Source: an uncultured Clostridia bacterium (lineage in GTDB: Bacteria; Bacillota; Clostridia; TANB77; CAG-508). From it: a stretch of DNA of 64,000 bases. Shown here in pieces: positions 1 through 64,000 of this stretch. Positions within the stretch are counted from its first letter, which is position 1; the number at the start of each line of letters is the position of its first letter. A program made the position numbers and the translations under genes. The DNA lies in the NCBI GenBank assembly GCA_944387505.1, contig CALXFG010000001.1:13167-77166 (forward strand), given 5' to 3'. A model generated the notes under the pieces. That model ran no database searches. It was not told the origin of the DNA and saw nothing but the letters and a program-made list of their open reading frames with translations.

Positions 1-137
1 GCTACAATATCTGATATAATTCCCTCAAAAAACATAGCCATAATAAAATATACAATTAAGGAAATAATCATTGCTACCATGATGTTGGCTATTAAAGACA
101 TGCTTAATCTAATTTTCCTTTTGGTTAAATCATTCAT
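1..137 (-). CDS. sensor histidine kinase, N-terminal fragment (runs off window)
   Basis: ATG at 137 overlaps the TGA of the upstream response regulator (ATGAATGA). The translation MNDLTKRKIRLSMSLIANIMVAMIISLIVYFIMAMFFEG is a basic stretch followed by a TM helix. The kinase role is inferred from position only. Confidence 0.45.
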   Translation of the reverse strand, partial: MNDLTKRKIRLSMSLIANIMVAMIISLIVYFIMAMFFEGIISDIV

Positions 138-846
138 TTTCAATTTTATATCCCACTCCCCATACTGTTTTTATAAATTTTGGATGTTTGGTATCTTCAT
201 TTAATTTTTCTCTTATCCTTCTAATATGCACCATAACTGTATTATTACTGTCTAAATATTTTTCTTTCCATACCTTTTCAAATAACTCTTCCGAAGGAAT
301 CACTTTTCCTCTGTTTTCTGCTAAGTATAACAATATTTCAAATTCCATTGGTGTGAAATCGATTTCTTTTTCATATAGTGAGCATTTGTGTTTATCTTTA
401 TCTATCACTAAACCATTAATTTCGATTATATTATTTGATGTATGTTCTCCATTATATAATGTATATCTTCTTAATGCTGATTTTACTCTTGCCACCAACT
501 CTAACGGATTGAAGGGTTTAGTAATATAGTCATCTGCTCCTAACGTTAATCCTTTTATCTTATCATTATCCTCTATTTTAGCAGTTAGCATAATGACAGG
601 AAATTTAAGTCCTTTTTCACGGATATATCTACAAATTTCAAATCCATCTTTTCCTTCGATCATCACATCTAAAATAGCAACATCTATTTTCTTTGTATCA
701 ATACAATTGATTGCCTCTTCTGATGTATAAAATTTATATATCTGATAATTTTCATTTTGCAGATACAATTCTACCAAATCTGCAATTTCTTTTTCATCAT
801 CTAATACTAAAATATTCATTTCTACAATTCCTTTCTCAAGGTTCAA
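130..846 (-). CDS. OmpR/PhoB-family response regulator (REC + winged helix)
   Basis: ILVLDDE...DVAILDVMIEGKDGFEI...MLTAK receiver motifs. C-terminal LTPMEFEIL...IRRIREKL...IKTVWGVGYK winged-helix signature. Confidence 0.9.
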   Translation of the reverse strand: MNLEKGIVEMNILVLDDEKEIADLVELYLQNENYQIYKFYTSEEAINCIDTKKIDVAILDVMIEGKDGFEICRYIREKGLKFPVIMLTAKIEDNDKIKGLTLGADDYITKPFNPLELVARVKSALRRYTLYNGEHTSNNIIEINGLVIDKDKHKCSLYEKEIDFTPMEFEILLYLAENRGKVIPSEELFEKVWKEKYLDSNNTVMVHIRRIREKLNEDTKHPKFIKTVWGVGYKIENE

Positions 847-1056
847 ATTATATGAAAAAATTAAAATTATGGCAATAAAATTTTGTTTTTTCTCTTTATC
901 GCATTATACCATATAAATCCCCTATTTTTATTCATTTTTCAGAAATGTAAGAAAATGTTAAGAATTTGTTAATCCTTTCTTAAAGTTCTTTTTGTATTTA
1001 TTTTGTAAAATTTATATGAAGTAAAAATAAAGAATTTTCAGAAAGAAGGTTATAAC

Positions 1057-1821
1057 ATGAAAAAAAGAATACATAAAAAACTAAATAAGAAAAGATTATT
1101 TCTATCTTTACTCCTATTATGTGTCATTTTTTATTTATATATAAATTCTCAAGATATTTCTGTTGAAAGTACACATTTTATTTCTTCTTTAAAAAACAAT
1201 TCTGAATATGATGTTATCAAACAAGATACTAATCGTAATTACACAGGAATTGGTCAAGAAAAAGTAAAACATAAAGATGGCTATTTTACTACTTTTACAA
1301 CAGAAAAAAATCATCAAAAAACTTATGTGGAATATAAACAAAATGGGGATGCCTCTTGGAGCAATAATACCTATTGGGGAGATACCATGGCTCAAAATGG
1401 ATGTGGTATAACCGTTATGTCTATTATTTTAAGTGGTTATAACAAAAATTACACTCCTGAAGATTTACGACAAAAATATTATCCTGTTATGGATTATGAA
1501 CAATTTCCAAGTGAATTAGCTTCTACCTTTGGAATTAAAAATTCTGGTTTTTACTATGATTCTGACCATTTATCTAATACATCCATTGAAGAACATTTAC
1601 TTACCAATAGACCAATTATTGTTTGTGTTTGGAACCAACCACATAATAACCGATGGACTACTGCTTCTCATTATATGGCTCTTCTTGCTACTGATGGAAA
1701 GGGAATGGTTTATGTTTCTAATCCTAATGGATTAGAAAATGATAGCAAAAGTTCTGGTTGGTATGATATGAATGAGATTACCCCTTATCTTGCAAAAGCA
1801 ATTTATATTGAAGAATATTGA
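1057..1821 (+). CDS. membrane-anchored/secreted papain-like cysteine peptidase (C39-like fold)
   Basis: N-terminal basic + hydrophobic anchor. Candidate Cys (QNGCGITVMS) and His (ASHYMALLATDG...VYVSNP) arrangement typical of C39-like peptidases. RBS AGAAGG upstream. Confidence 0.55.
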   Translation: MKKRIHKKLNKKRLFLSLLLLCVIFYLYINSQDISVESTHFISSLKNNSEYDVIKQDTNRNYTGIGQEKVKHKDGYFTTFTTEKNHQKTYVEYKQNGDASWSNNTYWGDTMAQNGCGITVMSIILSGYNKNYTPEDLRQKYYPVMDYEQFPSELASTFGIKNSGFYYDSDHLSNTSIEEHLLTNRPIIVCVWNQPHNNRWTTASHYMALLATDGKGMVYVSNPNGLENDSKSSGWYDMNEITPYLAKAIYIEEY

Positions 1822-1834
1822 TTCTACTATAAGC

Positions 1835-1882
1835 AAACTAATAGTCGAGGAAACTAAACTGATTATTGGTTTACTTTTTTTA
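1835..1882 (+). terminator. rho-independent terminator candidate
   Basis: AAACTAATAGTC / GATTATTGGTTT imperfect 12-bp stem followed by a T-run. Confidence 0.45.
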
Positions 1883-1999
1883 TGAAACATAGTAATATTG
1901 AATTATACGAAAACACAAATATTGTTAGGTGGAAAAATCATTATGTTTTTGCAATTTTTCCAACTTAACTTATCCATTAAGAAAGGAAAGGGATTGATT

Positions 2000-2395
2000 A
2001 TGAAAAGTATAGGAGAAACCATTGCTTCTTTAAGAAAACAAAAAGGTATGACTCAAAATGAATTAGCTGAAAAAATGAATGTTACGGATAAGGCTGTTTC
2101 AAAATGGGAACGAGATTTATCTTGCCCAGATATTAACACCATTTCAAAATTAGCAGATATATTAGATGTATCTGTTGAAGAATTATTGAAAGCTAAAAAG
2201 AAAGAAGATTCCAATACAAAAATGAAAGATTTAATAAATTTAATTTTTAAAGCTATTGCTTTAGCTATGGGAATTGCTGTTGTGGTATTAAATATATTAA
2301 ATCAAATCGATATAAAATCATCTATCATTATGTTAGGAATCGGTATTACTTGTATGGCTATTTATTTATTAGGTAATAAGGAAACTACTAACTAA
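2000..2395 (+). CDS. XRE-family HTH regulator with C-terminal membrane helices
   Basis: Internal ATG at 2000 is preceded by GAAAGGAAAGGG. Contains IASLRKQKGMTQNELAEKMNVTDKAVSKWE HTH motif and two hydrophobic helices at the C-terminus. The ORF-track start at 1898 has no RBS. Confidence 0.8.
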   Translation: MKSIGETIASLRKQKGMTQNELAEKMNVTDKAVSKWERDLSCPDINTISKLADILDVSVEELLKAKKKEDSNTKMKDLINLIFKAIALAMGIAVVVLNILNQIDIKSSIIMLGIGITCMAIYLLGNKETTN

Positions 2396-2430
2396 TCCTA
2401 TAAAAATACTCATATCATAATACATAATTG

Positions 2431-2466
2431 AATCCCAGAAGTTACGATATCATAACCTCTGGGATT
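2431..2466. terminator. bidirectional hairpin between convergent genes
   Basis: AATCCCAGAAG ... CCTCTGGGATT inverted repeat between the stops at 2395 (+) and 2472 (-). Confidence 0.5.
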
Positions 2467-2471
2467 ATATT

Positions 2472-3806
2472 TTATCCTTCCCATTCCTCTGGTTCAGGAA
2501 TATATTCTTCTATAAAAGTCCATGTATCTCCCATATCATTTGACTTATAAGCTGCTTTCGTTCCTCCATTATAATCCCCATCACTACCTTGTCCAACAAC
2601 TAAAATCAATTCATTATTTTCATTGATATATGGCATTTCTGGTGTATCATAAACATCCTGCCAATTTAAATTAAGTGTTGTATCTTCTAAAGTTTGTGCT
2701 GGTATTTGTACTTCTGAAAATGTTTTCATTCCATCTGTTGTTTTATATAAAATAGCTTTTTCTCCTGCTGATACAGGATTTACCAAAAATCCTACATTTT
2801 CATCAAACATTTTAAACTGTGTGCCATCTCTGATAGAACCATTCTCATTAGGTCCATTTCCTACACTCGTCCAAGTCTCTCCCCCATCTTGTGTTTTTAA
2901 TATTTCTATAAATCTTTCTCCTCCTAGTGCAGCATCTACAACTTCCACTAAATATCCTGTGTTTGCATTCAAAAATTGTAGATACATAGGATTTCCTTCA
3001 CCCTTATATTCTTTTAGTTCCCAAGTTTTTCCTTTATCTTTTGAATATATCATTTGATTATCCATATTCATAATAGCTGTCACTTCTTCAGAGATTGTAT
3101 ATAAATTATCTGTTAATTTATATTTTTTAGAGCTATCTCTAAAATCTATCCCATTCGTTTCTACTTCTTTCCAAGTATTGCTATTATCATAGGTTACATA
3201 TATTTTTTCATTTTCTATCTTATAAGTACATTGTTTCTCTTTATCCTCATAGTATTTTTTATTTTCAAATTGAAATTGTTGTTGTTCTGCTTCTGCTTGT
3301 CCACTTTCTTTGTACTGCTGTATTTGATATTCTACTGGTTTCATTCTAGCAGTTACAAAGTATTTAGAAATTTGATTTTCTTCTCTTAATAAAAATTTCA
3401 AAACCCATTGGCAAGAAAGTATATGATTTTCTTTATATATTCCCCATTCATTTTCTAAAAAATAATCGCTTTTCTTTTTAGCTGTTTTTAATTCAAAATC
3501 TATTTGCACATATTGGTTTTCTTCTTCTAAAACTTCCACATTTTTAATTTCTATACTTTTTAATTTTTCCGTTCTTGGTACATATTTTTGCATATATTGT
3601 CCAACATATTGATTTATCCAGTCAGTTGCAATTTTAGATAAATCTTGTTCTTCTGTTTCTATATAAAATGTTCTTTCTGATTTGATATCAATTTTACTTT
3701 GTTGATAAAAATAATAACTTATATAGCTACATATCATAACAGCTATTAATATCAATATGCAAAGAATAATCAATATTGCTTTTTTATGTTGTTTGATAAA
3801 TCCCAT
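2472..3806 (-). CDS. membrane-anchored BNR/Asp-box repeat protein (beta-propeller, Ycf48/sialidase-like fold)
   Basis: N-terminal TM helix. Repeated SxDxGxTW boxes: SKDKGKTWE, TQDGGETWT, TTDGMKTFS, SNDMGDTWT. Confidence 0.7.
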   Translation of the reverse strand: MGFIKQHKKAILIILCILILIAVMICSYISYYFYQQSKIDIKSERTFYIETEEQDLSKIATDWINQYVGQYMQKYVPRTEKLKSIEIKNVEVLEEENQYVQIDFELKTAKKKSDYFLENEWGIYKENHILSCQWVLKFLLREENQISKYFVTARMKPVEYQIQQYKESGQAEAEQQQFQFENKKYYEDKEKQCTYKIENEKIYVTYDNSNTWKEVETNGIDFRDSSKKYKLTDNLYTISEEVTAIMNMDNQMIYSKDKGKTWELKEYKGEGNPMYLQFLNANTGYLVEVVDAALGGERFIEILKTQDGGETWTSVGNGPNENGSIRDGTQFKMFDENVGFLVNPVSAGEKAILYKTTDGMKTFSEVQIPAQTLEDTTLNLNWQDVYDTPEMPYINENNELILVVGQGSDGDYNGGTKAAYKSNDMGDTWTFIEEYIPEPEEWEG

Positions 3807-4041
3807 TGTTACTCACATTCCTTCCTAAAACATAAATCATGAAGTTTTACAACACCAAAATCGTAATTATTTTTCAACTTTTTCCACTATGTTCACTTTG
3901 CATATTATATCATATCACTTTTTTATTTTGAATGAACTTGATAAATTTTATATATGATTACTATCTATTATATTTGGTTCTTTGCTCTGTGAACATAATT
4001 AGATATTTAATTAGTTAATGCTTTTACTTATAGTGATTTAG

Positions 4042-4230
4042 CTTAAAAAAGCTGATATATAAATATTTTTTTAAATTCGAATGTGACCGAAATAGTTTTA
4101 CAAAGTCTTAAAATAAAACCGTAAAGGTTCCTGTTTCCGGGTATTGTTACGGTTTTATTTTTAGAATTTGTTAAACGTAATGTAGGGTAACCGAGAATTA
4201 AAAAAATATTTATATATCAGCTTTTTTAAG
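4042..4230. repeat. long palindromic intergenic element, family 2, copy 1
   Basis: Perfect 32-nt outer arms CTTAAAAAAGCTGATATATAAATATTTTTTTA (4042-4073) and their reverse complement (4199-4230). Central perfect 15-bp hairpin at 4110-4124/4147-4161. Inner ends CGAATGTGA and CCGAGAATT are shared with the copy at 33412-33589. Confidence 0.75.
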
Positions 4231-4310
4231 AAATAATTATGATGAAATTGGGTATACTCGTTAAAAATCTAAATAGTATCAAATCATATGTGATTTTTAT
4301 GTGTATTTTA

Positions 4311-4339
4311 TTGACAACTATCATCTGAAAAAATAAAAT
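4311..4339 (+). promoter_or_regulatory. sigma-70-type promoter candidate for the V-ATPase operon
   Basis: TTGACA, 17 nt spacer, TAAAAT, about 45 nt upstream of the first ATG. Confidence 0.4.
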
Positions 4340-4384
4340 ATAGATGAAAATAAAAATTCATTCAATATATAAGAGGTGAATTAA

Positions 4385-4726
4385 ATGGATAAAAAACTCA
4401 TTGATCATATATTACAAATTGATGAGCTTGCTAAAAAAAATGTAGCAGAAATTGAAGAAAAAAATAAAGAAGTAGAAACATATATAAAGCAAGAAATTAC
4501 AGCTAAAGAGGTTGCTCTTGAGGCACAATATAAAAAAAATATATTACAATTTCAACAAACTCTTGATGATTCTTTTGCCAAAAAAGAAAAAGAAGTAAAA
4601 GCAGAAACTTTAGAAAAATTAAACCATAAAAGAAATACATTTGAAGCCATGAAAGAAGAAAATGTAAATCAAATAATAAATCATATATTAAAAGAGGTGG
4701 TTTCAAATAATGAGAACAATGAATAA
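4385..4726 (+). CDS. V-type ATPase small coiled-coil peripheral-stalk subunit (G/H-like)
   Basis: 113-aa K/E-rich helical protein at the first position of the V-ATPase operon. RBS AGAGGTG. Assignment is by position and composition. Confidence 0.55.
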   Translation: MDKKLIDHILQIDELAKKNVAEIEEKNKEVETYIKQEITAKEVALEAQYKKNILQFQQTLDDSFAKKEKEVKAETLEKLNHKRNTFEAMKEENVNQIINHILKEVVSNNENNE

Positions 4727-5669
4727 TCCTGGTTTAAATGCAAAATTAAAAGCAATGTATGCACAAAAATTGAAAAAAGAGGATTTAGAAGATCTAATAA
4801 AACAAAATAATTTAACTGATGCGATTATCCTTCTAAAATCTAAATTACCTGAGTTAGATAATTTATCTGATAATGCAAAAAGAATGGAATTAGAAACAGC
4901 ATTAGATACACTTTTAATATATGATATTCAAAAAATTCTTAAGTATTTGCATGGTGCAAACAAAGAAATATTTACACAATATATTATAAAATACAAAATA
5001 GAAACTATTAAAAAGCTATACGAAAACATAGATAGTCCAAAAGTAAAAACGATACAAAGTAATGATTGGATTGAACATATATTTACAGATTTAAAAGTTC
5101 TATATACAGCCACTAGTAAAGAAGATTTTATTGATAAAATTCCTGATAAAAATATAAAATCAATTTTTGAAAATAGTCACACAGATTTTGAAAGAGAAAA
5201 TACATTAGATAAATATTATTTTGAAAACTTATTCAAAACAGTAAAAGGGAAAAATAAAAAAATAGAAACATTATTAAATATAAGAATTGACTTATTAAAT
5301 ATCCTTTGGACATATCGATGTAAAAAATATTATGGAATTGTCAATCAAGATATATTAATTCCTCATTTTTACAAAATCGATTTAAATACCATTCAAAAAA
5401 TTGAAAATGCGAACACCCGAGAGGATTTAAATCAAGCTTTAGCTGGTACTATTTATCAAAATATGATTGGTACACATATTGAAAGTGATATTAAAAAATA
5501 TGTATATCAAAAAAGTAAAAAAGCATTTAGAAATGAACTATTAGATTTAAGCATGATTATTAGCTATTTTAAAATATTAGAAACAGAAAAAGAAAATATT
5601 GTAACCATTATAGAAGGCATTAGATATAAAATGTCTAAGCCAAGTATCGAAAGTAAAATTATTATATAA
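4710..5669 (+). CDS. ntpC: V-type ATPase subunit C (eukaryotic d homologue)
   Basis: 319 aa, all-helical, sits between the stalk subunit and subunit I. Start overlaps the upstream gene. RBS AGAGGTGG. Confidence 0.75.
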   Translation: MRTMNNPGLNAKLKAMYAQKLKKEDLEDLIKQNNLTDAIILLKSKLPELDNLSDNAKRMELETALDTLLIYDIQKILKYLHGANKEIFTQYIIKYKIETIKKLYENIDSPKVKTIQSNDWIEHIFTDLKVLYTATSKEDFIDKIPDKNIKSIFENSHTDFERENTLDKYYFENLFKTVKGKNKKIETLLNIRIDLLNILWTYRCKKYYGIVNQDILIPHFYKIDLNTIQKIENANTREDLNQALAGTIYQNMIGTHIESDIKKYVYQKSKKAFRNELLDLSMIISYFKILETEKENIVTIIEGIRYKMSKPSIESKIII

Positions 5670-5687
5670 ACAAAAGAGGTGAAAATT

Positions 5688-7565
5688 TTGGCTATAGAAA
5701 GAATGAAATTTTTAAGCATGACTGGTAAAGAAGAAAATTTAGATTTTATTATCGCCAATGATTTAATCGGTTCTGGATTTCAACCAGAAAATGCTTTAAA
5801 AGTTTTAGAAAAAGGTTGGAAACTTACATATTTTTCATATGATTCTCGTATAAAAGAATATATCAAAAAAGCCGAAAATTTACTAAAGAAATTGGATATA
5901 CATTATGAGGAAAAGTCAGTTGGATTAACACAAAATTTTGATACACTCAAGCAATTTATAGAAACTTCTGAATCAAAAATAAACAATGTATATCAAGAAA
6001 TTGCAGAAAAGGAAAAAGAAATAGAAGAATTAAATACGAGTATTGTTCCGATTGAACATCTTAAGAATTTTCCAGAAACATTAGAAAATTTATACAATTT
6101 AAGATACATGTCGTTTCGATTTGGTGTGTTTTCTTTAGAAAATTATGATGAGCTTTGTAAAGAATTAGAACATATAGATGCCATTTTATTAGAATTGGAT
6201 AAAACCGAAGATGAAGTTTGGGTAGTATATTTTACACCTAAAGCTCTGTCTGAAAAAGTAGATAGCTATTTTAAAGTAATGAAATTTAAAAGAATTTGGC
6301 TTCCAGAAGATTTTAAAGGAATGCCATTAGAAGTAATTACACAAGTAAACACATATATAAAAGAAAATCAAACACAAATAGAAAATCAAAAAATAAAACT
6401 TTCTGAATTGAGAGAAACCATCGGAAGAGAATTAATCCATACTTATTTACAGTTACAACTTTTAGAAAAAATAAATAAAGTAAAAAAATATATGGCACAT
6501 GATAATAAAGGTTCTTTTTATATTGTTGGTTGGATTCCTTATCATAATTTAGAAGCTTTAACAACTAAATTAAAAAATCATCAAGTAGAATATGTTGTTA
6601 AAAGTCATGATGAAGTAGCAAGTACACCACCAACAAAATTGAAAAATAATAAAATTATAAAGCCTTTTGAATCCATTGTAAAAATGTATGGAACACCAAA
6701 TTATACAGAAATGGATCCAACACTATTTGTTGCAATAACTGCATTTTTAATGTTTGGTTTTATGTTTGGAGATGTAGGACAAGGCTTTATTATCGCACTA
6801 ATTGGATTTATTTTAATTAAAAAGAAAAAATCTTTAGGTCCTATATTTACAGCCGCAGGAATTTCAGCAATTTTATTTGGATTCCTGTATGGTAGTATCT
6901 TTGGAAAAGAAGATATTATCAAAGGAATCGTACCAAGTCCAATGGACAATATTCAAAACATGTTAGTTTTTGGAATTGGTAGTGGAGCTATATTAATTTT
7001 AATTGCCATGATATTTAATATTAAAAATGGTATTAAAAATAAAGATATTTCACGTGCTCTATTTGATAAAAATGGATTAGCTGGATTAATTTTTTATAGT
7101 GTTATCTTAATTCTAGTTGTAGGATTATTACAAAATGGAAAAATGATTTTAAGCTTAACAATTACATTGGTATTAATTATTATACCTTTACTTCTTATTT
7201 TATTTAAAGAAAAAATTGAAAATCTTTTAAGTAAAAAGAAAGCAAAGGAAAAAGTATCCATTGTAGAAAAAATATTTGAACTAATAGAAATGCTTTTAAG
7301 TATGGCAAGCAATACAATTTCATTTGTTAGACTAGCGGCTTTTGCAATCAATCATGTTGGTTTATGTATGGCTGTATATATTTTATCCAATATGTTTGGT
7401 AGTACTGGAAGTTTAATAGTTGCTATTATTGGTAATGGTATTGTTATCGTTCTTGAAGGTTTAATTGTTGCCATTCAAGTATTAAGATTAGAATATTATG
7501 AATTATTTAGTAGATTTTATTCTGGAGATGGAAAAGAATATATTCCAATTGAAAATGAAAAATAA
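5688..7565 (+). CDS. ntpI: V-type ATPase subunit I (a-type membrane stator)
   Basis: Soluble coiled-coil N-half plus multi-TM C-half ending in VLRLEYYELFSRFY. TTG at 5688 lies 6 nt after AGAGGTG and gives MAIERMKFLS, the usual subunit-I start. Confidence 0.9.
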   Translation: MAIERMKFLSMTGKEENLDFIIANDLIGSGFQPENALKVLEKGWKLTYFSYDSRIKEYIKKAENLLKKLDIHYEEKSVGLTQNFDTLKQFIETSESKINNVYQEIAEKEKEIEELNTSIVPIEHLKNFPETLENLYNLRYMSFRFGVFSLENYDELCKELEHIDAILLELDKTEDEVWVVYFTPKALSEKVDSYFKVMKFKRIWLPEDFKGMPLEVITQVNTYIKENQTQIENQKIKLSELRETIGRELIHTYLQLQLLEKINKVKKYMAHDNKGSFYIVGWIPYHNLEALTTKLKNHQVEYVVKSHDEVASTPPTKLKNNKIIKPFESIVKMYGTPNYTEMDPTLFVAITAFLMFGFMFGDVGQGFIIALIGFILIKKKKSLGPIFTAAGISAILFGFLYGSIFGKEDIIKGIVPSPMDNIQNMLVFGIGSGAILILIAMIFNIKNGIKNKDISRALFDKNGLAGLIFYSVILILVVGLLQNGKMILSLTITLVLIIIPLLLILFKEKIENLLSKKKAKEKVSIVEKIFELIEMLLSMASNTISFVRLAAFAINHVGLCMAVYILSNMFGSTGSLIVAIIGNGIVIVLEGLIVAIQVLRLEYYELFSRFYSGDGKEYIPIENEK

Positions 7566-7570
7566 AAAAA

Positions 7571-7599
7571 GGGAAATTTAAGTCCGTCCCCAAAATCCC
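7571..7599. repeat. solo copy of the family-1 terminal repeat
   Basis: GGGAAATTTAAGTCCGTCCCCAAAATCCC lies between the ntpI stop and the ntpK RBS. It matches the termini of the elements at 31252 and 49254. Confidence 0.65.
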
Positions 7600-7626
7600 G
7601 ATTTAGAGAAAGGAAAGGAATTTGAT

Positions 7627-8118
7627 ATGAGAAAAAAAATTTTTAATACAATGTTAATATTCGCCATTATTTTTGGAGTTTTAAGTGCAGGTTCTGTTTA
7701 TGCTGTGAATACTACAAATTCTTCTAGTAGAGTAAACACTAGCAGTGCAAATACCACTTCTTTAGAAAATACAACTGTTAATACTTCATCAGAAAGTATT
7801 GTTGGTGAAGAAACTACTAGTCAAGCTGAAACACAAGATCAAGCACAAGATCAAGCACAAACCACTTCTGAGCAAGCAACATCTACTGAAAATGAAGGTT
7901 TATCTAACCATGATATGGGATTACTTGCAGCTGCATTAGCAACAGGTCTTGCTTGTATCGGTGCAGGTATTGCTGTTGCCGTTGTTGCTTCTAGTGCCAT
8001 TGGTGCTATTAGCGAAAATCCTTCTTTATTAGGAAAAACAATTATATTTGCAGGTTTAGCAGAAGGTATTGCCATCTATGGTTTAATTATATCTATCATG
8101 ATATTAAATAAAATATAA
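7627..8118 (+). CDS. ntpK: V-type ATPase proteolipid (K/c) subunit: single hairpin with a 96-aa signal-peptide plus S/T/N/Q-rich N-terminal extension
   Basis: The C-terminal 67 aa, GLLAAALATGLACIGAGIAVA...IFAGLAEGIAIYGLIISIMIL, form a c-type two-helix hairpin with the carboxylate E. The N-terminus MRKKIFNTMLIFAIIFGVLSAGSVYA is signal-peptide-like. RBS AGGAAAGGA precedes 7627, and no RBS precedes the internal Met at 7915. Confidence 0.8.
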   Translation: MRKKIFNTMLIFAIIFGVLSAGSVYAVNTTNSSSRVNTSSANTTSLENTTVNTSSESIVGEETTSQAETQDQAQDQAQTTSEQATSTENEGLSNHDMGLLAAALATGLACIGAGIAVAVVASSAIGAISENPSLLGKTIIFAGLAEGIAIYGLIISIMILNKI

Positions 8119-8131
8119 AGGAAGATCTTAA

Positions 8132-8365
8132 TTGAAAATTGTAGGAATATTTAATAAAAGAGAAGAAGAAGTTGGTTTTCGATTATCTGGTATGGAAACC
8201 AATTTTATTCAAGATAAAACAGAACTTTTAGAATTTTTAAAAGATTTAAATAAAGATACAAATGTAGGTATATTAGTCATTAACAATGACATCTATCACT
8301 TATTACCCGAAGAATTTGATAAAATAGAACAATCACAATTACCATTACTATTAAAATTAAAGTAA
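8132..8365 (+). CDS. V-type ATPase subunit F
   Basis: 77 aa, KIVGI...GFRLSG...ILVIN pattern, TTG start 6 nt after AAGGAAG, correct operon position. Confidence 0.7.
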   Translation: MKIVGIFNKREEEVGFRLSGMETNFIQDKTELLEFLKDLNKDTNVGILVINNDIYHLLPEEFDKIEQSQLPLLLKLK

Positions 8366-8380
8366 GAGGAGTGTATCATT

Positions 8381-8947
8381 TTGAGTATAGATGAAAAGTT
8401 AAAAAAGTTTCAAGATACTTGTTTAGAAATATCTGAAAATGATAAGAAAAACTTGCAAGCTGAATTAGATGCAAAAGCAAAAAGTAAAATAGAAAAAGAA
8501 TTATCTATTTTCGAACAAAAACTTGAAACTAAATTTGAAAAAGAAAAAATACAATTAGAAAAAGAATATAATAAAAAAATAATTCATATAGAATTTAATG
8601 CCAAGAAACAATTATTAGATGAAGAAGCACAAGAAAAACAACAACTTTTTAAAGAATGTGTTCGAAAATTAGAGGATTATACTTCTACAGAAGAGTATAT
8701 TCATCTTCTTGGACAAATTCTTGAAAATACAATGTCTTATTTAGAGAATCGCTCAAATATAACGATTTGCTTGACAAATAGAGATGCTCAAAAAGTAGAT
8801 TTTAAAAATTATGGAAATATTGAAATCATAGAAGATGCATATATTGGTGGACTTATATTAAAAAATGAAAATATGCTGATTGATAATACATTTTTAACAA
8901 ATTTAAAGGAGAAACTATATGGAACCAAAGAAAATAACGAAAATTAA
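8381..8947 (+). CDS. ntpE: V-type ATPase subunit E
   Basis: 188 aa with a long K/E-rich N-terminal helix and a globular C-terminus. TTG start after AGAGGAG. Lies immediately upstream of subunit A. Confidence 0.7.
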   Translation: MSIDEKLKKFQDTCLEISENDKKNLQAELDAKAKSKIEKELSIFEQKLETKFEKEKIQLEKEYNKKIIHIEFNAKKQLLDEEAQEKQQLFKECVRKLEDYTSTEEYIHLLGQILENTMSYLENRSNITICLTNRDAQKVDFKNYGNIEIIEDAYIGGLILKNENMLIDNTFLTNLKEKLYGTKENNEN

Positions 8948-10691
8948 TGGACCTGTTATTATCGCAACTGGTGATGAAAGTTTTGCAATGCATGATATGG
9001 TGTATATCGGTGTTCATAGATTATTAGGTGAAGTCATTAAGTTAGATGGAAAAAGTGCTACAATTCAATGTTATGAAGATACTTCTGGAATGAAGATTGG
9101 TGAAGAAGTCATAACCACTAACGCCCCTTTATCTTTAAGTTTAGGACCAGGAATGATTGGCAGTGTATATGATGGTATACAAAGACCTTTGAAAATGTTA
9201 GAAGAAATATCTGGTCCTTTTATCAAAAAAGGCGTCCAAATTTCTTCATTAGATGAACAAAAAAAATGGCATTTTACTCCTACAGTATCTATCGAAGATA
9301 CTGTAGAATATAATTTCATTCTTGGTACTGTAAAAGAAACGGAAAGTATTACACATAAAATATTATACCCAAATCACCAAAGTGCAAAAATCTTGGAAAT
9401 CGCTCCTGAAGGAGACTATTGTATCAATGACACAATTGCAAAAGTCCAATTTCCAGATGGGCAAACTCTAGAACTTACCATGGTTCAAAAATGGCCTGTC
9501 AGAACTCCAAGACCTTATAAACAAAGATTGCAAGCCAATATTCCTTTGCTTACTGGTCAAAGAGTCATTGACTCTATATTTCCTATTACCAAAGGTGGTA
9601 CTGCAACCATTCCTGGTGGTTTTGGAACAGGTAAAACCATGTTACAACATCAATTAGCAAAATGGTGTGATGCTGATATTATTGTATATATTGGTTGTGG
9701 TGAAAGAGGAAATGAAATGACACAAGTACTAGAAGATTTTCCTAAACTAACAGACCCTAGAACTGGTAGACCTTTAATGGAAAGAACGATATTAATTGCT
9801 AATACTTCCAATATGCCTGTTGCTGCCAGAGAAGCCTCTATCTATACAGGAATTACCATTGCAGAATATTATAGAGATATGGGATATCAAGTAGCAATTA
9901 TGGCTGACTCAACATCCAGATGGGCTGAAGCTTTAAGAGAAATTTCTGGTAGATTAGAAGAAATGCCAGCAGAAGAAGGCTTTCCTTCATATTTACCTTC
10001 AAGACTTTCTGAATTTTATGGAAGAGCTGGTAGAACCTTAAATCATAATGGAACAGATGGTTCTGTTACTATTATTGGTGCCGTGTCTCCACAAGGTTCA
10101 GACTTTTCAGAACCAGTTACGCAAAATACAAGAAGATTTGTCCATGTATTTTGGGGACTAGATAGAGATTTAGCATATTCTAGACATTATCCTGCCATTA
10201 ATTGGATGATTAGTTATAGTGAATATATTTCTAATTTAGAAAATTGGTATGATAAAAATGCAGAAGAAGATTTTTTAGTATATAGAAATAAAATTGTCAA
10301 ATTGTTAAATGAAGAAAATGAATTACAAGAAATTGCTAAAGTTGTTGGACAAGATGTATTATCAGATTCTAAAAAATTAATTTTGGAAATTTGCAAATGT
10401 ATCAGAGAAGGATTTTTACAACAAAATGCAAATTCTGAAATTGATACTTATGTACCTTTATTAAAACAATATAAAATGATGAAATTAATTGTGTCTATAT
10501 ACGAAGCTTCAGATACCCTTATCAACAAGGGCATCCCTATGTCTAAAATTAAAGAAATTGGATTTTTTGAAACTTATCCAAAAATAAAAAATGAAGTTGC
10601 GAATATTGAAATGGCAAAAATAGATGAAATGGAAGAACAATATTTAGATAGTTTAGACAAAATAGCAGAAGAATATAAAGAAGTATTATAG
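8919..10691 (+). CDS. ntpA: V-type ATPase catalytic subunit A
   Basis: Walker [10 protein letters not shown], plus [33 protein letters not shown] and [27 protein letters not shown]. Confidence 0.95.
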
Positions 10692-10696
10692 AAAGG

Positions 10697-12043
10697 ATGA
10701 AAAATAAGTGGATATTCAATATATTCGGATTAGAAAGCATAAATGGTCCTATTGTATATTTAAAAACCCCTAAAAACATCATGTTTAATGAACAAGTAGA
10801 GTTCATCTTACCAAATAATGAAACACGTTTGGGAAATGTTATTTGTATAGATGAGAATGTTACAATGATACAAGTATATGAAGGGACAAATGGAATTGGA
10901 CTAGACAAAACAAAAACCATATTAAAAGGAAAACCATTAAGTATAAAACTATCAGAAGATATGTTAGGTAGAATTTTTGATGGAACTGGAAAACCGATTG
11001 ATGGCTTAGGTGAAATCCATTCTGACATTGAAAGAGATATTAATGGTAGTAGTATAAATCCTATTTCTAGAGAATATCCAAGAAATTATATCGAAACAGG
11101 TATTTCTAGTATTGATGGATTAATGACTTTAATTAGAGGTCAAAAACTGCCTATATTCTCTGGTAGTGGAATTAATCACAATGAACTTGCCAATAAAATT
11201 ATTACAAATTCTAATATTGGAAAAGAAGAGAAATTTGCGATTTGCTTTGGATTAATGGGTGCAGAATTTGAGACAGCTGAATACTTCAAAAATAGTTTAA
11301 AAGAAAACGGCTCTCTTTCTAAAGTCGTTATGTTTCAAAATCTTTCTAATGATCCAAGTATAGAAAGAATTTTGACACCAAAAGTTACTTTGACTTGTGC
11401 AGAATATTTAGCTTTTGATTTAGGATATCATGTATTAGTTATTCTAACAGATATGACCGCTTATGCTGAAAGTTTAAGAGAAGTTTCTACTTTAAAAGGT
11501 GAAATTCCAAGTAGAAAAGGTTACCCTGGATATCTATATAGTGATTTAGCTTCTATCTATGAAAGAGCCGGTATGATAAAAGGAAAATCAGGTTCTATTA
11601 CAGAAATCCCAATACTTACCATGCCAAATGATGATATTTCACACCCTATTCCAGATTTAACAGGATATATAACAGAAGGACAAATTGTACTTTCTAGGGA
11701 TTTGTATCAAAAAGGAATCGTTCCTCCTGTTGACATTTTAAATTCTTTATCAAGACTCATGAAAGATGGTATTGGTGAAAAATATACGAGAAAAGACCAT
11801 GCAAAAATTTCTGACCAAATTTTTGCTTCTTATTCTAAAGCTCAAGATGTAAGAGCCTTAGCAAAAGTTTTAGGTGAAAATGATTTAAATGATTTGGATA
11901 AGCAATACCTAGCATTTGCAAATACATTCGAAGAAAAATTTATCAATCAAAAACAAGATGAAAGAAGAACAATTAATGAAACTTTAGACTTAGCTCTAAA
12001 TATTTTAAATATCCTGCCAAAAGAAGAATTGACAAAACTATAG
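10697..12043 (+). CDS. ntpB: V-type ATPase subunit B
   Basis: Contains [15 protein letters not shown]...[25 protein letters not shown] and lacks a canonical P-loop, as expected for B. The exact start is uncertain because the RBS abuts the ATG. Confidence 0.93.
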
Positions 12044-12116
12044 TGGAATTCTCATTTAAAAACAATTATGAATTTGTCTCTAGCAAATTGTAGTTTAGAA
12101 AGGAATAGAATAATTT

Positions 12117-12731
12117 ATGAGTACACTTCTTCCAACCAAAAGTAATTTAATCAAATTAAAGAAAACAATTGCTTTATCTAAACAAGGGCAAGAACTTTTA
12201 GAAAAGAAAAAATATATTTTAGAAAATGAAAAAGAAAAATATATTTCTCAAAAAAAAGAATTAGAAGAAACCTTTCATAAGCAATACGAAAAAGCATTTC
12301 TTGCTTTGCAAAATGCAAATGTTGATATGGGAATCAATAAAGTCAATATGATTTCTCATACCATCGAAATTGATAATCAATTAGATATAAAGTACAAAAC
12401 AATTATGGGTGTAGAAATACCTCTAATTTCTTATACGAGTTCTTCTAATCCAGATTTAACATTTGGTTTACTTGGAACAACAATTAGTATTGATGAAGCA
12501 ATTGTAGAGTTTCAAAATATAAAAAAAATGATGGTTGATTTAGCTCGTTTAGAAATTACCATATCTAGATTAGATTCTGCTATAGAAAAGGTTCAGAAAA
12601 GGTCTAATTCTCTAAAAGATATTATTATTCCTAATTACGAAAAAGATGAAAAAAGAATACAGGATATCTTAGAGGAAAGGGACAGAGAAGAGTTTGTAAG
12701 GATGAAAATGATAAAAAATAAAAATCTATAA
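12117..12731 (+). CDS. ntpD: V-type ATPase subunit D (central stalk)
   Basis: LPTKSNLIKLKKTIALSKQGQELLEKKK start and RSNSLKDIIIP motif, typical of D. Last gene of the operon. Confidence 0.88.
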   Translation: MSTLLPTKSNLIKLKKTIALSKQGQELLEKKKYILENEKEKYISQKKELEETFHKQYEKAFLALQNANVDMGINKVNMISHTIEIDNQLDIKYKTIMGVEIPLISYTSSSNPDLTFGLLGTTISIDEAIVEFQNIKKMMVDLARLEITISRLDSAIEKVQKRSNSLKDIIIPNYEKDEKRIQDILEERDREEFVRMKMIKNKNL

Positions 12732-12753
12732 TTATAGGAGATTTAAATGTACT

Positions 12754-12918
12754 ATAAAAAGCCATTCGTATGAATGGCTTTTTCCGACGCGCTACATCTA
12801 CATATTTTCTCCTTGTAAGGCCAATATAAATAATATTATTCACTTATCTATTAAAATTAGACATTAAATTTCCAAAATGTACATAGTTTTTATAAAATTT
12901 TTCAAAAGTGTCTAATTT
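12754..12918. repeat. imperfect direct repeat, copy 1 (partner at 20011-20198)
   Basis: Shares the terminator hairpin ATAAAAAGCCATTCGtaTGAATGGCTTTTTcCGACG and the block TTATCTATTAAAATTAgACAtTAAATTT...GTACAtAGTTTTtATAAAA with the second copy. Confidence 0.7.
12756..12784 (+). terminator. rho-independent terminator of the V-ATPase operon
   Basis: AAAAAGCCATTC-GTAT-GAATGGCTTTTT is a perfect stem with flanking A/T runs. Confidence 0.8.
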
Positions 12919-13003
12919 GCAATTTTATGTAAATTAGTGTATAATTAAAATATTCATGCAGCACATGAAAAAATTTCATACTACATCACAAGGAGGAATT
13001 TAT

Positions 13004-13948
13004 ATGGGTATTACAATTCGGGAATTTCAGGTAGCAATGGAAACATATGGAGCGGAACGGTTATCTGACTATCATGCTTCTGGCAACAGGGTTCTTGTGC
13101 CATGTTTCAATGTTGCAGGTACTTATTTTTGCCATTCTGGAACAGATTATATCGTTTCAATAGGAAAAAGTGTGCCTGAAGAAACTATGAATCGTGCTAT
13201 GGCTGAATTTGGAGAAAAGCACCCTGGTGGAAAAAACTTCTGGTGGGGTCAAATACATTCTCTTAAAGGCATGCTGACACTGGCAACGATGCTTGATGGA
13301 TGCTACAACAAAGAACTGGTTGATGAGCTGACAAATGCAACTTATAAAAAGTTGCTTGACTGTTCATCTATCCAAAGTAATGTTGATTTTCCTTTTCATA
13401 GCATACATTCATCAAAAATGGAAAGGCTTTACAAACTGCTTGCTGAATATAGCAACATTGTAAATCCTTTCGGGAACAAAGAGTTGAATCTCAAAGAGCC
13501 AATTCAGTATTTAGATGCTGTAGCGGTTACTCTGGCACTAAAGGAAGGAAGAAACCATTATACACGGTTAACTCTGTCTACAAATTCATTTGAAGCAAAA
13601 TTTGTAGATGAAGAAACAGGATGGTTTTATGATACTTTTGTTCCGATTCAAAGAAATCAGAACAATGGTTATATCGATATGGGTCATTACTACTCGAACG
13701 GAAGTGATGGACGTCCAGTTGATGAAGTTGTTCGTCTATATTACAAAGTAAATAAGGACAGCTATCACCATCATCCTGATAACATTGACCTGAGAATCAG
13801 TCTAAAAACAGGGCTGGCATGGAAAACTTACAAAGAAAAACACGCCAAACCTGTAACCGATGAGCAAATCGAAGTTATGATTACTCATTTAAAAATTTGC
13901 ATCAAGAAAATAAGAACTAGAATCATTCGTAAGATGATTAATATATGA
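13004..13948 (+). CDS. hypothetical protein (314 aa), visibly more G+C-rich than its surroundings
   Basis: ATG at 13004 lies 7 nt after AAGGAGG. TTGCAA-17-TATAAT promoter at 12915-12943. No motif I can assign. Confidence 0.7.
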   Translation: MGITIREFQVAMETYGAERLSDYHASGNRVLVPCFNVAGTYFCHSGTDYIVSIGKSVPEETMNRAMAEFGEKHPGGKNFWWGQIHSLKGMLTLATMLDGCYNKELVDELTNATYKKLLDCSSIQSNVDFPFHSIHSSKMERLYKLLAEYSNIVNPFGNKELNLKEPIQYLDAVAVTLALKEGRNHYTRLTLSTNSFEAKFVDEETGWFYDTFVPIQRNQNNGYIDMGHYYSNGSDGRPVDEVVRLYYKVNKDSYHHHPDNIDLRISLKTGLAWKTYKEKHAKPVTDEQIEVMITHLKICIKKIRTRIIRKMINI

Positions 13949-13978
13949 CCTTATTTTCTGAAGTAAGTATGATTTTTA

Positions 13979-14018
13979 CCCCACAGTTTTCAATTGGAAA
14001 CTGTGGGGTTACTCTTTT
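13979..14018 (+). terminator. rho-independent terminator
   Basis: CCCCACAGTTT ... AAACTGTGGGG 11-bp stem followed by a T-rich tail. Confidence 0.7.
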
Positions 14019-14039
14019 ATTATAATTGTTTATATCCAA

Positions 14040-14299
14040 ACTTCTCCATTCTTTCTTCTTTAGTAGATGCAGGTGACAAATCATTTATAAGTTTCAGCAT
14101 AGGTAATTGTACTAACTTTTATAGTATTTGAATGCTATGTACTTCTTGTAATAAAATCCTCTAAATAATCTTTATTATTTAAAACAAATTTTATCTGATT
14201 TTCATCAGTATTTTAAGCACTTTTATCTTCTGGTGAAAAGTCAGCTCCATAAATTTCTGTACTTAATATAAAAAACAAAATGGTAAAACCAATGAACAT
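14040..14299 (-). pseudogene. decayed gene for a small secreted protein
   Basis: The minus-strand frame reads MFIGFTILFFILSTEIYGADFSPEDKSA*NTDENQIKFVLNNKDYLEDFITRST*HSNTIKVSTITYAETYK*, one frame interrupted by TAA, TAG and TGA. Confidence 0.4.
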
Positions 14300-14318
14300 T
14301 AAACTTGTATAAGAAAAT

Positions 14319-14362
14319 ACCTAATGCACTCCATAAGTCTATACATATGGAGTGCATTAGGT
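14319..14362 (-). terminator. terminator hairpin downstream of 14397-14669
   Basis: Perfect 16-bp stem ACCTAATGCACTCCAT / ATGGAGTGCATTAGGT, with a U-rich tail on the minus strand. Confidence 0.7.
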
Positions 14363-14396
14363 TAAAAATGTTAAATTTTTTGAAAAAGTGATCTGG

Positions 14397-14669
14397 TTAT
14401 CCGTTTTGAGTCATCCAAAAATTTGTAGAAAAAGTATACGGCTTAAGCCAAATAGTAGGTTTTGTTGTGATTCGAAATTTCCGAACCATATAAACACCTA
14501 AATCATTTACTTGGCCTTTTACTTCGAACTTTTTTCCTTCAATTGTAATGCTCTTGGAATCATCTACTTCATACCAATCCATGGTATTTAAATAATTTTC
14601 AGTATCCTTTCCTAGCTGTTTTAGTAAATACCGATATGAATCGGTTGTTGTTATGATATGAACTTGCAT
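14397..14669 (-). CDS. hypothetical protein (90 aa)
   Basis: ORF with GGAGG 7 nt upstream of the ATG. No recognisable motif. Confidence 0.55.
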   Translation of the reverse strand: MQVHIITTTDSYRYLLKQLGKDTENYLNTMDWYEVDDSKSITIEGKKFEVKGQVNDLGVYMVRKFRITTKPTIWLKPYTFSTNFWMTQNG

Positions 14670-15034
14670 ACCAATACCTCCTTTTTCAATGACAGTGAAT
14701 ACTTAAAGTTCAAGTATTCTATTGCTTTTTATATCAACTATTATAGCATTTTATTTAACATAATGCAAATTTGTATCTTTAAGCTAATAAAAATTAAACA
14801 AAACATTGATGTATTTATTTTTGCTTTTAAACTCCTTGCATTTTTTTATCATAACAAAACCTCTATATATTTTTCAATAAATTTTGCTTTGCGGAAATTT
14901 ACGGAACAATTTTTGAAAATTTTTTACAATGCAAAAAATTTATGCTATTCTCTATATTTCTTAGAAAATAGCACTTTTCATATTTCTTGACTGTTTTCAA
15001 ATTTTCTTAAATTCTCTTGAATAACGGTCTAAAT

Positions 15035-15046
15035 TGGTCGAGGTGA
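15035..15046. repeat. att-like duplicate of the 3' end of tRNA-Pro
   Basis: TGGTCGAGGTGA is identical to 25422-25433, the CCA end plus acceptor stem of the minus-strand tRNA-Pro. It is a G+C-rich 12-mer in AT-rich DNA. Confidence 0.6.
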
Positions 15047-15130
15047 AAAGAATTTGCTTTTAAAAGTTGCTTATCTTCTAACACCCCGACATTTTTTGAA
15101 TGTAGTTTGAATGCAATTGAATAAATTTTA

Positions 15131-15159
15131 TTGAGAAATTATTTAAATGTTTGTATAAT
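15131..15159 (+). promoter_or_regulatory. sigma-70-type promoter candidate
   Basis: TTGAGA, 17 nt spacer, TATAAT, 36 nt upstream of the ATG at 15195. Confidence 0.45.
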
Positions 15160-15194
15160 GGTCTTTAAAAAAAGCTATAAGAAGTGGAGAAATT

Positions 15195-15344
15195 ATGAAA
15201 ATTAGATGCTTAAAATGTAATGATATAATTGAATATTTAAGTGTTCACGATTATAAAAAATGTAAATGTGGAGCATGTTCAATTGATGGTGGAAATGAAT
15301 ATACAAGAATTGGTGGAGATTTTAAATACATTCATTACATCTAG
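15195..15344 (+). CDS. small zinc-ribbon protein (49 aa; below the ORF-track cutoff)
   Basis: MKIRCLKCNDIIEYLSVHDYKKCKCGACSIDGGNEYTRIGGDFKYIHYI has CxxC...CxC pairs. GGAGA RBS lies 5 nt upstream. Confidence 0.55.
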   Translation: MKIRCLKCNDIIEYLSVHDYKKCKCGACSIDGGNEYTRIGGDFKYIHYI

Positions 15345-15349
15345 GTGCT

Positions 15350-15527
15350 GTATCTTCATCATAAACTTCGATTTTGGTGCAGGTAATTGATATATTTCTG
15401 TGGAATATACTATTTTATCAAATCCTCTGCTACGTTCTTCACATACACCAATTCTTCTTAAAAAAGAAGCTAATTGTTCGTTTCTTGATTTTGGAGGATT
15501 ATCAATAAATCTATCAATTTTTACTAA
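15350..15527 (-). pseudogene. C-terminal fragment of a RecG-like/ATP-binding transcriptional-regulator gene
   Basis: Minus-strand frame reads LVKIDRFIDNPPKSRNEQLASFLRRIGVCEERSRGFDKIVYSTEIYQLPAPK. It then needs a 1-nt shift to continue as IEVYDEDTAP. There is no N-terminal part and no start codon. Confidence 0.4.
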
Positions 15528-15539
15528 GGAATAGTAAAG

Positions 15540-15991
15540 ATGGATTATTATCTAATAGAGCCAGAGATAATAAAGGATTTATATCAAATGGAACAAACAA
15601 TAGTAGAAGATATAACAATTATGAAAAAGAAAGTACAAGATACACAGGAAGGTTTATTAAAGGACAATATGAGAATGAACGAGGAAATGAAAAAATTGGT
15701 AGAGGAAAATTTGAAAAATCAATTTTACAACTTGAAACAAGAATTGAAAGAAACGGAAGAAGAACAGAAAAGCAAAATTTCCAAAATAAAATGGAAAACA
15801 GGATTAATAACATTCTTGATGAGGTTATTGCTATCAGCAATATGGTTTTTAACTCACAAATAAATAATAGATCCAAAAGAAAAATTAGAAGATATAGAAC
15901 TTTATCAAAACAAGCTATGAAAGAATATGCCATGAAGAAAGCTAATTCTAGTAGTTTTGATTGGTTTGAAGATGAGAAAGAAATGTATTAA
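15540..15991 (+). pseudogene. coiled-coil hypothetical gene apparently split by a frameshift
   Basis: ORFs 15540-15863 and 15791-15991 overlap in different frames around the A-rich run CCAAAATAAAATGGAAAACAGG. Both halves are K/E-rich. Confidence 0.3.
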
Positions 15992-16072
15992 TAAAGAGAG
16001 TGTGATATGACAAAAAACTAGTGGTGCAATTGTTCCACTAGTTTTTTGTTATTCCAAAAATAAGTTGATGTA

Positions 16073-16456
16073 CTACTCTTCTAAAAGCACTTCAATTAAT
16101 TCATACAGTCTAGATAATGAGGCAGGATATTTATAGTAAATTTTAGACAGTATTTCTTCAATGTCAATTGGCATGCCATCAGGTAGATAGTAATCAGGAT
16201 AGCTTCCCCTCATATTGTAACCTGCTCCTATCCTAAGACGTCGATAAGTAATACCTAGATTTCCAGAAAGTTTCCGTAAAATTTCATCGTTTGGTATTAT
16301 CTCCATTTTTTCGAGTTTCTCAACTTCTTCTGCAGTTACTTGGATTTTTTTAGCGACATCTTCATAAGACAAGTTCTTGTCTATTCGAGCTTGCCGTATC
16401 AAATCTCCAAAATTTCCAGGTTCTGGCGTTGCATTATAGAAAAAATGTTTTTCCAT
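16073..16456 (-). CDS. XRE-family HTH protein (127 aa)
   Basis: LIRQARIDKNLSYEDVAKKIQVTAEEVEKLE helix-turn-helix. GGAGG RBS. Confidence 0.75.
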   Translation of the reverse strand: MEKHFFYNATPEPGNFGDLIRQARIDKNLSYEDVAKKIQVTAEEVEKLEKMEIIPNDEILRKLSGNLGITYRRLRIGAGYNMRGSYPDYYLPDGMPIDIEEILSKIYYKYPASLSRLYELIEVLLEE

Positions 16457-16652
16457 AAAACTAATCCTCCTTCAACAAATAAATATTTATAGTTTCTAGT
16501 ATATTATATAATAAAATACTTATTATGTAAATAAAAAATTCTTTAACTCTACTTAACAATACCGACTTTATGCGAGAGAGCTGAAATTTTTTGAGGAAAT
16601 ACCTTGCTCTATTTTTATTTATGATACATTTTTCTATTTATATGGATTTGAA

Positions 16653-17429
16653 TTGCTAAAAGAATATGTACCATATAAAGAATTAGAAAAAACATATTCT
16701 TCTGAAGATGCACTTGTAAAAATAATGAAACGAGTTTATGAAGATAGTTTAGAAGAACTAATAGAAATACAACATAATTTTAAAGAATTTGTAGATTTTA
16801 TATATAACTTAAACGGAAATGAAAAATTAAAAGAATCTAAAATAAATTCTAAATTTATATCATTTTTAATTACTCATCAAAATGATGTATATACCTATTC
16901 AAGTGATATTGAAGTTATATTAGATACTTATTCAAATAAACACGAAGAATATTATAAGTATTCACTAGAAGAATTAACAAAACAACTTGATGAAAACGAT
17001 TCTTTAATTAAAATGACAAATGTATATACAAGTGAAAAGTTAAGTAATATTGCTTTTGTTGTTTTAGAACAGATTGTTAAGAATTATAATTTACCAATAA
17101 AAACATGCCAGTATTGTGGTAGATATTTTATTCCATCAATAAGGCAAGATGAATTATATTGTGATTTACCAAATAGAGATGGAAAAAGTTGTAGAGAAAA
17201 AGGAGCAAAACAGACATATAGAAAAAACTTAGAAAAAATACCAGCTTTATTAGAATATAGAAAAGCATATCAAAAGAAGTTTATGGAAGTTGCTAGAAGT
17301 GATAACAATAAAAAATTAAAAAAGGATTTTGATAATTGGAAAAAACTTGCTCAAAGTAAAATAAGAGATTATAAGCAAGGCAAAGTTACAGAAGATGAGT
17401 TGTATAAGTGGATAATGGAAAATAAGTAA
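16653..17429 (+). CDS. hypothetical Cys-rich protein common on Clostridial mobile DNA (DUF6076-like, from memory)
   Basis: CQYCGRYFIPSIRQDELYCD...SCREKGAKQTYRKN zinc-binding-like cluster. TTG start with no clear RBS, so it may be N-terminally truncated. Confidence 0.5.
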   Translation: MLKEYVPYKELEKTYSSEDALVKIMKRVYEDSLEELIEIQHNFKEFVDFIYNLNGNEKLKESKINSKFISFLITHQNDVYTYSSDIEVILDTYSNKHEEYYKYSLEELTKQLDENDSLIKMTNVYTSEKLSNIAFVVLEQIVKNYNLPIKTCQYCGRYFIPSIRQDELYCDLPNRDGKSCREKGAKQTYRKNLEKIPALLEYRKAYQKKFMEVARSDNNKKLKKDFDNWKKLAQSKIRDYKQGKVTEDELYKWIMENK

Positions 17430-17458
17430 AAAAATATCGCTAAATGCGAAAAAATATA

Positions 17459-17487
17459 TTGACATTGTACTTTTTATATGTTATAAA
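17459..17487 (+). promoter_or_regulatory. sigma-70-type promoter of the retron-like operon
   Basis: TTGACA (17459-17464), 17 nt spacer, TATAAA (17482-17487), with TG two nt upstream of the -10 box. Confidence 0.55.
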
Positions 17488-17493
17488 TAATAT

Positions 17494-17712
17494 GATTTAA
17501 CAAAATGTCCTTTCACCCAAATGATATTAGAGTAGAAATACTTGGGAGTGGCATCACTCAAACAATACCGGCATATGCTGATATTCCTTAGTTATATCTG
17601 ACTAACTAATATCAGCATAAGCCCGCGAAGGCGCTTGGTGACTCGCACCTTCGCGAGAAAAAAGATTAGTGAACTAATTAATCACATAACTTTCTTCTAC
17701 GGGTGACATCTC
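17494..17712 (+). ncRNA. structured non-coding RNA, candidate retron msr-msd
   Basis: G+C-rich patch in AT-rich DNA with no ORF. 17-bp two-part hairpin at 17574-17619. GC clamp hairpin CGCGAAGG/CCTTCGCG at 17624-17655. Possible end-pairing of ATGTC..CACCC (17505-17518) with GGGTGACAT (17701-17709). Lies directly upstream of a retron-type RT operon. Boundaries are approximate. Confidence 0.5.
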
Positions 17713-17751
17713 AAATAACAAAAATAGAGATGAGAAGGAGGTAAAAGAGCT

Positions 17752-17919
17752 ATGATTAAAAAACTCTTTAAAAAAGTTAAATCATTAATTAGTTCAGGTA
17801 AAAACAAATTAAAAAAAATATATAAGAAAAATAGAAAAAGCTTATATAAATTTTTAGGGAAAACATTTATCACAATAATTAAAATCATAGTTGAAAAATT
17901 ATTGGATAAATGGATGTAA
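17752..17919 (+). CDS. 55-aa highly cationic amphipathic peptide (below the ORF-track cutoff)
   Basis: MIKKLFKKVKSLISSGKNKLKKIYKKNRKSLYKFLGKTFITIIKIIVEKLLDKWM. AAGGAGG lies 10 nt upstream of the ATG. Sits between the ncRNA and the HTH gene. Confidence 0.45.
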   Translation: MIKKLFKKVKSLISSGKNKLKKIYKKNRKSLYKFLGKTFITIIKIIVEKLLDKWM

Positions 17920-17963
17920 TTACCAACTAATCTAAATTTCTTTTTATTAAGAGGTGAATTCTA

Positions 17964-18263
17964 ATGGGTGAAACTTTAAGATTATTAAGAATATTTTTCG
18001 GATATAAATCTGTGGAAATGGCTAAAAAGCTTAACATTTCACAGAGTTTTTTGTCTGAAATAGAAAACGATAAGAAAAAACCAACTTTAGATCTTTTACA
18101 GCAATATAGCAAGGTTCTTAATATAAAAGTTTCAACAATAATTTTATTGGCTGAATCTTTAGACAAGGATAAAAAGTCAAATAAAGATTTAAAACATAAT
18201 TTGGCAGGAATAGGTATGAAAGTTCTAAAGATTTTAAAAGAAAATGGTGAATTAGATGATTAA
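17964..18263 (+). CDS. XRE-family HTH protein (99 aa), translationally coupled to the RT
   Basis: LRIFFGYKSVEMAKKLNISQSFLSEIENDKKKPTLDLL HTH motif. RBS AGAGGTG. The stop overlaps the RT start (ATGATTAA). Confidence 0.8.
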   Translation: MGETLRLLRIFFGYKSVEMAKKLNISQSFLSEIENDKKKPTLDLLQQYSKVLNIKVSTIILLAESLDKDKKSNKDLKHNLAGIGMKVLKILKENGELDD

Positions 18264-19248
18264 AGAATATAACATTGAAAAAAGTCCTTTATATAGATTA
18301 AGAAATAAACAAAAATTAGCTGAACTTCTTGGGCTACCAAGAAATTATTTTAGAAAAATACATACTTATAAATATTCTGAATTTTTTCAAGATAAACCAG
18401 ATGGCTCTAAAAGAATAATTAATAATCCAGAATTCAAACTAAAAAAAATACAAAAAAGAATATTTAACTTATTAAATAGAATAGAAAAGCCAGAATGGGT
18501 TATTTCTGGAAAAAAAGGAAAGTCATATGTAGACAATGCTCGATTACATCAGTCAAAAAATAATGTATGTACAATAGACATAGAAAAATTTTATGATTCT
18601 ACTAAAGAAATATATGTATACAATTTCTTTAAATATACTATGCATATGTCAAAAGATGTTGCTGCTGTTTTAACTGATTTAGTTACATATAATGGTAAAA
18701 TTCCAACAGGAACTCCAACAAGTCAATTAGTTGCTTTCCTATCTTATAAAGATATATTTGTAAAAATCCATAATATGTGTAGTAGAAAAGAGATTTTATT
18801 TTCTTTATTTGTAGATGATATAACCTTATCTTCTGATAAGATTATTGATAAAAAGATAAAATATAAAATAAATACATTACTAAATTCAAAAGAATTACAT
18901 ATAAAAAAGACTAAAACTAAATTTTTTTCAATAAAAAGCAACAAATCTATTACAGGAACTATAATTGATTCTAAAAAAATGATAAGACTTGAAAATGCAA
19001 AAAGAAAAGAAATTATAGATTTATACAGGGAATGTATTAATCCAACTACTTATTTTATTGAAAAATTAGTAAGGCTTAATGGTAAGATAAGTGATGCAAA
19101 TCAAGTAGAGCCTGGAATTTTTTCATCGATTTCTGCATATTTAAAAAAGCACCAAGACGAAATTAAAAAATATAATATAGAACAAATTAAAAAAAGATAT
19201 TTTATTAAAAATATCATTAGAAAAAGGCAAAAACAAATATTAATTTAA
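18256..19248 (+). CDS. retron-type reverse transcriptase (330 aa)
   Basis: Ordered motifs PEFKLKKIQ, NARLH (NAxxH), CTIDIEKFYDS, IPTGTPTSQ, FVDDITLSS (catalytic xxDD) and SITGTII (VTG-like). No maturase, endonuclease or Cas domains. Confidence 0.85.
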   Translation: MIKEYNIEKSPLYRLRNKQKLAELLGLPRNYFRKIHTYKYSEFFQDKPDGSKRIINNPEFKLKKIQKRIFNLLNRIEKPEWVISGKKGKSYVDNARLHQSKNNVCTIDIEKFYDSTKEIYVYNFFKYTMHMSKDVAAVLTDLVTYNGKIPTGTPTSQLVAFLSYKDIFVKIHNMCSRKEILFSLFVDDITLSSDKIIDKKIKYKINTLLNSKELHIKKTKTKFFSIKSNKSITGTIIDSKKMIRLENAKRKEIIDLYRECINPTTYFIEKLVRLNGKISDANQVEPGIFSSISAYLKKHQDEIKKYNIEQIKKRYFIKNIIRKRQKQILI

Positions 19249-19266
19249 AATAATTATATAGAGCAG

Positions 19267-19947
19267 GTGATTTATATAAAACGAAGACTTAACATATTTA
19301 TTGATGAAAGTGGAGACTTTGGATTTGTAAAAGGTAGTTCAGAATTATATGCAGTGTCCTTTACAATACACGAAAGTGATAATCCTATAACAAATGAATT
19401 ACAATATTTGAATGATAGTTTAAATAAGCAAAACTATAATGGTATGCTCCATTTAGCTTATTTAATAGCGAAAAGAGATGATTATTCTAAATTTAATTTA
19501 GAACAAAGACAAAAAATATTTTGGACAATATTTAATTTTGCAAGAAAAGTACCTGTAAAATTAAAAACTATAATATTAGATAAACGATATATGAATAGTA
19601 AAAGCCAATTAAATAAAGCCATATCCATTGAAATAAATAAATTCATACAAGAAAATCAAAGTTATTTTGATTCGTTTGAAAAAATTGTAATATATTATGA
19701 TAATGGACAAGAGACTTTAGCAACAATTCTTGATATTGTTTTTGCTACAAATCAAAGAGTAGAAAGAAGAATTGAATTTGATCACACTAAAAAAAGACTA
19801 TTTCAAGTCTCTGATATGTTAACATTTGTTGATAAATTAGATTACAAATTTCATAATAATATGCCGTTTACTAGAGCAGAAAAGTATTTCTTTACAAATA
19901 AAGAAATTGAATACATAAAAAGGAAATTGAAAAATAAGAGATTATAA
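19267..19947 (+). CDS. DUF3800-like protein (putative effector)
   Basis: N-terminal NIFIDESGDFG and C-terminal LFQVSDMLTFV resemble the DESG ... QxxD signature I associate with DUF3800. GTG start 18 nt after the RT stop. Confidence 0.65.
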   Translation: MIYIKRRLNIFIDESGDFGFVKGSSELYAVSFTIHESDNPITNELQYLNDSLNKQNYNGMLHLAYLIAKRDDYSKFNLEQRQKIFWTIFNFARKVPVKLKTIILDKRYMNSKSQLNKAISIEINKFIQENQSYFDSFEKIVIYYDNGQETLATILDIVFATNQRVERRIEFDHTKKRLFQVSDMLTFVDKLDYKFHNNMPFTRAEKYFFTNKEIEYIKRKLKNKRL

Positions 19948-20010
19948 GAACTTGACCCACTACGCAATTAAAAATTGCGAGTGGGTACCCAAAAACCTTG
20001 TTATTGCATA

Positions 20011-20198
20011 ATAAAAAGCCATTCGTTTGAATGGCTTTTTGCGACGGCTACCGTCAGCACGGGTCAGGTCCTACTTAAGCTAAAACTATTTCAGACCCAG
20101 TAAATAATATTATTTATAATATATATTATTCATTTATCTATTAAAATTATACACTAAATTTTGAAAAAAGTACAGTATTTTCATAAAACTTTTCAGAA
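20011..20198. repeat. imperfect direct repeat, copy 2 (partner at 12754-12918)
   Basis: ATAAAAAGCCATTCGTTTGAATGGCTTTTTGCGACG ... ATTCATTTATCTATTAAAATTATACACTAAATTTT ... GTACAGTATTTTCATAAAAC aligns with copy 1. It has one extra ~40-nt G+C-rich insert. Confidence 0.7.
20013..20040 (+). terminator. rho-independent terminator after the DUF3800 gene
   Basis: AAAAAGCCATTC-GTTT-GAATGGCTTTTT. Confidence 0.75.
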
Positions 20199-20211
20199 AA
20201 TCCGAATTTTT

Positions 20212-20457
20212 TTATTGATTTTCAGTATTAAATATATCTGCAGACACTCCAAATATTTTAGCAAAAGCAAATAATTCAAAATCTTGTACTAACCTTTTAT
20301 TATTTTCAATTTTAGATATTTCTTTAGAAGTCAAGTCAATACCTTCTAATTGCAATTTTTCGGCTAAATCTTGTTGAGACATTTTATTTGCTTTTCGTAA
20401 TTCACTTAATTTATTTCCTGATATATTTCTAAATTTATTGTATTTTGTTATTTTCAT
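20212..20457 (-). CDS. XRE-family HTH regulator (81 aa)
   Basis: LSELRKANKMSQQDLAEKLQLEGIDLTSKEISKIENNKR. Divergent from 20604-22271. Confidence 0.8.
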   Translation of the reverse strand: MKITKYNKFRNISGNKLSELRKANKMSQQDLAEKLQLEGIDLTSKEISKIENNKRLVQDFELFAFAKIFGVSADIFNTENQ

Positions 20458-20603
20458 TATCTTACCTCATTCGCTTTATTAATGATTTAATTTTAATATT
20501 TAAAACATAAATCTTATCTCTAATAAAGCGATTTTTATTGACAAAAAAATAAGAGTATGAGAAAATAAAATAGATAAAATATACACTAAAGAAAGGATTT
20601 CAT

Positions 20604-22271
20604 ATGTACAGTATAGATAAAAGTTGGGTTGATACTCATATTAATAGTAATGGAGAGATTGTTATCCCTGAAGGAGTACAGCGTATAGAAAAAGGTGCGT
20701 TTGAAGGCAATGATAAAATTAAAAAAATTATAATGCCTAATAGTATTAACTTTATTGGGCCTAGAGCGTTTTCAGATTGCCGTAATTTACAAGAAGTTTC
20801 TTTTAGTAGTAATCTTCAAGTTTTAGGACAAAATTCATTCAGAAATTGTCCACAATTAAGACAAGTTGATATACCATCAAGTGTAAAAATTATATATCCT
20901 GGTACATTTGATGAAAATACTAGTTTAGAAAGTATTTCGTTAAGTGGAAAATTAGATTATTTGTCAGCAGATGCTTTTAGTAATTGTGATAATTTAAAAG
21001 AAGTACATATAGATGGTATAGAAAGAATTGATTATAATGCCTTTATGGGAAAAAGAAATATTAATAAAATTACTATTGATGGTCAAGAGTTTGTTCTAGA
21101 AGATAATGAACAATTATTTTCAGTTCAAAAAGTTGGTGAAAAAGTGGCTTTGGTTAAGCAATCTAAAGACAATGGGAAATTCTCGACTCAATGTATAAAT
21201 TTAGAAAAAAATACATCTAAAACTATTGGAAATAATGTATATTTGACTGATGATGGAAAAATGTGTTATGCAATAAATAGTTTGGCAAATACTTCTCTAA
21301 CTGTACTAGAACAATTTAAAAAATCTGGTTTAAGCCAATTATATATTTACGGTGGAGAAAATGAAATTACCCCAGACCAACACAGTGAAAGAATAAATTT
21401 TAACTTATACAATATAGATGATTTAATTCAAGTAAAATCACAAATAGAAGAAATAAAGAAAAAAATTATAATTCCAAATGTAAAAGAGCCGGGGAGAGAG
21501 AAAAAAATATATGGACAAATTGTTAAAATTTTAAGCGATAATATGCGATATGATGAAGTTGAAGTAGATGATGCAGCAAGATTGTCAAATAGAAATTTAT
21601 TAAGTTTGCTAAACGGCAAAGCAGTATGTCAAGGATATATTGAAGTGTTAAGAAATATTTCTGCAGAATATGGAATACAAGTTGAATCAGTTAGAGGTTC
21701 AATACCGGTGAATGGCAAAAAATCCTCACATGAATGGAGTCAAGTAAAATTAGATGGTATATGGTACGATGATGATTTTACAAATTATAGGGAAGCTTTA
21801 TCAACTAACAAGTTAGATTCATGTCATTGCTTTTTGATGGGAGCTAGATCTGATGGAGTATCGAGCACTAAATATGTAGGATACGAAACAAAACATAAAC
21901 TTCATAATGTTGGAAAAACACTATCTTTAGCTGATAAGAAATTTTTATTAAATTATGGTCGTATTCAACAACAATCAAAACAACAATCTATTCAACCACA
22001 AGAAAAAGAAAAGCCAGTTGAAGAATCTATAAAAGACGAAGTTGGAGATGAATTTAAGCCTAAAACTGAAGAAAAACAACAAAATGAACAAGAAGCTGAA
22101 ACAAAATGGATGCATAGCCTTCAAGCATGTGATGAGCAAGTAGCAAAAATGCAAGATGGTGCGAAGAAAAAACAAGAAGTCGTAAAATTAATTCAAAATT
22201 TAGAACAAGAAAAAAGACAGGAAAGAGATGGACAGATACAGGAAGAAAATCAAAACAATGAACAAAGGTAG
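20604..22271 (+). CDS. cytoplasmic BspA-type leucine-rich-repeat protein fused to a transglutaminase-like cysteine-protease core and a Q/E/K-rich tail
   Basis: Repeated I-P-x-x-V-x-x-I-x-x-x-A-F-x-x-C-x-x-L units in the first ~170 aa. Candidate C/H/D triad in CQGYIEVLRN ... SSHEWSQVKLDGIWYDDD. No signal peptide. Confidence 0.65.
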   Translation: MYSIDKSWVDTHINSNGEIVIPEGVQRIEKGAFEGNDKIKKIIMPNSINFIGPRAFSDCRNLQEVSFSSNLQVLGQNSFRNCPQLRQVDIPSSVKIIYPGTFDENTSLESISLSGKLDYLSADAFSNCDNLKEVHIDGIERIDYNAFMGKRNINKITIDGQEFVLEDNEQLFSVQKVGEKVALVKQSKDNGKFSTQCINLEKNTSKTIGNNVYLTDDGKMCYAINSLANTSLTVLEQFKKSGLSQLYIYGGENEITPDQHSERINFNLYNIDDLIQVKSQIEEIKKKIIIPNVKEPGREKKIYGQIVKILSDNMRYDEVEVDDAARLSNRNLLSLLNGKAVCQGYIEVLRNISAEYGIQVESVRGSIPVNGKKSSHEWSQVKLDGIWYDDDFTNYREALSTNKLDSCHCFLMGARSDGVSSTKYVGYETKHKLHNVGKTLSLADKKFLLNYGRIQQQSKQQSIQPQEKEKPVEESIKDEVGDEFKPKTEEKQQNEQEAETKWMHSLQACDEQVAKMQDGAKKKQEVVKLIQNLEQEKRQERDGQIQEENQNNEQR

Positions 22272-22278
22272 GTAAAAA

Positions 22279-22731
22279 ATGAAAGACAAATACAGAGAAG
22301 CATTTTCAGAAGTAGAACAAATTATAAATTTGATGCCAACTAATTTATCAAACAAAATCCCCCTGGGATTTAAACAGATAATTTCATCAGAGGAATCTAA
22401 TACTTATATTCCTAAAATATCTGAACCTATAGAAGAATGCCACTTAAAAGAAGAAACTATTGTTATTCTAGCAGTAATATATAGAGATTTCTTTTGTTCT
22501 AAACAGGAAAGAGAAAAATTAATTGAAAGAGATTCAAATAAGTTATTGGAACTCGAAAAAGAGATAAGAAACAAATATAATCCTGATAATATATTTAAAA
22601 ATAGAAAAAAAGAAGAAACTACACTAGAAAGCAATATTTCAAAAGAAAATGCTATCATAGAATATAAGGAACAAAATTTCATACAAAGATTATTTGAAAA
22701 AATCAAACATTTATTTAAAAGAAATTATTAG
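22279..22731 (+). CDS. hypothetical protein (150 aa)
   Basis: ORF 8 nt after the upstream stop, preceded by AGGTAGG. No motif recognised. Confidence 0.55.
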   Translation: MKDKYREAFSEVEQIINLMPTNLSNKIPLGFKQIISSEESNTYIPKISEPIEECHLKEETIVILAVIYRDFFCSKQEREKLIERDSNKLLELEKEIRNKYNPDNIFKNRKKEETTLESNISKENAIIEYKEQNFIQRLFEKIKHLFKRNY

Positions 22732-22779
22732 TCTATGTGTTATAATAAAAACTGCCACCAATGGTGGCAATTTTTATAT

Positions 22780-24006
22780 CTAATAATATTCTAACTCATC
22801 TTCTTGTTTTTCTATTTCAGAATTTTTTATATCCATTTGCCTTTTAACATCAAAATCCATATATGTTTCTTTTTCAAAATCTCTTATCAAATCTTCTTCA
22901 GATGGAGCAGAAAACTTATGGCAAATCCAACTAATAAACTTTTGAACTGTAATTTTAAATCTATCAATAACTTTCTTTAAATAATTATTTTCCTTTTCTA
23001 ATTTATTTATAATTTTCTGATATTGATAATCTATTTTATAAGTTTCATCTTCATATTTATTTTTTATTTCTTTTTCCTTTTGCTTAAAATCTAATTCAAG
23101 TTTTCTACATTTTGCTTTTAATTCAATATTGTCTGCTGTCAATGATTTTCTTTCTGTTTCAAATTTCTCTGCTTTATCAATAATATTAGCTTGTTTTGAT
23201 AATTCTTTATGCAATGAAATATTTTCTTGATGGAGTTTTTGTATTAATTCATCTTTTGGCTTAATAATCTCATTTTCTATTTTTTCATCTCTATTTAGCA
23301 TAATCTTTTTAATATCTTTTATATCAGGTGTTTCTGGAAGTTCCAATTTCATATCTTTTAATATTTGTTTAGTATTTTCGTAATTTGTAATTTGTTTATA
23401 CTCTTGTATTGAAAAATGTTCTCTATTTGTTATTTCTACTAATTCTCCTCTTTCTAACTTAAATCCTTTTTCAGAAATATGCTTAAAATATGCATTTTGT
23501 AAATCTCTATAACTATTTTTGCCTTTCCAAAAATCTCTAGAACAAATTTTATCAATTTTATTTCCTTGCTTATCTTTTGTATGAACTACTGGAATAAATA
23601 ACAAGTGCATATGTGGTGTATCTTCATCCATATGAACAACTGCTGATATAATATTTTCTTCTCCTAAATTTTTGTAATTGCATATAAAATTGTAACTTTC
23701 TTGAAAATATCTTTTACTTTCCTCATAGCCTATTTCATCAAAAAATTTTTGATCCGAAGTAAATACCATTTCACACATTATGATGCTATTACTTCTTATT
23801 TGGCCTTTTAAATTGTACTTTTCTTTGATTCTATCAAACTCTTTTATATAACTTAATTCGTTTTTCTTTATATAATAATTTAATTCTGTTTTACTACTAT
23901 CTATATTTTTGTTTGAATGATTTTTTGCTTTCCTTTCATTATGCCTATATGCTCCCATAGCTTTTGCTCTAGTTAATTTTTCATTTCTAATTATGGCATA
24001 GCTCAT
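22780..24006 (-). CDS. MobV-family (Mob_Pre) plasmid mobilization relaxase
   Basis: MSYAIIRNEKLTRAKAMGAYRHNERK ... VVHMDEDTPHMHLLFIPV N-terminal relaxase motifs with a coiled-coil C-half. The start is taken at the internal MSYAI Met (24006). Confidence 0.85.
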   Translation of the reverse strand: MSYAIIRNEKLTRAKAMGAYRHNERKAKNHSNKNIDSSKTELNYYIKKNELSYIKEFDRIKEKYNLKGQIRSNSIIMCEMVFTSDQKFFDEIGYEESKRYFQESYNFICNYKNLGEENIISAVVHMDEDTPHMHLLFIPVVHTKDKQGNKIDKICSRDFWKGKNSYRDLQNAYFKHISEKGFKLERGELVEITNREHFSIQEYKQITNYENTKQILKDMKLELPETPDIKDIKKIMLNRDEKIENEIIKPKDELIQKLHQENISLHKELSKQANIIDKAEKFETERKSLTADNIELKAKCRKLELDFKQKEKEIKNKYEDETYKIDYQYQKIINKLEKENNYLKKVIDRFKITVQKFISWICHKFSAPSEEDLIRDFEKETYMDFDVKRQMDIKNSEIEKQEDELEYY

Positions 24007-24058
24007 ATTTTTTTCCTTGTTCTCTCTTAAATTCACGAGATAAGATATTCTTGTCTAA

Positions 24059-24167
24059 CACACTAGACAAACAAGTTTGTCTGTGTGCCCTACGGGGGTT
24101 TCCTAAAAACTGCTAACGCATTTTTTAGGCTATATTTTATAAGGGCTATTGCCATTATAAAATATAG
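24059..24167 (-). promoter_or_regulatory. oriT-like cluster of inverted repeats upstream of the relaxase gene
   Basis: CACACTAGACAAAC/GTTTGTCTGTGTG (24059-24087), CCTAAAAA...TTTTTAGG (24102-24129), CTATATTTTATAA...TTATAAAATATAG (24130-24167). In MobV plasmids oriT sits in this position. Confidence 0.45.
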
Positions 24168-24169
24168 TG

Positions 24170-24201
24170 AAGTTGCATTTTAGAGTATTTCTTGCAACTT
24201 C
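24170..24201 (-). terminator. hairpin downstream of the rep gene
   Basis: GAAGTTGCA ... TGCAACTTC 9-bp stem, 16 nt after the rep stop. Confidence 0.5.
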
Positions 24202-24216
24202 ATATCAGAGCAAATT

Positions 24217-25164
24217 CTACGAAGATGCTACTGCATTTTTGCTGGCAAAGTTAGCATATAAGCTGTCGAAAAATCCCTCTGGATATTTTCTTTCATAGTC
24301 ACGATTATATATAGTAGTTTTATTATTTGCTATATTATTTGTCGCTATATTTATATTAGGATTACCTAAATTATTATATAAGCAAATCATTAAATAATTT
24401 GTTATATTTTTAATACTATTATTATTTCTAGCAATATCTAATAATTGAATTAAGTTATTCTTATTAATTAAATAAATCTTTGACAATATTTTTGAATTAG
24501 TTATTATTACATTTCCTACTTTTAAATTATCTGCATAATATAATCTATCTATAACATCTTCTAATATTGACTGTTCTTCTTTGGTAAAATCATTTAATTT
24601 GCATTTTTCTTTTACATCATTTAATGAAATATTTTCTTCATTACTTTGAAGATTGATAGATTCAGTATTGATTATATTAGTTTTGATATTATTAGGATTG
24701 ATTGTAGGTAAATTTTCCATATCAAGAATTGTATTTTCTACTTCTGCAGAACCGTAATTTTTACTGTTCAAGACTTGTAAATTTTCCGTACCTACAAAAT
24801 TCTTTATATTTTCATGCTGTATTTTTCCAACATATATTAAATTAGGTTTCCCTAACCCTTGTCTCTTTTCTGCAATTAAATTAACATCATTTAATTGTTT
24901 AAATGCTTTTGTAACAGTCTTTTCAGATAAGCAAAGTTTGTTTTGTAGTTCTTCTCTTGTAAATATTAAATAAACTCTACCTTCTTTATCAAACCAATGA
25001 TTTTTTTGTGATAAAAATAATCTATCAAGTAGAAAAGCATATAATATTTTACTATCTGAATTTAATTTTTCTTTATACAAGCTATTAATAAATAATTCTT
25101 GTGGTATCTGATAATATTTATTATTCAATGTTTCATTTATTTTATAAAAATCTATTTCGTTCAT
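24217..25164 (-). CDS. RepA_N-family plasmid replication initiator
   Basis: YYQIPQELF...LNSDSKILYAFLLDRLFLSQKNHWFDKEGRVYLIFTREELQNKLCLSEKTVTKAFKQL...RQGLGKPNLIY is the characteristic N-terminal domain of Firmicute RepA_N proteins. Confidence 0.8.
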   Translation of the reverse strand: MNEIDFYKINETLNNKYYQIPQELFINSLYKEKLNSDSKILYAFLLDRLFLSQKNHWFDKEGRVYLIFTREELQNKLCLSEKTVTKAFKQLNDVNLIAEKRQGLGKPNLIYVGKIQHENIKNFVGTENLQVLNSKNYGSAEVENTILDMENLPTINPNNIKTNIINTESINLQSNEENISLNDVKEKCKLNDFTKEEQSILEDVIDRLYYADNLKVGNVIITNSKILSKIYLINKNNLIQLLDIARNNNSIKNITNYLMICLYNNLGNPNINIATNNIANNKTTIYNRDYERKYPEGFFDSLYANFASKNAVASS

Positions 25165-25231
25165 CTTTCATCCTTTCCAAGACTTTTATTGTCTTTAATT
25201 TGATGAAAGAGCATATTAAGTTCTATACAGT

Positions 25232-25330
25232 TTTTTAAAACTTTTTAAAACATTTTTTATACACCTAAAATTTTTTTAAAACATAAATTTTAGAACTATT
25301 TTAGAACTTTTTATAGAATTTTTGAGAACT
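25232..25330. repeat. iteron-like direct repeats (putative replication origin)
   Basis: TTTTTAAAAC x3 (25232, 25242, 25273), and TTTTAGAACT x2 plus TTTTGAGAACT (25288, 25299, 25320). They lie immediately upstream of the rep gene. Confidence 0.5.
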
Positions 25331-25421
25331 GCATAGAAAAAGAGTATTAACCAAAATCCATTGATTAATACCCTTTCAGACTTTTGCAATTTCCTTGAGT
25401 TCCCTCAAAATTGCTATCGTA

Positions 25422-25497
25422 TGGTCGAGGTGACAGGGATCGAACCTGCGACCTCATGGTCCCAAACCACGCGCGCTACCAACTGCGCTACACCTCG
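25422..25497 (-). tRNA. tRNA-Pro (anticodon TGG)
   Basis: Reverse complement CGAGGTGTAGCGCAGTTGGTAGCGCGCGTGGTTTGGGACCATGAGGTCGCAGGTTCGATCCCTGTCACCTCGACCA folds as a cloverleaf with loop TTTGGGA and an encoded CCA. Confidence 0.92.
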
Positions 25498-25689
25498 ATT
25501 TATTTCATGCTTATATATAATAGCACATTTTTTTGAGGTTTGCAAGACCTTTTTTTAATTTTTTTACAGCTTCTTAATAATTTTTTCTGACATCCTGATT
25601 AAAAAGTTCAATAGTCCATTAAAATAATGAGATTTTATATTATAAAAGAAAATCCTTTATGCATAGGATTTTCTTTTCCATATCTATTT

Positions 25690-27423
25690 TTATTGTATTA
25701 ACGGAAACCTCCTCCGGCCTCCACCTCCACCGAAGGAACCTCCTCCTCCGCCACCTGATGAAAATCCACCTCCACCAGATGAATAGTTTCTTGCTCTAGA
25801 CTCTGCACTTCTTGCAGTAGAAATACCATGTGCTGCATAACTATTAATAATAATGATATTATCATAAGATGTAAATTTAGATTGCTCAATAATTTCTGGA
25901 TATACATCTTTAAATTCTTTTGCAACTTGTTTTGCAATTCCCATCATTTGTGCATATATCAAATATTCTTCAAATAATGTTACTTCAATTGCTTCTCTAT
26001 CTTTTATTAATGTATATTCTTTCAAAAATTTCTTTAAACCTGCTAGTTGTATTGCTTCTTCTTTTAATGCCGGTGTTGCCACATCAATTTTATTTTTAAA
26101 GATTTTAAATGTTTTCTTTTCTTCTACAGTAATTAATCCCTCTTCTATTAATTTTCTTTTTTGCTCATTCAAAATTTTATCAAACCATTTTAACACTCTT
26201 GAATAACTTTTATTACACCATTTTTCAAATTCTTTATTTTCCAATATTCCATCCTGACTTGCTGTATATAGCATATCAAATAATCTTCTTTCTGTTTCGT
26301 TTGAAATGGAAACACTTGGATTGGTTTCATTTAAATAGATGATCACATTTTCTTTTTTAAATATTCCTTCTCCTTCTTTTTGTTCTATTCGAATAACAGA
26401 ATCTTTAATCCATTTTAAAATAATGGCTCCTAATAAATCTGTTTTGTTTTTTAATAATCCATAGTTATATCCAATATAATATGCCCTAAAAATGTCTTTA
26501 TTACATGGTATATCGCGATAATATGGTAAGTCTGGTGGCATCTTTTTACCTTCTTTTCCAAAATGCAATCTAGAAGCATTTATTGCTGATATTCCCATTC
26601 CAAATGCAAAAATAATAATTAGTGCTGGTATAAAATTAAACAAAAATACAATGACACTTAAAATTTTTGATAGTATACTTTCAGGTTTTTCATTATATTT
26701 TGTAGACCCCTCTTCAGCCATTTTATAATAATAGTCAAAATCGTGATTTAATGAATTTGAAGTGTTAAATGTATTACTTGGAAATTTAACTAACATTGTC
26801 ATATATTCATCTGTTGCTAGTCTTCCATCTGATTGCATTTCTATATATCCATCATATACATATGCTGTTCCACCATAATTACCATATCCCCAGACATCTA
26901 CAGAATCTGGTATATCAAAATCTGTATGTACTTTGATATAGGCACTTCCGATTGAGTCTGAAAAATCATATGGTATAAATGTCCAGTATAACATTTGAGA
27001 ATCCTGTAATTCTGCTATAAAGTTACTGATTGTATAGGTTACTTCGTATACATGTGAACCATAAGAACTAATTCCCCAACATAATTCTACTCCATTCGTA
27101 ATTTTATGAATTCCACATTTATATGCTTTGTCTGATAAAGTCCCTGATGTATTCCATGAAGATAAGGTTTGATAAGTCTTTCCATTTTCTTTTACTCTCA
27201 AATTTTCTATTTCTGATTTTCCTAAATTATAATATGGATGATATACTTCTGTTCCACTGTTAGTCGTACATGTCCATGTTTCATTAATTGTAGCATTTCC
27301 GTTATTATCTACATAAATGTCCATTGCAATTCTACTTATTGAATTTGCTTCTACATTTTTAGAAATACTAAAAATCAATAAACAAAATATAAATATCAAA
27401 GATATTTTTACTATTTTTTTCAT
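25690..27423 (-). CDS. DUF2207-family membrane protein with Gly-rich C-terminal tail
   Basis: Signal peptide, beta-rich ectodomain, TM helices in the middle, and a terminal SSGGGGFSSGGGGGGSFGGGGG tail typical of this family. Confidence 0.75.
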   Translation of the reverse strand: MKKIVKISLIFIFCLLIFSISKNVEANSISRIAMDIYVDNNGNATINETWTCTTNSGTEVYHPYYNLGKSEIENLRVKENGKTYQTLSSWNTSGTLSDKAYKCGIHKITNGVELCWGISSYGSHVYEVTYTISNFIAELQDSQMLYWTFIPYDFSDSIGSAYIKVHTDFDIPDSVDVWGYGNYGGTAYVYDGYIEMQSDGRLATDEYMTMLVKFPSNTFNTSNSLNHDFDYYYKMAEEGSTKYNEKPESILSKILSVIVFLFNFIPALIIIFAFGMGISAINASRLHFGKEGKKMPPDLPYYRDIPCNKDIFRAYYIGYNYGLLKNKTDLLGAIILKWIKDSVIRIEQKEGEGIFKKENVIIYLNETNPSVSISNETERRLFDMLYTASQDGILENKEFEKWCNKSYSRVLKWFDKILNEQKRKLIEEGLITVEEKKTFKIFKNKIDVATPALKEEAIQLAGLKKFLKEYTLIKDREAIEVTLFEEYLIYAQMMGIAKQVAKEFKDVYPEIIEQSKFTSYDNIIIINSYAAHGISTARSAESRARNYSSGGGGFSSGGGGGGSFGGGGGRRRFPLIQ

Positions 27424-27543
27424 ATTTCTCCCCCTTTATTTACTTAGATTATTTCATAATTATTAAGTTTTTACAATAATTATTATGAAAATAAGTAAAA
27501 AAGTCTTGTAAAATTTACAATAAACCGTTATAATATTAGGTAT

Positions 27544-27620
<77 letters not shown>

Positions 27621-27707
27621 CAGAAAATTTTCATTGAACTTTTTGAAGGTCTTGATACAAATTAACTTCAAGATAATAAAAATTTTTGATGAATATAAAA
27701 TCTTAGT

Positions 27708-27971
27708 TCAACTTTTAGGAGTTGGACTTTTTTTGGCTATAAATTTTGAAAAATGTATAAATCGGTAACAAAATCTAATGTTAGTAATTTTTTTTGCCAG
27801 ATCAGAATCTAGCATCTCACAGACATCTGAGGTAGTAAAACCTCCCCCAGACGCAGAAGCGCTCCGAATGGCAGCAGATATTTCTTCTTTCTCTATGATT
27901 GAGAGAATTTCAGGGGATTCTATTTCCACAAAAAATCCCTCTTTCCGCCAAGGCTTTACTGTGTTTGCCAT
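27708..27971 (-). CDS. hypothetical protein, probably a remnant of foreign DNA
   Basis: AGGAGG lies 8 nt upstream of the ATG. The first ~60 codons are markedly G+C-rich and the ORF then runs into AT-rich DNA, which suggests a truncated gene. Confidence 0.35.
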   Translation of the reverse strand: MANTVKPWRKEGFFVEIESPEILSIIEKEEISAAIRSASASGGGFTTSDVCEMLDSDLAKKITNIRFCYRFIHFSKFIAKKSPTPKS

Positions 27972-28198
27972 TTATTTTTTCCTCCTAAAATTTTATTTCT
28001 TCCTGTAACCGCTATGTTGAAAAAGAGGATACATAAGAAGATTGTATCCCTATCATATATCAAATTAACATAAAAGTCAAGTAAAGTGTTATGTTACTAT
28101 ATACATCCAGTTAAAAATTCCACCATATATATAATTTAAGCAATTCATTGTGGATACAGTATTTAAGACTTAGAATTATATTTTTATATTTTTATATT

Positions 28199-28660
28199 TT
28201 AATAAATAATTCCACCTAATTCTTTATACTTTTTAAATACTTCTAAACATTCGTCTCTATCCATTCTTCTCAAATCAATCAAATTAGAATTATTTCCTTT
28301 TAAATAATCATAAATCATATCATCTCGAAAACCGATTTCTCCAGCATCTTCTTTTGTGCAACCATAATATACTTCTTTTATATTTGCCCAAATAATTGCT
28401 GATAAACACATTGGACAAGGTTCACAAGATGTATATAATATATAATCTGATAAATCATAAGTATGTAATTTTTCACAAGCTTCTCTAATCGCAACAATTT
28501 CTGCATGTGCTGTCGGGTCATTATTTTTTATGACTTGGTTGTTTCCATTTGAAATAATATTTCCTTCTTTATCTATAATAACTGCACCAAATGGTCCTCC
28601 TGCTCCCCTATTGATTCCTTCTTCTGCATTTTGTTTTGCTAATTCCATATATCTATTCAT
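28199..28660 (-). CDS. guaD: guanine deaminase (CDA-fold, GuaD-type); TadA-like nucleoside deaminase not excluded
   Basis: GGPFGAVI, NDPTAHAEIVAIREA, LYTSCEPCPMCLSAIIWA, GFRDDMIYDYL. As I recall the sequence, these line up closely with B. subtilis GuaD. Confidence 0.75.
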   Translation of the reverse strand: MNRYMELAKQNAEEGINRGAGGPFGAVIIDKEGNIISNGNNQVIKNNDPTAHAEIVAIREACEKLHTYDLSDYILYTSCEPCPMCLSAIIWANIKEVYYGCTKEDAGEIGFRDDMIYDYLKGNNSNLIDLRRMDRDECLEVFKKYKELGGIIY

Positions 28661-28960
28661 ATTTTCATTCCTTCCTTATTAAACTTTTATAGCTATATTG
28701 TTTTACCGGAGATTCCCTCCTATTTTGATAATTTTTTCCCCTACTTTTGATGAGAATCTTACAACTTTTTGCAATTTATACACATGAAATTCTATAAAGT
28801 TTTAAAATAATGCTCCTACTTATTTTAATATAACTTTTCCCTTTCGTAAATAATATTATAAAAGATTTTATCACATTATTTTAATTTCTTTTCTATTGCT
28901 TACCTAAGTAATCGTCATGATTTCCATTCTATTCTCATATATTTTTATGAGGTGTTTAGA

Positions 28961-30025
28961 TTGATTTTGAAATCAATACATATAAAAAAGAATTGTATCA
29001 TAAGTATATGTATATCTATGCTAATACTAATTGTGTTTTTATCTTCCTCTCTCATTTTCTATTTCGACCAAAAACATTTACTGTCTATTGAAGTAAACAC
29101 TGATAATGAAAATGATTATATAAAATGGGTAGATTTTACCGTACCTTGTAACGTTTTAAAACTAACTTCTGAATTAGACATCAATTCTCATAATAACAAT
29201 GAAGATATTACCTATAATTGGATTGAATTATTAGCCTACTTAGCTTGTATTTATGGCGGAAATTTTAAGAACTTTAAGTCAAGTGACTTAGAAAAAATCA
29301 CAGAAAATTTAAAAAGTGGGAAAACAATAGAAGAACTTACATCTACTTTAACTTTTTATGATTATTATTTAGAAGCTTATTCCGCTATTTTAAGTGGATT
29401 TATTGGCAATTATTCTATCGAAACAATGAATGAAAATAATGAAAAAGTTTATGAAAATCGATATGGATTAAAAGCTTTTTCACCAATTGCCAAGAATTAT
29501 TATTTTACCCATTATAAAGACTTTGGAAATTCTAGGTCTTACGGATTTAAAAGAACGCATTTAGGAAATGATTTAATGGGAAGTATCGGAACCCCTATCA
29601 TAGCAGTAGAATCTGGAATTGTTGAACAACTTGGTTGGAATCAATATGGTGGCTGGCGTGTTGGAATCAGAAGCTTTGATGGAAAACGATATTACTATTA
29701 TGCCCATTTACGAAAAGATCATCCTTATGTAGAAGGTCTAGAAAAAGGAGACACTATAAAAGCTGGTGACGTTATCGGATATTTAGGGATGACAGGATAT
29801 AGTATAAAAGAAAATGTAAATAACATAAATGTCGCTCATCTCCATTTTGGCATGCAACTTATTTTTGATGAATCACAAGTAGATAGTCCTAATGAAATCT
29901 GGATAGATGTTTATGAAATCATTGAATTTTTAAAAAGTCATACATCAGAAGTTTATCTTTCAAATGAAGAAACAAAAGATTATTCTAGAAAATATGATTT
30001 TATGGAAGAATTTTTAACAGAGTAA
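28961..30025 (+). CDS. M23-family (LytM-type) metallopeptidase, membrane-anchored
   Basis: HLGNDL...GTPIIAVESGIV...YYYAHL...GYLGMTGYS...HLHFGM. TTG at 28961 lies 6 nt after GAGGTG. Confidence 0.85.
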   Translation: MILKSIHIKKNCIISICISMLILIVFLSSSLIFYFDQKHLLSIEVNTDNENDYIKWVDFTVPCNVLKLTSELDINSHNNNEDITYNWIELLAYLACIYGGNFKNFKSSDLEKITENLKSGKTIEELTSTLTFYDYYLEAYSAILSGFIGNYSIETMNENNEKVYENRYGLKAFSPIAKNYYFTHYKDFGNSRSYGFKRTHLGNDLMGSIGTPIIAVESGIVEQLGWNQYGGWRVGIRSFDGKRYYYYAHLRKDHPYVEGLEKGDTIKAGDVIGYLGMTGYSIKENVNNINVAHLHFGMQLIFDESQVDSPNEIWIDVYEIIEFLKSHTSEVYLSNEETKDYSRKYDFMEEFLTE

Positions 30026-30070
30026 AACATTAGAAATGTGCCAAAGGGGACGGGGCACATTTCTAATGTT
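30026..30070. terminator. bidirectional terminator between convergent genes
   Basis: Perfect 17-bp stem AACATTAGAAATGTGCC / GGCACATTTCTAATGTT. Confidence 0.8.
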
Positions 30071-31200
30071 TACTTTCCTAATTTCACAACAATTTCTTGT
30101 TTTATTTTTCCTCTATTAATTTTTAAAATAACCTCATCGTTTATTTTTTTGGTATAAATATATTCTCTTAGGTTATTCATCGTTTCTAGTTCTACCTCAT
30201 CTATTTGTGTGATAATATCCCCTTCTTTTATTCCTGCCATATCTGCTGGTCCATTTTTTGTTACTTCTGTTACATAAATTCCTTCTTGAAATCTACTGCT
30301 CCCTGCTTCTAAATATGGTATTACCTCTGTATCATAAGCATATATCCCTATTTTAGCTTCTTGGAAATCTCCTGTATTTCGATAACTTTCAATGATTGGT
30401 TTCACAATATTAATGGGAATGGCAAAACCAATTCCTTCTGCTGAAGATATTTTAACTGTATTAATTCCAATCACTTGTCCATTTGGATAAATAAGTGGTC
30501 CTCCACTATTTCCTGGATTAATGGTTGCATCTGTTTGTATTAAATCTGTCATATAAGATGTTACATCCGCTTCTTCTATCTTAATTGTTCTATTTTTCGC
30601 ACTAATAATGCCTGACGTAACGGTTCTTCTGAATTCAAATCCAATTGGATTTCCTATAGCATACACAGTTTCTCCTATCTTGATACTATCTGAATCCGCT
30701 AACGTAACATATTTTAACTGCTTTGCTTCTATTTTTACAATGGATAAATCAATATTGGAATCACTCCATACAACTGTTCCATTATAATTGTTTCCATTTT
30801 CTAATGTCACATAACATTTACTATATTTACTCCCTGTTACATGTTCATTACTTAAAATATATCCATTTTCTGTAACAATGACACCTGTTCCTAATCCTAA
30901 TTGACTTTCTGTACTATTGGAAAAAATGGAATCTCCTGTATTTTTTAATTTTGAAATTCCTACTACACTTTCCACTGTTTCTTCAATAACATCTGCTACA
31001 TTTTTGCTTTCTTCCTCTACGTTTTCCACAGTTTGTTCCTCTTTTGTGGATTGTGTCTTTTGAGCTGTATAATTTGAGTCATAAATTTCTATATTATTAT
31101 ATGTAACATATATATAAAATCCTAGTAACCATATAATTAATAAAAGAATGGTGGTAATAATAATTTTTTTACCCATACTTTTTTTCTTGGCTCTTCTCAA
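30070..31200 (-). CDS. htrA: HtrA/DegP-family serine protease with PDZ domain
   Basis: Catalytic triad contexts SNEHV, NIDLSIVKI, GNSGGPL. C-terminal PDZ (GIYVTEV...GIKEGDIITQID). TTG at 31200 lies 6 nt after GAGGTG. The longer ORF-track start reads into the adjacent repeat element. Confidence 0.85.
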   Translation of the reverse strand: MRRAKKKSMGKKIIITTILLLIIWLLGFYIYVTYNNIEIYDSNYTAQKTQSTKEEQTVENVEEESKNVADVIEETVESVVGISKLKNTGDSIFSNSTESQLGLGTGVIVTENGYILSNEHVTGSKYSKCYVTLENGNNYNGTVVWSDSNIDLSIVKIEAKQLKYVTLADSDSIKIGETVYAIGNPIGFEFRRTVTSGIISAKNRTIKIEEADVTSYMTDLIQTDATINPGNSGGPLIYPNGQVIGINTVKISSAEGIGFAIPINIVKPIIESYRNTGDFQEAKIGIYAYDTEVIPYLEAGSSRFQEGIYVTEVTKNGPADMAGIKEGDIITQIDEVELETMNNLREYIYTKKINDEVILKINRGKIKQEIVVKLGK

Positions 31201-31251
31201 TAAAATCACCTCAAAAATAGTATTCACCATATTTTCGATTTTAGTCAAAAT

Positions 31252-31564
31252 AAAAAGGGATTTTGGGAACGGACTCATTTTTCCCTTTTTTTAATTTTAG
31301 AAATAGAAAAAATATAGAATATAAAATCATTACACAATTTTGTATAAGCTAAATTTTCATAGAAATTCTAAAAGAAAAAAATACGCCTCTCTCATTGTTG
31401 CTATAAATCATAAGCAAAATGAGCTTTCCTCATTTTTTTCTTAAAGAATTTCTAATTTCAAATTTAGATACGCAAAATCGTTCCATTTTTTTATATTCTA
31501 TATTTTTTTCATTCTTAATTTTCTAAAAAGGGAAAAATGAGTCCATCCCCAAAATCCCTTTTTT
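31252..31564. mobile_element. MITE-like palindromic element, family 1, copy A (~313 bp)
   Basis: Termini AAAAAGGGATTTTGGGAACGGACTCATTTTTCCC and GGGAAAAATGAGTCCATCCCCAAAATCCCTTTTT are inverted repeats. The two ~150-nt arms are imperfectly complementary. The whole element recurs in reverse orientation at 49275-49585. Confidence 0.75.
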
Positions 31565-31568
31565 ACTG

Positions 31569-33296
31569 TTAAACTTTTTTTAATTCTTCATAACGTTTTA
31601 CTTTTTGTGTTGTTGTCTTGATTAATGGCTCTGTTGTGATCGTTATCTGTTTAATATGTTTAAATACTGGCAATTGCTTATTAATTTCTTTTACTTCTTT
31701 CCAAATATCATCTTTATATTCTTTTTCTGATTTTTCTCCCAATTTTTCTTTTATGATCTCTTTATCATATACAATTTTTGCACATAACATGGTATCAGTT
31801 TTATCTTTTTCTCTTTGATAAACTAATGATTCTGTTACATAAGGAAGTTTATTTATCAAAAATTCAATCTCTTGTGGATATACATTTTTTCCATTTCTTA
31901 GAACAATGATATCTTTTTTTCTACCTGTTACATAGATAAATCCATCTTCTGTTATATATCCATAATCTCCTGTTCTAAACCAACCATCAACAAATGCTTT
32001 CTTATTTTCTTCTTCGTTGTGATAATATCCCATCATAACACTTGGACCTTTTACTAAAATTTCTCCTTCCCCATTTTCATCTGAATTATCGATTTTTACA
32101 TTTAGACTCGGTAAGGCTAGTCCTACTGAACCAGGTCTTTTTTCTTTATCTGATTCTGCTGCAATAACTGGTGATGTTTCTGTTAAACCATATCCTTGCA
32201 CTAATGCAATTCCAAAATTGTTAAATCCTACAATTGTTTCTTTGTCCATAGGAGCTGATCCGTATAATACTAAACGAATATTTCCACCCAAATTATCTAA
32301 TATTTGCTTAAAAATAACTTTTCTTAAATCTATTTTACATTTTAAAAGTCCATTCGATATTTTAATCATTCGATTGATTAATTTGTCTTTTCCTTGGTCA
32401 TGAATTGCCTTTTGAATTTTTTTATACATGGTCTCTAAAACTAATGGAACAGCTACAAATACGGAAACTTTATATTCCGCAAGATTTTTTTGAATATATT
32501 TTAATCCATCACAAAAAGCTACTGTACATCCACTGTAAAATCCATAAAGAAATGTGACGGTACATTCAAATGTATGATGAATTGGTAAAAAAGAAAGTAA
32601 TGTATCTGTTGGATATAGTTTCACCCATGAAGCGAAATCTGATAAATTCGCACATATATTTTTTTGAGATAGCATTACGGCTTTTGGGAGATTGGTGGTT
32701 CCTGATGTAAATAACATGATTGACATTTTTTCAGGATTGATTTCTACTTTTTCGTAACAGTCATCTCCTTTTTTTACTAATTCTTCTCCTTTTTGTAATA
32801 ATTGTGAAAATTTTTCTATATCATTATCGTTTATATCATCCATACAAATTAGCATTTCTAAGTTGACATTTGTATCTTTCTTAAGTTTTTTCATAACCTC
32901 TACATATTTTTTATCAAATATAGCAACTTCAGCCTCACTTCTTGTTACTAAATTTTCAATCTCATTATCGGGAAGCGCTTTATCTAGTGGAACAATAATC
33001 ATATTTCCACTTGTAACTGCTAAATAAGTAATACACCATTCATATCGATTATTTCCTATAAGCACAATTTTTTTATGTTCTAATCCTTTATTTAATAACT
33101 CTGTTGCAAATGCTTTTATGTCTTTTCCTACTTGTTCATATGTCTTTTCTACATATTCTACATGCTTTAAATCTCCGTTTTTCTTATATTTATAGGCTAC
33201 TTTATCCGCATAATGTTTTACAGAATATTCTATCATTTCCCTATAATTTTTTACAATTCTTGGTTCATACACCTTTCTATTTTCATTATCTCCCAT
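31569..33296 (-). CDS. AMP-dependent long-chain acyl-CoA synthetase/ligase
   Basis: MLFTSGTTNLPKAVMLSQKN (AMP-binding core), GYGLTETSP, TGDYGYITEDGFIYVTGRKKDIIVLRNGKNVYPQEIE. Confidence 0.85.
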   Translation of the reverse strand: MGDNENRKVYEPRIVKNYREMIEYSVKHYADKVAYKYKKNGDLKHVEYVEKTYEQVGKDIKAFATELLNKGLEHKKIVLIGNNRYEWCITYLAVTSGNMIIVPLDKALPDNEIENLVTRSEAEVAIFDKKYVEVMKKLKKDTNVNLEMLICMDDINDNDIEKFSQLLQKGEELVKKGDDCYEKVEINPEKMSIMLFTSGTTNLPKAVMLSQKNICANLSDFASWVKLYPTDTLLSFLPIHHTFECTVTFLYGFYSGCTVAFCDGLKYIQKNLAEYKVSVFVAVPLVLETMYKKIQKAIHDQGKDKLINRMIKISNGLLKCKIDLRKVIFKQILDNLGGNIRLVLYGSAPMDKETIVGFNNFGIALVQGYGLTETSPVIAAESDKEKRPGSVGLALPSLNVKIDNSDENGEGEILVKGPSVMMGYYHNEEENKKAFVDGWFRTGDYGYITEDGFIYVTGRKKDIIVLRNGKNVYPQEIEFLINKLPYVTESLVYQREKDKTDTMLCAKIVYDKEIIKEKLGEKSEKEYKDDIWKEVKEINKQLPVFKHIKQITITTEPLIKTTTQKVKRYEELKKV

Positions 33297-33411
33297 ACGC
33301 TCCCTCCTTTTTTCTTCATTGTATCGTTATTCTTTTGATTTTTCAAGACATAACAATATTTAAATTTCAAAATTTGTAACAATTTTGTAACAAGACTGTT
33401 TAATAAGAAAC

Positions 33412-33589
33412 GAGTTGTTGTATATTTATTTTTCATAAATGACGAATGTGATTGAAGTGCTTGTAGGCTTTCTTAATATAATAGAAATGAGGAAGCAGGA
33501 ATAGCGAGAGGTTCGTTTCTCTTATAATTAGAAAGGCTAGAGTACGCATTGAGCCGAGGAATTTATGAAAAATAAATATACAACAACTC
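33412..33589. repeat. long palindromic intergenic element, family 2, copy 2
   Basis: Perfect 29-nt outer arms GAGTTGTTGTATATTTATTTTTCATAAAT (33412-33440) and their reverse complement (33561-33589). Inner ends CGAATGTGA (33443) and CCGAGGAATT (33554) match the copy at 4042-4230. Confidence 0.75.
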
Positions 33590-33689
33590 ATTATTAGAAA
33601 TTCTATACCAAAATAAGATTATTTTCTATCTCATCGTTTTACTTTTTAACAAATTATCTAATATAACGACAAGATTTTACAATATTTAG

Positions 33690-33718
33690 TTGATTTTTTT
33701 TTTACGGAATTATATAAT
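33690..33718 (+). promoter_or_regulatory. sigma-70-type promoter candidate for the NRPS operon
   Basis: TTGATT, 17 nt spacer, TATAAT, 39 nt upstream of the ATG at 33757. Confidence 0.4.
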
Positions 33719-33756
33719 TGTTCATGATAAATGTATTTAAAATCGCGGAGGACAAA

Positions 33757-36700
33757 ATGTTAGAAAATAATATTTATGAATTAACAAGTTCACAAAAGAA
33801 TATTTGGGATACAGAACTATTTTTCAGTAATTCAAATCTTAACAACATTGGTGGTTATGTATTGATCAAAGATAAAGTTAATTTTACGCTTTTAGAAAAA
33901 GCTTTAAATTTATACGCACAAAAAAACGATTCTTTACATTTAAAATTGAAATTAATAAATGGTACACCTTATCAATATATAGAAGATTTCTCTGATATGT
34001 CTATTGATTTGGTTTCTTTAAAAGACTTAGATGAAGTAACAGAATTTAATAAAAAAATTGTAGAAAAACCATTTATTCTTTTTCATTCTTTTCTATTTTC
34101 TTTTACCATGTTTCAACTACCAGATGGAACAGGTGGATTTAATGCCACTTTACATCATTTAATTTCTGATGCATGGAATATGAGTTTATTAATCAATGAA
34201 GTTATGGGCTTTTATTCTTCACTTCTAAAAAATGAGAAAATAGATGATTCGAAATTCCCTTCTTACATTGATTATATTCATTCACAAGAAAATTATCTAT
34301 CTTCATCTCGTTATCAAAAGGATGAGGCATTTTGGCATACACTTTTTGATAATGAATTTGATGTTTGTTATATTTCTAATAAAAATAAACACGAATTAGA
34401 TACAAGAGCAAAAAGAAAAACATTTCAGTTATCTAATGATATATATACAAAAATTTTAGATTTATGTAAAAACTCAAATTGCTCTATTTATACATTTTTT
34501 ATGGCAATTTATTCTTTATATTTATCTAAAATGAACCATGCCACTTCTCCTATTATTGGTACACCTGTTTTAAATAGAAGTGGTGTAAAAGAAAAACATA
34601 CATCTGGTATGTTTATTAGTACCATTCCGTTTAAAGTAGATATTGATAAGACACAACCTTTTTCTGGATTTCTAAAAACAGTAGCTGGTATGCAAATGTC
34701 TATCTTTAAACATCAAAAATATCCTTATGATAAATTACTAAAATATATTAAGAAAAAACATAATCTTACAGAAAGTCCTTATGATTTAGTACTTTCTTAT
34801 CAAAATGCAAGAGATGAAAGTAAATCTTCTGATGTGCATTATTATTCAAAATGGATAGAAAGTGGCCATACCTTAGATTCTTTAGAAGTTCATTTCTATG
34901 ACATGGACAATACAGGAACATTAGATATTTTCTATGATTATCAAATGAATAAATTTAATGAAGAAGAAATTTCTCATATGCATTCTCGTATTTTATCTAT
35001 GGTAGATTTTGTTTTACAAAATCCAGATATACCTTTATCAAGTGTAGAAATTACAGATAAAGAAGAAAAGCAATTAATTTTAAAAGACTTCAACCATACA
35101 GATTTAGATTATGATAGAAATGAAAGTATTTTACATGTCTTTAAAAAACAAGTAGAAAAAAATGCTTCTTCTTTGGCTTTGGTTTTTGAAGATACAACAT
35201 ATACCTATAGAGAATTAGATCTATTGTCTAATCAATTAGCCAATTATCTATTATCTTTAAACTTACCTAAAAATAGTATCATTGGTATTATGCTAAATCG
35301 TTCTGCTAATACGATTATTTCTATGCTAGCTATTTTGAAAGCCAACATGGCATATATGCTAATCGAAAAAGATTTACCTAGTGATAGAATTCAATATATG
35401 CTCACAAATGCAAAATCTCCTTTATTACTTACAGCCTATGATGTTAACTATATAGATTTTACAAACACCGTATATTTAGATACATTGAACTGGGAAGAAC
35501 TATCTAGCCAAGAAATCCCAATCCAAGATAAACCTGCAGATTATTTATCTGTTGTCTATACTTCTGGTTCAACTGGATTACCAAAAGGGGTTTTAATTAA
35601 AAGATTTAGTATGATTAATCTAGTAAATGGCTACAGATATTCTATGCATACAGACTCACTTTCTCATTTTTTAAGTATCTGTTCTGTCGCATTTGATATG
35701 TTTGCAGCTGAAGTTTGGATTGCTCTATTATCTGGTAAAAAACTAATATTGGCTAATGAAGAACAATCTAAAAACCCAATTCCTATGAGTAAATTAATTA
35801 ACAAAGAAAAATGTGAATTTATGCTAATCACCTCTTCTAAAATGGATTTATTGCTTTCAAACAACACGACATCTGCTTGTTTGAAACATTTAAAAGCAAT
35901 CCAATTAGGAGGAGAAGTTCTAGACCCTAAATTCTTTGATAAAGTTTCACAATTTACAAATGCAAAAATATATAATGGATATGGTCCAAGTGAAACTACT
36001 TCTTGTTGTACTTGCAAATATATTACGGATTCTCAAGATATTAATTTAGGAAAACCGCTTCCTAATGTACAGATTTATATTTGTGATGAGGACCTAAATT
36101 TATGCCCTATCGGTCTTGTTGGCGAATTATGTATTACTGGTGATGGTGTTTCTTTAGGATATATCAATAATCCAGAATTAACCAATAAGAAATTTGTAAA
36201 AAATCCTTTTGGAAAAGGACTTTTATATAAAACAGGAGATTTAGCAAAATGGACTGCCAATGGTGATATTGTATATATTGGTAGAAATGATTTTCAAATT
36301 AAAATTAGAGGATTAAGAATTGAATTAGAAGAAATCAATAATGCAATAAAAGCTTTACCTGATGTGCATAATAGTGTAACAATTGTAAGAAAAATCCGTA
36401 ACATTGATACTATTTGTAGTTTTATTGTTTCTTCACAAGAAGATGTTACAGAAATCAAAAATGCACTTGCTAAACGCTTACCACATTATATGATACCTAG
36501 TCATATTGTGTTTATGGAAGCATTACCATTAACAGTTAATGGTAAAATTGATACAAAAAAATTACCAGAAATAGTCGTAGATGATGTCTATATAGCTCCA
36601 AAAACAGAATTAGAAAAAACATTGGCTTCTGTTTTCGAAGAATTTTTAAGTGTTGAAAACATCAGTATTGATAGTAACTTTTTTCAATTAGGTGGAGATT

Positions 36701-39700
36701 CTTTAATTGCCATCAAAATCATTACAAAATTAAGTTCTGATTTTGATATCAATCTAGGAATAAAGGATATTTTCTCTTACCCAACCATTGCTTCTCTAAG
36801 TCATTATATAGAAGCTCGTTCTTCAGAAAATATATCTATTCCTGTATCTAAAGCAAAAGTTTCTGACGCCTATCCTTTGACATCTGCACAAAAAAGAATC
36901 TTTTTTACTGTTCAAAAAGATCCATCTTCTCTTATGTATAATACACCTGGAGGAATTCTTTTTGATGCTGTGCCAAATATAAAGAAATTAGAAACATCTA
37001 TTAATCAATTAATTGCATCTCATGATTCTTTAAGAACTTATTTTGTTATTAAAGATGATGATGTTAAACAAAAAATATTACCAAACTATAAAATAAAACT
37101 GGAAGTTTTAGATGACGAATATAGTCATTTAGATACTCTATTTAATCAATTTTTAAAACCTTTTGATTTACACACAGCACCTTTATTCAGAGTTCAATTG
37201 GTAAAATTTGATAATGGTAAATCTATATTATTTACGGATTTTCACCATATCATTTGTGATGGAATTTCTATTGCCACTTTTACAGATGAACTTTGCAAAT
37301 TATATAATGGAGAAGAAATTACTATAGATGAATTTGATTATAAAGACTACACTGTATATGAAGAAAACTATTTCAATAGCAAACTTTATCAATCTGATAA
37401 AGACTATTGGAATACTAAATTTTCTTCTGACATACCTGTCTTAAACATGCCAACAACTTATCCAAGACCTACTACCTATTCTAATATAGGTGATCATGTG
37501 CAAAGTTATATTCTAGATATCGATAAGATATCTACTTTATGCACTCAATTAAATACAACTCCATATATATTTATGTTATGTGTATATTATATTCTTTTAT
37601 ATAAGTATACAAATCAAAACGAAATCATTGTGGGAACACCTGTAGCAAATAGGACGGTCAAGGAATTTAGCCATACACTTGGTATGTTTGTTAATACTTT
37701 AGCCTTAAAAAATACGATTGATGCAACAAAATCTTTTAAAGACTTTGTATCTGAAATAACCAAGCACTGTTTAGAAGATTTGGAACATCAAGCATATCCT
37801 TTTGATAAATTGGTTGAAGATTTAGACATCCCTAGGGATTTGTCAAGAAATCTATTATTTGATACGATGTTTGTTTTTCAAAATGAAGAAAAAATAGACC
37901 TTGATTTTGGAAAATTACATACAGATATCTATACGCCAAATACCAAAACATCAAAGTTCGACTTTATGTTAGAAATCACACCTGAAAAGAATTTTTATAG
38001 ATTGAATTTAGAATATTCAACAAAATTATATAGTGAAAAATTTATGCAAGATTTCTTAAAATATTATACCCAAATATGGGATAGTGTTACTAATAATATG
38101 GATATAAAAATCTCTGAGATATCTATGTTATCTGAAGAAGAAAAAGATGCCATATTAAAAACTTGCTATAACCAGTCACTAGAATATCCTAAAGATACAA
38201 GTATTATAGAATTGTTTGAAGAGCAAGAAAGAAAACATCCAAATGCGATTGCTCTTAATGATAATGGAAATGCATTAACTTATAAACAATTGAAAGATAA
38301 AGTATATCAATTTAGTAACTTTTTAATAAAAAAAGGTATTCAAAAAGGAGATTATGTTGCCACTTTATTAAATCGTTCTACAAACTTAATTGTTGCCATG
38401 TTATCCATTATGAAATGTGGTGCTGTTTACTTACCAATTTCTAAGAGTTTTCCAGAAGATAGAATTCGCTATATTCTTGAAGATTCTAAGGCAACATTAT
38501 TAATTACAGATGCTTATACTTTAGATTTACCTGTACAAACTGTACATATAAATCACATTGACCTAAACACATACCCTACTATTGATATTTGTGTTCACAC
38601 CTTACCTGATGACCCTATTTATAGTATTTATACTTCTGGAACCACAGGAAATCCTAAGGGTGTTATTGTGATGAATAAAAACTTGAATAATTTTATTCAT
38701 AGTTTTAATAAGTTATATGGCGATTCTGTTGATACAAATGATATTTGTTTAGCAAGTACAAGCATTGCTTTTGATGTTAGTATATGGGAATTCTTCTTTA
38801 CATTGTTAAATGGTGCTACTCTTTATTTATATAAATATGAAACGATTGAAGATATATTTGATTTTTGTAACACATTACTAGAAGAAAAAATTACGATGGC
38901 ATATCTTCCTCCAAATATTTTAAATGAAGTATATGTTATCTTATCTCAAAGTAGTAAAAAAACGCATTTAGAAAAAATATTAATTGGTGTTGAACCAATT
39001 AAAACATCTATTATACAAAAATATTTTGAGTTAAACCCTTCTATGAAAATCGTTAATGGATATGGTCCAACAGAAACCACTATCTGTTCAACCGCTTTTC
39101 AAGTAACACCATCAAATTGTAAAAAATATAATATCGTTCCTATTGGAAAACCTTTATATAATTTACATGGATACATATTAGATAAAGATTTAAATTTAGT
39201 ACCAAATGGTATTCCTGGAACTTTATATATTGCTGGTGACAATGTTTCAAAAGGGTATTTAAATAAAAAAACTTTAACAAAAGAAAAATATATACCATCT
39301 CCATTCCATGAAGATGAAATCATGTATACAACTGGTGATGTTGTAAAACGATTACCTGATGGCAATATTTCTTTTATTGGAAGAGATGATAATCAAATTA
39401 AACTAAATGGACACAGAATCGAATTAAGTGAAATATCAAATTGTATTTTAAATTATCCTTCTATTACAAAATGTATTGTATTAGTAAAAGAAACCAAAAA
39501 TACAAAATCTTTAGTTGCGTATTTCACAGCTGAAAATAAGATTATTATAAACGACTTACGTAATTTCTTATCTATGAAATTACCTTTATATAGTATTCCA
39601 AATCATTTTGTACAATTAGAAAAATTTGTTTTAACAGCTAATGGAAAAATTGATAAAAAGTACTTGGAAACTATTAAAATTAAAGAAAATACAAATTATG

Positions 39701-41169
39701 AAGCACCTAGAAATGATTTTGAGAAAAAACTTGCTAATTTGTGGAAAGATTTATTAAATGTTGATAAAGTTGGAATTAATGATGATTTCTTTGAATTAGG
39801 TGGGGATTCTTTAATTGCAATTAAACTACAAATTCAAGCTTTTAAACAAGGACTAACTATTTCTTATTCAGATATATTCTCACATTCTACCATCAAGAAA
39901 TTATCAGAAAAGATTGGTGTTCATGATGATGACAAAGCAAAATTAGCCATCAAATCATATGATTATTCTAAAATTGATGAGGTATTAAAAATAAATACAT
40001 TACCAATTTTAAAGACCTTTAAAGAAACCACTATTAAAAATGTACTTTTAACTGGTGTTACAGGTTTTGTTGGTATTCATATTTTAGAAAAATTACTAAA
40101 TATGACAGATGCAACCATTTATTGCTTAGTCCGTAATAAAAATAATATTTCTTATATAGATAGATTATATAAAATTATGCAATTCTATTTTGGAAACAAA
40201 TATAACAATTTGATTGGTTCTCGTATTAAAATGGTACGTGGGGATATTACACTTAAAAACCTAGGAATTGCTGATGAGGATTTTCAAAAATTAACCAAAA
40301 ATCTTTCTTGTGTGATTAATAGTGCTGCCATTGTAAAACATTACGGAAAATCAACTGAATTTGATAAAATTAATATCAATGGTGTTAATAATATTATCGA
40401 TTTTTGTAGTCATTTGCAAATCCCTCTATATCACTTATCTACATTAAGTGTTTCTGGTAATGTCTTTTCAGAAGGTAGTTTTTCTGGTTCTTCTGTTGAA
40501 GAAAAAACGACATTTAGAGAATCTAATCTATATATTAAGCAAGATATTTCAAATATATATGTATATACAAAATTTATGGCTGAAAAATGTATTTTAGAAG
40601 CGATTCAAAAGAAAAAGCTACAAGGTACCATCATCCGATTAGGAAATATCACCAATCGCTATTCTGATGGTAAATTCCAAATTAATATTTCAGAAAATGC
40701 ATTTTTGAACAGAATTATCACATTTATAAAATTAGGTGCTATACCAGATTATCTATTAGATGGTTATTGTGAATTTACACCTGTTGATTATGTAGCAGAT
40801 GCTATTGTTAGAATTGTAAAATATAAACATCCATATACAGTATTACATGTATATAATAGTAATCACATTCCTATGGAAAAAATGATTTCTATTTTCAAAC
40901 AATATGGAATTACTATTGATATTTTACCGGAAAATCAATTTATTGAAAAAGTAAATCAAACATTGGCAAATAACGAAAATGATTTATCTGGAATTATTAA
41001 TGATTTTGACACAAATAAAAAATTAATATATGATTCAAATGTCATCTTAAATAATGATTTTACAAATGAATTTTTGGCCAAGTTGTCTTTTAAATGGTGC
41101 TCAATTGATAAAACTTATCTATTTAAATATTTAGATTATTTAAAAACACTTGGACTTATAGGAGGTTAA
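33757..41169 (+). CDS. bimodular non-ribosomal peptide synthetase, C-A-T-C-A-T-R
   Basis: Two HHxxxD condensation boxes (HHLISDAW, HHIICDGIS). Two adenylation cores (YTSGSTGLPKGV..GELCITGDGVSLGY..YKTGDLAKW..GRNDFQIKIRGLRIELEEI, and YTSGTTGNPKGV..NGYGPTETT..YTTGDVVKR..GRDDNQIKLNGHRIELSEI). Two carrier sites (LGGDSLIAIK). Terminal reductase (LLTGVTGFVGIHILEKL Rossmann motif, YVYTKFMAEK). Start taken at ATG 33757, 6 nt after GGAGG. Confidence 0.92.
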   Translation: MLENNIYELTSSQKNIWDTELFFSNSNLNNIGGYVLIKDKVNFTLLEKALNLYAQKNDSLHLKLKLINGTPYQYIEDFSDMSIDLVSLKDLDEVTEFNKKIVEKPFILFHSFLFSFTMFQLPDGTGGFNATLHHLISDAWNMSLLINEVMGFYSSLLKNEKIDDSKFPSYIDYIHSQENYLSSSRYQKDEAFWHTLFDNEFDVCYISNKNKHELDTRAKRKTFQLSNDIYTKILDLCKNSNCSIYTFFMAIYSLYLSKMNHATSPIIGTPVLNRSGVKEKHTSGMFISTIPFKVDIDKTQPFSGFLKTVAGMQMSIFKHQKYPYDKLLKYIKKKHNLTESPYDLVLSYQNARDESKSSDVHYYSKWIESGHTLDSLEVHFYDMDNTGTLDIFYDYQMNKFNEEEISHMHSRILSMVDFVLQNPDIPLSSVEITDKEEKQLILKDFNHTDLDYDRNESILHVFKKQVEKNASSLALVFEDTTYTYRELDLLSNQLANYLLSLNLPKNSIIGIMLNRSANTIISMLAILKANMAYMLIEKDLPSDRIQYMLTNAKSPLLLTAYDVNYIDFTNTVYLDTLNWEELSSQEIPIQDKPADYLSVVYTSGSTGLPKGVLIKRFSMINLVNGYRYSMHTDSLSHFLSICSVAFDMFAAEVWIALLSGKKLILANEEQSKNPIPMSKLINKEKCEFMLITSSKMDLLLSNNTTSACLKHLKAIQLGGEVLDPKFFDKVSQFTNAKIYNGYGPSETTSCCTCKYITDSQDINLGKPLPNVQIYICDEDLNLCPIGLVGELCITGDGVSLGYINNPELTNKKFVKNPFGKGLLYKTGDLAKWTANGDIVYIGRNDFQIKIRGLRIELEEINNAIKALPDVHNSVTIVRKIRNIDTICSFIVSSQEDVTEIKNALAKRLPHYMIPSHIVFMEALPLTVNGKIDTKKLPEIVVDDVYIAPKTELEKTLASVFEEFLSVENISIDSNFFQLGGDSLIAIKIITKLSSDFDINLGIKDIFSYPTIASLSHYIEARSSENISIPVSKAKVSDAYPLTSAQKRIFFTVQKDPSSLMYNTPGGILFDAVPNIKKLETSINQLIASHDSLRTYFVIKDDDVKQKILPNYKIKLEVLDDEYSHLDTLFNQFLKPFDLHTAPLFRVQLVKFDNGKSILFTDFHHIICDGISIATFTDELCKLYNGEEITIDEFDYKDYTVYEENYFNSKLYQSDKDYWNTKFSSDIPVLNMPTTYPRPTTYSNIGDHVQSYILDIDKISTLCTQLNTTPYIFMLCVYYILLYKYTNQNEIIVGTPVANRTVKEFSHTLGMFVNTLALKNTIDATKSFKDFVSEITKHCLEDLEHQAYPFDKLVEDLDIPRDLSRNLLFDTMFVFQNEEKIDLDFGKLHTDIYTPNTKTSKFDFMLEITPEKNFYRLNLEYSTKLYSEKFMQDFLKYYTQIWDSVTNNMDIKISEISMLSEEEKDAILKTCYNQSLEYPKDTSIIELFEEQERKHPNAIALNDNGNALTYKQLKDKVYQFSNFLIKKGIQKGDYVATLLNRSTNLIVAMLSIMKCGAVYLPISKSFPEDRIRYILEDSKATLLITDAYTLDLPVQTVHINHIDLNTYPTIDICVHTLPDDPIYSIYTSGTTGNPKGVIVMNKNLNNFIHSFNKLYGDSVDTNDICLASTSIAFDVSIWEFFFTLLNGATLYLYKYETIEDIFDFCNTLLEEKITMAYLPPNILNEVYVILSQSSKKTHLEKILIGVEPIKTSIIQKYFELNPSMKIVNGYGPTETTICSTAFQVTPSNCKKYNIVPIGKPLYNLHGYILDKDLNLVPNGIPGTLYIAGDNVSKGYLNKKTLTKEKYIPSPFHEDEIMYTTGDVVKRLPDGNISFIGRDDNQIKLNGHRIELSEISNCILNYPSITKCIVLVKETKNTKSLVAYFTAENKIIINDLRNFLSMKLPLYSIPNHFVQLEKFVLTANGKIDKKYLETIKIKENTNYEAPRNDFEKKLANLWKDLLNVDKVGINDDFFELGGDSLIAIKLQIQAFKQGLTISYSDIFSHSTIKKLSEKIGVHDDDKAKLAIKSYDYSKIDEVLKINTLPILKTFKETTIKNVLLTGVTGFVGIHILEKLLNMTDATIYCLVRNKNNISYIDRLYKIMQFYFGNKYNNLIGSRIKMVRGDITLKNLGIADEDFQKLTKNLSCVINSAAIVKHYGKSTEFDKININGVNNIIDFCSHLQIPLYHLSTLSVSGNVFSEGSFSGSSVEEKTTFRESNLYIKQDISNIYVYTKFMAEKCILEAIQKKKLQGTIIRLGNITNRYSDGKFQINISENAFLNRIITFIKLGAIPDYLLDGYCEFTPVDYVADAIVRIVKYKHPYTVLHVYNSNHIPMEKMISIFKQYGITIDILPENQFIEKVNQTLANNENDLSGIINDFDTNKKLIYDSNVILNNDFTNEFLAKLSFKWCSIDKTYLFKYLDYLKTLGLIGG
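33790..35050 (+). other. NRPS condensation domain 1 (starter-type position); boundaries approximate
   Basis: HHLISDAW at 34153-34176, at the very N-terminus of the protein. Confidence 0.6.
35150..36580 (+). other. NRPS adenylation domain 1; boundaries approximate
   Basis: SGSTGLPKG near 35560, NGKIDTKKLP near 36540. Confidence 0.65.
36610..36820 (+). other. NRPS thiolation (PCP) domain 1; boundaries approximate
   Basis: GGDSL at 36691-36705. Confidence 0.65.
36870..38140 (+). other. NRPS condensation domain 2; boundaries approximate
   Basis: HHIICDG at 37243-37263. Confidence 0.65.
38230..39680 (+). other. NRPS adenylation domain 2; boundaries approximate
   Basis: SGTTGNPKG near 38635, NGKIDKKYL near 39640. 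Confidence 0.65.
39715..39920 (+). other. NRPS thiolation (PCP) domain 2; boundaries approximate
   Basis: GGDSL at 39799-39813. Confidence 0.65.
40030..41100 (+). other. NRPS terminal thioester reductase (R) domain; boundaries approximate
   Basis: TGVTGFVG NAD(P)-binding motif near 40051 and YxxxK (YTKFMAEK) near 40565. There is no TE domain. Confidence 0.65.
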
Positions 41170-41173
41170 TATT

Positions 41174-42985
41174 ATGGTATTAGTTGGTAATGCCGCTTTA
41201 GTTGCTTTATTAATATCTACTTTATTATTATTTACATTGTTATTTATCAATGTAAAAGTAAAAAAGAAAAAACAAATTAATTGGTGCTTTATCGCGATTA
41301 TTATTTGTTTACTAATTTGTTGTATTGGACAAATGTTATCCATTATTATTCCTAGGTTTTATGATATTGAACCTATTTACTTTGATTATTTTGTATATAT
41401 AGGAACTTGTTTTTTGCCAATTACTTTCCTATTTTTTGGATTAACGTTTGCCAAAACTAAAATCCATTTTAAAAAGAGATATCTACTATTATTTATTATA
41501 CCAATTTTAACATTATTCATTTTGTGGACAAATGATTTTCATCATTTGTTCTACATAAAGTATGCTGTCCTAAACTCTGAGACAGTTTTTGGACCATATT
41601 TTCCTATACACTCTTTGTACACTTATGCCTTAATCTTTGTTGGTGTATTTTACTTGATTAGATACTCTATTAAAAATACAGGATTCTTCTCAAAACAATC
41701 TGTACTTTTAATTTTAGGTGTTATCTTTCCTTTAGCAATTAACATTGTTGGATTATTTGGTGTAGAAATGAGTATTTATGTAACACCTATATCTTTCACA
41801 ACCACTGTATTATTCTTTTCAATAGCTATTTTGAAGTTTAACTTTTTAAATGTTACACCAATTGCTTTACAAACAGTTGTTGATAGAATGTCTGACGGAT
41901 ATATTGTATTAGATGAAAACAATACAATCATTGATTTTAACAAGACATTTTTAAGTATGGTAAAATTAACAGGTTCACAATTACGTGGTAAAGATTTCTT
42001 TTCTTTATTTAGTGATAATAAAAACTTTAAAATAGATGGTGATTTATTTAAAAACTATCTAAAACAAGTTCAAACAAATAGTAAAACATTTTCTATTCCA
42101 TTAGAAGTTACTAATGAAGATAAATATTTTAATATTGAAATATCTGGAATTGAATCACATGGTTCCATACTTGGTGCTCTTATTTTAATAAAAGATATTT
42201 CTCAACATATACATGACTTAAAAATCATCAATGATAACCAAGAAACCTTAATGGAAAGAGAACGTTTAGCTTCACTTGGACAGTTAATTGGTGGAATTGC
42301 ACACAACTTAAAAACACCTATTATGTCTATTTCTGGTGCAGCAGAAGGATTACATGATTTAGTAACAGAATATGATGCATCTATTGATGATCCAAGAGTA
42401 ACACATCAAGACCATCATGATATTGCAAAAGAAATGTTTTCTTGGATTGATAAAATCAAAACACATACAGAGTATATGTCAGATATTATTACTGCTGTTA
42501 AAGGACAAGCTGTCACTTTGTCTGAAACAGATTCTGTCCATTTTACTCTTGATGAATTGGTAAAACGTGTTGATATTTTAATGAAACATGAATTGAAAAA
42601 CGCAATCATCTATTTAAACATTTCTATGAAAACAGATGAAAATACCGTTATCAATGGTGATATTAATAGTTTGGTTCAGGTTATCAATAATATGATTTCT
42701 AATGCTATCCAAGCATATAATGGTCAGACAAATAAAAACATTGAATTAATATTAGAAACTAAAAATAACAATGTATATATTTCTGTAAAGGACTATGCTA
42801 GTGGAATACCTAGAAAAGTACAAGATAAATTATTCAAAGAAATGATTACAACAAAAGGAAAAAATGGTACTGGATTAGGTTTGTATATGTCTTACTCTAC
42901 TATAAAAGCTCACTTCAATGGTGATATTACTTTTACATCAGAGGAAGGAAAGGGAACCACTTTTACAATCATATTACCAGTATAA
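41174..42985 (+). CDS. sensor histidine kinase with N-terminal 7TM domain, PAS, HisKA and HATPase
   Basis: About 7 hydrophobic helices in the first 230 aa. PAS-like DRMSDGYIVLDENNTIIDFNKTF. H-box LGQLIGGIAHNLKTPI. G-boxes KDYASGIP, GTGLGLYMS. ATG lies 8 nt after GGAGG and 4 nt after the NRPS stop. Confidence 0.85.
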   Translation: MVLVGNAALVALLISTLLLFTLLFINVKVKKKKQINWCFIAIIICLLICCIGQMLSIIIPRFYDIEPIYFDYFVYIGTCFLPITFLFFGLTFAKTKIHFKKRYLLLFIIPILTLFILWTNDFHHLFYIKYAVLNSETVFGPYFPIHSLYTYALIFVGVFYLIRYSIKNTGFFSKQSVLLILGVIFPLAINIVGLFGVEMSIYVTPISFTTTVLFFSIAILKFNFLNVTPIALQTVVDRMSDGYIVLDENNTIIDFNKTFLSMVKLTGSQLRGKDFFSLFSDNKNFKIDGDLFKNYLKQVQTNSKTFSIPLEVTNEDKYFNIEISGIESHGSILGALILIKDISQHIHDLKIINDNQETLMERERLASLGQLIGGIAHNLKTPIMSISGAAEGLHDLVTEYDASIDDPRVTHQDHHDIAKEMFSWIDKIKTHTEYMSDIITAVKGQAVTLSETDSVHFTLDELVKRVDILMKHELKNAIIYLNISMKTDENTVINGDINSLVQVINNMISNAIQAYNGQTNKNIELILETKNNNVYISVKDYASGIPRKVQDKLFKEMITTKGKNGTGLGLYMSYSTIKAHFNGDITFTSEEGKGTTFTIILPV

Positions 42986-43318
42986 CTTTCTATTTGTTAA
43001 AAGCAAAATATGTTATCCATTTTTTGAAATTACACTCGTAACCAAAAGCAAGATAAATACTTAATAATGTTGAGTTTATCATATTTCATCACTGACCACG
43101 TAATAAAAAATTTTGATAACATATCTAGTTTCTCATTAAAAAAAGAATTGTATAGTTGCATTTTAAATTAGATTTTTTGATATTTTACATGAAATTTCTA
43201 TAAAACACATAGTGACAAAAATCGAGTTTTTTACACACAAAATCGTGTAAAATGCTTGATTTTTATTTTTTTTATGAATATAATAATGAAAATGGGGTGT
43301 TAAAAAAAGGGGGGTATT

Positions 43319-44398
43319 ATGAGAACACATTTACATGGTGTAGAAAATACAGAAAACATAGAAAATAATACATATCGAATTATCGCTGTAGATGATGAAG
43401 AAGGTATTGTAGATTCTTTGTCTATATTTTTAAAACGTTCTGGATATGATTTCACTGGTGTTACAGATCCGCGACAAGCTATTCAACTTGTAAAAGAAGA
43501 ACATTTTGATTTAATGGTTTTAGACTTTATCATGACACCTTTTCATGGAGACCAAGTCGTTGAAGAAATCAGAAAATTTAATAAAGATTTATATATTTTA
43601 TTATTAACAGGACATAAAGATTTAGCACCTCCGCTAGAAACGATTAGAAGATTAGATATTCAAGGATATTGTGAAAAAAGTGATAAATTCGACCAATTAC
43701 TTTTATTAATTGAATCTGGAATAAAATCTATTAAGCAAATGAATGAAATAAAAGAAATCAATACGAAATTATCTGATACCTACGAAAAATTGGAACAAGC
43801 ATATTTGGATTCTATCAAAACATTACGTTACACGATTGAAGCAAAAGATGTTTATACAAGAGGACATTCTGATAGAGTTGCTGCTTATTCTGTTTTAATT
43901 GGTAAAAAACTAGGCTTATCAGATGAAGACTTACATACATTAGAAATTGGTGGATTATTCCATGACATTGGAAAAATTGGTGTTCCAGATAGCATATTAT
44001 TAAAAGAATCTAAACTAACAGATGAAGAATATTCTCAAATTAAACAACATCCTAATATTGGTGTTCATATCTTATCAAATGCTTCTATATTTGATGATAT
44101 ATTACCAATCGTAGAACACCATCATGAAAAATATGATGGAACAGGATATCCAGGAAAACTTGCAGGAAATGACATTCCATATTTAGCAAGAATCACAACG
44201 ATTGCAGATAGTTTTGACGCTATGGCCTCTAGAAGAGCTTATCGTAATTCTCTAGATTTAGATACCATTATTTCTGAATTCGAAAGATGTAGAGGAACAC
44301 AATTTGACCCAGAATTAGATGATTTATTCTTAGATATTTTAAGAAATCATTATGATGAAATACAAGAAATACAAGAAAAATATAAACCTGAACAATAA
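43319..44398 (+). CDS. response regulator with HD-GYP output domain (c-di-GMP phosphodiesterase type)
   Basis: REC motifs (IIAVDDEEG, DLMVLDFIMTPFHG, LLTGH). HD (RGHSDRVA...LFHDIGKIGV) and HHEKYDGTGYP motifs. Confidence 0.85.
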   Translation: MRTHLHGVENTENIENNTYRIIAVDDEEGIVDSLSIFLKRSGYDFTGVTDPRQAIQLVKEEHFDLMVLDFIMTPFHGDQVVEEIRKFNKDLYILLLTGHKDLAPPLETIRRLDIQGYCEKSDKFDQLLLLIESGIKSIKQMNEIKEINTKLSDTYEKLEQAYLDSIKTLRYTIEAKDVYTRGHSDRVAAYSVLIGKKLGLSDEDLHTLEIGGLFHDIGKIGVPDSILLKESKLTDEEYSQIKQHPNIGVHILSNASIFDDILPIVEHHHEKYDGTGYPGKLAGNDIPYLARITTIADSFDAMASRRAYRNSLDLDTIISEFERCRGTQFDPELDDLFLDILRNHYDEIQEIQEKYKPEQ

Positions 44399-44423
44399 GG
44401 ACGTGCCAAATCGGCACGTCCTT
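44397..44423. terminator. bidirectional terminator between convergent genes
   Basis: AAGGACGTGCC-AAATC-GGCACGTCCTT perfect 11-bp stem. Confidence 0.75.
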
Positions 44424-46605
44424 ACACTTTCATAGAAAGTCCTACTTTTTGTCTTTCTTTATCTATTTTGATAACTTTTACTTTTACTATATCCCCTACT
44501 GAAACTACATCTGATGGATTTTTTATAAATTTATCACTCATTTCTGAAATGTGAACAAGTCCATCATGTTTTACACCAATATCTACAAATGCACCAAAAT
44601 CAATCACATTTCTAACCGTTCCTGTTAATACCATGCCTTCTTTTAAGTCATCTAATTTTAATACATCACTTCTTAAAATTGGTTTTGGCATGTCTTCACG
44701 AGGATCTCTTCCTGGTTTTGATAATTCTTCAATAATATCTGTTAATGTCATTTCGCCTATATTTAATTCTTTTGCCATTTCTTGAACATTAACACTTTTC
44801 AATTTTATTCTTAATTCTTCTAATTTTTCTTTATCTTTTAAATCATTTTTATCAAATCCTAATTGATTTAATAGTTTTTCTGTTGGTTCATAACTTTCTG
44901 GGTGAACAGCTGTCACTTCTAATGGATTATCTCCATCAAATATTCTTAAAAATCCTGCACATTGTTCAAATGCTACTTTTCCAAGCTTTGGAACTTTTAA
45001 TAATTCTTTTCTATTTTTTAGTTTTCCATTTTCATCTCTATATTTTACAATATTTTTCGCTATGGTTTTATTAATTCCTGAAACATAAGAAAGTAATGAT
45101 GGTGTCGCTGTGTTTACATCAACACCTACTTTGTTAACACTATCTTCTACCACTCCTGTTAAACTTTCTTGCAATTTCTTTTGATTGACATCATGTTGAT
45201 ATTGTCCTACTCCAATTGCTTTTGGATCTATTTTAACCAATTCTGCTAATGGGTCTTGCAAACGTCTGGCAATAGAAATCGCTCCTCTAATAGATACATT
45301 AATATCTGGATATTCTTCTGTTGCTAATTTTGATGCAGAATATACAGATGCTCCTGCTTCACTAACAATCACATAATGTACATCCCTTGAAGCTTCTTTT
45401 ATCATATCTGCTACAAACATTTCTGACTCTCTTGATGCTGTTCCATTTCCAATGACTATCATATCGACTTTATCTTTTTCAATTAATTTTAATAATTCTT
45501 TCTTCGCGCCTTCTACATCATTTTGAGGTTCTGTTGGATATACAGTTGTATAATCTAGTAATTTTCCTGTTTCATCAATAACAGCAATTTTACATCCTGT
45601 TCTATATGCTGGATCAAATCCCATGACTGTTTTTCCTTTGATTGGTGCCCCTAGCAATAATTGTTTTGAATTTTTACCAAATACTTTAATAGCTTTATCT
45701 TCTGCCTTTTCTGTTAAATCTGAACGAATTTCTCTATCAATTGATGGTTCAATTAATCTTTTAAAACTGTCTAAAATGGTATCTTTTAGCATTTGAGTAA
45801 ATTGTGTTTCACCTTTTATCATATCTCTTTCTATATATGCTAATATTTTTTCTTCTGGTTTTTCAATTTTTACTTTTAGAAAATCCTCTTTTTCTCCACG
45901 GTTAATGGCTAATATTCTATGACTTGGTATGTATTTTATCGCTTCTTGATAATCATAATACATCTCATAATTTGATTTTTCTTCTGGCTTTGTAGCTTTT
46001 GTTTGGATAGTTGCTTCTCTATAACATATTCTCTTGATTTGTTTTCTATATTTACTATTATCTGAAATATCTTCTGCAATAATGTCTAAAGCACCTTGCA
46101 CAGCATCTTCCGGTGTTGCCACAACTTTGTCTTTATTCTTTTTATCCTCTTCTGATAAAGTATCCATATTCACATATTCTTTTGCAATTTCTAAAATTGG
46201 TCTTGTTTCTGTTTGTTCGATAATAATATTTGCCAATGGCTCTAGTCCTTTTGCCTTTGCAACTGTTGCTCTTGTTTTTTTCTTTTGTTTATATGGTCTA
46301 TAGATATCTTCTACTTCTGCTAATGTTTTACAAATCGCAATTGATTGTAAGATTTCATCTGTCAATTTTCCTTGTTCATCAATTGATTTTACAACTTCTT
46401 CTTTTCTTTGTTCTAAATTTCTTAAGTAATTTAATCTTTCTCCTAAATCCCTAAGGATTTCGTCACTTAGTCCTCCTGTTACTTCTTTTCTATAACGTGC
46501 AATAAAGGGAATGGTATTCCCTTCATCAATTAATTTTATTGTAGCCTCTACTTGTTTTGGCTTAATATTTAATTCTTCTGCAATTGTATTAATAATTTTA
46601 TCCAT
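44422..46605 (-). CDS. tex: Tex-family transcription accessory protein (YqgF, HhH and S1 domains)
   Basis: IAEELNIKPKQVEATIKLIDEGNTIPFIARYRKE start, central RuvC/YqgF-like region, C-terminal S1 domain (GTVRNVIDFGAFVDIG...GLVHISE). Start taken at MDKII (46605) with an AAAGGA RBS. Confidence 0.9.
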   Translation of the reverse strand: MDKIINTIAEELNIKPKQVEATIKLIDEGNTIPFIARYRKEVTGGLSDEILRDLGERLNYLRNLEQRKEEVVKSIDEQGKLTDEILQSIAICKTLAEVEDIYRPYKQKKKTRATVAKAKGLEPLANIIIEQTETRPILEIAKEYVNMDTLSEEDKKNKDKVVATPEDAVQGALDIIAEDISDNSKYRKQIKRICYREATIQTKATKPEEKSNYEMYYDYQEAIKYIPSHRILAINRGEKEDFLKVKIEKPEEKILAYIERDMIKGETQFTQMLKDTILDSFKRLIEPSIDREIRSDLTEKAEDKAIKVFGKNSKQLLLGAPIKGKTVMGFDPAYRTGCKIAVIDETGKLLDYTTVYPTEPQNDVEGAKKELLKLIEKDKVDMIVIGNGTASRESEMFVADMIKEASRDVHYVIVSEAGASVYSASKLATEEYPDINVSIRGAISIARRLQDPLAELVKIDPKAIGVGQYQHDVNQKKLQESLTGVVEDSVNKVGVDVNTATPSLLSYVSGINKTIAKNIVKYRDENGKLKNRKELLKVPKLGKVAFEQCAGFLRIFDGDNPLEVTAVHPESYEPTEKLLNQLGFDKNDLKDKEKLEELRIKLKSVNVQEMAKELNIGEMTLTDIIEELSKPGRDPREDMPKPILRSDVLKLDDLKEGMVLTGTVRNVIDFGAFVDIGVKHDGLVHISEMSDKFIKNPSDVVSVGDIVKVKVIKIDKERQKVGLSMKV

Positions 46606-46618
46606 TCTTGTATCCTTT

Positions 46619-47104
46619 CTATTCTTTTTCTTTAAAAATTGTATCATCATTCTGTATCCAATTTTCTACATCTTCTACTCTATATTCTTTTTTCGTATCT
46701 CTCATAACTACTTTTTCAATTCCAGCATTAATAATCATTCTTTTACAAAAAGAACATGGCTCATTATCTTTTACATATTCTCCATTTCTTTGATTAATTC
46801 CTACTAAATACAATGTAGCACCTATCATATCTTTTCTTGCTGCACTAATGATTGCATTTTGTTCACTATGTACTGATCTACATCTTTCATACCCTTTTCC
46901 ACTTGGCATTTCACATTTTTGTCTTGTACAATATCCCAAATCAATGCAATTTTCTCTTCCTCTTGGAGCTCCCGTATATCCTGTTGAAATAATTTCATCA
47001 TTTTTTACAATAATACTTCCATAATTATTTCTAAGACAAGTTCCTCTTTCAGCTACACTTTCTGCAATGTCTAAATAGTAATTTACTTTATCTACTCTTT
47101 CCAT
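46619..47104 (-). CDS. comEB: dCMP deaminase (ComEB type)
   Basis: VHSEQNAI and PCSFCKRMI zinc-binding motifs. Start at MERVDKVNYY (47104), 8 nt after GGAGG. The longer ORF-track start reads into the repeat at 47145. Confidence 0.85.
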   Translation of the reverse strand: MERVDKVNYYLDIAESVAERGTCLRNNYGSIIVKNDEIISTGYTGAPRGRENCIDLGYCTRQKCEMPSGKGYERCRSVHSEQNAIISAARKDMIGATLYLVGINQRNGEYVKDNEPCSFCKRMIINAGIEKVVMRDTKKEYRVEDVENWIQNDDTIFKEKE

Positions 47105-47144
47105 AAAATCAGTTTTCCTCCTACATCCAACAGATGTTACAATC

Positions 47145-47173
47145 GGGATTTTTGAGTCCGTCCCCAAAATCCC
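47145..47173. repeat. solo copy of the family-1 terminal repeat
   Basis: GGGATTTTTGAGTCCGTCCCCAAAATCCC, here with a perfect 8-bp GGGATTTT/AAAATCCC stem, between the ABC-F gene and comEB. Confidence 0.65.
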
Positions 47174-47176
47174 TTT

Positions 47177-48760
47177 TTATTCTACTCCTAAATATTCATT
47201 ATAAGTAACTTCTCTGTCAACAATTTTTCCATTTTCTTTTATGTCGATGATTCTATTGGCAACTGTTTGTGTTAATTCATGGTCATGTGATGTAAATAAA
47301 ATATTTCCTGTAAATCTCTTCATTCCCTCATTTAATGACGTAATACTTTCCATGTCTAAATGGTTGGTTGGCTCATCAAATATTAAGAAATTGGCTCCTG
47401 ACAACATCATTTTTGATAATACACATCTTACTTTTTCTCCACCAGATAATACTTTTACTTGTTTTAAAGCTTCATCACCTGAAAATAACATTCTTCCTAA
47501 GAAACTTCTTACATAAGTTTCATCTGGATCTTTAGAATATTTTCTAAGCCAATCTGTTATATTTTCATCTGTTTCAAATAAATAGTTGTTATCCTTAGGG
47601 AAATATGATTTTGTAATGGTTGTTCCCCATACTAATTCCCCTTCATCTGGTTCCATTTCTCCTTCTATGATTTGGAATAACACTGTTTTTGCTAGTTCAT
47701 TATCTGCTAAAAAGGCAATTTTATTTCCTTGTTTTACATCAAATGAAATATGATCCAATAATTTTACACCATCAATTGTTTTTGAAATATTTTTTACTTG
47801 TAAAATTTCTCTTCCTGGTTCTCTATCTGGTTTAAAATCAATATATGGATATTTTCTATTAGATGGTTTGATTTCTTCTAACTCAATCTTCTCTAATGTT
47901 TTCTTTCTTGAAGTTGCTTGTTTTGATTTTGAAGCATTCGCACTAAATCTAGCAATGAACTCTTGTAATTCTTTTATTTTTTCCTCTTTCTTCTTATTTT
48001 GTTCTCTTGCTTGTTTTAAAGCTAATTGACTTGATTCATACCAGAAATCATAGTTTCCTGGATATACTTTTATCTTTCCAAAGTCAACATCAGCAATATG
48101 TGTACATACTTTATTTAAGAAATATCTATCATGTGATACAACAATCACTGTATTTTCAAAATCCATTAAGAAATCTTGTAGCCAGTTGATACTTTTCATG
48201 TCTAAGTCGTTTGTTGGCTCGTCTAATAATAAGACATCTGGATTTCCAAATAAACTTTGTGCTAATAATACTTTTACTTTTTCTTTTGCTTCAATTTCTT
48301 TCATGTATTTATAGTGGTTATCTGGTATGATTCCTAAATCATTTAATAGAATGGCAGCATCTGATTCTGCATTCCATCCATCTAATTCTGCAAACCTTTC
48401 TTCTAATTTTGCAGCTTTCATACCATCTTCTTCTGAAAAATCTGGTTTTGCATAAATGGCTTCTTTTTCTTTCATGATATCATATAACTCTTTATTTCCC
48501 ATGATGACAGTATCCATTACAGTATATTCTTCAAAAGCAAAGTGGTCTTGTTTTAATACAGATAATCTCTCTCCTTTATCTAAACTGACATCCCCTTTAC
48601 TTGGTTCTATTTCTCCTGATAATACTTTTAAGAAGGTAGATTTTCCTGCACCATTTGCTCCTATAATTCCATAACAATTTCCTTTTCCAAATTTTATATT
48701 AACATCTTCGAAAAGGACTCTTTTTCCAAATCTAACGGTTACTCCATTTGCACTTAGCAT
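47177..48760 (-). CDS. ABC-F family ATPase (soluble, two NBDs, no TMD)
   Basis: NBD1 has GANGAGKST, LSVLKQD, LLLDEPTNDLD. Charged linker with KKKEEKIKELQEFI. NBD2 has LSGGEKVR, LIFDEPTNHLD. Start taken at MLSANGV (48760). Confidence 0.88.
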   Translation of the reverse strand: MLSANGVTVRFGKRVLFEDVNIKFGKGNCYGIIGANGAGKSTFLKVLSGEIEPSKGDVSLDKGERLSVLKQDHFAFEEYTVMDTVIMGNKELYDIMKEKEAIYAKPDFSEEDGMKAAKLEERFAELDGWNAESDAAILLNDLGIIPDNHYKYMKEIEAKEKVKVLLAQSLFGNPDVLLLDEPTNDLDMKSINWLQDFLMDFENTVIVVSHDRYFLNKVCTHIADVDFGKIKVYPGNYDFWYESSQLALKQAREQNKKKEEKIKELQEFIARFSANASKSKQATSRKKTLEKIELEEIKPSNRKYPYIDFKPDREPGREILQVKNISKTIDGVKLLDHISFDVKQGNKIAFLADNELAKTVLFQIIEGEMEPDEGELVWGTTITKSYFPKDNNYLFETDENITDWLRKYSKDPDETYVRSFLGRMLFSGDEALKQVKVLSGGEKVRCVLSKMMLSGANFLIFDEPTNHLDMESITSLNEGMKRFTGNILFTSHDHELTQTVANRIIDIKENGKIVDREVTYNEYLGVE

Positions 48761-48913
48761 GTATTTCATTCCTTTCTTTTATGCTTTTTGCTTTTTATTG
48801 TATCTAACCCCTACTTTTATTTTATATGATTTTTTTAGTATACAATAAAATTAAGCTTCTTATCGTTGGTATTATATACTATTTTTACATATTTTTCAAG
48901 GATTTTACATACG

Positions 48914-48938
48914 GAAAAAAGAGTTCCTAAGAACTCCT
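48914..48938 (-). terminator. terminator candidate downstream of the DUF378 gene
   Basis: GAGTTC-CTAA-GAACTC hairpin, followed on the minus strand by TTTTTTCC. Confidence 0.45.
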
Positions 48939-48962
48939 TATATATTTTTTAGTTAGTTTATA

Positions 48963-49151
48963 TTAATCATCAAATAATAATTTAATACCCCATAAACCAG
49001 ATAATCCCACTAGCCCATAGACAATTCTTGATAAAACTGTCATTTCTCCAAATATTAAAGCTACTAAATCTAGTTCAAATAATGCAATTAATCCCCAGTT
49101 AATAGCACCAATGATAATTAAAACTAATGCGATTTTATCTATTACTTTCAT
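48963..49151 (-). CDS. DUF378-family small membrane protein
   Basis: 62 aa, two TM helices, IIGAINWGLIALF...LVGLSGL pattern typical of DUF378. Confidence 0.75.
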   Translation of the reverse strand: MKVIDKIALVLIIIGAINWGLIALFELDLVALIFGEMTVLSRIVYGLVGLSGLWGIKLLFDD

Positions 49152-49253
49152 TTCTTTTCCTCCTTTGACTATATTTTTATATTATTTTAACCTTTTTTTC
49201 TTTTAATTATACAATAATTGAAAATTTTTGTTTTTTTGTGATAATTTTAATTA

Positions 49254-49585
49254 AAAGGGATTTTGGGGACAGACAAAAAGGGATTTTGGGGACGGACTCA
49301 TTTTTCCCTTTTTGTTAATTAGAAATAAGAAAAAATATAGAATATAAAAAAATGAAACAATTTTGCGTATCTAAATTTGAATTTAGAAATTCTAAAATAA
49401 AAAAGTGAGGAAAGCTCATTTTGCTGATGATTTATAGCAACAATGAGAGAGGCTCACTTTTTTATTAAAGAATTTCTATGAAAATTTAGCTTATACAAAA
49501 TTGTGTAATGACTTTATATTCTATATTTTTTTAGTTTTCACAATTTATTAAAAAGGGAAAAAGGAGTCCGTCCCCCATTTCCCTT
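49254..49585. mobile_element. MITE-like palindromic element, family 1, copy B, with an extra partial terminus
   Basis: 49275-49585 is the near-full-length reverse complement of 31252-31564. One shared block is AAAAAATATAGAATATAAAAAAATG(A/G)AAC(A/G)ATTTTGCGTATCTAAATTTGAA. An additional partial end GGGATTTTGGGGACAGAC sits at 49258-49275. Confidence 0.75.
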
Positions 49586-50545
49586 TTAATTTAACATATC
49601 TTTTCTCTTTAACCACCATGTCACTACTAATGTTAAGACAACTGCAATTAGCACCATAATGATAAATCCCATTTGGCTATTTTCAAACGGTAATTTCACA
49701 TTCATTCCCCAAAAACTAGATATCATCGTAGGAATGGCTAGTACAATCGTAATAGATGTTAAAAACTTCATCACACCATTTAGGTTATTAGAAATGATAG
49801 AAGCATAAGCATCCATGGTTCCATTTAAGATATTTGTATATATTTGAGCCATTTCTATTGCTTGTCTATTTTCAATAATGGCATCTTCTAGTATATCTTC
49901 GTCATCATCATATAATTTTACAATTTTTCCTCTCATGGTTTTTTCCATGACGATTTCATTTGATTTTAATGATGTTGCAAAATATACCAAACCTTTTTCT
50001 AAACTTAATAATTTTAACAATTCTTTATTTTTCATAGAATTTTTTAAGATATATTCTGCAATTTCTGTTTCCTTATTAATTTGCTTTAAGTAATTTAAGA
50101 AGTATGATGCATTCAAATAAAAGATTTGAAAAATAAATCTAGTCTTTTTATATGTTTGAAAATTTTTGATTTTTCTTTTTTCAAAATCTTCTATGACTTT
50201 ATTTTTTCTTAAAGATACCGTTATGAAAAAGTCATCTCTAACAACTATCATTCCCAATGGCATGGTAGAATAGATATCATTATCTTCACTTTTTTCAATG
50301 ACGGGAACATCTATGACAAAAAGAATTGTATTGTCATCATCTTCTTCATCAATTCTGGCTTTTTCTTCATAGTCTAATGCATCTCTAATAAAGTCTTCTT
50401 GAATATTGATACTTTCACATACTCTTTTGATTTCATTTTCGGAGGGATTTACTAAATTAATCCAGCTTCCTTTTCTAAATTCTTTAATTTCTTCTAATTT
50501 GTTTGTTTCCATATTTGTGTTATAAATTTTTAGCAAATCTCTCAC
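49586..50545 (-). CDS. corA: CorA-family magnesium/cobalt transporter
   Basis: C-terminal two TM helices with the FWGMNV signature. The real start is probably TTG at 50536, 6 nt after GGGGTG, rather than GTG at 50545. Confidence 0.85.
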   Translation of the reverse strand: MRDLLKIYNTNMETNKLEEIKEFRKGSWINLVNPSENEIKRVCESINIQEDFIRDALDYEEKARIDEEDDDNTILFVIDVPVIEKSEDNDIYSTMPLGMIVVRDDFFITVSLRKNKVIEDFEKRKIKNFQTYKKTRFIFQIFYLNASYFLNYLKQINKETEIAEYILKNSMKNKELLKLLSLEKGLVYFATSLKSNEIVMEKTMRGKIVKLYDDDEDILEDAIIENRQAIEMAQIYTNILNGTMDAYASIISNNLNGVMKFLTSITIVLAIPTMISSFWGMNVKLPFENSQMGFIIMVLIAVVLTLVVTWWLKRKDMLN

Positions 50546-50636
50546 CCCTTTTTAAAATTTACATAATTTGTATTTAAAAACAAAAAAATAAATCTAATGT
50601 TTTTTTCTATATTTAGATTTATTTTTATTATTGTAA

Positions 50637-50712
50637 TGGTGCGCCATAGAGGAATCGAACCTCCGACCATCAGATTAAGAGTCTGCTGCTCTACCAACTG
50701 AGCTAATGGCGC
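50637..50712 (-). tRNA. tRNA-Lys (anticodon CTT)
   Basis: Reverse complement GCGCCATTAGCTCAGTTGGTAGAGCAGCAGACTCTTAATCTGATGGTCGGAGGTTCGATTCCTCTATGGCGCACCA, anticodon loop CTCTTAA. Confidence 0.9.
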
Positions 50713-50936
50713 ATTTTTCATTTAGACATATATTATTATACTACTTTTTTTCCTTTTGTCAAGAATAACTGTATCATGAATAAAATTTTTTATATTTATA
50801 AATCATAAAATACAATGCTATTATATGTCCTATAAGATTATTACAAGAATATAAGGAGTTTAACCATGTTGTATGCAGAAAAAAACAGCATTTTTACAAA
50901 AAACGCTGTTTTAAACTTTTTTCTTTTATCCATACC

Positions 50937-52982
50937 CTATTCTGTCGTTTTATTCTGTGTTTCAGTTTGTGTCCCTGATTCTGGTTTTTCTTCTACTTCC
51001 TCTGTTTTATCTGGTTTTTGTGTTGGAGTTGTTTCTTCTGGAGTTTGCTCTGCTGGTTTATTATTTGTTTGCGTATTGGTTGTAGGCTTCGTTGTAGATG
51101 GTGTTTGTGTAGTTGTAGATTTTGCTGTTCCTCTCTTAACAATTCTTTGCATTGCACTATAAGTATCTGTTGAAAGTAATTTTGTTGAAACAACTTTTCC
51201 ATTTAACATTTTTGTCATATATGTCTTAGAAACTAATCCATTTGTACCACTTTGTGTTACCACTTCTTTTCCAGCTGCTAAACTTGAATCTTCAATATAT
51301 TTTGTTGTATATGGTATAGTAGATACTGTTTCTGTTTTAAATGAATATGTATAATCTCTATCTGCTTCTTTTATTCCATATATAGAAACTGTTGCAACTC
51401 CACCTGTTGCTGAAGCCACAAGTCTTACAGGATATGTTCTTGTATTCTTAAATCTAAAATCTGTTAATCCATATACAACAGTTGCATCTCTTCCGGCATT
51501 AACATATGATGTAACAAATTGATGATTTCTTCTCTCTACAATTTCCATATCTGACATTAGAGCTGCATTATATAATGTTGAAGAAATTTGACAAATGCCT
51601 CCACCTAAACCATCTACTACTTGACCGTTTTCATATATTTTTCCATTTCTATAACCTGCTGCATATGTTCTTGGCCCTAATGTTTCATTATAAGAAAATG
51701 TTTCTCCTGGCATAAGTACTTTTCCATTTAATTTTCGACAAGCTATTACTAAGTTTGTTGTTCTATCCTTATCACTTGCATTATATTTTGTAGAAAACGT
51801 TGATAATCTATCTGGAAATGCTTCTGTTCCGATGTCTTCTATCGTTACTTTTGGTTTTGTTATCACTAACTCTATCACATATTCATCTTTTACTTCTGCT
51901 GCAATAATTTCTTTTGCCTTTTCTACATCAAAATCAATTCCTTCCACTTCTGGATAAACTGTAAATGGTTCTTTTGTATAGTAGGCATCTTTTGGTTCTT
52001 GATAGATTTCACTATGTATTTTGTCAATATCAATTTCTTGTGGTGTTTTTGTTTCCACTGGAATTTCTATTACATTTTCTGTTTCATGGATATCAGATAA
52101 CATATCTTTTACCTTTGATAAAAGTGTATCTGTACTGATAACCACGCCTTCTTTCCCTCTTGTAATTATTAATTCATCATCTTCTACACTATAACTAGAT
52201 TCTATCATAATTCCTGGTAAATTAGCACCAATATCATTAATCGTTTGCTTTGTTGTTTCCTCATTCATAGTCATATCTACATTAAAGTCTTTTTTACTAA
52301 TTAGTGTTCCTAATATATTATAATTATTGATAAATATATTTCCATTTCTTCCTAAAGAACATGCTTCATTCACCGCTTTTTCTATATCATAATTAACTTC
52401 CATAAGTGTTGGGTTTAATTCTGACTCAAAATCTTGATATTGAAGCATAATATTATTTTGCATTTTTTCGGAATACAATGTTTGTAATTTATTCATTGCC
52501 TCTTCTTTTGTCAATCCTGAAACCTCTACACCTTCGATTGTAACTCCACTAATAATTTTTTCATTATTCATATTCGTTAATGCAAATACCGTAGAAAATA
52601 ATAGTGCTAAAATGGCAATAATTATGATTGAAATAATTATTTTTTTTACTTTTTTTGTTTGTTTTTTGTCTGCTTGATTTTCTTTTTTCTTTTTATCTTT
52701 TTTTCCTTCTTTTATAGTCTCTTCTTTAGATTGTTTTTGAGTTTCCTGCTTTTCTTTTGACTTTTCATTTTTCTTTTCTTCTTTAATATCTTGCTTTTTC
52801 TCTGGTTCATTTTTATTTGTTTCTTCTATGTTTGTCTCTTCATTTCCTACTTTTTCATCTTGAATCATTTCTTCTTTGTCTTGTTCTTTTTTTATTTCTT
52901 CTCCTTGATTTTCTTCATGTACTTTTTCTTTCATTTCTTCTTTTGGCTCCATCTCTTTAGCCTCCATTAAATCTTCTTTCAT
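50937..52982 (-). CDS. VanW-family protein with G5 domain, K/E-rich N-terminus and T/P/Q-rich C-terminal tail
   Basis: TM anchor. VanW core (FSYNETLGPRT...GGGICQISSTLYNA...VERRNH). G5-like block (VVTQSGTNGLVSKTYMTKMLNGKV). Start taken at MKEDLMEA (52982), 7 nt after AAAGGGGA. Confidence 0.8.
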   Translation of the reverse strand: MKEDLMEAKEMEPKEEMKEKVHEENQGEEIKKEQDKEEMIQDEKVGNEETNIEETNKNEPEKKQDIKEEKKNEKSKEKQETQKQSKEETIKEGKKDKKKKENQADKKQTKKVKKIIISIIIIAILALLFSTVFALTNMNNEKIISGVTIEGVEVSGLTKEEAMNKLQTLYSEKMQNNIMLQYQDFESELNPTLMEVNYDIEKAVNEACSLGRNGNIFINNYNILGTLISKKDFNVDMTMNEETTKQTINDIGANLPGIMIESSYSVEDDELIITRGKEGVVISTDTLLSKVKDMLSDIHETENVIEIPVETKTPQEIDIDKIHSEIYQEPKDAYYTKEPFTVYPEVEGIDFDVEKAKEIIAAEVKDEYVIELVITKPKVTIEDIGTEAFPDRLSTFSTKYNASDKDRTTNLVIACRKLNGKVLMPGETFSYNETLGPRTYAAGYRNGKIYENGQVVDGLGGGICQISSTLYNAALMSDMEIVERRNHQFVTSYVNAGRDATVVYGLTDFRFKNTRTYPVRLVASATGGVATVSIYGIKEADRDYTYSFKTETVSTIPYTTKYIEDSSLAAGKEVVTQSGTNGLVSKTYMTKMLNGKVVSTKLLSTDTYSAMQRIVKRGTAKSTTTQTPSTTKPTTNTQTNNKPAEQTPEETTPTQKPDKTEEVEEKPESGTQTETQNKTTE

Positions 52983-53242
52983 ACGATCTTCCCCTTTTTC
53001 ATTCTTCTTAAATATTATCATATTCTTACTTTTTTGACAATATATTTATATAGTTTCGGATAAATTTTCTACTTATATATTTTTATTCAAATTAGCTTTT
53101 CCTCATTCATATGTTTGTTACAAAATAATTACAAAATGATTACATTTTCGATATTTTGTTTATTTTTAGAAAAAACACTTGAAGAATGTAAAATTTAATA
53201 TTATAATGTTTTTAGCAAAAGATAAATAAGGAGATTAAAAAA

Positions 53243-53719
53243 ATGGAATTATCAAAAAATATATTTTTTAATACTGATAAATTAGTTGAAAATACAAAAG
53301 TTAAAATCTCATACACAGGAGAATTATTTCAAAACAATTCAAATGAGGTTACTATTCACTATGGTTTTGGTGATAATTGGGATAATGTAAATGATGTTGT
53401 TATGGAAAAAACAGATTTAGGATTCCAAGCTGAAATTACATTAGGAGAAGGAAACACTTTTAATTTCTGTTTTAAAGATGAAAATAATAATTGGGATAAT
53501 AACAATGGTCAAAATTACATATTTAATTTAGAAAAACTTCCAACTGAATTATTAGTTTTAGATGATGAACCAATTTCATTAGGTTCTCCTAGAAAATTGA
53601 GAAGAGCTTATTTGTGGAGCAAAAAAATACGCTTAGCTGTATATAAAATTATTACATATCTTCCAAAAATCATTTCTGGAAACTATAAGAAAAAAGCAAC
53701 AAATAATAATGAAGAATAA
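53243..53719 (+). CDS. small carbohydrate-binding-module-like protein (CBM25/53-like) with a basic tail
   Basis: HYGFGDNWDNV...FCFKDENNNWDNNNGQNY resembles starch-binding CBM repeats. The assignment is tentative. Confidence 0.45.
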   Translation: MELSKNIFFNTDKLVENTKVKISYTGELFQNNSNEVTIHYGFGDNWDNVNDVVMEKTDLGFQAEITLGEGNTFNFCFKDENNNWDNNNGQNYIFNLEKLPTELLVLDDEPISLGSPRKLRRAYLWSKKIRLAVYKIITYLPKIISGNYKKKATNNNEE

Positions 53720-53725
53720 AATATA

Positions 53726-53756
53726 AGAGACTTTCAATACAAAAGTCTCTTTTTTG
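53726..53756 (+). terminator. rho-independent terminator
   Basis: AGAGACTTT-CAATACA-AAAGTCTCT followed by TTTTTT. Confidence 0.8.
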
Positions 53757-53834
53757 TTACTATAAAATTATTTTCTCTTATTTACTTAAGTATCCTTTAT
53801 AGTCAAATAGAACAGGTTTCATTTGACCCATTTT

Positions 53835-54563
53835 CTAAATTGCCCAACCGCCATTTATAGAAATAATTTGTCCTGTTGTAAAGTTATCTTCTACAAGCCA
53901 TTCTATACATTTGGCAATATCCTCTGGTTTACCTATTTTGACTAATGGTGTTTCTTCTTTTATTTGTTCAATTTCTTCATTTGAATATCTTTTATTCATA
54001 TCTGTATCTATATATCCAGGTGCTATGGAATTTACCCTTATATTAGAAGGTCCTAATTCTTTTGCTAAGGCTTTTGTCATTCCATCTATTCCTGCTTTTG
54101 TAGCAGAATACGCTACTGCACAAGAACCTCCATTTATGCCATAAATAGAAGAAATATTAATAATACATCCATTTTTTTGATTTAACATATATTTGATAAC
54201 TTCCTGTGTGGTACAAAAAACAGAATATAAATTCACTTTTACAATCTTATCCCAATCATCATCTGTAATATCTTGAAACATTTTCTCTTGATCAATTCCA
54301 GCATTATTAATTAGTATATCAATTCTTCCATATGTTTTTATGGTAGAATCAACCATTGCTTTTACTTGTTCTCTCTGAGATACATCTGCTTTAAAAATAT
54401 CTATCGAAATGTTTTCTTTTTCTAATTCTTCTTTTAATTTTTTTGCTTTTTCTTCAGATTGATTGTAATTTGCAACTACTTTTATATTTTTTCTTGCTAA
54501 AACTTCTACAATCGCTTTTCCGATTCCTCTTGAACCTCCTGTTACAATTGCTACTTTTTCCAT
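53835..54563 (-). CDS. short-chain dehydrogenase/reductase (FabG-like 3-oxoacyl reductase)
   Basis: TGGSRGIGKAI cofactor motif, NNAG, S...YSATKAG catalytic motif. Confidence 0.85.
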   Translation of the reverse strand: MEKVAIVTGGSRGIGKAIVEVLARKNIKVVANYNQSEEKAKKLKEELEKENISIDIFKADVSQREQVKAMVDSTIKTYGRIDILINNAGIDQEKMFQDITDDDWDKIVKVNLYSVFCTTQEVIKYMLNQKNGCIINISSIYGINGGSCAVAYSATKAGIDGMTKALAKELGPSNIRVNSIAPGYIDTDMNKRYSNEEIEQIKEETPLVKIGKPEDIAKCIEWLVEDNFTTGQIISINGGWAI

Positions 54564-54645
54564 ATTTTTACCTCTTCTTCTTTTATTTTACTTTTTCATT
54601 TTACCATTTTTTGTTGTAAATAGCAAACTACTTTCTTTTTATAAT

Positions 54646-56324
54646 TTAAATATTATGCCTCTTATATTTTTTTGCAATTTTAAATACGATAATACTAATT
54701 AATGTCATTACAAAAATGATTTTTGATACAAACATTACATTTGTTCCTACATATTCCACAACAACCTGTGCATTTGATATTTCTGGCAAAGAAATGGCTA
54801 AAAAACCATTTTCACTTTCAAAATTTTCTACTTTTTCATCATTTACGGTTATGTTATATCCTGGATAATATATATATGGAAATTCTACAATCGTTCCATT
54901 TTCTAAAGTACTTATCTTACAAGTTAAATTTTGACCCTTCTTATTTACTTCTTTAATCTCTCCTCTACCTTTTATCACATACACTGTATCTTCTCTTGTT
55001 CTTATATATTCTCTGTTATCGTTACTTTTTACAGGTAAATATTCTCCTTTTCCCATTCCAACAATAGTATCTCTTTTATTTTCTGTAACTTCTCCTATGG
55101 TATATTGATCAATATCTTGAATTTCTGGATTTTTTTGTAGTAATGGCATCAATAATCCTAGATATAGGATACAAATAGTAGAAATCACAATGATATCTTT
55201 ATCATTAAAGTTCTTTACTACCATATTCATATTAATAGCACAAATAATAGCAAGGAAGAAATTTGAAAATAATAGCATTCTCCATTTAAATTGTATAATT
55301 TGAAAAATATTTTCAAATATTCCCCATGGGAATTCTTTTATTGTTACTACAGTAGATATAATCCCTAAAATTAAGAATAAAATATATTCTTTTCTATATG
55401 TCTTATCAATCCCCTTTTTTATGGCAAATATAGATAAACAAAACATAAGTAAAATTGGTATTCCAACTTCAAAGACATGTGTTGTGTCTCCTTTGGTATC
55501 TGTATATAATAATGTTTTAATATCTAATCCACTTTCATATAAGGATTCTGTTGTTGCCATGCTCCCTTCTTGATATACTGCATAATTTGCAGCAAAATAA
55601 GTTTCCAGCATAGGCATCCAGAAAAATGCACTGATTCCAAGAATACATAATACAGAAATCCCTAATAGTTTTAAGATTTTCTTATCTTTTAATTTTACAA
55701 TATTGACACATACAAATATACCAGCCATAATCGCTGTTAACAATGTCATCAAAATATGTGTCAAAATCAAACCGAACAGTTCCTACACATAATATCCCTA
55801 TACCTTTTTCTTTTTCAAATATTTTATATACTCCTAAAAATACGAGTGGAATAAAGATATAACTTAGAAACTCCCCTAAGGCATTTCGAATATACATGTC
55901 ATTTAAGTGATATGGCATTAACATATATAAAATGGCTGCAAGAACTCCCACTTCTTTACTTTTGGTTAATTGACTCACAAACCAATACATAGTTATCCCG
56001 AGAAAGGAAAAGTCCTATAAATAAAGTAAATTTATATCCTCCTATAAAGGTTGTTGTTATACATTTTCCTATTAAAATGAATATGGTTGAAAAATTTCCA
56101 TAAAACAAATCCCAACTATATCCAAATCCATTGGTTAAACTAGATAAAACTTCTGTATTTTCTCCATTTGTAATTGATAGATAAGTTGCATAAGCCCTAG
56201 CTACATGTTGAATTCCATCATCATAATATACATCTAAATCTTTTCTAAAAAGAGGAATAGATGCAATTATGGATACTACCAAAATAATGAAAATATATTT
56301 ATATTTCTTTATTTTTTCTTTCAT
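54646..56324 (-). pseudogene. large polytopic membrane protein (glycosyltransferase-C/YfhO-like) disrupted by two frameshifts
   Basis: Three consecutive overlapping minus-strand ORFs (55956-56357, 55682-55990, 54646-55770) read as one multi-TM protein (..LMPYHLNDMYIRNALGEFLSYIFIPLVF..). The frame changes occur near 55970 and 55740. Confidence 0.55.
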
Positions 56325-56508
56325 TTGAATTTCCTTTCTTTTATTTAAGGTAAACATTTGAAACTTTAAATCTTTTACTTTTATAGCTTATCACAAATTA
56401 TGAAAAAAATATAGATAAGTTTTAATGAAATAAAAATCTAAAGATAAATTAAAAAATAACAAGATTTAAAAATCCTGTTATTTTTTAATTTCTTATTATA
56501 TTTGTTAA

Positions 56509-56904
56509 TTAATTTGAATAGGTATTTCTTATTTCTTCCAATATATCAATATTTTTCCCCATATTTGATACTGTACAGCTATATTGAGTGTCATTTATTT
56601 TATCAAAATTTAAATATAAATCTGAATTTGATTTTATATTATCTATATCAATGTTTGTAGAACTATTAAAATAAATTTTATAATAAATATCTTTATAAGT
56701 AAGAGGTACTTCTATTTTTTCTAAATGGATTTCATTATAAAATTCATCTAAATTTAATAAAGAAATAATCTCTCTTTTTTCATCCTCATTTATATCATTC
56801 AGTTTTGTAATATCATCTCCAAAAAGATTGTACATAAAAAATATTATTATTAACAAAAATATTATTAAAATAATTTCAATCATTGATATCCCTATTTTTT
56901 TCAT
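56509..56904 (-). CDS. hypothetical membrane-anchored protein (131 aa)
   Basis: N-terminal TM helix, GGAG RBS, no known motif. Confidence 0.5.
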   Translation of the reverse strand: MKKIGISMIEIILIIFLLIIIFFMYNLFGDDITKLNDINEDEKREIISLLNLDEFYNEIHLEKIEVPLTYKDIYYKIYFNSSTNIDIDNIKSNSDLYLNFDKINDTQYSCTVSNMGKNIDILEEIRNTYSN

Positions 56905-57010
56905 AACTCCTCCATAAACTATCTAAAATTTCACTAATAAAACTATTCCTTATTTGAACTTTTATTGTCACCAAATATTATAATAAATACTCTGCTATAA
57001 GAACATAATT

Positions 57011-58363
57011 CTAATTTAATTCTACTATCATTTCTCCCAATATGTTTTTTTTCTCTTCACCATAAGAATTAACTTTTCTTTCAACTGGCACAATTTTTAT
57101 ACTGTCCAAATTCTCTTTCTTTTCAATAATTACATATTCTGTTAAATACATAGTTGCATTTTTAAAATCTTTGGCAGTTCCTATATCACCTGTTGCCCAT
57201 TCTTCTGTCTTTCCATCTTGATAAGTAATGGTTCTTTTTACCTCATATTGACAAGAACTAAGTTCACTATTGTTATTATCATAAACATTAAAATCTACTA
57301 AACCAATATGTTGTTCATTTCTAGTATTAGATAAACTTTGTTGACTCATATCATCTATTTTAGTTGTTATTTTTGCAATAATTTGCAATGGGGTTATCTT
57401 GACTTCTTCTACTTTTTGAGTCATTTTCTTATAACTTACTAATGTGTTTTCTGGGGTTATTACTTTTGTGTTTTGAATTGCTTTTGCCTTAGAAACTTCT
57501 ACCTCAAAATTGCCACCTATATTTATATACCTCTCATTATTTGGTGTATTGACAGTCTGTATTCCACTTTCTGTTTCCCTTTTTTTACCAGTATTTGCTA
57601 GTACAACATTATTTAAGGTAATCTTAAAATTTTCTTTATTATCTAATTCATCATCAGTCAATAAAAATAATTGATATACCTTATATTCATAATCTGAAAT
57701 TTTTGTTACTGTCTGCGTTGTTTTTGTCCAAAATTTTTCATTATCTATAATTACATTATATGTAGGTTCACTAGCATAATAAGTTCTACCATATTCTTCT
57801 CGTTCTTGACCAAAAAATATTAATTCTACTGTATTTAAAGTATCTTTTGCTTTTAACATATGATCATAATTTGGTGTTTCTCCTGTACCATTATATTGTT
57901 TTTCATCCATTTCTTTTGCCTGTTGTAAATCTTCTTCCGTAACAATGCTTTCTCCTAATCTAAGATATTCTTTGTCCTTTTTACTCAATTTTATATCAAA
58001 TTCTAATATCGTAAATCCTTCATCACCAACTGTCGAAACTAAATCAATTTTAGTTTGATCATAAGTAATCTCTTGACCTTCAACTTTTACTTTATAATCT
58101 TCATATTCATCTGAAAATTTAATACCTATCCATTCAAATATAGGTTTTCCTTCTATAGTACCACCAAAAGCAGCATAAACAGATACACTTCCTATAAGAA
58201 CAATTATCATAGAAGCCATTACTGTGAATATTTTTCTCATATAAAACCTCCAATCGTTTTTATTTTTGTGTCGTAATGTGTATTGTATTCTGTGTTCAAC
58301 TTTTAGAGGAATATCGATGTGTTCCTGACTTGCTGTTTCTAACATTTCTTCAATATCTTTCAT
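57011..58363 (-). CDS. putative anti-sigma factor (single-pass membrane protein, DUF4179-like)
   Basis: Starts 2 nt after the stop of the ECF sigma gene. Short cytoplasmic N-terminus, one TM helix (IFTVMASMIIVLIGSVSVYA), large extracytoplasmic domain. Confidence 0.55.
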   Translation of the reverse strand: MKDIEEMLETASQEHIDIPLKVEHRIQYTLRHKNKNDWRFYMRKIFTVMASMIIVLIGSVSVYAAFGGTIEGKPIFEWIGIKFSDEYEDYKVKVEGQEITYDQTKIDLVSTVGDEGFTILEFDIKLSKKDKEYLRLGESIVTEEDLQQAKEMDEKQYNGTGETPNYDHMLKAKDTLNTVELIFFGQEREEYGRTYYASEPTYNVIIDNEKFWTKTTQTVTKISDYEYKVYQLFLLTDDELDNKENFKITLNNVVLANTGKKRETESGIQTVNTPNNERYINIGGNFEVEVSKAKAIQNTKVITPENTLVSYKKMTQKVEEVKITPLQIIAKITTKIDDMSQQSLSNTRNEQHIGLVDFNVYDNNNSELSSCQYEVKRTITYQDGKTEEWATGDIGTAKDFKNATMYLTEYVIIEKKENLDSIKIVPVERKVNSYGEEKKNILGEMIVELN

Positions 58364-58365
58364 AT

Positions 58366-58875
58366 TTAATCTCCTTCATATTGTTTTTTTAACTTGTCTT
58401 TACTTCTAGAAATTTTACTTCTTATTGTCCCTTCATTTTTTTTCAATATTTTACTAATTTCTTTTGTTGTATATCCTGAACAATAATATAATGTTAATAT
58501 TAATTTTTCTTCTGAATCCAAATTTCTGATTAGTACATCAAATCCAATCGATTGATCATAGTTTTCTTCAAACTTGATGTATTTTTCAAATTCTTTATCT
58601 TCAAAAGAAATACTATATTTACTTTTTTTCTTATAAATTTTATTACATTCATTGATTAAAATTCTGATTACCCATGTTTTAAAGAATTTATTATTTTTTA
58701 ATCTATGTAAGTTTTTAAAACATTGTAAGATAGTTTCTTGCATTGCATCTGCTATATCATCATCACTATATAATCTTGTTTTTGCTATTAAATACATTTC
58801 TTCTTTTATTGACAAGATAAGTTCATCAAAAGCTTTCCCATCTTTATTTTTTGCTCTTTTTACCAGTTCTTCCAC
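58366..58875 (-). CDS. ECF-type sigma-70 family RNA polymerase sigma factor
   Basis: Region 2 (FDELI...MYLIAKTRL...DDIADAMQET) and region 4 HTH (LYYCSGYTTKEISKILKKNEGTIRSKISRSKDKL). GTG start 7 nt after GGAGG. Confidence 0.85.
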   Translation of the reverse strand: MEELVKRAKNKDGKAFDELILSIKEEMYLIAKTRLYSDDDIADAMQETILQCFKNLHRLKNNKFFKTWVIRILINECNKIYKKKSKYSISFEDKEFEKYIKFEENYDQSIGFDVLIRNLDSEEKLILTLYYCSGYTTKEISKILKKNEGTIRSKISRSKDKLKKQYEGD

Positions 58876-59021
58876 TTTTATTCCTCCAAATTTATCTTAT
58901 ATGTACATATTTGATACTTATTAGATTTATTTAAGGTATATTTTTGTTGCATGATATTTCCTTTTTATTATAATAAAAAGATAGAAATTAATCTATCTTT
59001 CTATTATTATATTTTTTTATA

Positions 59022-60167
59022 TTATCTTTCAAAATATGCTTGATCGCCACCTATTATCTCTCCTGTGGTAGCATCAACATAATAGTATTTGTTCATTCCC
59101 TCTTTTACATATTGATTATGGTCCATGTAATCTTTCCATTTTGCATCGTGCTCTACTTTAATTTTCCATACTTTCCTTGTTATATTTTCTGTTTTATAAT
59201 ATGTTTCATCTTCCATAGTACCTGTAACATCATATTTATCATTTTCAAGTTGATAAATAAATGCATTCATTTTTTCTATTGATAAACTGCTTGTTATATT
59301 CGTAATTTCATTAGGACTCAATTCTTGTTCTTTCTTTTTAGCAATATTGATAGCCTCTTCCTCAGTAATGACTACTGGGTTATTTTGATACGTATTATCA
59401 GTGCCTATTAAGATGGAGTTTAAATATATTTTTCCATTATCATACATAAAAGAAATACTAAATGATTCATATTTATTTGCTACACCATCATAATATTTAT
59501 AAAAGTTTGCTCCTAATAATTTATTTGTTTGGTTTTCAAAAGAATAATCTTGTGCACTTGTTTTAGATAGAATATATTTACCTTCTTCTATACCTAATTT
59601 ATTATATACATCAGTTGATATTTTAGCAATTTCTTTATCATCTAATACTTGTGAATCAAGATGCTTATATTTTAAATCCATGTCATTAAATGCAATAAAC
59701 TCTCCACCTTTTGCATTCAATTGAACCATAAGTCCTTCTTCATATCCCCATTTTGTTTTTACCATATAATAACTGTCAACATCTTCGTCATAACCTCTTT
59801 TTAATTCGACTCTATTTATGGTTTGATTTTCATAACCTAATTTTTCTAATATTTCAAGTCCTTTTGTCTTCGCTTCATCTTCACTAATTAATGCTTTCTT
59901 TTCTTCTTCTGTAACTTCTGCTGGTGGTAATTCATTTATCATTTCTTCTTCTGTATAACTTTTAGGCTCTTTCCATATTTTTTCATATAAATTTGTTGTA
60001 GCAAATACCACCCCTGTTCCCAAGCCTAATACAACTAAGATTGCTGCAACTGATTTTGTTATTTTGTTCATTTTAGGCATAGTCTTTTCCTCCTTTTTAA
60101 ATTCGGATACAGCTATTTTCATTTGTGATTTTTCAATTATATTTTCAATTATTTTATTTTCGTTCAT
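59022..60167 (-). CDS. putative anti-sigma/membrane-anchored extracytoplasmic protein
   Basis: Overlaps the stop of the upstream sigma gene. One TM helix (SVAAILVVLGLGTGVVFA). Start taken at the second ATG (60167), 7 nt after AGGGGG. Confidence 0.5.
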   Translation of the reverse strand: MNENKIIENIIEKSQMKIAVSEFKKEEKTMPKMNKITKSVAAILVVLGLGTGVVFATTNLYEKIWKEPKSYTEEEMINELPPAEVTEEEKKALISEDEAKTKGLEILEKLGYENQTINRVELKRGYDEDVDSYYMVKTKWGYEEGLMVQLNAKGGEFIAFNDMDLKYKHLDSQVLDDKEIAKISTDVYNKLGIEEGKYILSKTSAQDYSFENQTNKLLGANFYKYYDGVANKYESFSISFMYDNGKIYLNSILIGTDNTYQNNPVVITEEEAINIAKKKEQELSPNEITNITSSLSIEKMNAFIYQLENDKYDVTGTMEDETYYKTENITRKVWKIKVEHDAKWKDYMDHNQYVKEGMNKYYYVDATTGEIIGGDQAYFER

Positions 60168-60708
60168 AACCATACCCCCTTTTTTCTAATTCTTTTTTTA
60201 ATTTTTTTCTTATTCTGGACAATCTTGATTTTACTTTAATTTCTGATATGCCAAGTTCCCTAGATATATCCTTTATTTTTTTTGAAGAGTAGTAATAACT
60301 TATAAAGATTTTTCTATCTTCTTCTTTCATGTCCTTTAATTCTTCCATGATAATTCTTGTTTTTTCATTTTCTTCTGTTGTATTATAAACATCTGTATTA
60401 TCCTGTATAGATTTTTCTAAAATTTCTATATCTAAGTTCTGATTTATATTCGTTCTTTGTTTTTTCAAAATTAATTTTTTGGTTATTCCTGCAATATATG
60501 GTTTGATTTCTTTATTTATATCTAATTTTTTTTGATTTTGCCATATTACCAGAAATACATCAGAAGCAATTTCCTCAATATCTTCATCATTAAAATTATA
60601 TTTACTATTTTTTATAATAACAAAAACATATCCAGCAAAGTCTTTCATGATATTTGTTATATTAAGTTTTCCTTCAAAAATATATTCTCTTATTTTCTTA
60701 TTACTCAT
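60154..60708 (-). CDS. ECF-type sigma-70 family sigma factor
   Basis: Region 4 HTH (YYYSSKKIKDISRELGISEIKVKSRLSRIRKKL). Start at MSNKKIRE (60708), 8 nt after AAGGAG. Confidence 0.8.
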   Translation of the reverse strand: MSNKKIREYIFEGKLNITNIMKDFAGYVFVIIKNSKYNFNDEDIEEIASDVFLVIWQNQKKLDINKEIKPYIAGITKKLILKKQRTNINQNLDIEILEKSIQDNTDVYNTTEENEKTRIIMEELKDMKEEDRKIFISYYYSSKKIKDISRELGISEIKVKSRLSRIRKKLKKELEKRGYGYERK

Positions 60709-60900
60709 TTTGCTTAGAGCTCCTTTTTTAGATATCCAACTACATATTACCATTTTTTTGAAAAAGGTAACATTAAAATAAAATATATTCAAAAAAATGA
60801 AAAATTTAAAGAAATTGCATTTGATAATTTTTAATAGTATAGTATAATCTTGGTAAATAGTAATTTTTATAACATAAAATATTAAGAAAGAGTTAGGATT

Positions 60901-61170
60901 ATGGAAAAGTTTTATTATGAGAGGCCTACAATAAATAGGAAGAAAGAAGCAATTGAATATGTAAAAGAATATAAAATTGATTATGCATATCTTGATTGTT
61001 TAGATACAAATATAGGCTCATATAAAACTATGGAAGCATTGGGTGGTGTGTTAATCGAAAAAAAAGAAAAGGAACATAATGGACAGGTTGACTTGTGGAG
61101 AAAATATTATTTTGATGTAAATAAATGTTTAGAAGAAAATAAAGATAAAATGTTACCATTTTTAGCTTAA
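60901..61170 (+). CDS. short GNAT-like acetyltransferase remnant (probably truncated)
   Basis: The ERPTINRKKEAIEYVKE N-terminus joins directly to a ...LDCLDTNIGSYKTMEALGGVL C-terminal GNAT-like strand. At 89 aa it is too short for a full GNAT fold. Confidence 0.35.
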   Translation: MEKFYYERPTINRKKEAIEYVKEYKIDYAYLDCLDTNIGSYKTMEALGGVLIEKKEKEHNGQVDLWRKYYFDVNKCLEENKDKMLPFLA

Positions 61171-61362
61171 ATAAAACTTATAATTTGAAAGATAAATTGC
61201 AATTAGTTTAAATATTTGAGCATTTACTTAGATATTTAATGAAATAAATTAAAAATCCTTTTATGTTGGCTTGTTTTTTATTGTAAATTATTGTAATATA
61301 ATAGCAACCTTTCGCTTGAAAAGGTCAGTCTTTTTCTTAAAGGCGGAAAGGGGTGTCTATAT

Positions 61363-61488
61363 ATGACCATCGGAGATGCACTTCTTTGTTTAGTTGATAA
61401 ATTGTTAGATGAAAGAGAAAAAGTTGTCAAACTTGAACTTTCTAAACAAAGTCAACAAAATACTGAAGCGCAAACAAGCAAAGACTAA
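61363..61488 (+). CDS. possible 41-aa small protein
   Basis: MTIGDALLCLVDKLLDEREKVVKLELSKQSQQNTEAQTSKD. AAAGGGGTG RBS and a terminator at 61511. No homology claim. Confidence 0.3.
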   Translation: MTIGDALLCLVDKLLDEREKVVKLELSKQSQQNTEAQTSKD

Positions 61489-61510
61489 TGTAGACATTAC
61501 ATAATAGTCG

Positions 61511-61546
61511 ACAGAGTAGATAGTTGCAGTCTGCTCTGTTTTTTTG
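61511..61546 (+). terminator. rho-independent terminator
   Basis: ACAGAGTAGAT ... GTCTGCTCTGT stem (with G-U pairs) followed by TTTTTTT. Confidence 0.65.
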
Positions 61547-61769
61547 ACATAAAAAAAGTATGTGCAGTTGCATTACACATACATCCATATTTGACCATCG
61601 GAGTCAAACACATTTATTCTGTACTTAAATAATAACATATTATTAGTGCCTTGTCAAATGAATTTTCAAAAAACTCAACTGTTAAGATATTCCTCACTTT
61701 TGTTAGTTATGAAAAGCATAAAAAAAGCCAATCATCAAGAGCTTCCCTCAAAACGAATGACCTTTATAA

Positions 61770-61846
61770 TGGAGCCACTTCCCAGATTCGAACTGGGGAC
61801 CCTCGCATTACAAGTGCGATGCTCTGGCCAGCTGAGCTAAAGTGGC
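61770..61846 (-). tRNA. tRNA-Thr (anticodon TGT)
   Basis: Reverse complement GCCACTTTAGCTCAGCTGGCCAGAGCATCGCACTTGTAATGCGAGGGTCCCCAGTTCGAATCTGGGAAGTGGCTCCA. Confidence 0.9.
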
Positions 61847-61851
61847 AAAAT

Positions 61852-61926
61852 TGGTGACCCCGACGGGAATCGAACCCATGTCTCCGCCGTGAAAGGGCGG
61901 TGTCTTAACCGCTTGACCACGGGGCC
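61852..61926 (-). tRNA. tRNA-Glu (anticodon TTC)
   Basis: Reverse complement GGCCCCGTGGTCAAGCGGTTAAGACACCGCCCTTTCACGGCGGAGACATGGGTTCGATTCCCGTCGGGGTCACCA. Confidence 0.9.
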
Positions 61927-61967
61927 TTATAAAGAACTAAATTAAATTTAGTTCTTTTGGTGAGCCA

Positions 61968-62043
61968 TCCGCGACTCGAACGCGGGACAACTTGATTAAA
62001 AGTCAAGTGCTCTACCACCTGAGCTAATGGCCCATATGTGCGT
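61968..62043 (-). tRNA. tRNA-Lys (anticodon TTT)
   Basis: Reverse complement GGGCCATTAGCTCAGGTGGTAGAGCACTTGACTTTTAATCAAGTTGTCCCGCGTTCGAGTCGCGGATGGCTCACCA. Confidence 0.9.
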
Positions 62044-62107
62044 TATCTAGAACGCTTTTATAGTTTACAATATTTTTTAGCAGTTGTCAATAGATTTATG
62101 AAAAATT

Positions 62108-62182
62108 TGTGAAATTTTTTTGTTTTTTTGATAAAACTTCCATTTTTTAAAATGATTTCACAAATTTTTCATCTTTATAATC
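62108..62182. repeat. perfect 18-bp inverted repeat with 39-nt spacer
   Basis: ATGAAAAATTTGTGAAAT (62108-62125) and ATTTCACAAATTTTTCAT (62165-62182), between the DUF1858 gene and the tRNA cluster. Confidence 0.7.
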
Positions 62183-62238
62183 TATTTTAAATGCATCATT
62201 TAATCTCAAAATCATATTTTATTTTTATGACTTTCTTA

Positions 62239-62427
62239 TTATTCTGCATTTAATTTTTCTAATACATCTTCTACATCGATTCCATGAACATCACAAGCTT
62301 CTTCAATTGTTTCCATTTGAGATGCAGGACAACCTATACAATGCATTCCAACATTTAATAATATTTCTGCTTTTTCTGGTGCAACTTCTAATAATTCTCC
62401 AATTCTTGTATCTTTATTAAATTTCAT
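62239..62427 (-). CDS. DUF1858-family small redox-associated protein
   Basis: TIGELLEVAPEKAEILLNVGMHCIGCPASQMETIEEAC matches the DUF1858 / hybrid-cluster-protein-associated pattern. Confidence 0.7.
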   Translation of the reverse strand: MKFNKDTRIGELLEVAPEKAEILLNVGMHCIGCPASQMETIEEACDVHGIDVEDVLEKLNAE

Positions 62428-62614
62428 TGTTCTTCCTCCCTTTTTGTTTACTATTATTCAGAATAACATAATTTAGATGATTTATTTAGCTATTGGTTAC
62501 ATATATACTCTAAATAATAACCATCTTTATAAATTTTATCACAAATTTTGCAAAAAGTATAGACAAATGATAAAAAATATTGTATTATGGAAAAAATTGT
62601 AAGGTGGTGATTAT

Positions 62615-62773
62615 ATTTTTACACTTCTAGATTTATTTTTTATCTCTTTTATTATTCATCTTTTTATTACTTTATATTCAATTTATACATTTTTTGATAT
62701 CAAAATTTTTCATAATCAACAAGGTTCAAAATTAAAATTAAAACAAAAATTCATAGAGAAAGGAGGTTCTTAG
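62615..62773 (+). CDS. possible 52-codon membrane peptide with a non-canonical (ATT) start
   Basis: Open frame from 62603 to TAG at 62771 with no ATG/GTG/TTG. AAGGTGG lies 7 nt upstream of ATT at 62615. Hydrophobic product FTLLDLFFISFIIHLFITLYSIY. Confidence 0.2.
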   Translation: MFTLLDLFFISFIIHLFITLYSIYTFFDIKIFHNQQGSKLKLKQKFIEKGGS

Positions 62774-62776
62774 TTT

Positions 62777-64000
62777 ATTAAACGATTTTTAATTTTACGC
62801 TTTTTGAAAATATTGCTTATTTTATTTTTTTCTGCGTTTTTTATTTTTTTACACTTTCATTTCTTTTCTTCTATTTATACTGCAGAAGAATTAATTATTC
62901 CATACGGATTAAAACCCTTTGATATTTGTTCAAAAAATCCAATTTTATGGAAATATATAAAAATCATACACATTGTTAGTTTCACTTTTTCAATAATTAT
63001 CATAACTAATTGTTTCTTTTCTAAATTGTTTAGAAAATTCTTTACATCTGAAAAAACAAATTCAAAAATCGCAAAAACAAATTCCAGTTTATCCATGAAA
63101 CATAAAAATATATCTAATACCAATAGCCTAGGTTTATTCATTGGATTTGACGAAAATTCAAAAAAAAATATGTATATTCCTGAAAGTGGATTATATCAAA
63201 ATTTTTTAATTACAGGTACCATTGGTTCTGGAAAAACCTCTTCTGCTATGTATCCTTTTACAGAACAAATCCTTAAGTTTAATAGCCAACATTTAAATAA
63301 AAAGATAGCAATGCTTATTTTAGATGTAAAAGGAAATTACTACTCGCAAGTAAAACAATTTTCTAAGATGTATGATCTACTTTCTGATTTAATTGTTATA
63401 GAACTACACTCTCATATTCATTATAATCCTTTACATAAACCACATTTAAAGCCTCAAGTATTAGCAAATCGTTTAAAAACTATTCTTCTATTATTCTCAG
63501 AAAATAATTCAGAATCTTATTGGTTAGACAAAGCAGAGCAAGTTTTAACAGAATGTATCAAATTGTGTCGTTTTTATAATCAAGGATATGTTACATTTTT
63601 AGAACTTCATAAGTTAATAACCATACCAACATATTATAAAGAAAAAATTCCTATATTAAAAGAATTATTTATTCATGGAAAATTAAAAAAACAGGAAATT
63701 TATGAATTAAATGCTTGCTTAGATTTTTTTGAAAAAGAATTTGAAGCTTTAGACCAACGAACAAAAGCAATTCTAATTTCTGAAATTACGCGAATGACAA
63801 ATACTTTTGTTTCCGATTACGATGTCATGTCTTGTTTTTGTTCTCCTAAGGAAAAACTTACTTTTACTGGTTTTGAAGAAGTTATAAAAAAAGGAAAAAT
63901 TGTGGTATTAAATATGAATATTTCTGAATATGCCAATCTATCAAAAATCATTGCAACTTATCTAAAATTAGATTTTCAAACAGAAGTATTAACAAATTTA
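62777..64000 (+). CDS. type IV coupling-protein-like P-loop NTPase (VirD4/TraG/TraD-like), partial, runs off window
   Basis: N-terminal TM helices, then Walker A LITGTIGSGKTSS at ~63205-63245. The frame is open from 62774 to the window end. Start uncertain: ATT at 62777 lies 10 nt after AGGAGG, and the next canonical start is TTG at 62804 without an RBS. Confidence 0.55.
   Translation, partial: MKRFLILRFLKILLILFFSAFFIFLHFHFFSSIYTAEELIIPYGLKPFDICSKNPILWKYIKIIHIVSFTFSIIIITNCFFSKLFRKFFTSEKTNSKIAKTNSSLSMKHKNISNTNSLGLFIGFDENSKKNMYIPESGLYQNFLITGTIGSGKTSSAMYPFTEQILKFNSQHLNKKIAMLILDVKGNYYSQVKQFSKMYDLLSDLIVIELHSHIHYNPLHKPHLKPQVLANRLKTILLLFSENNSESYWLDKAEQVLTECIKLCRFYNQGYVTFLELHKLITIPTYYKEKIPILKELFIHGKLKKQEIYELNACLDFFEKEFEALDQRTKAILISEITRMTNTFVSDYDVMSCFCSPKEKLTFTGFEEVIKKGKIVVLNMNISEYANLSKIIATYLKLDFQTEVLTNL

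Follow-up and report, generated by a model that had tools for sequence, protein, structure and literature searches.

A probable Type VI retron cassette and an adjoining DUF3800–small RNA module on a mobilizable island of an uncultured Clostridia bacterium

Four consecutive ORFs on the plus strand of the window (the whole 64,000-nt stretch of DNA analysed here) encode a 55-aa small protein, SP (17752-17919), a 99-aa HTH protein (17964-18263), a 330-aa reverse transcriptase (RT, 18256-19248) and, as listed, a DUF3800-like protein (19267-19947). The stop of the HTH gene overlaps the ATG of the RT gene (ATGATTAA), the overlap being 8 nt. Upstream of SP a promoter could be read off the sequence in the same orientation, with TTGACA at 17459-17464 and TATAAA at 17482-17487 separated by a 17-nt spacer; the promoter and the 5′-end of the transcript were kept in the alignments even where the RTs are ~45% identical. 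The ORF set, the RT/HTH overlap and the promoter had been described in an initial annotation made from the sequence, and all of them were confirmed, while its 18-nt distance between the RT stop and the DUF3800 gene holds for the listed GTG start. The promoter had been placed ~250 nt upstream of the HTH gene, but it actually lies 505 nt from the HTH ATG and 293 nt from that of SP. The genes are carried by a mobilizable island with a Mob_Pre relaxase gene (22780-24036) and a RepA_N gene (24217-25164), which is flanked by chromosomal V-ATPase genes on one side and DUF2207/HtrA genes on the other, in line with the integrated mobilizable element proposed earlier. No integrase was seen in the island copy of the window, and a nucleotide search of a plasmid database with 17459-19947 gave no matches.

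Profile searches, which the initial annotation had proposed, yielded matches to RVT_1, HTH_3, DUF3800 and the PADLOC models RT_VI and HTH_VI. The RT matched RT_VI (E 1.8e-81, 271.5 bits) over profile positions 1-274 of 279, 130 bits ahead of the second-best PADLOC model (141.5 bits), and its 25 best PADLOC matches were without exception retron RT models. Pfam assigned it to RVT_1 (E 8.6e-12), and NCBIfam returned below-cutoff matches to retron RT families alone. PEFKLKKIQ, NARLH, DIEKFYDS, TGTPTSQ, the catalytic FVDD and ITG are present in the translation, so every motif quoted earlier as following the retron order was recovered. The 99-aa protein matched HTH_VI (E 7.5e-28, profile positions 2-89 of 92) and the Cro/C1-type family HTH_3 of Pfam (E 3.8e-11). 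Type VI retrons are characterised by an RT of clade 3 and a Cro/C1-type HTH protein (cluster 2_1, 91-110 aa) whose gene directly precedes or overlaps that of the RT (Mestre et al. 2020, PMC7736814). By profile scores the window RT falls into this RT group, and its 99-aa HTH_VI partner precedes it with the 8-nt overlap; these two matches support the original view that the locus is a retron. The generic RVT_1 assignment, which is all that Pfam yields, and the sub-cutoff NCBIfam scores would also suit an enzyme of the Abi/DRT (UG), DGR or group II intron type standing next to an unrelated upstream structure. This is extremely improbable in view of the PADLOC and NCBIfam matches confined to retrons, the lead of RT_VI, the absence of maturase, endonuclease and Cas1 domains from the 330 aa and the obligate linkage of the RT to a Type VI HTH.

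In the Type VI retrons Vpa2 and Sen3 the order of the parts is ncRNA, SP, HTH and RT, and SP is a toxin encoded inside a structured hybrid RNA (10.1101/2025.10.22.683967; 10.64898/2026.04.27.721009). The window SP contains 18 K/R residues against two D/E, and its position upstream of the HTH gene, its length of 55 aa, which is that of the Vpa2 SP, its basic, amphipathic N-half and its hydrophobic C-terminal helix would agree with a Type VI SP. By analogy, this candidate SP, whose ORF lies within the hybrid RNA, is predicted to be the toxic effector. Homologues or analogous small basic/hydrophobic ORFs were located 5′ of the HTH gene in 71 of 74 loci, and an SP homologue was detectable in 23 of the 80 best RT-related loci; the SP gene of one relative (L098) carries in-frame indels of 6 and 9 nt. 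Searches of PADLOC and NCBIfam with SP gave no matches. The Shine–Dalgarno (SD) sequence of SP (GAGAAGGAGGT, 17733-17742) is invariant.

The noncoding, msr-msd-like 5′ part of the hybrid RNA was delimited by conservation and fold to the ~258 nt between 17494 and 17751 on the plus strand. The first arm of helix P1 forms the 5′-end of the transcript (17494-17501) and is followed by the first arm of P2 (17513-17518), two leader hairpins (17530-17543 and 17546-17559), a long hairpin with a variable apex, which is a candidate msDNA template (17570-17623), a GC hairpin (17624-17655), the inverted repeat IR1 (17656-17670), an anti-SD segment (17689-17698) and the second arm of P2 (17701-17706). The second arm of P1 lies in codons 9-11 of SP (17776-17783), and IR2 is located in the intergenic region just past the SP stop (17926-17941), where its pairing with IR1 forms the closing helix of the SP arm in the hybrid RNA. 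Downstream of the promoter the GC content is 35-38% compared with a background of ~22%, and the predicted fold is far more stable than that of shuffled sequences (z -7.7 for 17490-17760; z -9.9 for 17494-17965, the ~470-nt leader plus SP region). The leader had thus been correctly recognised at the outset as GC-enriched and hairpin-dense, but not its length, which had been put at ~220 nt. Its nucleotide identity is 84-90% in loci whose RT proteins are ~68-77% identical.

In the RNAalifold consensus, compensatory changes occur at 22 pairs. The clades show covariation in P2 (UCACCC/GGGUGA vs CCAUCC/GGAUGG), and P1 is 98.7-98.9% paired with three compensatory pairs; taken jointly, P1 and P2 are 99.2% paired with 5 of 14 pairs compensatory, a score reached by none of 500 shuffles, and these changes span clades with RTs ~45% identical. 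The long-range helices backed by covariation surround the translation start of SP. The long-range IR1-IR2 helix was also recovered by RNAalifold, with UA/CG covariation at one pair, and ACUAAUCUA within IR2 is invariant in both clades despite its intergenic position. The ribosome-binding site (RBS) of SP is paired in every predicted fold: the predicted partner of its SD is a conserved stretch of pyrimidines, and the RNAalifold consensus includes an anti-SD/SD helix together with a covarying hairpin around the SP AUG. Consequently, the hybrid-RNA features of Type VI retrons, that is, an embedded SP ORF, a sequestered RBS and a long-range inverted repeat after the SP stop, are all found here. 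Other pairings can be drawn for the SP SD as well as the 5′ UCACCC box. Pairing of the SP SD with a 5′ UCCUUUC, as in the single-sequence MFE structure, was rejected in favour of the anti-SD at 17689-17698, since the 5′ side varies whereas the SD is invariant. Pairing of the 5′ UCACC with the SD of the HTH gene had no cross-clade support, and it is the pairing with GGGUGA at 17701-17706 that covaries instead.

Conservation of the gene order was followed in the 80 best genomic relatives of the RT, most of which are from Clostridia; the earlier statement that no such system was known from Clostridia is therefore true of characterised systems only. The HTH gene stands directly 5′ of the RT gene in ~76 of these 80 loci, the order SP-HTH-RT recurs in nearly all relatives, and every close lineage encodes a 50-55-aa SP, a 96-99-aa HTH protein and an RT. 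Protein identity among the relatives is 82-91% for SP, 83-84% for HTH and 72-76% for RT. The ncRNA, the 55-aa peptide, the HTH and the RT, which had been proposed to form one unit, are thus conserved together. The limits of this unit were given by breakpoints in three related loci. In L101, the sequence matches 16620-17431 of the window and resumes directly at 19262-20193, so that the retron slot is empty; in L084, the match is restricted to 17428-19225; and in L100, the place between flanks of 96% and 94% identity is taken by a different cargo of 1.75 kb. These breakpoints define a mobile cassette of 1.83 kb on the plus strand (17432-19261), which takes in the promoter and ends shortly after the stop codon of the RT, and indicate that the retron was dropped between a DUF6076 gene and a pre-existing DUF3800 module.

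The protein encoded downstream of the RT matched DUF3800 of Pfam (PF12686) with E 2e-5 and 25.8 bits (cutoff 21), and its N-terminal DE motif (D13, E14) does not vary across the aligned family. Its start codon is uncertain: an SD-like AGGTGA contains the GTG at 19267, and where distant homologues have their canonical ATG/TTG starts, the window has an ATA (19276). The AF2 model (pLDDT 84, pTM 0.80) retrieved RNase HII, H3 and H2 structures as the top PDB matches in Foldseek (E 7e-5 to 4e-4, TM 0.41-0.48); the fold search alone was informative here, as the PDB sequence search with the DUF3800 profile gave no matches. We collected 945 homologues. A phage database search with the protein gave no matches.

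Convergent with the DUF3800 gene, conservation and covariation revealed a candidate structured sRNA of ~127 nt on the minus strand (20013-20151 including its promoter). Its -10 box is TATAAT (20151-20146), the predicted start is near 20139, and the stem of a bidirectional terminator (20018-20035) is common to the sRNA and the DUF3800 gene. The element was detected by nhmmer in 76 loci, and RNAalifold found 12 compensatory pairs in 35 diverse aligned copies. When read as the minus strand it is 98.6% paired with 82 G.U pairs, compared with 88.7% and two G.U pairs for the plus strand. Scanning of 16000-21000 revealed no Rfam 15 family at E<=1 for the hybrid RNA or the sRNA; at E<=10, the region 19940-20260 gave terminator-driven chance matches only and no sRNA family. 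The adjacent RNA corresponded to none of the DUF3800-associated Rfam motifs, and 17 DUF3800 loci scanned at the gathering score gave no matches. Two other roles of the element were considered and rejected. An antisense action on the DUF3800 start was not favoured by RNAduplex (mean -15.5, compared with -16.2 in control windows of the CDS), and in only 4% of 45 loci did the start region outperform all control windows. The element's location within the mobile element in L081 speaks against an att site or a boundary of the island, and the asymmetry of G.U pairs between the strands points to an RNA. A degenerate copy of it is present at the left edge of the island (12755-12895). With moderate confidence, we regard the DUF3800 protein and the convergent sRNA as an uncharacterised, widespread protein–RNA system with an uncatalogued RNA family.

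The initial annotation had counted the DUF3800 gene as part of the retron operon, having rightly assigned HTH proteins to type VI and DUF3800 to type VII of the 2020 classification. A five-part composite of this kind, a VI/VII hybrid in which the RNase H-like DUF3800 protein would be a second effector or an msDNA-processing partner, gains from the arrangement of the genes: four of the eight closest lineages share with the window a DUF3800 gene that lies downstream of the RT in the same orientation, with an 18-31-nt spacer and no terminator between the two, and two different DUF3800 clades occupy this position, which means that the junction was formed or replaced at least twice. The RNase HII-like fold and the known partnership of DUF3800 with Type VII retrons point in the same direction. 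Comparative genomics has nevertheless largely refuted it already. Examination of homologous loci, suggested at the outset as a check of co-occurrence, showed SP, HTH and RT to be kept together, but DUF3800 was present in none of the 80 best RT-related loci, and conversely a retron was found in only one of 80 loci encoding DUF3800 proteins 50-97% identical to that of the window, so the recurrent RT-DUF3800 association typical of Type VII is absent. Of the eight closest RT lineages examined, four (P0019, P0018, P0016 and P0030) have no DUF3800 either; there the RT is followed by nothing, by a restriction-modification system or by a methylase. The DUF3800 module itself is found immediately after DUF6076, the slot being empty in L101 and filled by other cargo in L100, and the genes upstream of it form 33 clusters in 62 loci. 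The window protein is 97% identical to a DUF3800 without an upstream retron, but only 60-63% identical to those of other retron-linked loci, and the sRNA, which is a conserved companion of DUF3800, has variants that track the DUF3800 clade and not the retron. In PADLOC, which includes retron-associated DUF3800 models, the protein had no match at E<=0.1, nor had it any in NCBIfam. The C-terminal QxxD motif of Type VII DUF3800s lacks its conserved Q (Mestre et al. 2020, PMC7736814), whereas the window protein keeps Q180-V-S-D183, invariant in the family alignment, as ordinary DUF3800s do. The composite is accordingly very unlikely, and it is just as improbable that the repeated placement of DUF3800 and its sRNA behind this retron clade was selected, be it for an action on the RNA-DNA hybrid or msDNA or as a layered defence unit.

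Considering these comparisons, we concluded that the segment 17432-19261 very probably represents a complete Type VI retron of which DUF3800 is not a component. As judged from the sequences compared, the DUF3800 gene with its convergent sRNA (19267 to ~20151) forms a module of two parts in its own right, which occupies the same cargo slot and was there before the retron. It probably receives read-through transcription from the retron, and co-expression of the two is likely considering the SD-sized spacer and the lack of a terminator after the RT in half of the closest lineages.

Whether the window retron acts in the manner of Vpa2 is, in our estimate, an evenly balanced question. By analogy, the SP toxin would be kept untranslated by the fold of the hybrid RNA, while the HTH protein would bind both RT and RNA and restrain reverse transcription. 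Upon phage infection msDNA would accumulate, its template being most likely the long hairpin (17570-17623) with the GC hairpin (17624-17655), and this msDNA would remodel the RNA so that SP could be translated and the infected cell would stop growing. In the case of Vpa2, the triggers are lambda Red-type recombination proteins (10.1101/2025.10.22.683967). The same Type VI retron could also operate as Sen3 does, with SP and cDNA both produced constitutively, SP neutralised post-translationally by the HTH as antitoxin, and the loss of a RecBCD-type host surveillance as trigger. Sen3 has the same gene order and a sequestered SP RBS as well, yet its SP is constitutive (10.64898/2026.04.27.721009), and the stronger conservation of SP and HTH compared with RT, as in the Sen3 relatives, fits a co-evolving toxin-antitoxin pair. 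This alternative is possible but rather doubtful, because the 55-aa SP is of Vpa2 size and is without the ~25-residue N-terminal extension of the SPs of cl2075, the Sen3 lineage; cl2075 is found mainly in Beta- and Gammaproteobacteria, a broad taxonomic range being confined to the 'Large' lineage that includes Vpa2; and the invariant anti-SD/SD pairing with the covarying hairpin at the AUG argues for translational control. Firmicutes, moreover, possess AddAB in place of RecBCD, which also counts against it. Returning to the HTH protein, we suppose by analogy that it represses reverse transcription, acts as the antitoxin of SP, or both.

The locus had been put forward as an undescribed defence system. 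Since the ncRNA-SP-HTH-RT arrangement is that of canonical Type VI retrons, characterised in Vpa2/Eco12 and Sen3, an architecture with an assigned type and phenotype already exists for four of the five parts, and the fifth, DUF3800, is separate; the locus is therefore not a new kind of defence system. Type VI, studied so far only in Proteobacteria, gains a well-populated Clostridial lineage from gut metagenomes. The design of the hybrid RNA, with the toxin ORF in the template RNA, a paired RBS and long-range closing helices, persists down to ~45% RT identity, which supports it as a general property of Type VI. The clean boundaries of the 1.83-kb cassette can be used for transplanting the retron. 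It is worth keeping in mind that the proximity of genes on a cargo hot-spot does not show them to belong to one system. The sRNA is the more novel by-product of the analysis.

Among known systems, the DUF3800-I to -XI motifs (Weinberg et al. 2017, PMC5737381) resemble the sRNA in being opposite-strand RNAs next to DUF3800 with a Rho-independent terminator, but as far as Rfam 15 shows the sRNA differs from them, with no family match even at E<=10. Type VII retrons (Mestre et al. 2020, PMC7736814) likewise have a DUF3800/RNase H2-like protein beside a retron RT; their RT, however, belongs to another clade, and the window DUF3800 has no match to a PADLOC defence model, keeps the Q of QxxD and is not conserved with the RT. 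The likeness of the window RNA and SP to Vpa2 and Sen3 is architectural and was drawn from published descriptions. Retron-Sen3 of cl2075 (Garcia-Rodriguez et al., 10.64898/2026.04.27.721009) shares the SP-HTH-RT order with HTH overlapping RT, an ncRNA lying no further than ~280 nt from the start of SP, a long stem-loop inside it whose apex varies, a paired SP RBS, an IR1-IR2 helix with its second arm just past the SP stop and, among its relatives, SP and HTH better conserved than RT. In contrast, Sen3-type SPs are 75-79 aa long with the N-terminal extension of ~25 residues, and cl2075 is a proteobacterial lineage (mainly Beta-/Gammaproteobacteria), only the 'Large' lineage with Vpa2 being taxonomically broad. 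Retron-Vpa2 and Retron-Eco12 (Zhang et al., 10.1101/2025.10.22.683967) have the same succession of a promoter, a ~470-nt RNA with msr-msd and SP ORF, HTH and RT, and their long-range inverted repeats also join the region after SP to the msr-msd arm, with a repeated box in loops; the SP of Vpa2 is likewise 55 aa with a hydrophobic C-terminal core, and its RBS and AUG lie in stem-loops. They differ in coming from Vibrio and E. coli and in having YADD, while the window retron comes from a low-GC Clostridia-type host and has FVDD. A further relative is encoded by Yersinia phage vB_YenM_56.17 (OM046627.1), whose RT, annotated as 'retron-type RNA-directed DNA polymerase', is 35% identical to that of the window over 254 aa (E 6e-41). 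There a 54-aa basic/hydrophobic ORF, a 105-aa HTH (HTH_VI, 121 bits; 35% identical to the window HTH) and a 310-aa RT (RT_VI, 346 bits) form a moron between the P2-type tail genes gpS and gpV, whereas the window retron is cargo of a mobilizable island. SP sequence similarity is undetectable between the two, but both SPs have a basic N-half and a hydrophobic C-terminus, and the phage retron shares with the window the HTH/RT overlap and a structured leader (~350 nt).

The reverse transcriptase (RT) of the locus was assigned by profile searches to the Type VI retrons. The PADLOC model for Type VI retron RTs matched it end to end (E 1.8e-81, 271.5 bits), the second-best model reached 141.5 bits, all 25 of the 25 top matches were retron RTs, and NCBIfam gave sub-threshold matches only, every one to a retron RT family. 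The HTH protein was likewise matched end to end by the Type VI HTH model (E 7.5e-28). Type VI systems combine a clade-3 RT, an HTH protein of the Cro/C1 type and small accessory proteins (Mestre et al. 2020, PMC7736814). In Retron-Vpa2, a ~470-nt "hybrid RNA" carries the msr-msd together with a toxic small protein (SP) whose translation is repressed (Zhang et al. 2025, bioRxiv 10.1101/2025.10.22.683967), while in Retron-Sen3 the genes are ordered SP-HTH-RT, a conserved ncRNA lies within ~280 nt of the SP start, and HTH and SP form a toxin-antitoxin pair (Garcia-Rodriguez et al. 2026, bioRxiv 10.64898/2026.04.27.721009). Thus, the initial annotation was right in recognising a retron, but the ncRNA-SP-HTH-RT arrangement that it took for an undescribed defence system had already been described as Type VI in these three studies. 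The "additional small cationic peptide" that it could not place is the effector expected of this type, because published Type VI systems carry a toxic SP there.

All four ORFs proposed for the locus were found on the plus strand: SP (55 aa, 17752–17919), HTH (99 aa, 17964–18263), RT (330 aa, 18256–19248) and a DUF3800-like protein (226 aa, 19267–19947). The translated RT contains all the motifs initially quoted, and the Pfam profiles RVT_1, HTH_3 and DUF3800 each matched above the gathering score. The sequence also shows, as described, the overlap of HTH and RT (ATGATTAA), the 18 nt that separate the RT stop from the GTG listed for the DUF3800 ORF, and a TTGACA-17-TATAAA promoter (17459–17487); the promoter, however, lies 505 nt from the HTH ATG and 293 nt from the SP ATG, not ~250 nt upstream of HTH.

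Searching the protein collection gave 125 RT homologues at E<=1e-10, and a scan of 185,579 species genomes yielded 80 RT-related loci, mainly from Clostridia (Lachnospiraceae, Oscillospiraceae and others), with some from Alphaproteobacteria and other phyla. The comparison of these loci bore out the recurrence of the three genes: an HTH homologue lies immediately 5′ of the RT in about 76 of the 80, and among the 74 loci with sufficient upstream sequence, 71 have a small plus-strand ORF, ending just 5′ of HTH, with a basic N-terminal half and a hydrophobic C-terminal helix (phmmer found an SP homologue in 23 of the 80). Each of the eight close lineages, obtained by exact protein look-up or metagenome scan, carries an SP of 50–55 aa, an HTH of 96–99 aa and the RT. 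Since its Shine-Dalgarno (SD) sequence is invariant and the 6-nt and 9-nt indels of one lineage are in frame, SP is a genuine coding sequence. The protein contains 18 K/R against 2 D/E residues; its N-terminal half is amphipathic and basic (hydrophobic moment up to 0.76), and residues 33–50 are hydrophobic. Two near-identical retron loci with identical SP and HTH match scores occurred in MAGs assigned to different phyla (an uncultured Clostridia bacterium, L001, and Candidatus Gastranaerophilales, L002), which points either to the element having moved horizontally in recent times or to an error in binning.

The leader had been characterised as GC-rich and hairpin-dense, and this description held: it is one of two GC peaks (35–38%) against surroundings of ~22% GC, and its folding relative to dinucleotide shuffles gave z −7.7 for 17490–17760 and z −9.9 for 17494–17965. 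The 322 nt 5′ of the SP ATG are 84–90% identical in loci whose RT proteins share merely ~68–77% identity, and a non-coding leader conserved above the enzyme bears the signature of a functional RNA. The plus-strand consensus fold, built on 11 loci, comprises two short hairpins, a long hairpin (17570–17623) whose apex is swapped wholesale in one lineage with pairing retained, a GC hairpin (17624–17655) with CG/AU/UA covariation, a pyrimidine tract (17689–17698) pairing with the SP SD sequence (17733–17742), a covarying hairpin around the SP AUG, and a long-range helix joining 17656–17670 with 17926–17941, just 3′ of the SP stop. A Lachnospiraceae clade with RTs ~45% identical has the same RNA landmarks on alignment and makes two more long-range helices testable. 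P1 pairs the 5′ end of the transcript (17494–17501) with SP codons 9–11 (17776–17783), and P2 pairs UCACCC (17513–17518) with GGGUGA (17701–17706), replaced by CCAUCC/GGAUGG in the Lachnospiraceae clade. Together they are 99.2% paired, with compensatory double changes in 5 of 14 pairs; slid registers came nowhere near this, and the observed score was reached by none of 500 shuffles. The SP translation start thus lies inside a conserved fold, which is also the case in the published hybrid RNA. By analogy, the msDNA template is likely formed by the long hairpin and the GC hairpin, at about 17567–17657; the msDNAs of Retron-Vpa2 are 63 nt and 86 nt (Zhang et al. 2025). The complement of the 5′ UCACCC box is present twice, in the GC hairpin loop (17637–17641) and in the 3′ arm of P2 (17701–17706), and in the Lachnospiraceae clade, whose 5′ box is CCAUCC, both copies have changed in concert and read GGAUGG. 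This duplication suggests alternative pairings.

The initial annotation had counted the DUF3800-like protein among the components of the system. The gene does follow the RT in four close lineages or loci (P0003, P0009, P0011 and L126), and in the retron-linked loci other than the window, DUF3800 and RT diverge in step with each other (84–92% and 79–89% identity, respectively). The DUF3800 of the window is 97% identical to that of L100, a homologous locus without the retron, but its identity to the remaining retron-linked copies is only 60–63%, a pattern implying repeated formation or replacement of the RT/DUF3800 junction. No DUF3800 homologue is encoded in any of the 80 RT-related genome loci; the genes 3′ of the RT vary there (Eco57I-type methylase, ParA, DUF2806, AbiJ and others). 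In P0019, the most abundant of the close lineages, and in P0018, P0016 and P0030, the place of DUF3800 is taken by convergent genes, a restriction-modification pair, a methylase or an integrase. Conversely, the retron was present in one of 80 metagenomic loci with 50–97% identical DUF3800 proteins. This family has 945 homologues, more than 120 of them at >66% identity, and its 90% cluster holds 129 members versus 9 for the RT; the genes upstream of DUF3800 in those metagenomic loci form 33 clusters over 62 loci, including Hypoth_Ymh, OLD-type ATPase-TOPRIM, IrrE-HTH, DUF4435/AAA_21, AAA+ and DUF6076. The protein has no match among the PADLOC defence models and retains the QxxD glutamine, which the DUF3800s of Type VII retrons lack (Mestre et al. 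2020). Its predicted fold (pLDDT 84) is nearest to RNase HII/H3/H2, in agreement with earlier modelling of the family (Mestre et al. 2020). In the Lachnospiraceae loci L003–L022, a conserved co-oriented protein of ~495–505 aa with Eco57I/N6_Mtase methyltransferase domains lies about +5 to +1513 past the RT stop; this recurrent neighbour of many Type VI retrons in that family may merit a look of its own.

Breakpoints in related loci decided the question. L101 aligns with the window as far as 17431 and again from 19262 onwards, the retron's slot is filled in L100 by an unrelated 1.75-kb gene cargo between flanks that are 94–96% identical, and the stretch shared with L084 is restricted to 17428–19225; the stop of the DUF6076 gene is at 17427–17429. 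These boundaries make the retron a 1.83-kb cassette that was inserted in a cargo slot ahead of a pre-existing DUF3800 module. Given these breakpoints and the counts at RT and DUF3800 loci, a composite system of retron and DUF3800 is very improbable despite their adjacency in some of the close lineages, and the gene, as judged from sequence comparison, is a neighbour of the retron and not a component. We are confident that 17432–19261 is a real, intact Clostridial addition to the described Type VI retrons, with DUF3800 excluded. The cargo slot, flanked by the DUF6076 gene and the DUF3800 module (17427–17432 and 19244–19262), is empty in L101 and occupied by the retron in the window and in L081; no recombinase or repeats explaining cassette exchange were seen in the window, L100, L101, L081 or L084.

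Compared with the retron, the less explained object is the DUF3800 gene with the RNA element beside it. This conserved element, ~150 nt in length, lies 3′ of nearly every compared DUF3800 gene and accompanies the gene in 76 fetched loci. Aligned in minus-strand orientation, 35 sequences share a nearly invariant −10 box, TATAAT (20151–20146), and a −35-like T.TAC box (20174–20169). These are followed by a 5′ part that is AT-rich and includes a covarying palindrome, then by a pair of covarying GC hairpins placed around the invariant motif ACCCG, and last by a bidirectional terminator hairpin that also serves DUF3800 and is flanked at both ends by runs of A and T. On the minus strand, pairing in the predicted helices reaches 98.6% with 82 G.U pairs; on the plus strand, it is 88.7% with 2, an asymmetry that argues for a minus-strand RNA of ~127 nt, convergent with DUF3800, from about 20139 to 20013. 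The hairpin variant of this candidate sRNA follows the DUF3800 clade; the element matches no Rfam 15 family, and a comparison with the start of DUF3800 translation revealed no specific complementarity. It fits the pattern of a 2017 survey, in which many unrelated structured RNAs adjoin DUF3800 genes in either orientation, often with terminators (Weinberg et al. 2017, PMC5737381).

The position of the DUF3800 start codon is itself uncertain from the sequence. GTG 19267 sits within an SD-like AGGTGA, and ATA 19276 occupies the alignment position of the canonical ATG/TTG starts of distant homologues, which together suggest weak or regulated initiation; the conserved stretch at 19258–19280 (AAAGTAGGTGATT..ATA AAA CGA) gives this clade a non-canonical-looking start. 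An additional nested hairpin of ~33 nt (19954–19986, GACCCACTACGCAATTAAAAATTGCGAGTGGGT), located 3′ of the DUF3800 stop and ahead of the terminator, is shared, among the fetched loci, only with L100. A decayed second copy of the sRNA element (12755–12895), directly 3′ of the V-ATPase subunit D gene of the chromosomal V-ATPase operon, retains the terminator and the AT-rich part with broken GC hairpins, and probably marks, as a scar or boundary, the left end of the 12.9–25.2 kb island. The island also encodes, between the DUF3800 module and a Mob_Pre relaxase, a 555-aa BspA-type leucine-rich-repeat protein (20604–22271; LRR_5, E 7.8e-40) whose long tail is rich in acidic residues and glutamine.

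The analysis established the family assignment, the co-conservation of the parts, the constraint on the RNA, covarying helices around the SP start, the paired SD sequence and the autonomy of the cassette; the mode of action is modelled on known systems. In Retron-Vpa2, RT, HTH and RNA assemble into a complex, reverse transcription is repressed by HTH, and the msDNA that builds up upon phage triggers relieves the repression of SP translation (Zhang et al. 2025). By analogy, SP would be a toxin kept untranslated by the RNA fold, HTH would hold the RT in check, and phage-induced msDNA would open the fold, so that SP is made and the cell is arrested. Taken as a whole, such a mechanism has about an even chance of applying here. 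Control as in Retron-Sen3, with constitutive SP, HTH as a protein antitoxin and a trigger via a host surveillance nuclease, is a weaker candidate, as the window SP has the length of the Vpa2 protein (55 residues in both) and is free of the N-terminal extension of cl2075, the Sen3-type SP lineage, which is proteobacterial. The helix 17656–17670/17926–17941 has counterparts in both systems, namely the IR1-IR2 pairing of Retron-Sen3, whose second arm directly follows the SP stop (Garcia-Rodriguez et al. 2026), and the "3′ end wraps back" feature of Retron-Vpa2. An annotated public example is provided by Yersinia phage vB_YenM_56.17, where a 54-aa basic/hydrophobic ORF, an HTH (HTH_VI, 121 bits) and an RT (RT_VI, 346 bits; annotated "retron-type RNA-directed DNA polymerase") stand between tail genes behind a likewise structured leader (z −4.0), with HTH and RT each 35% identical to their counterparts in the window. 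To return to the Vpa2-like reading, the duplicated box of the leader recalls the 'direct repeats in loop regions' that have been reported for the Vpa2 hybrid RNA.
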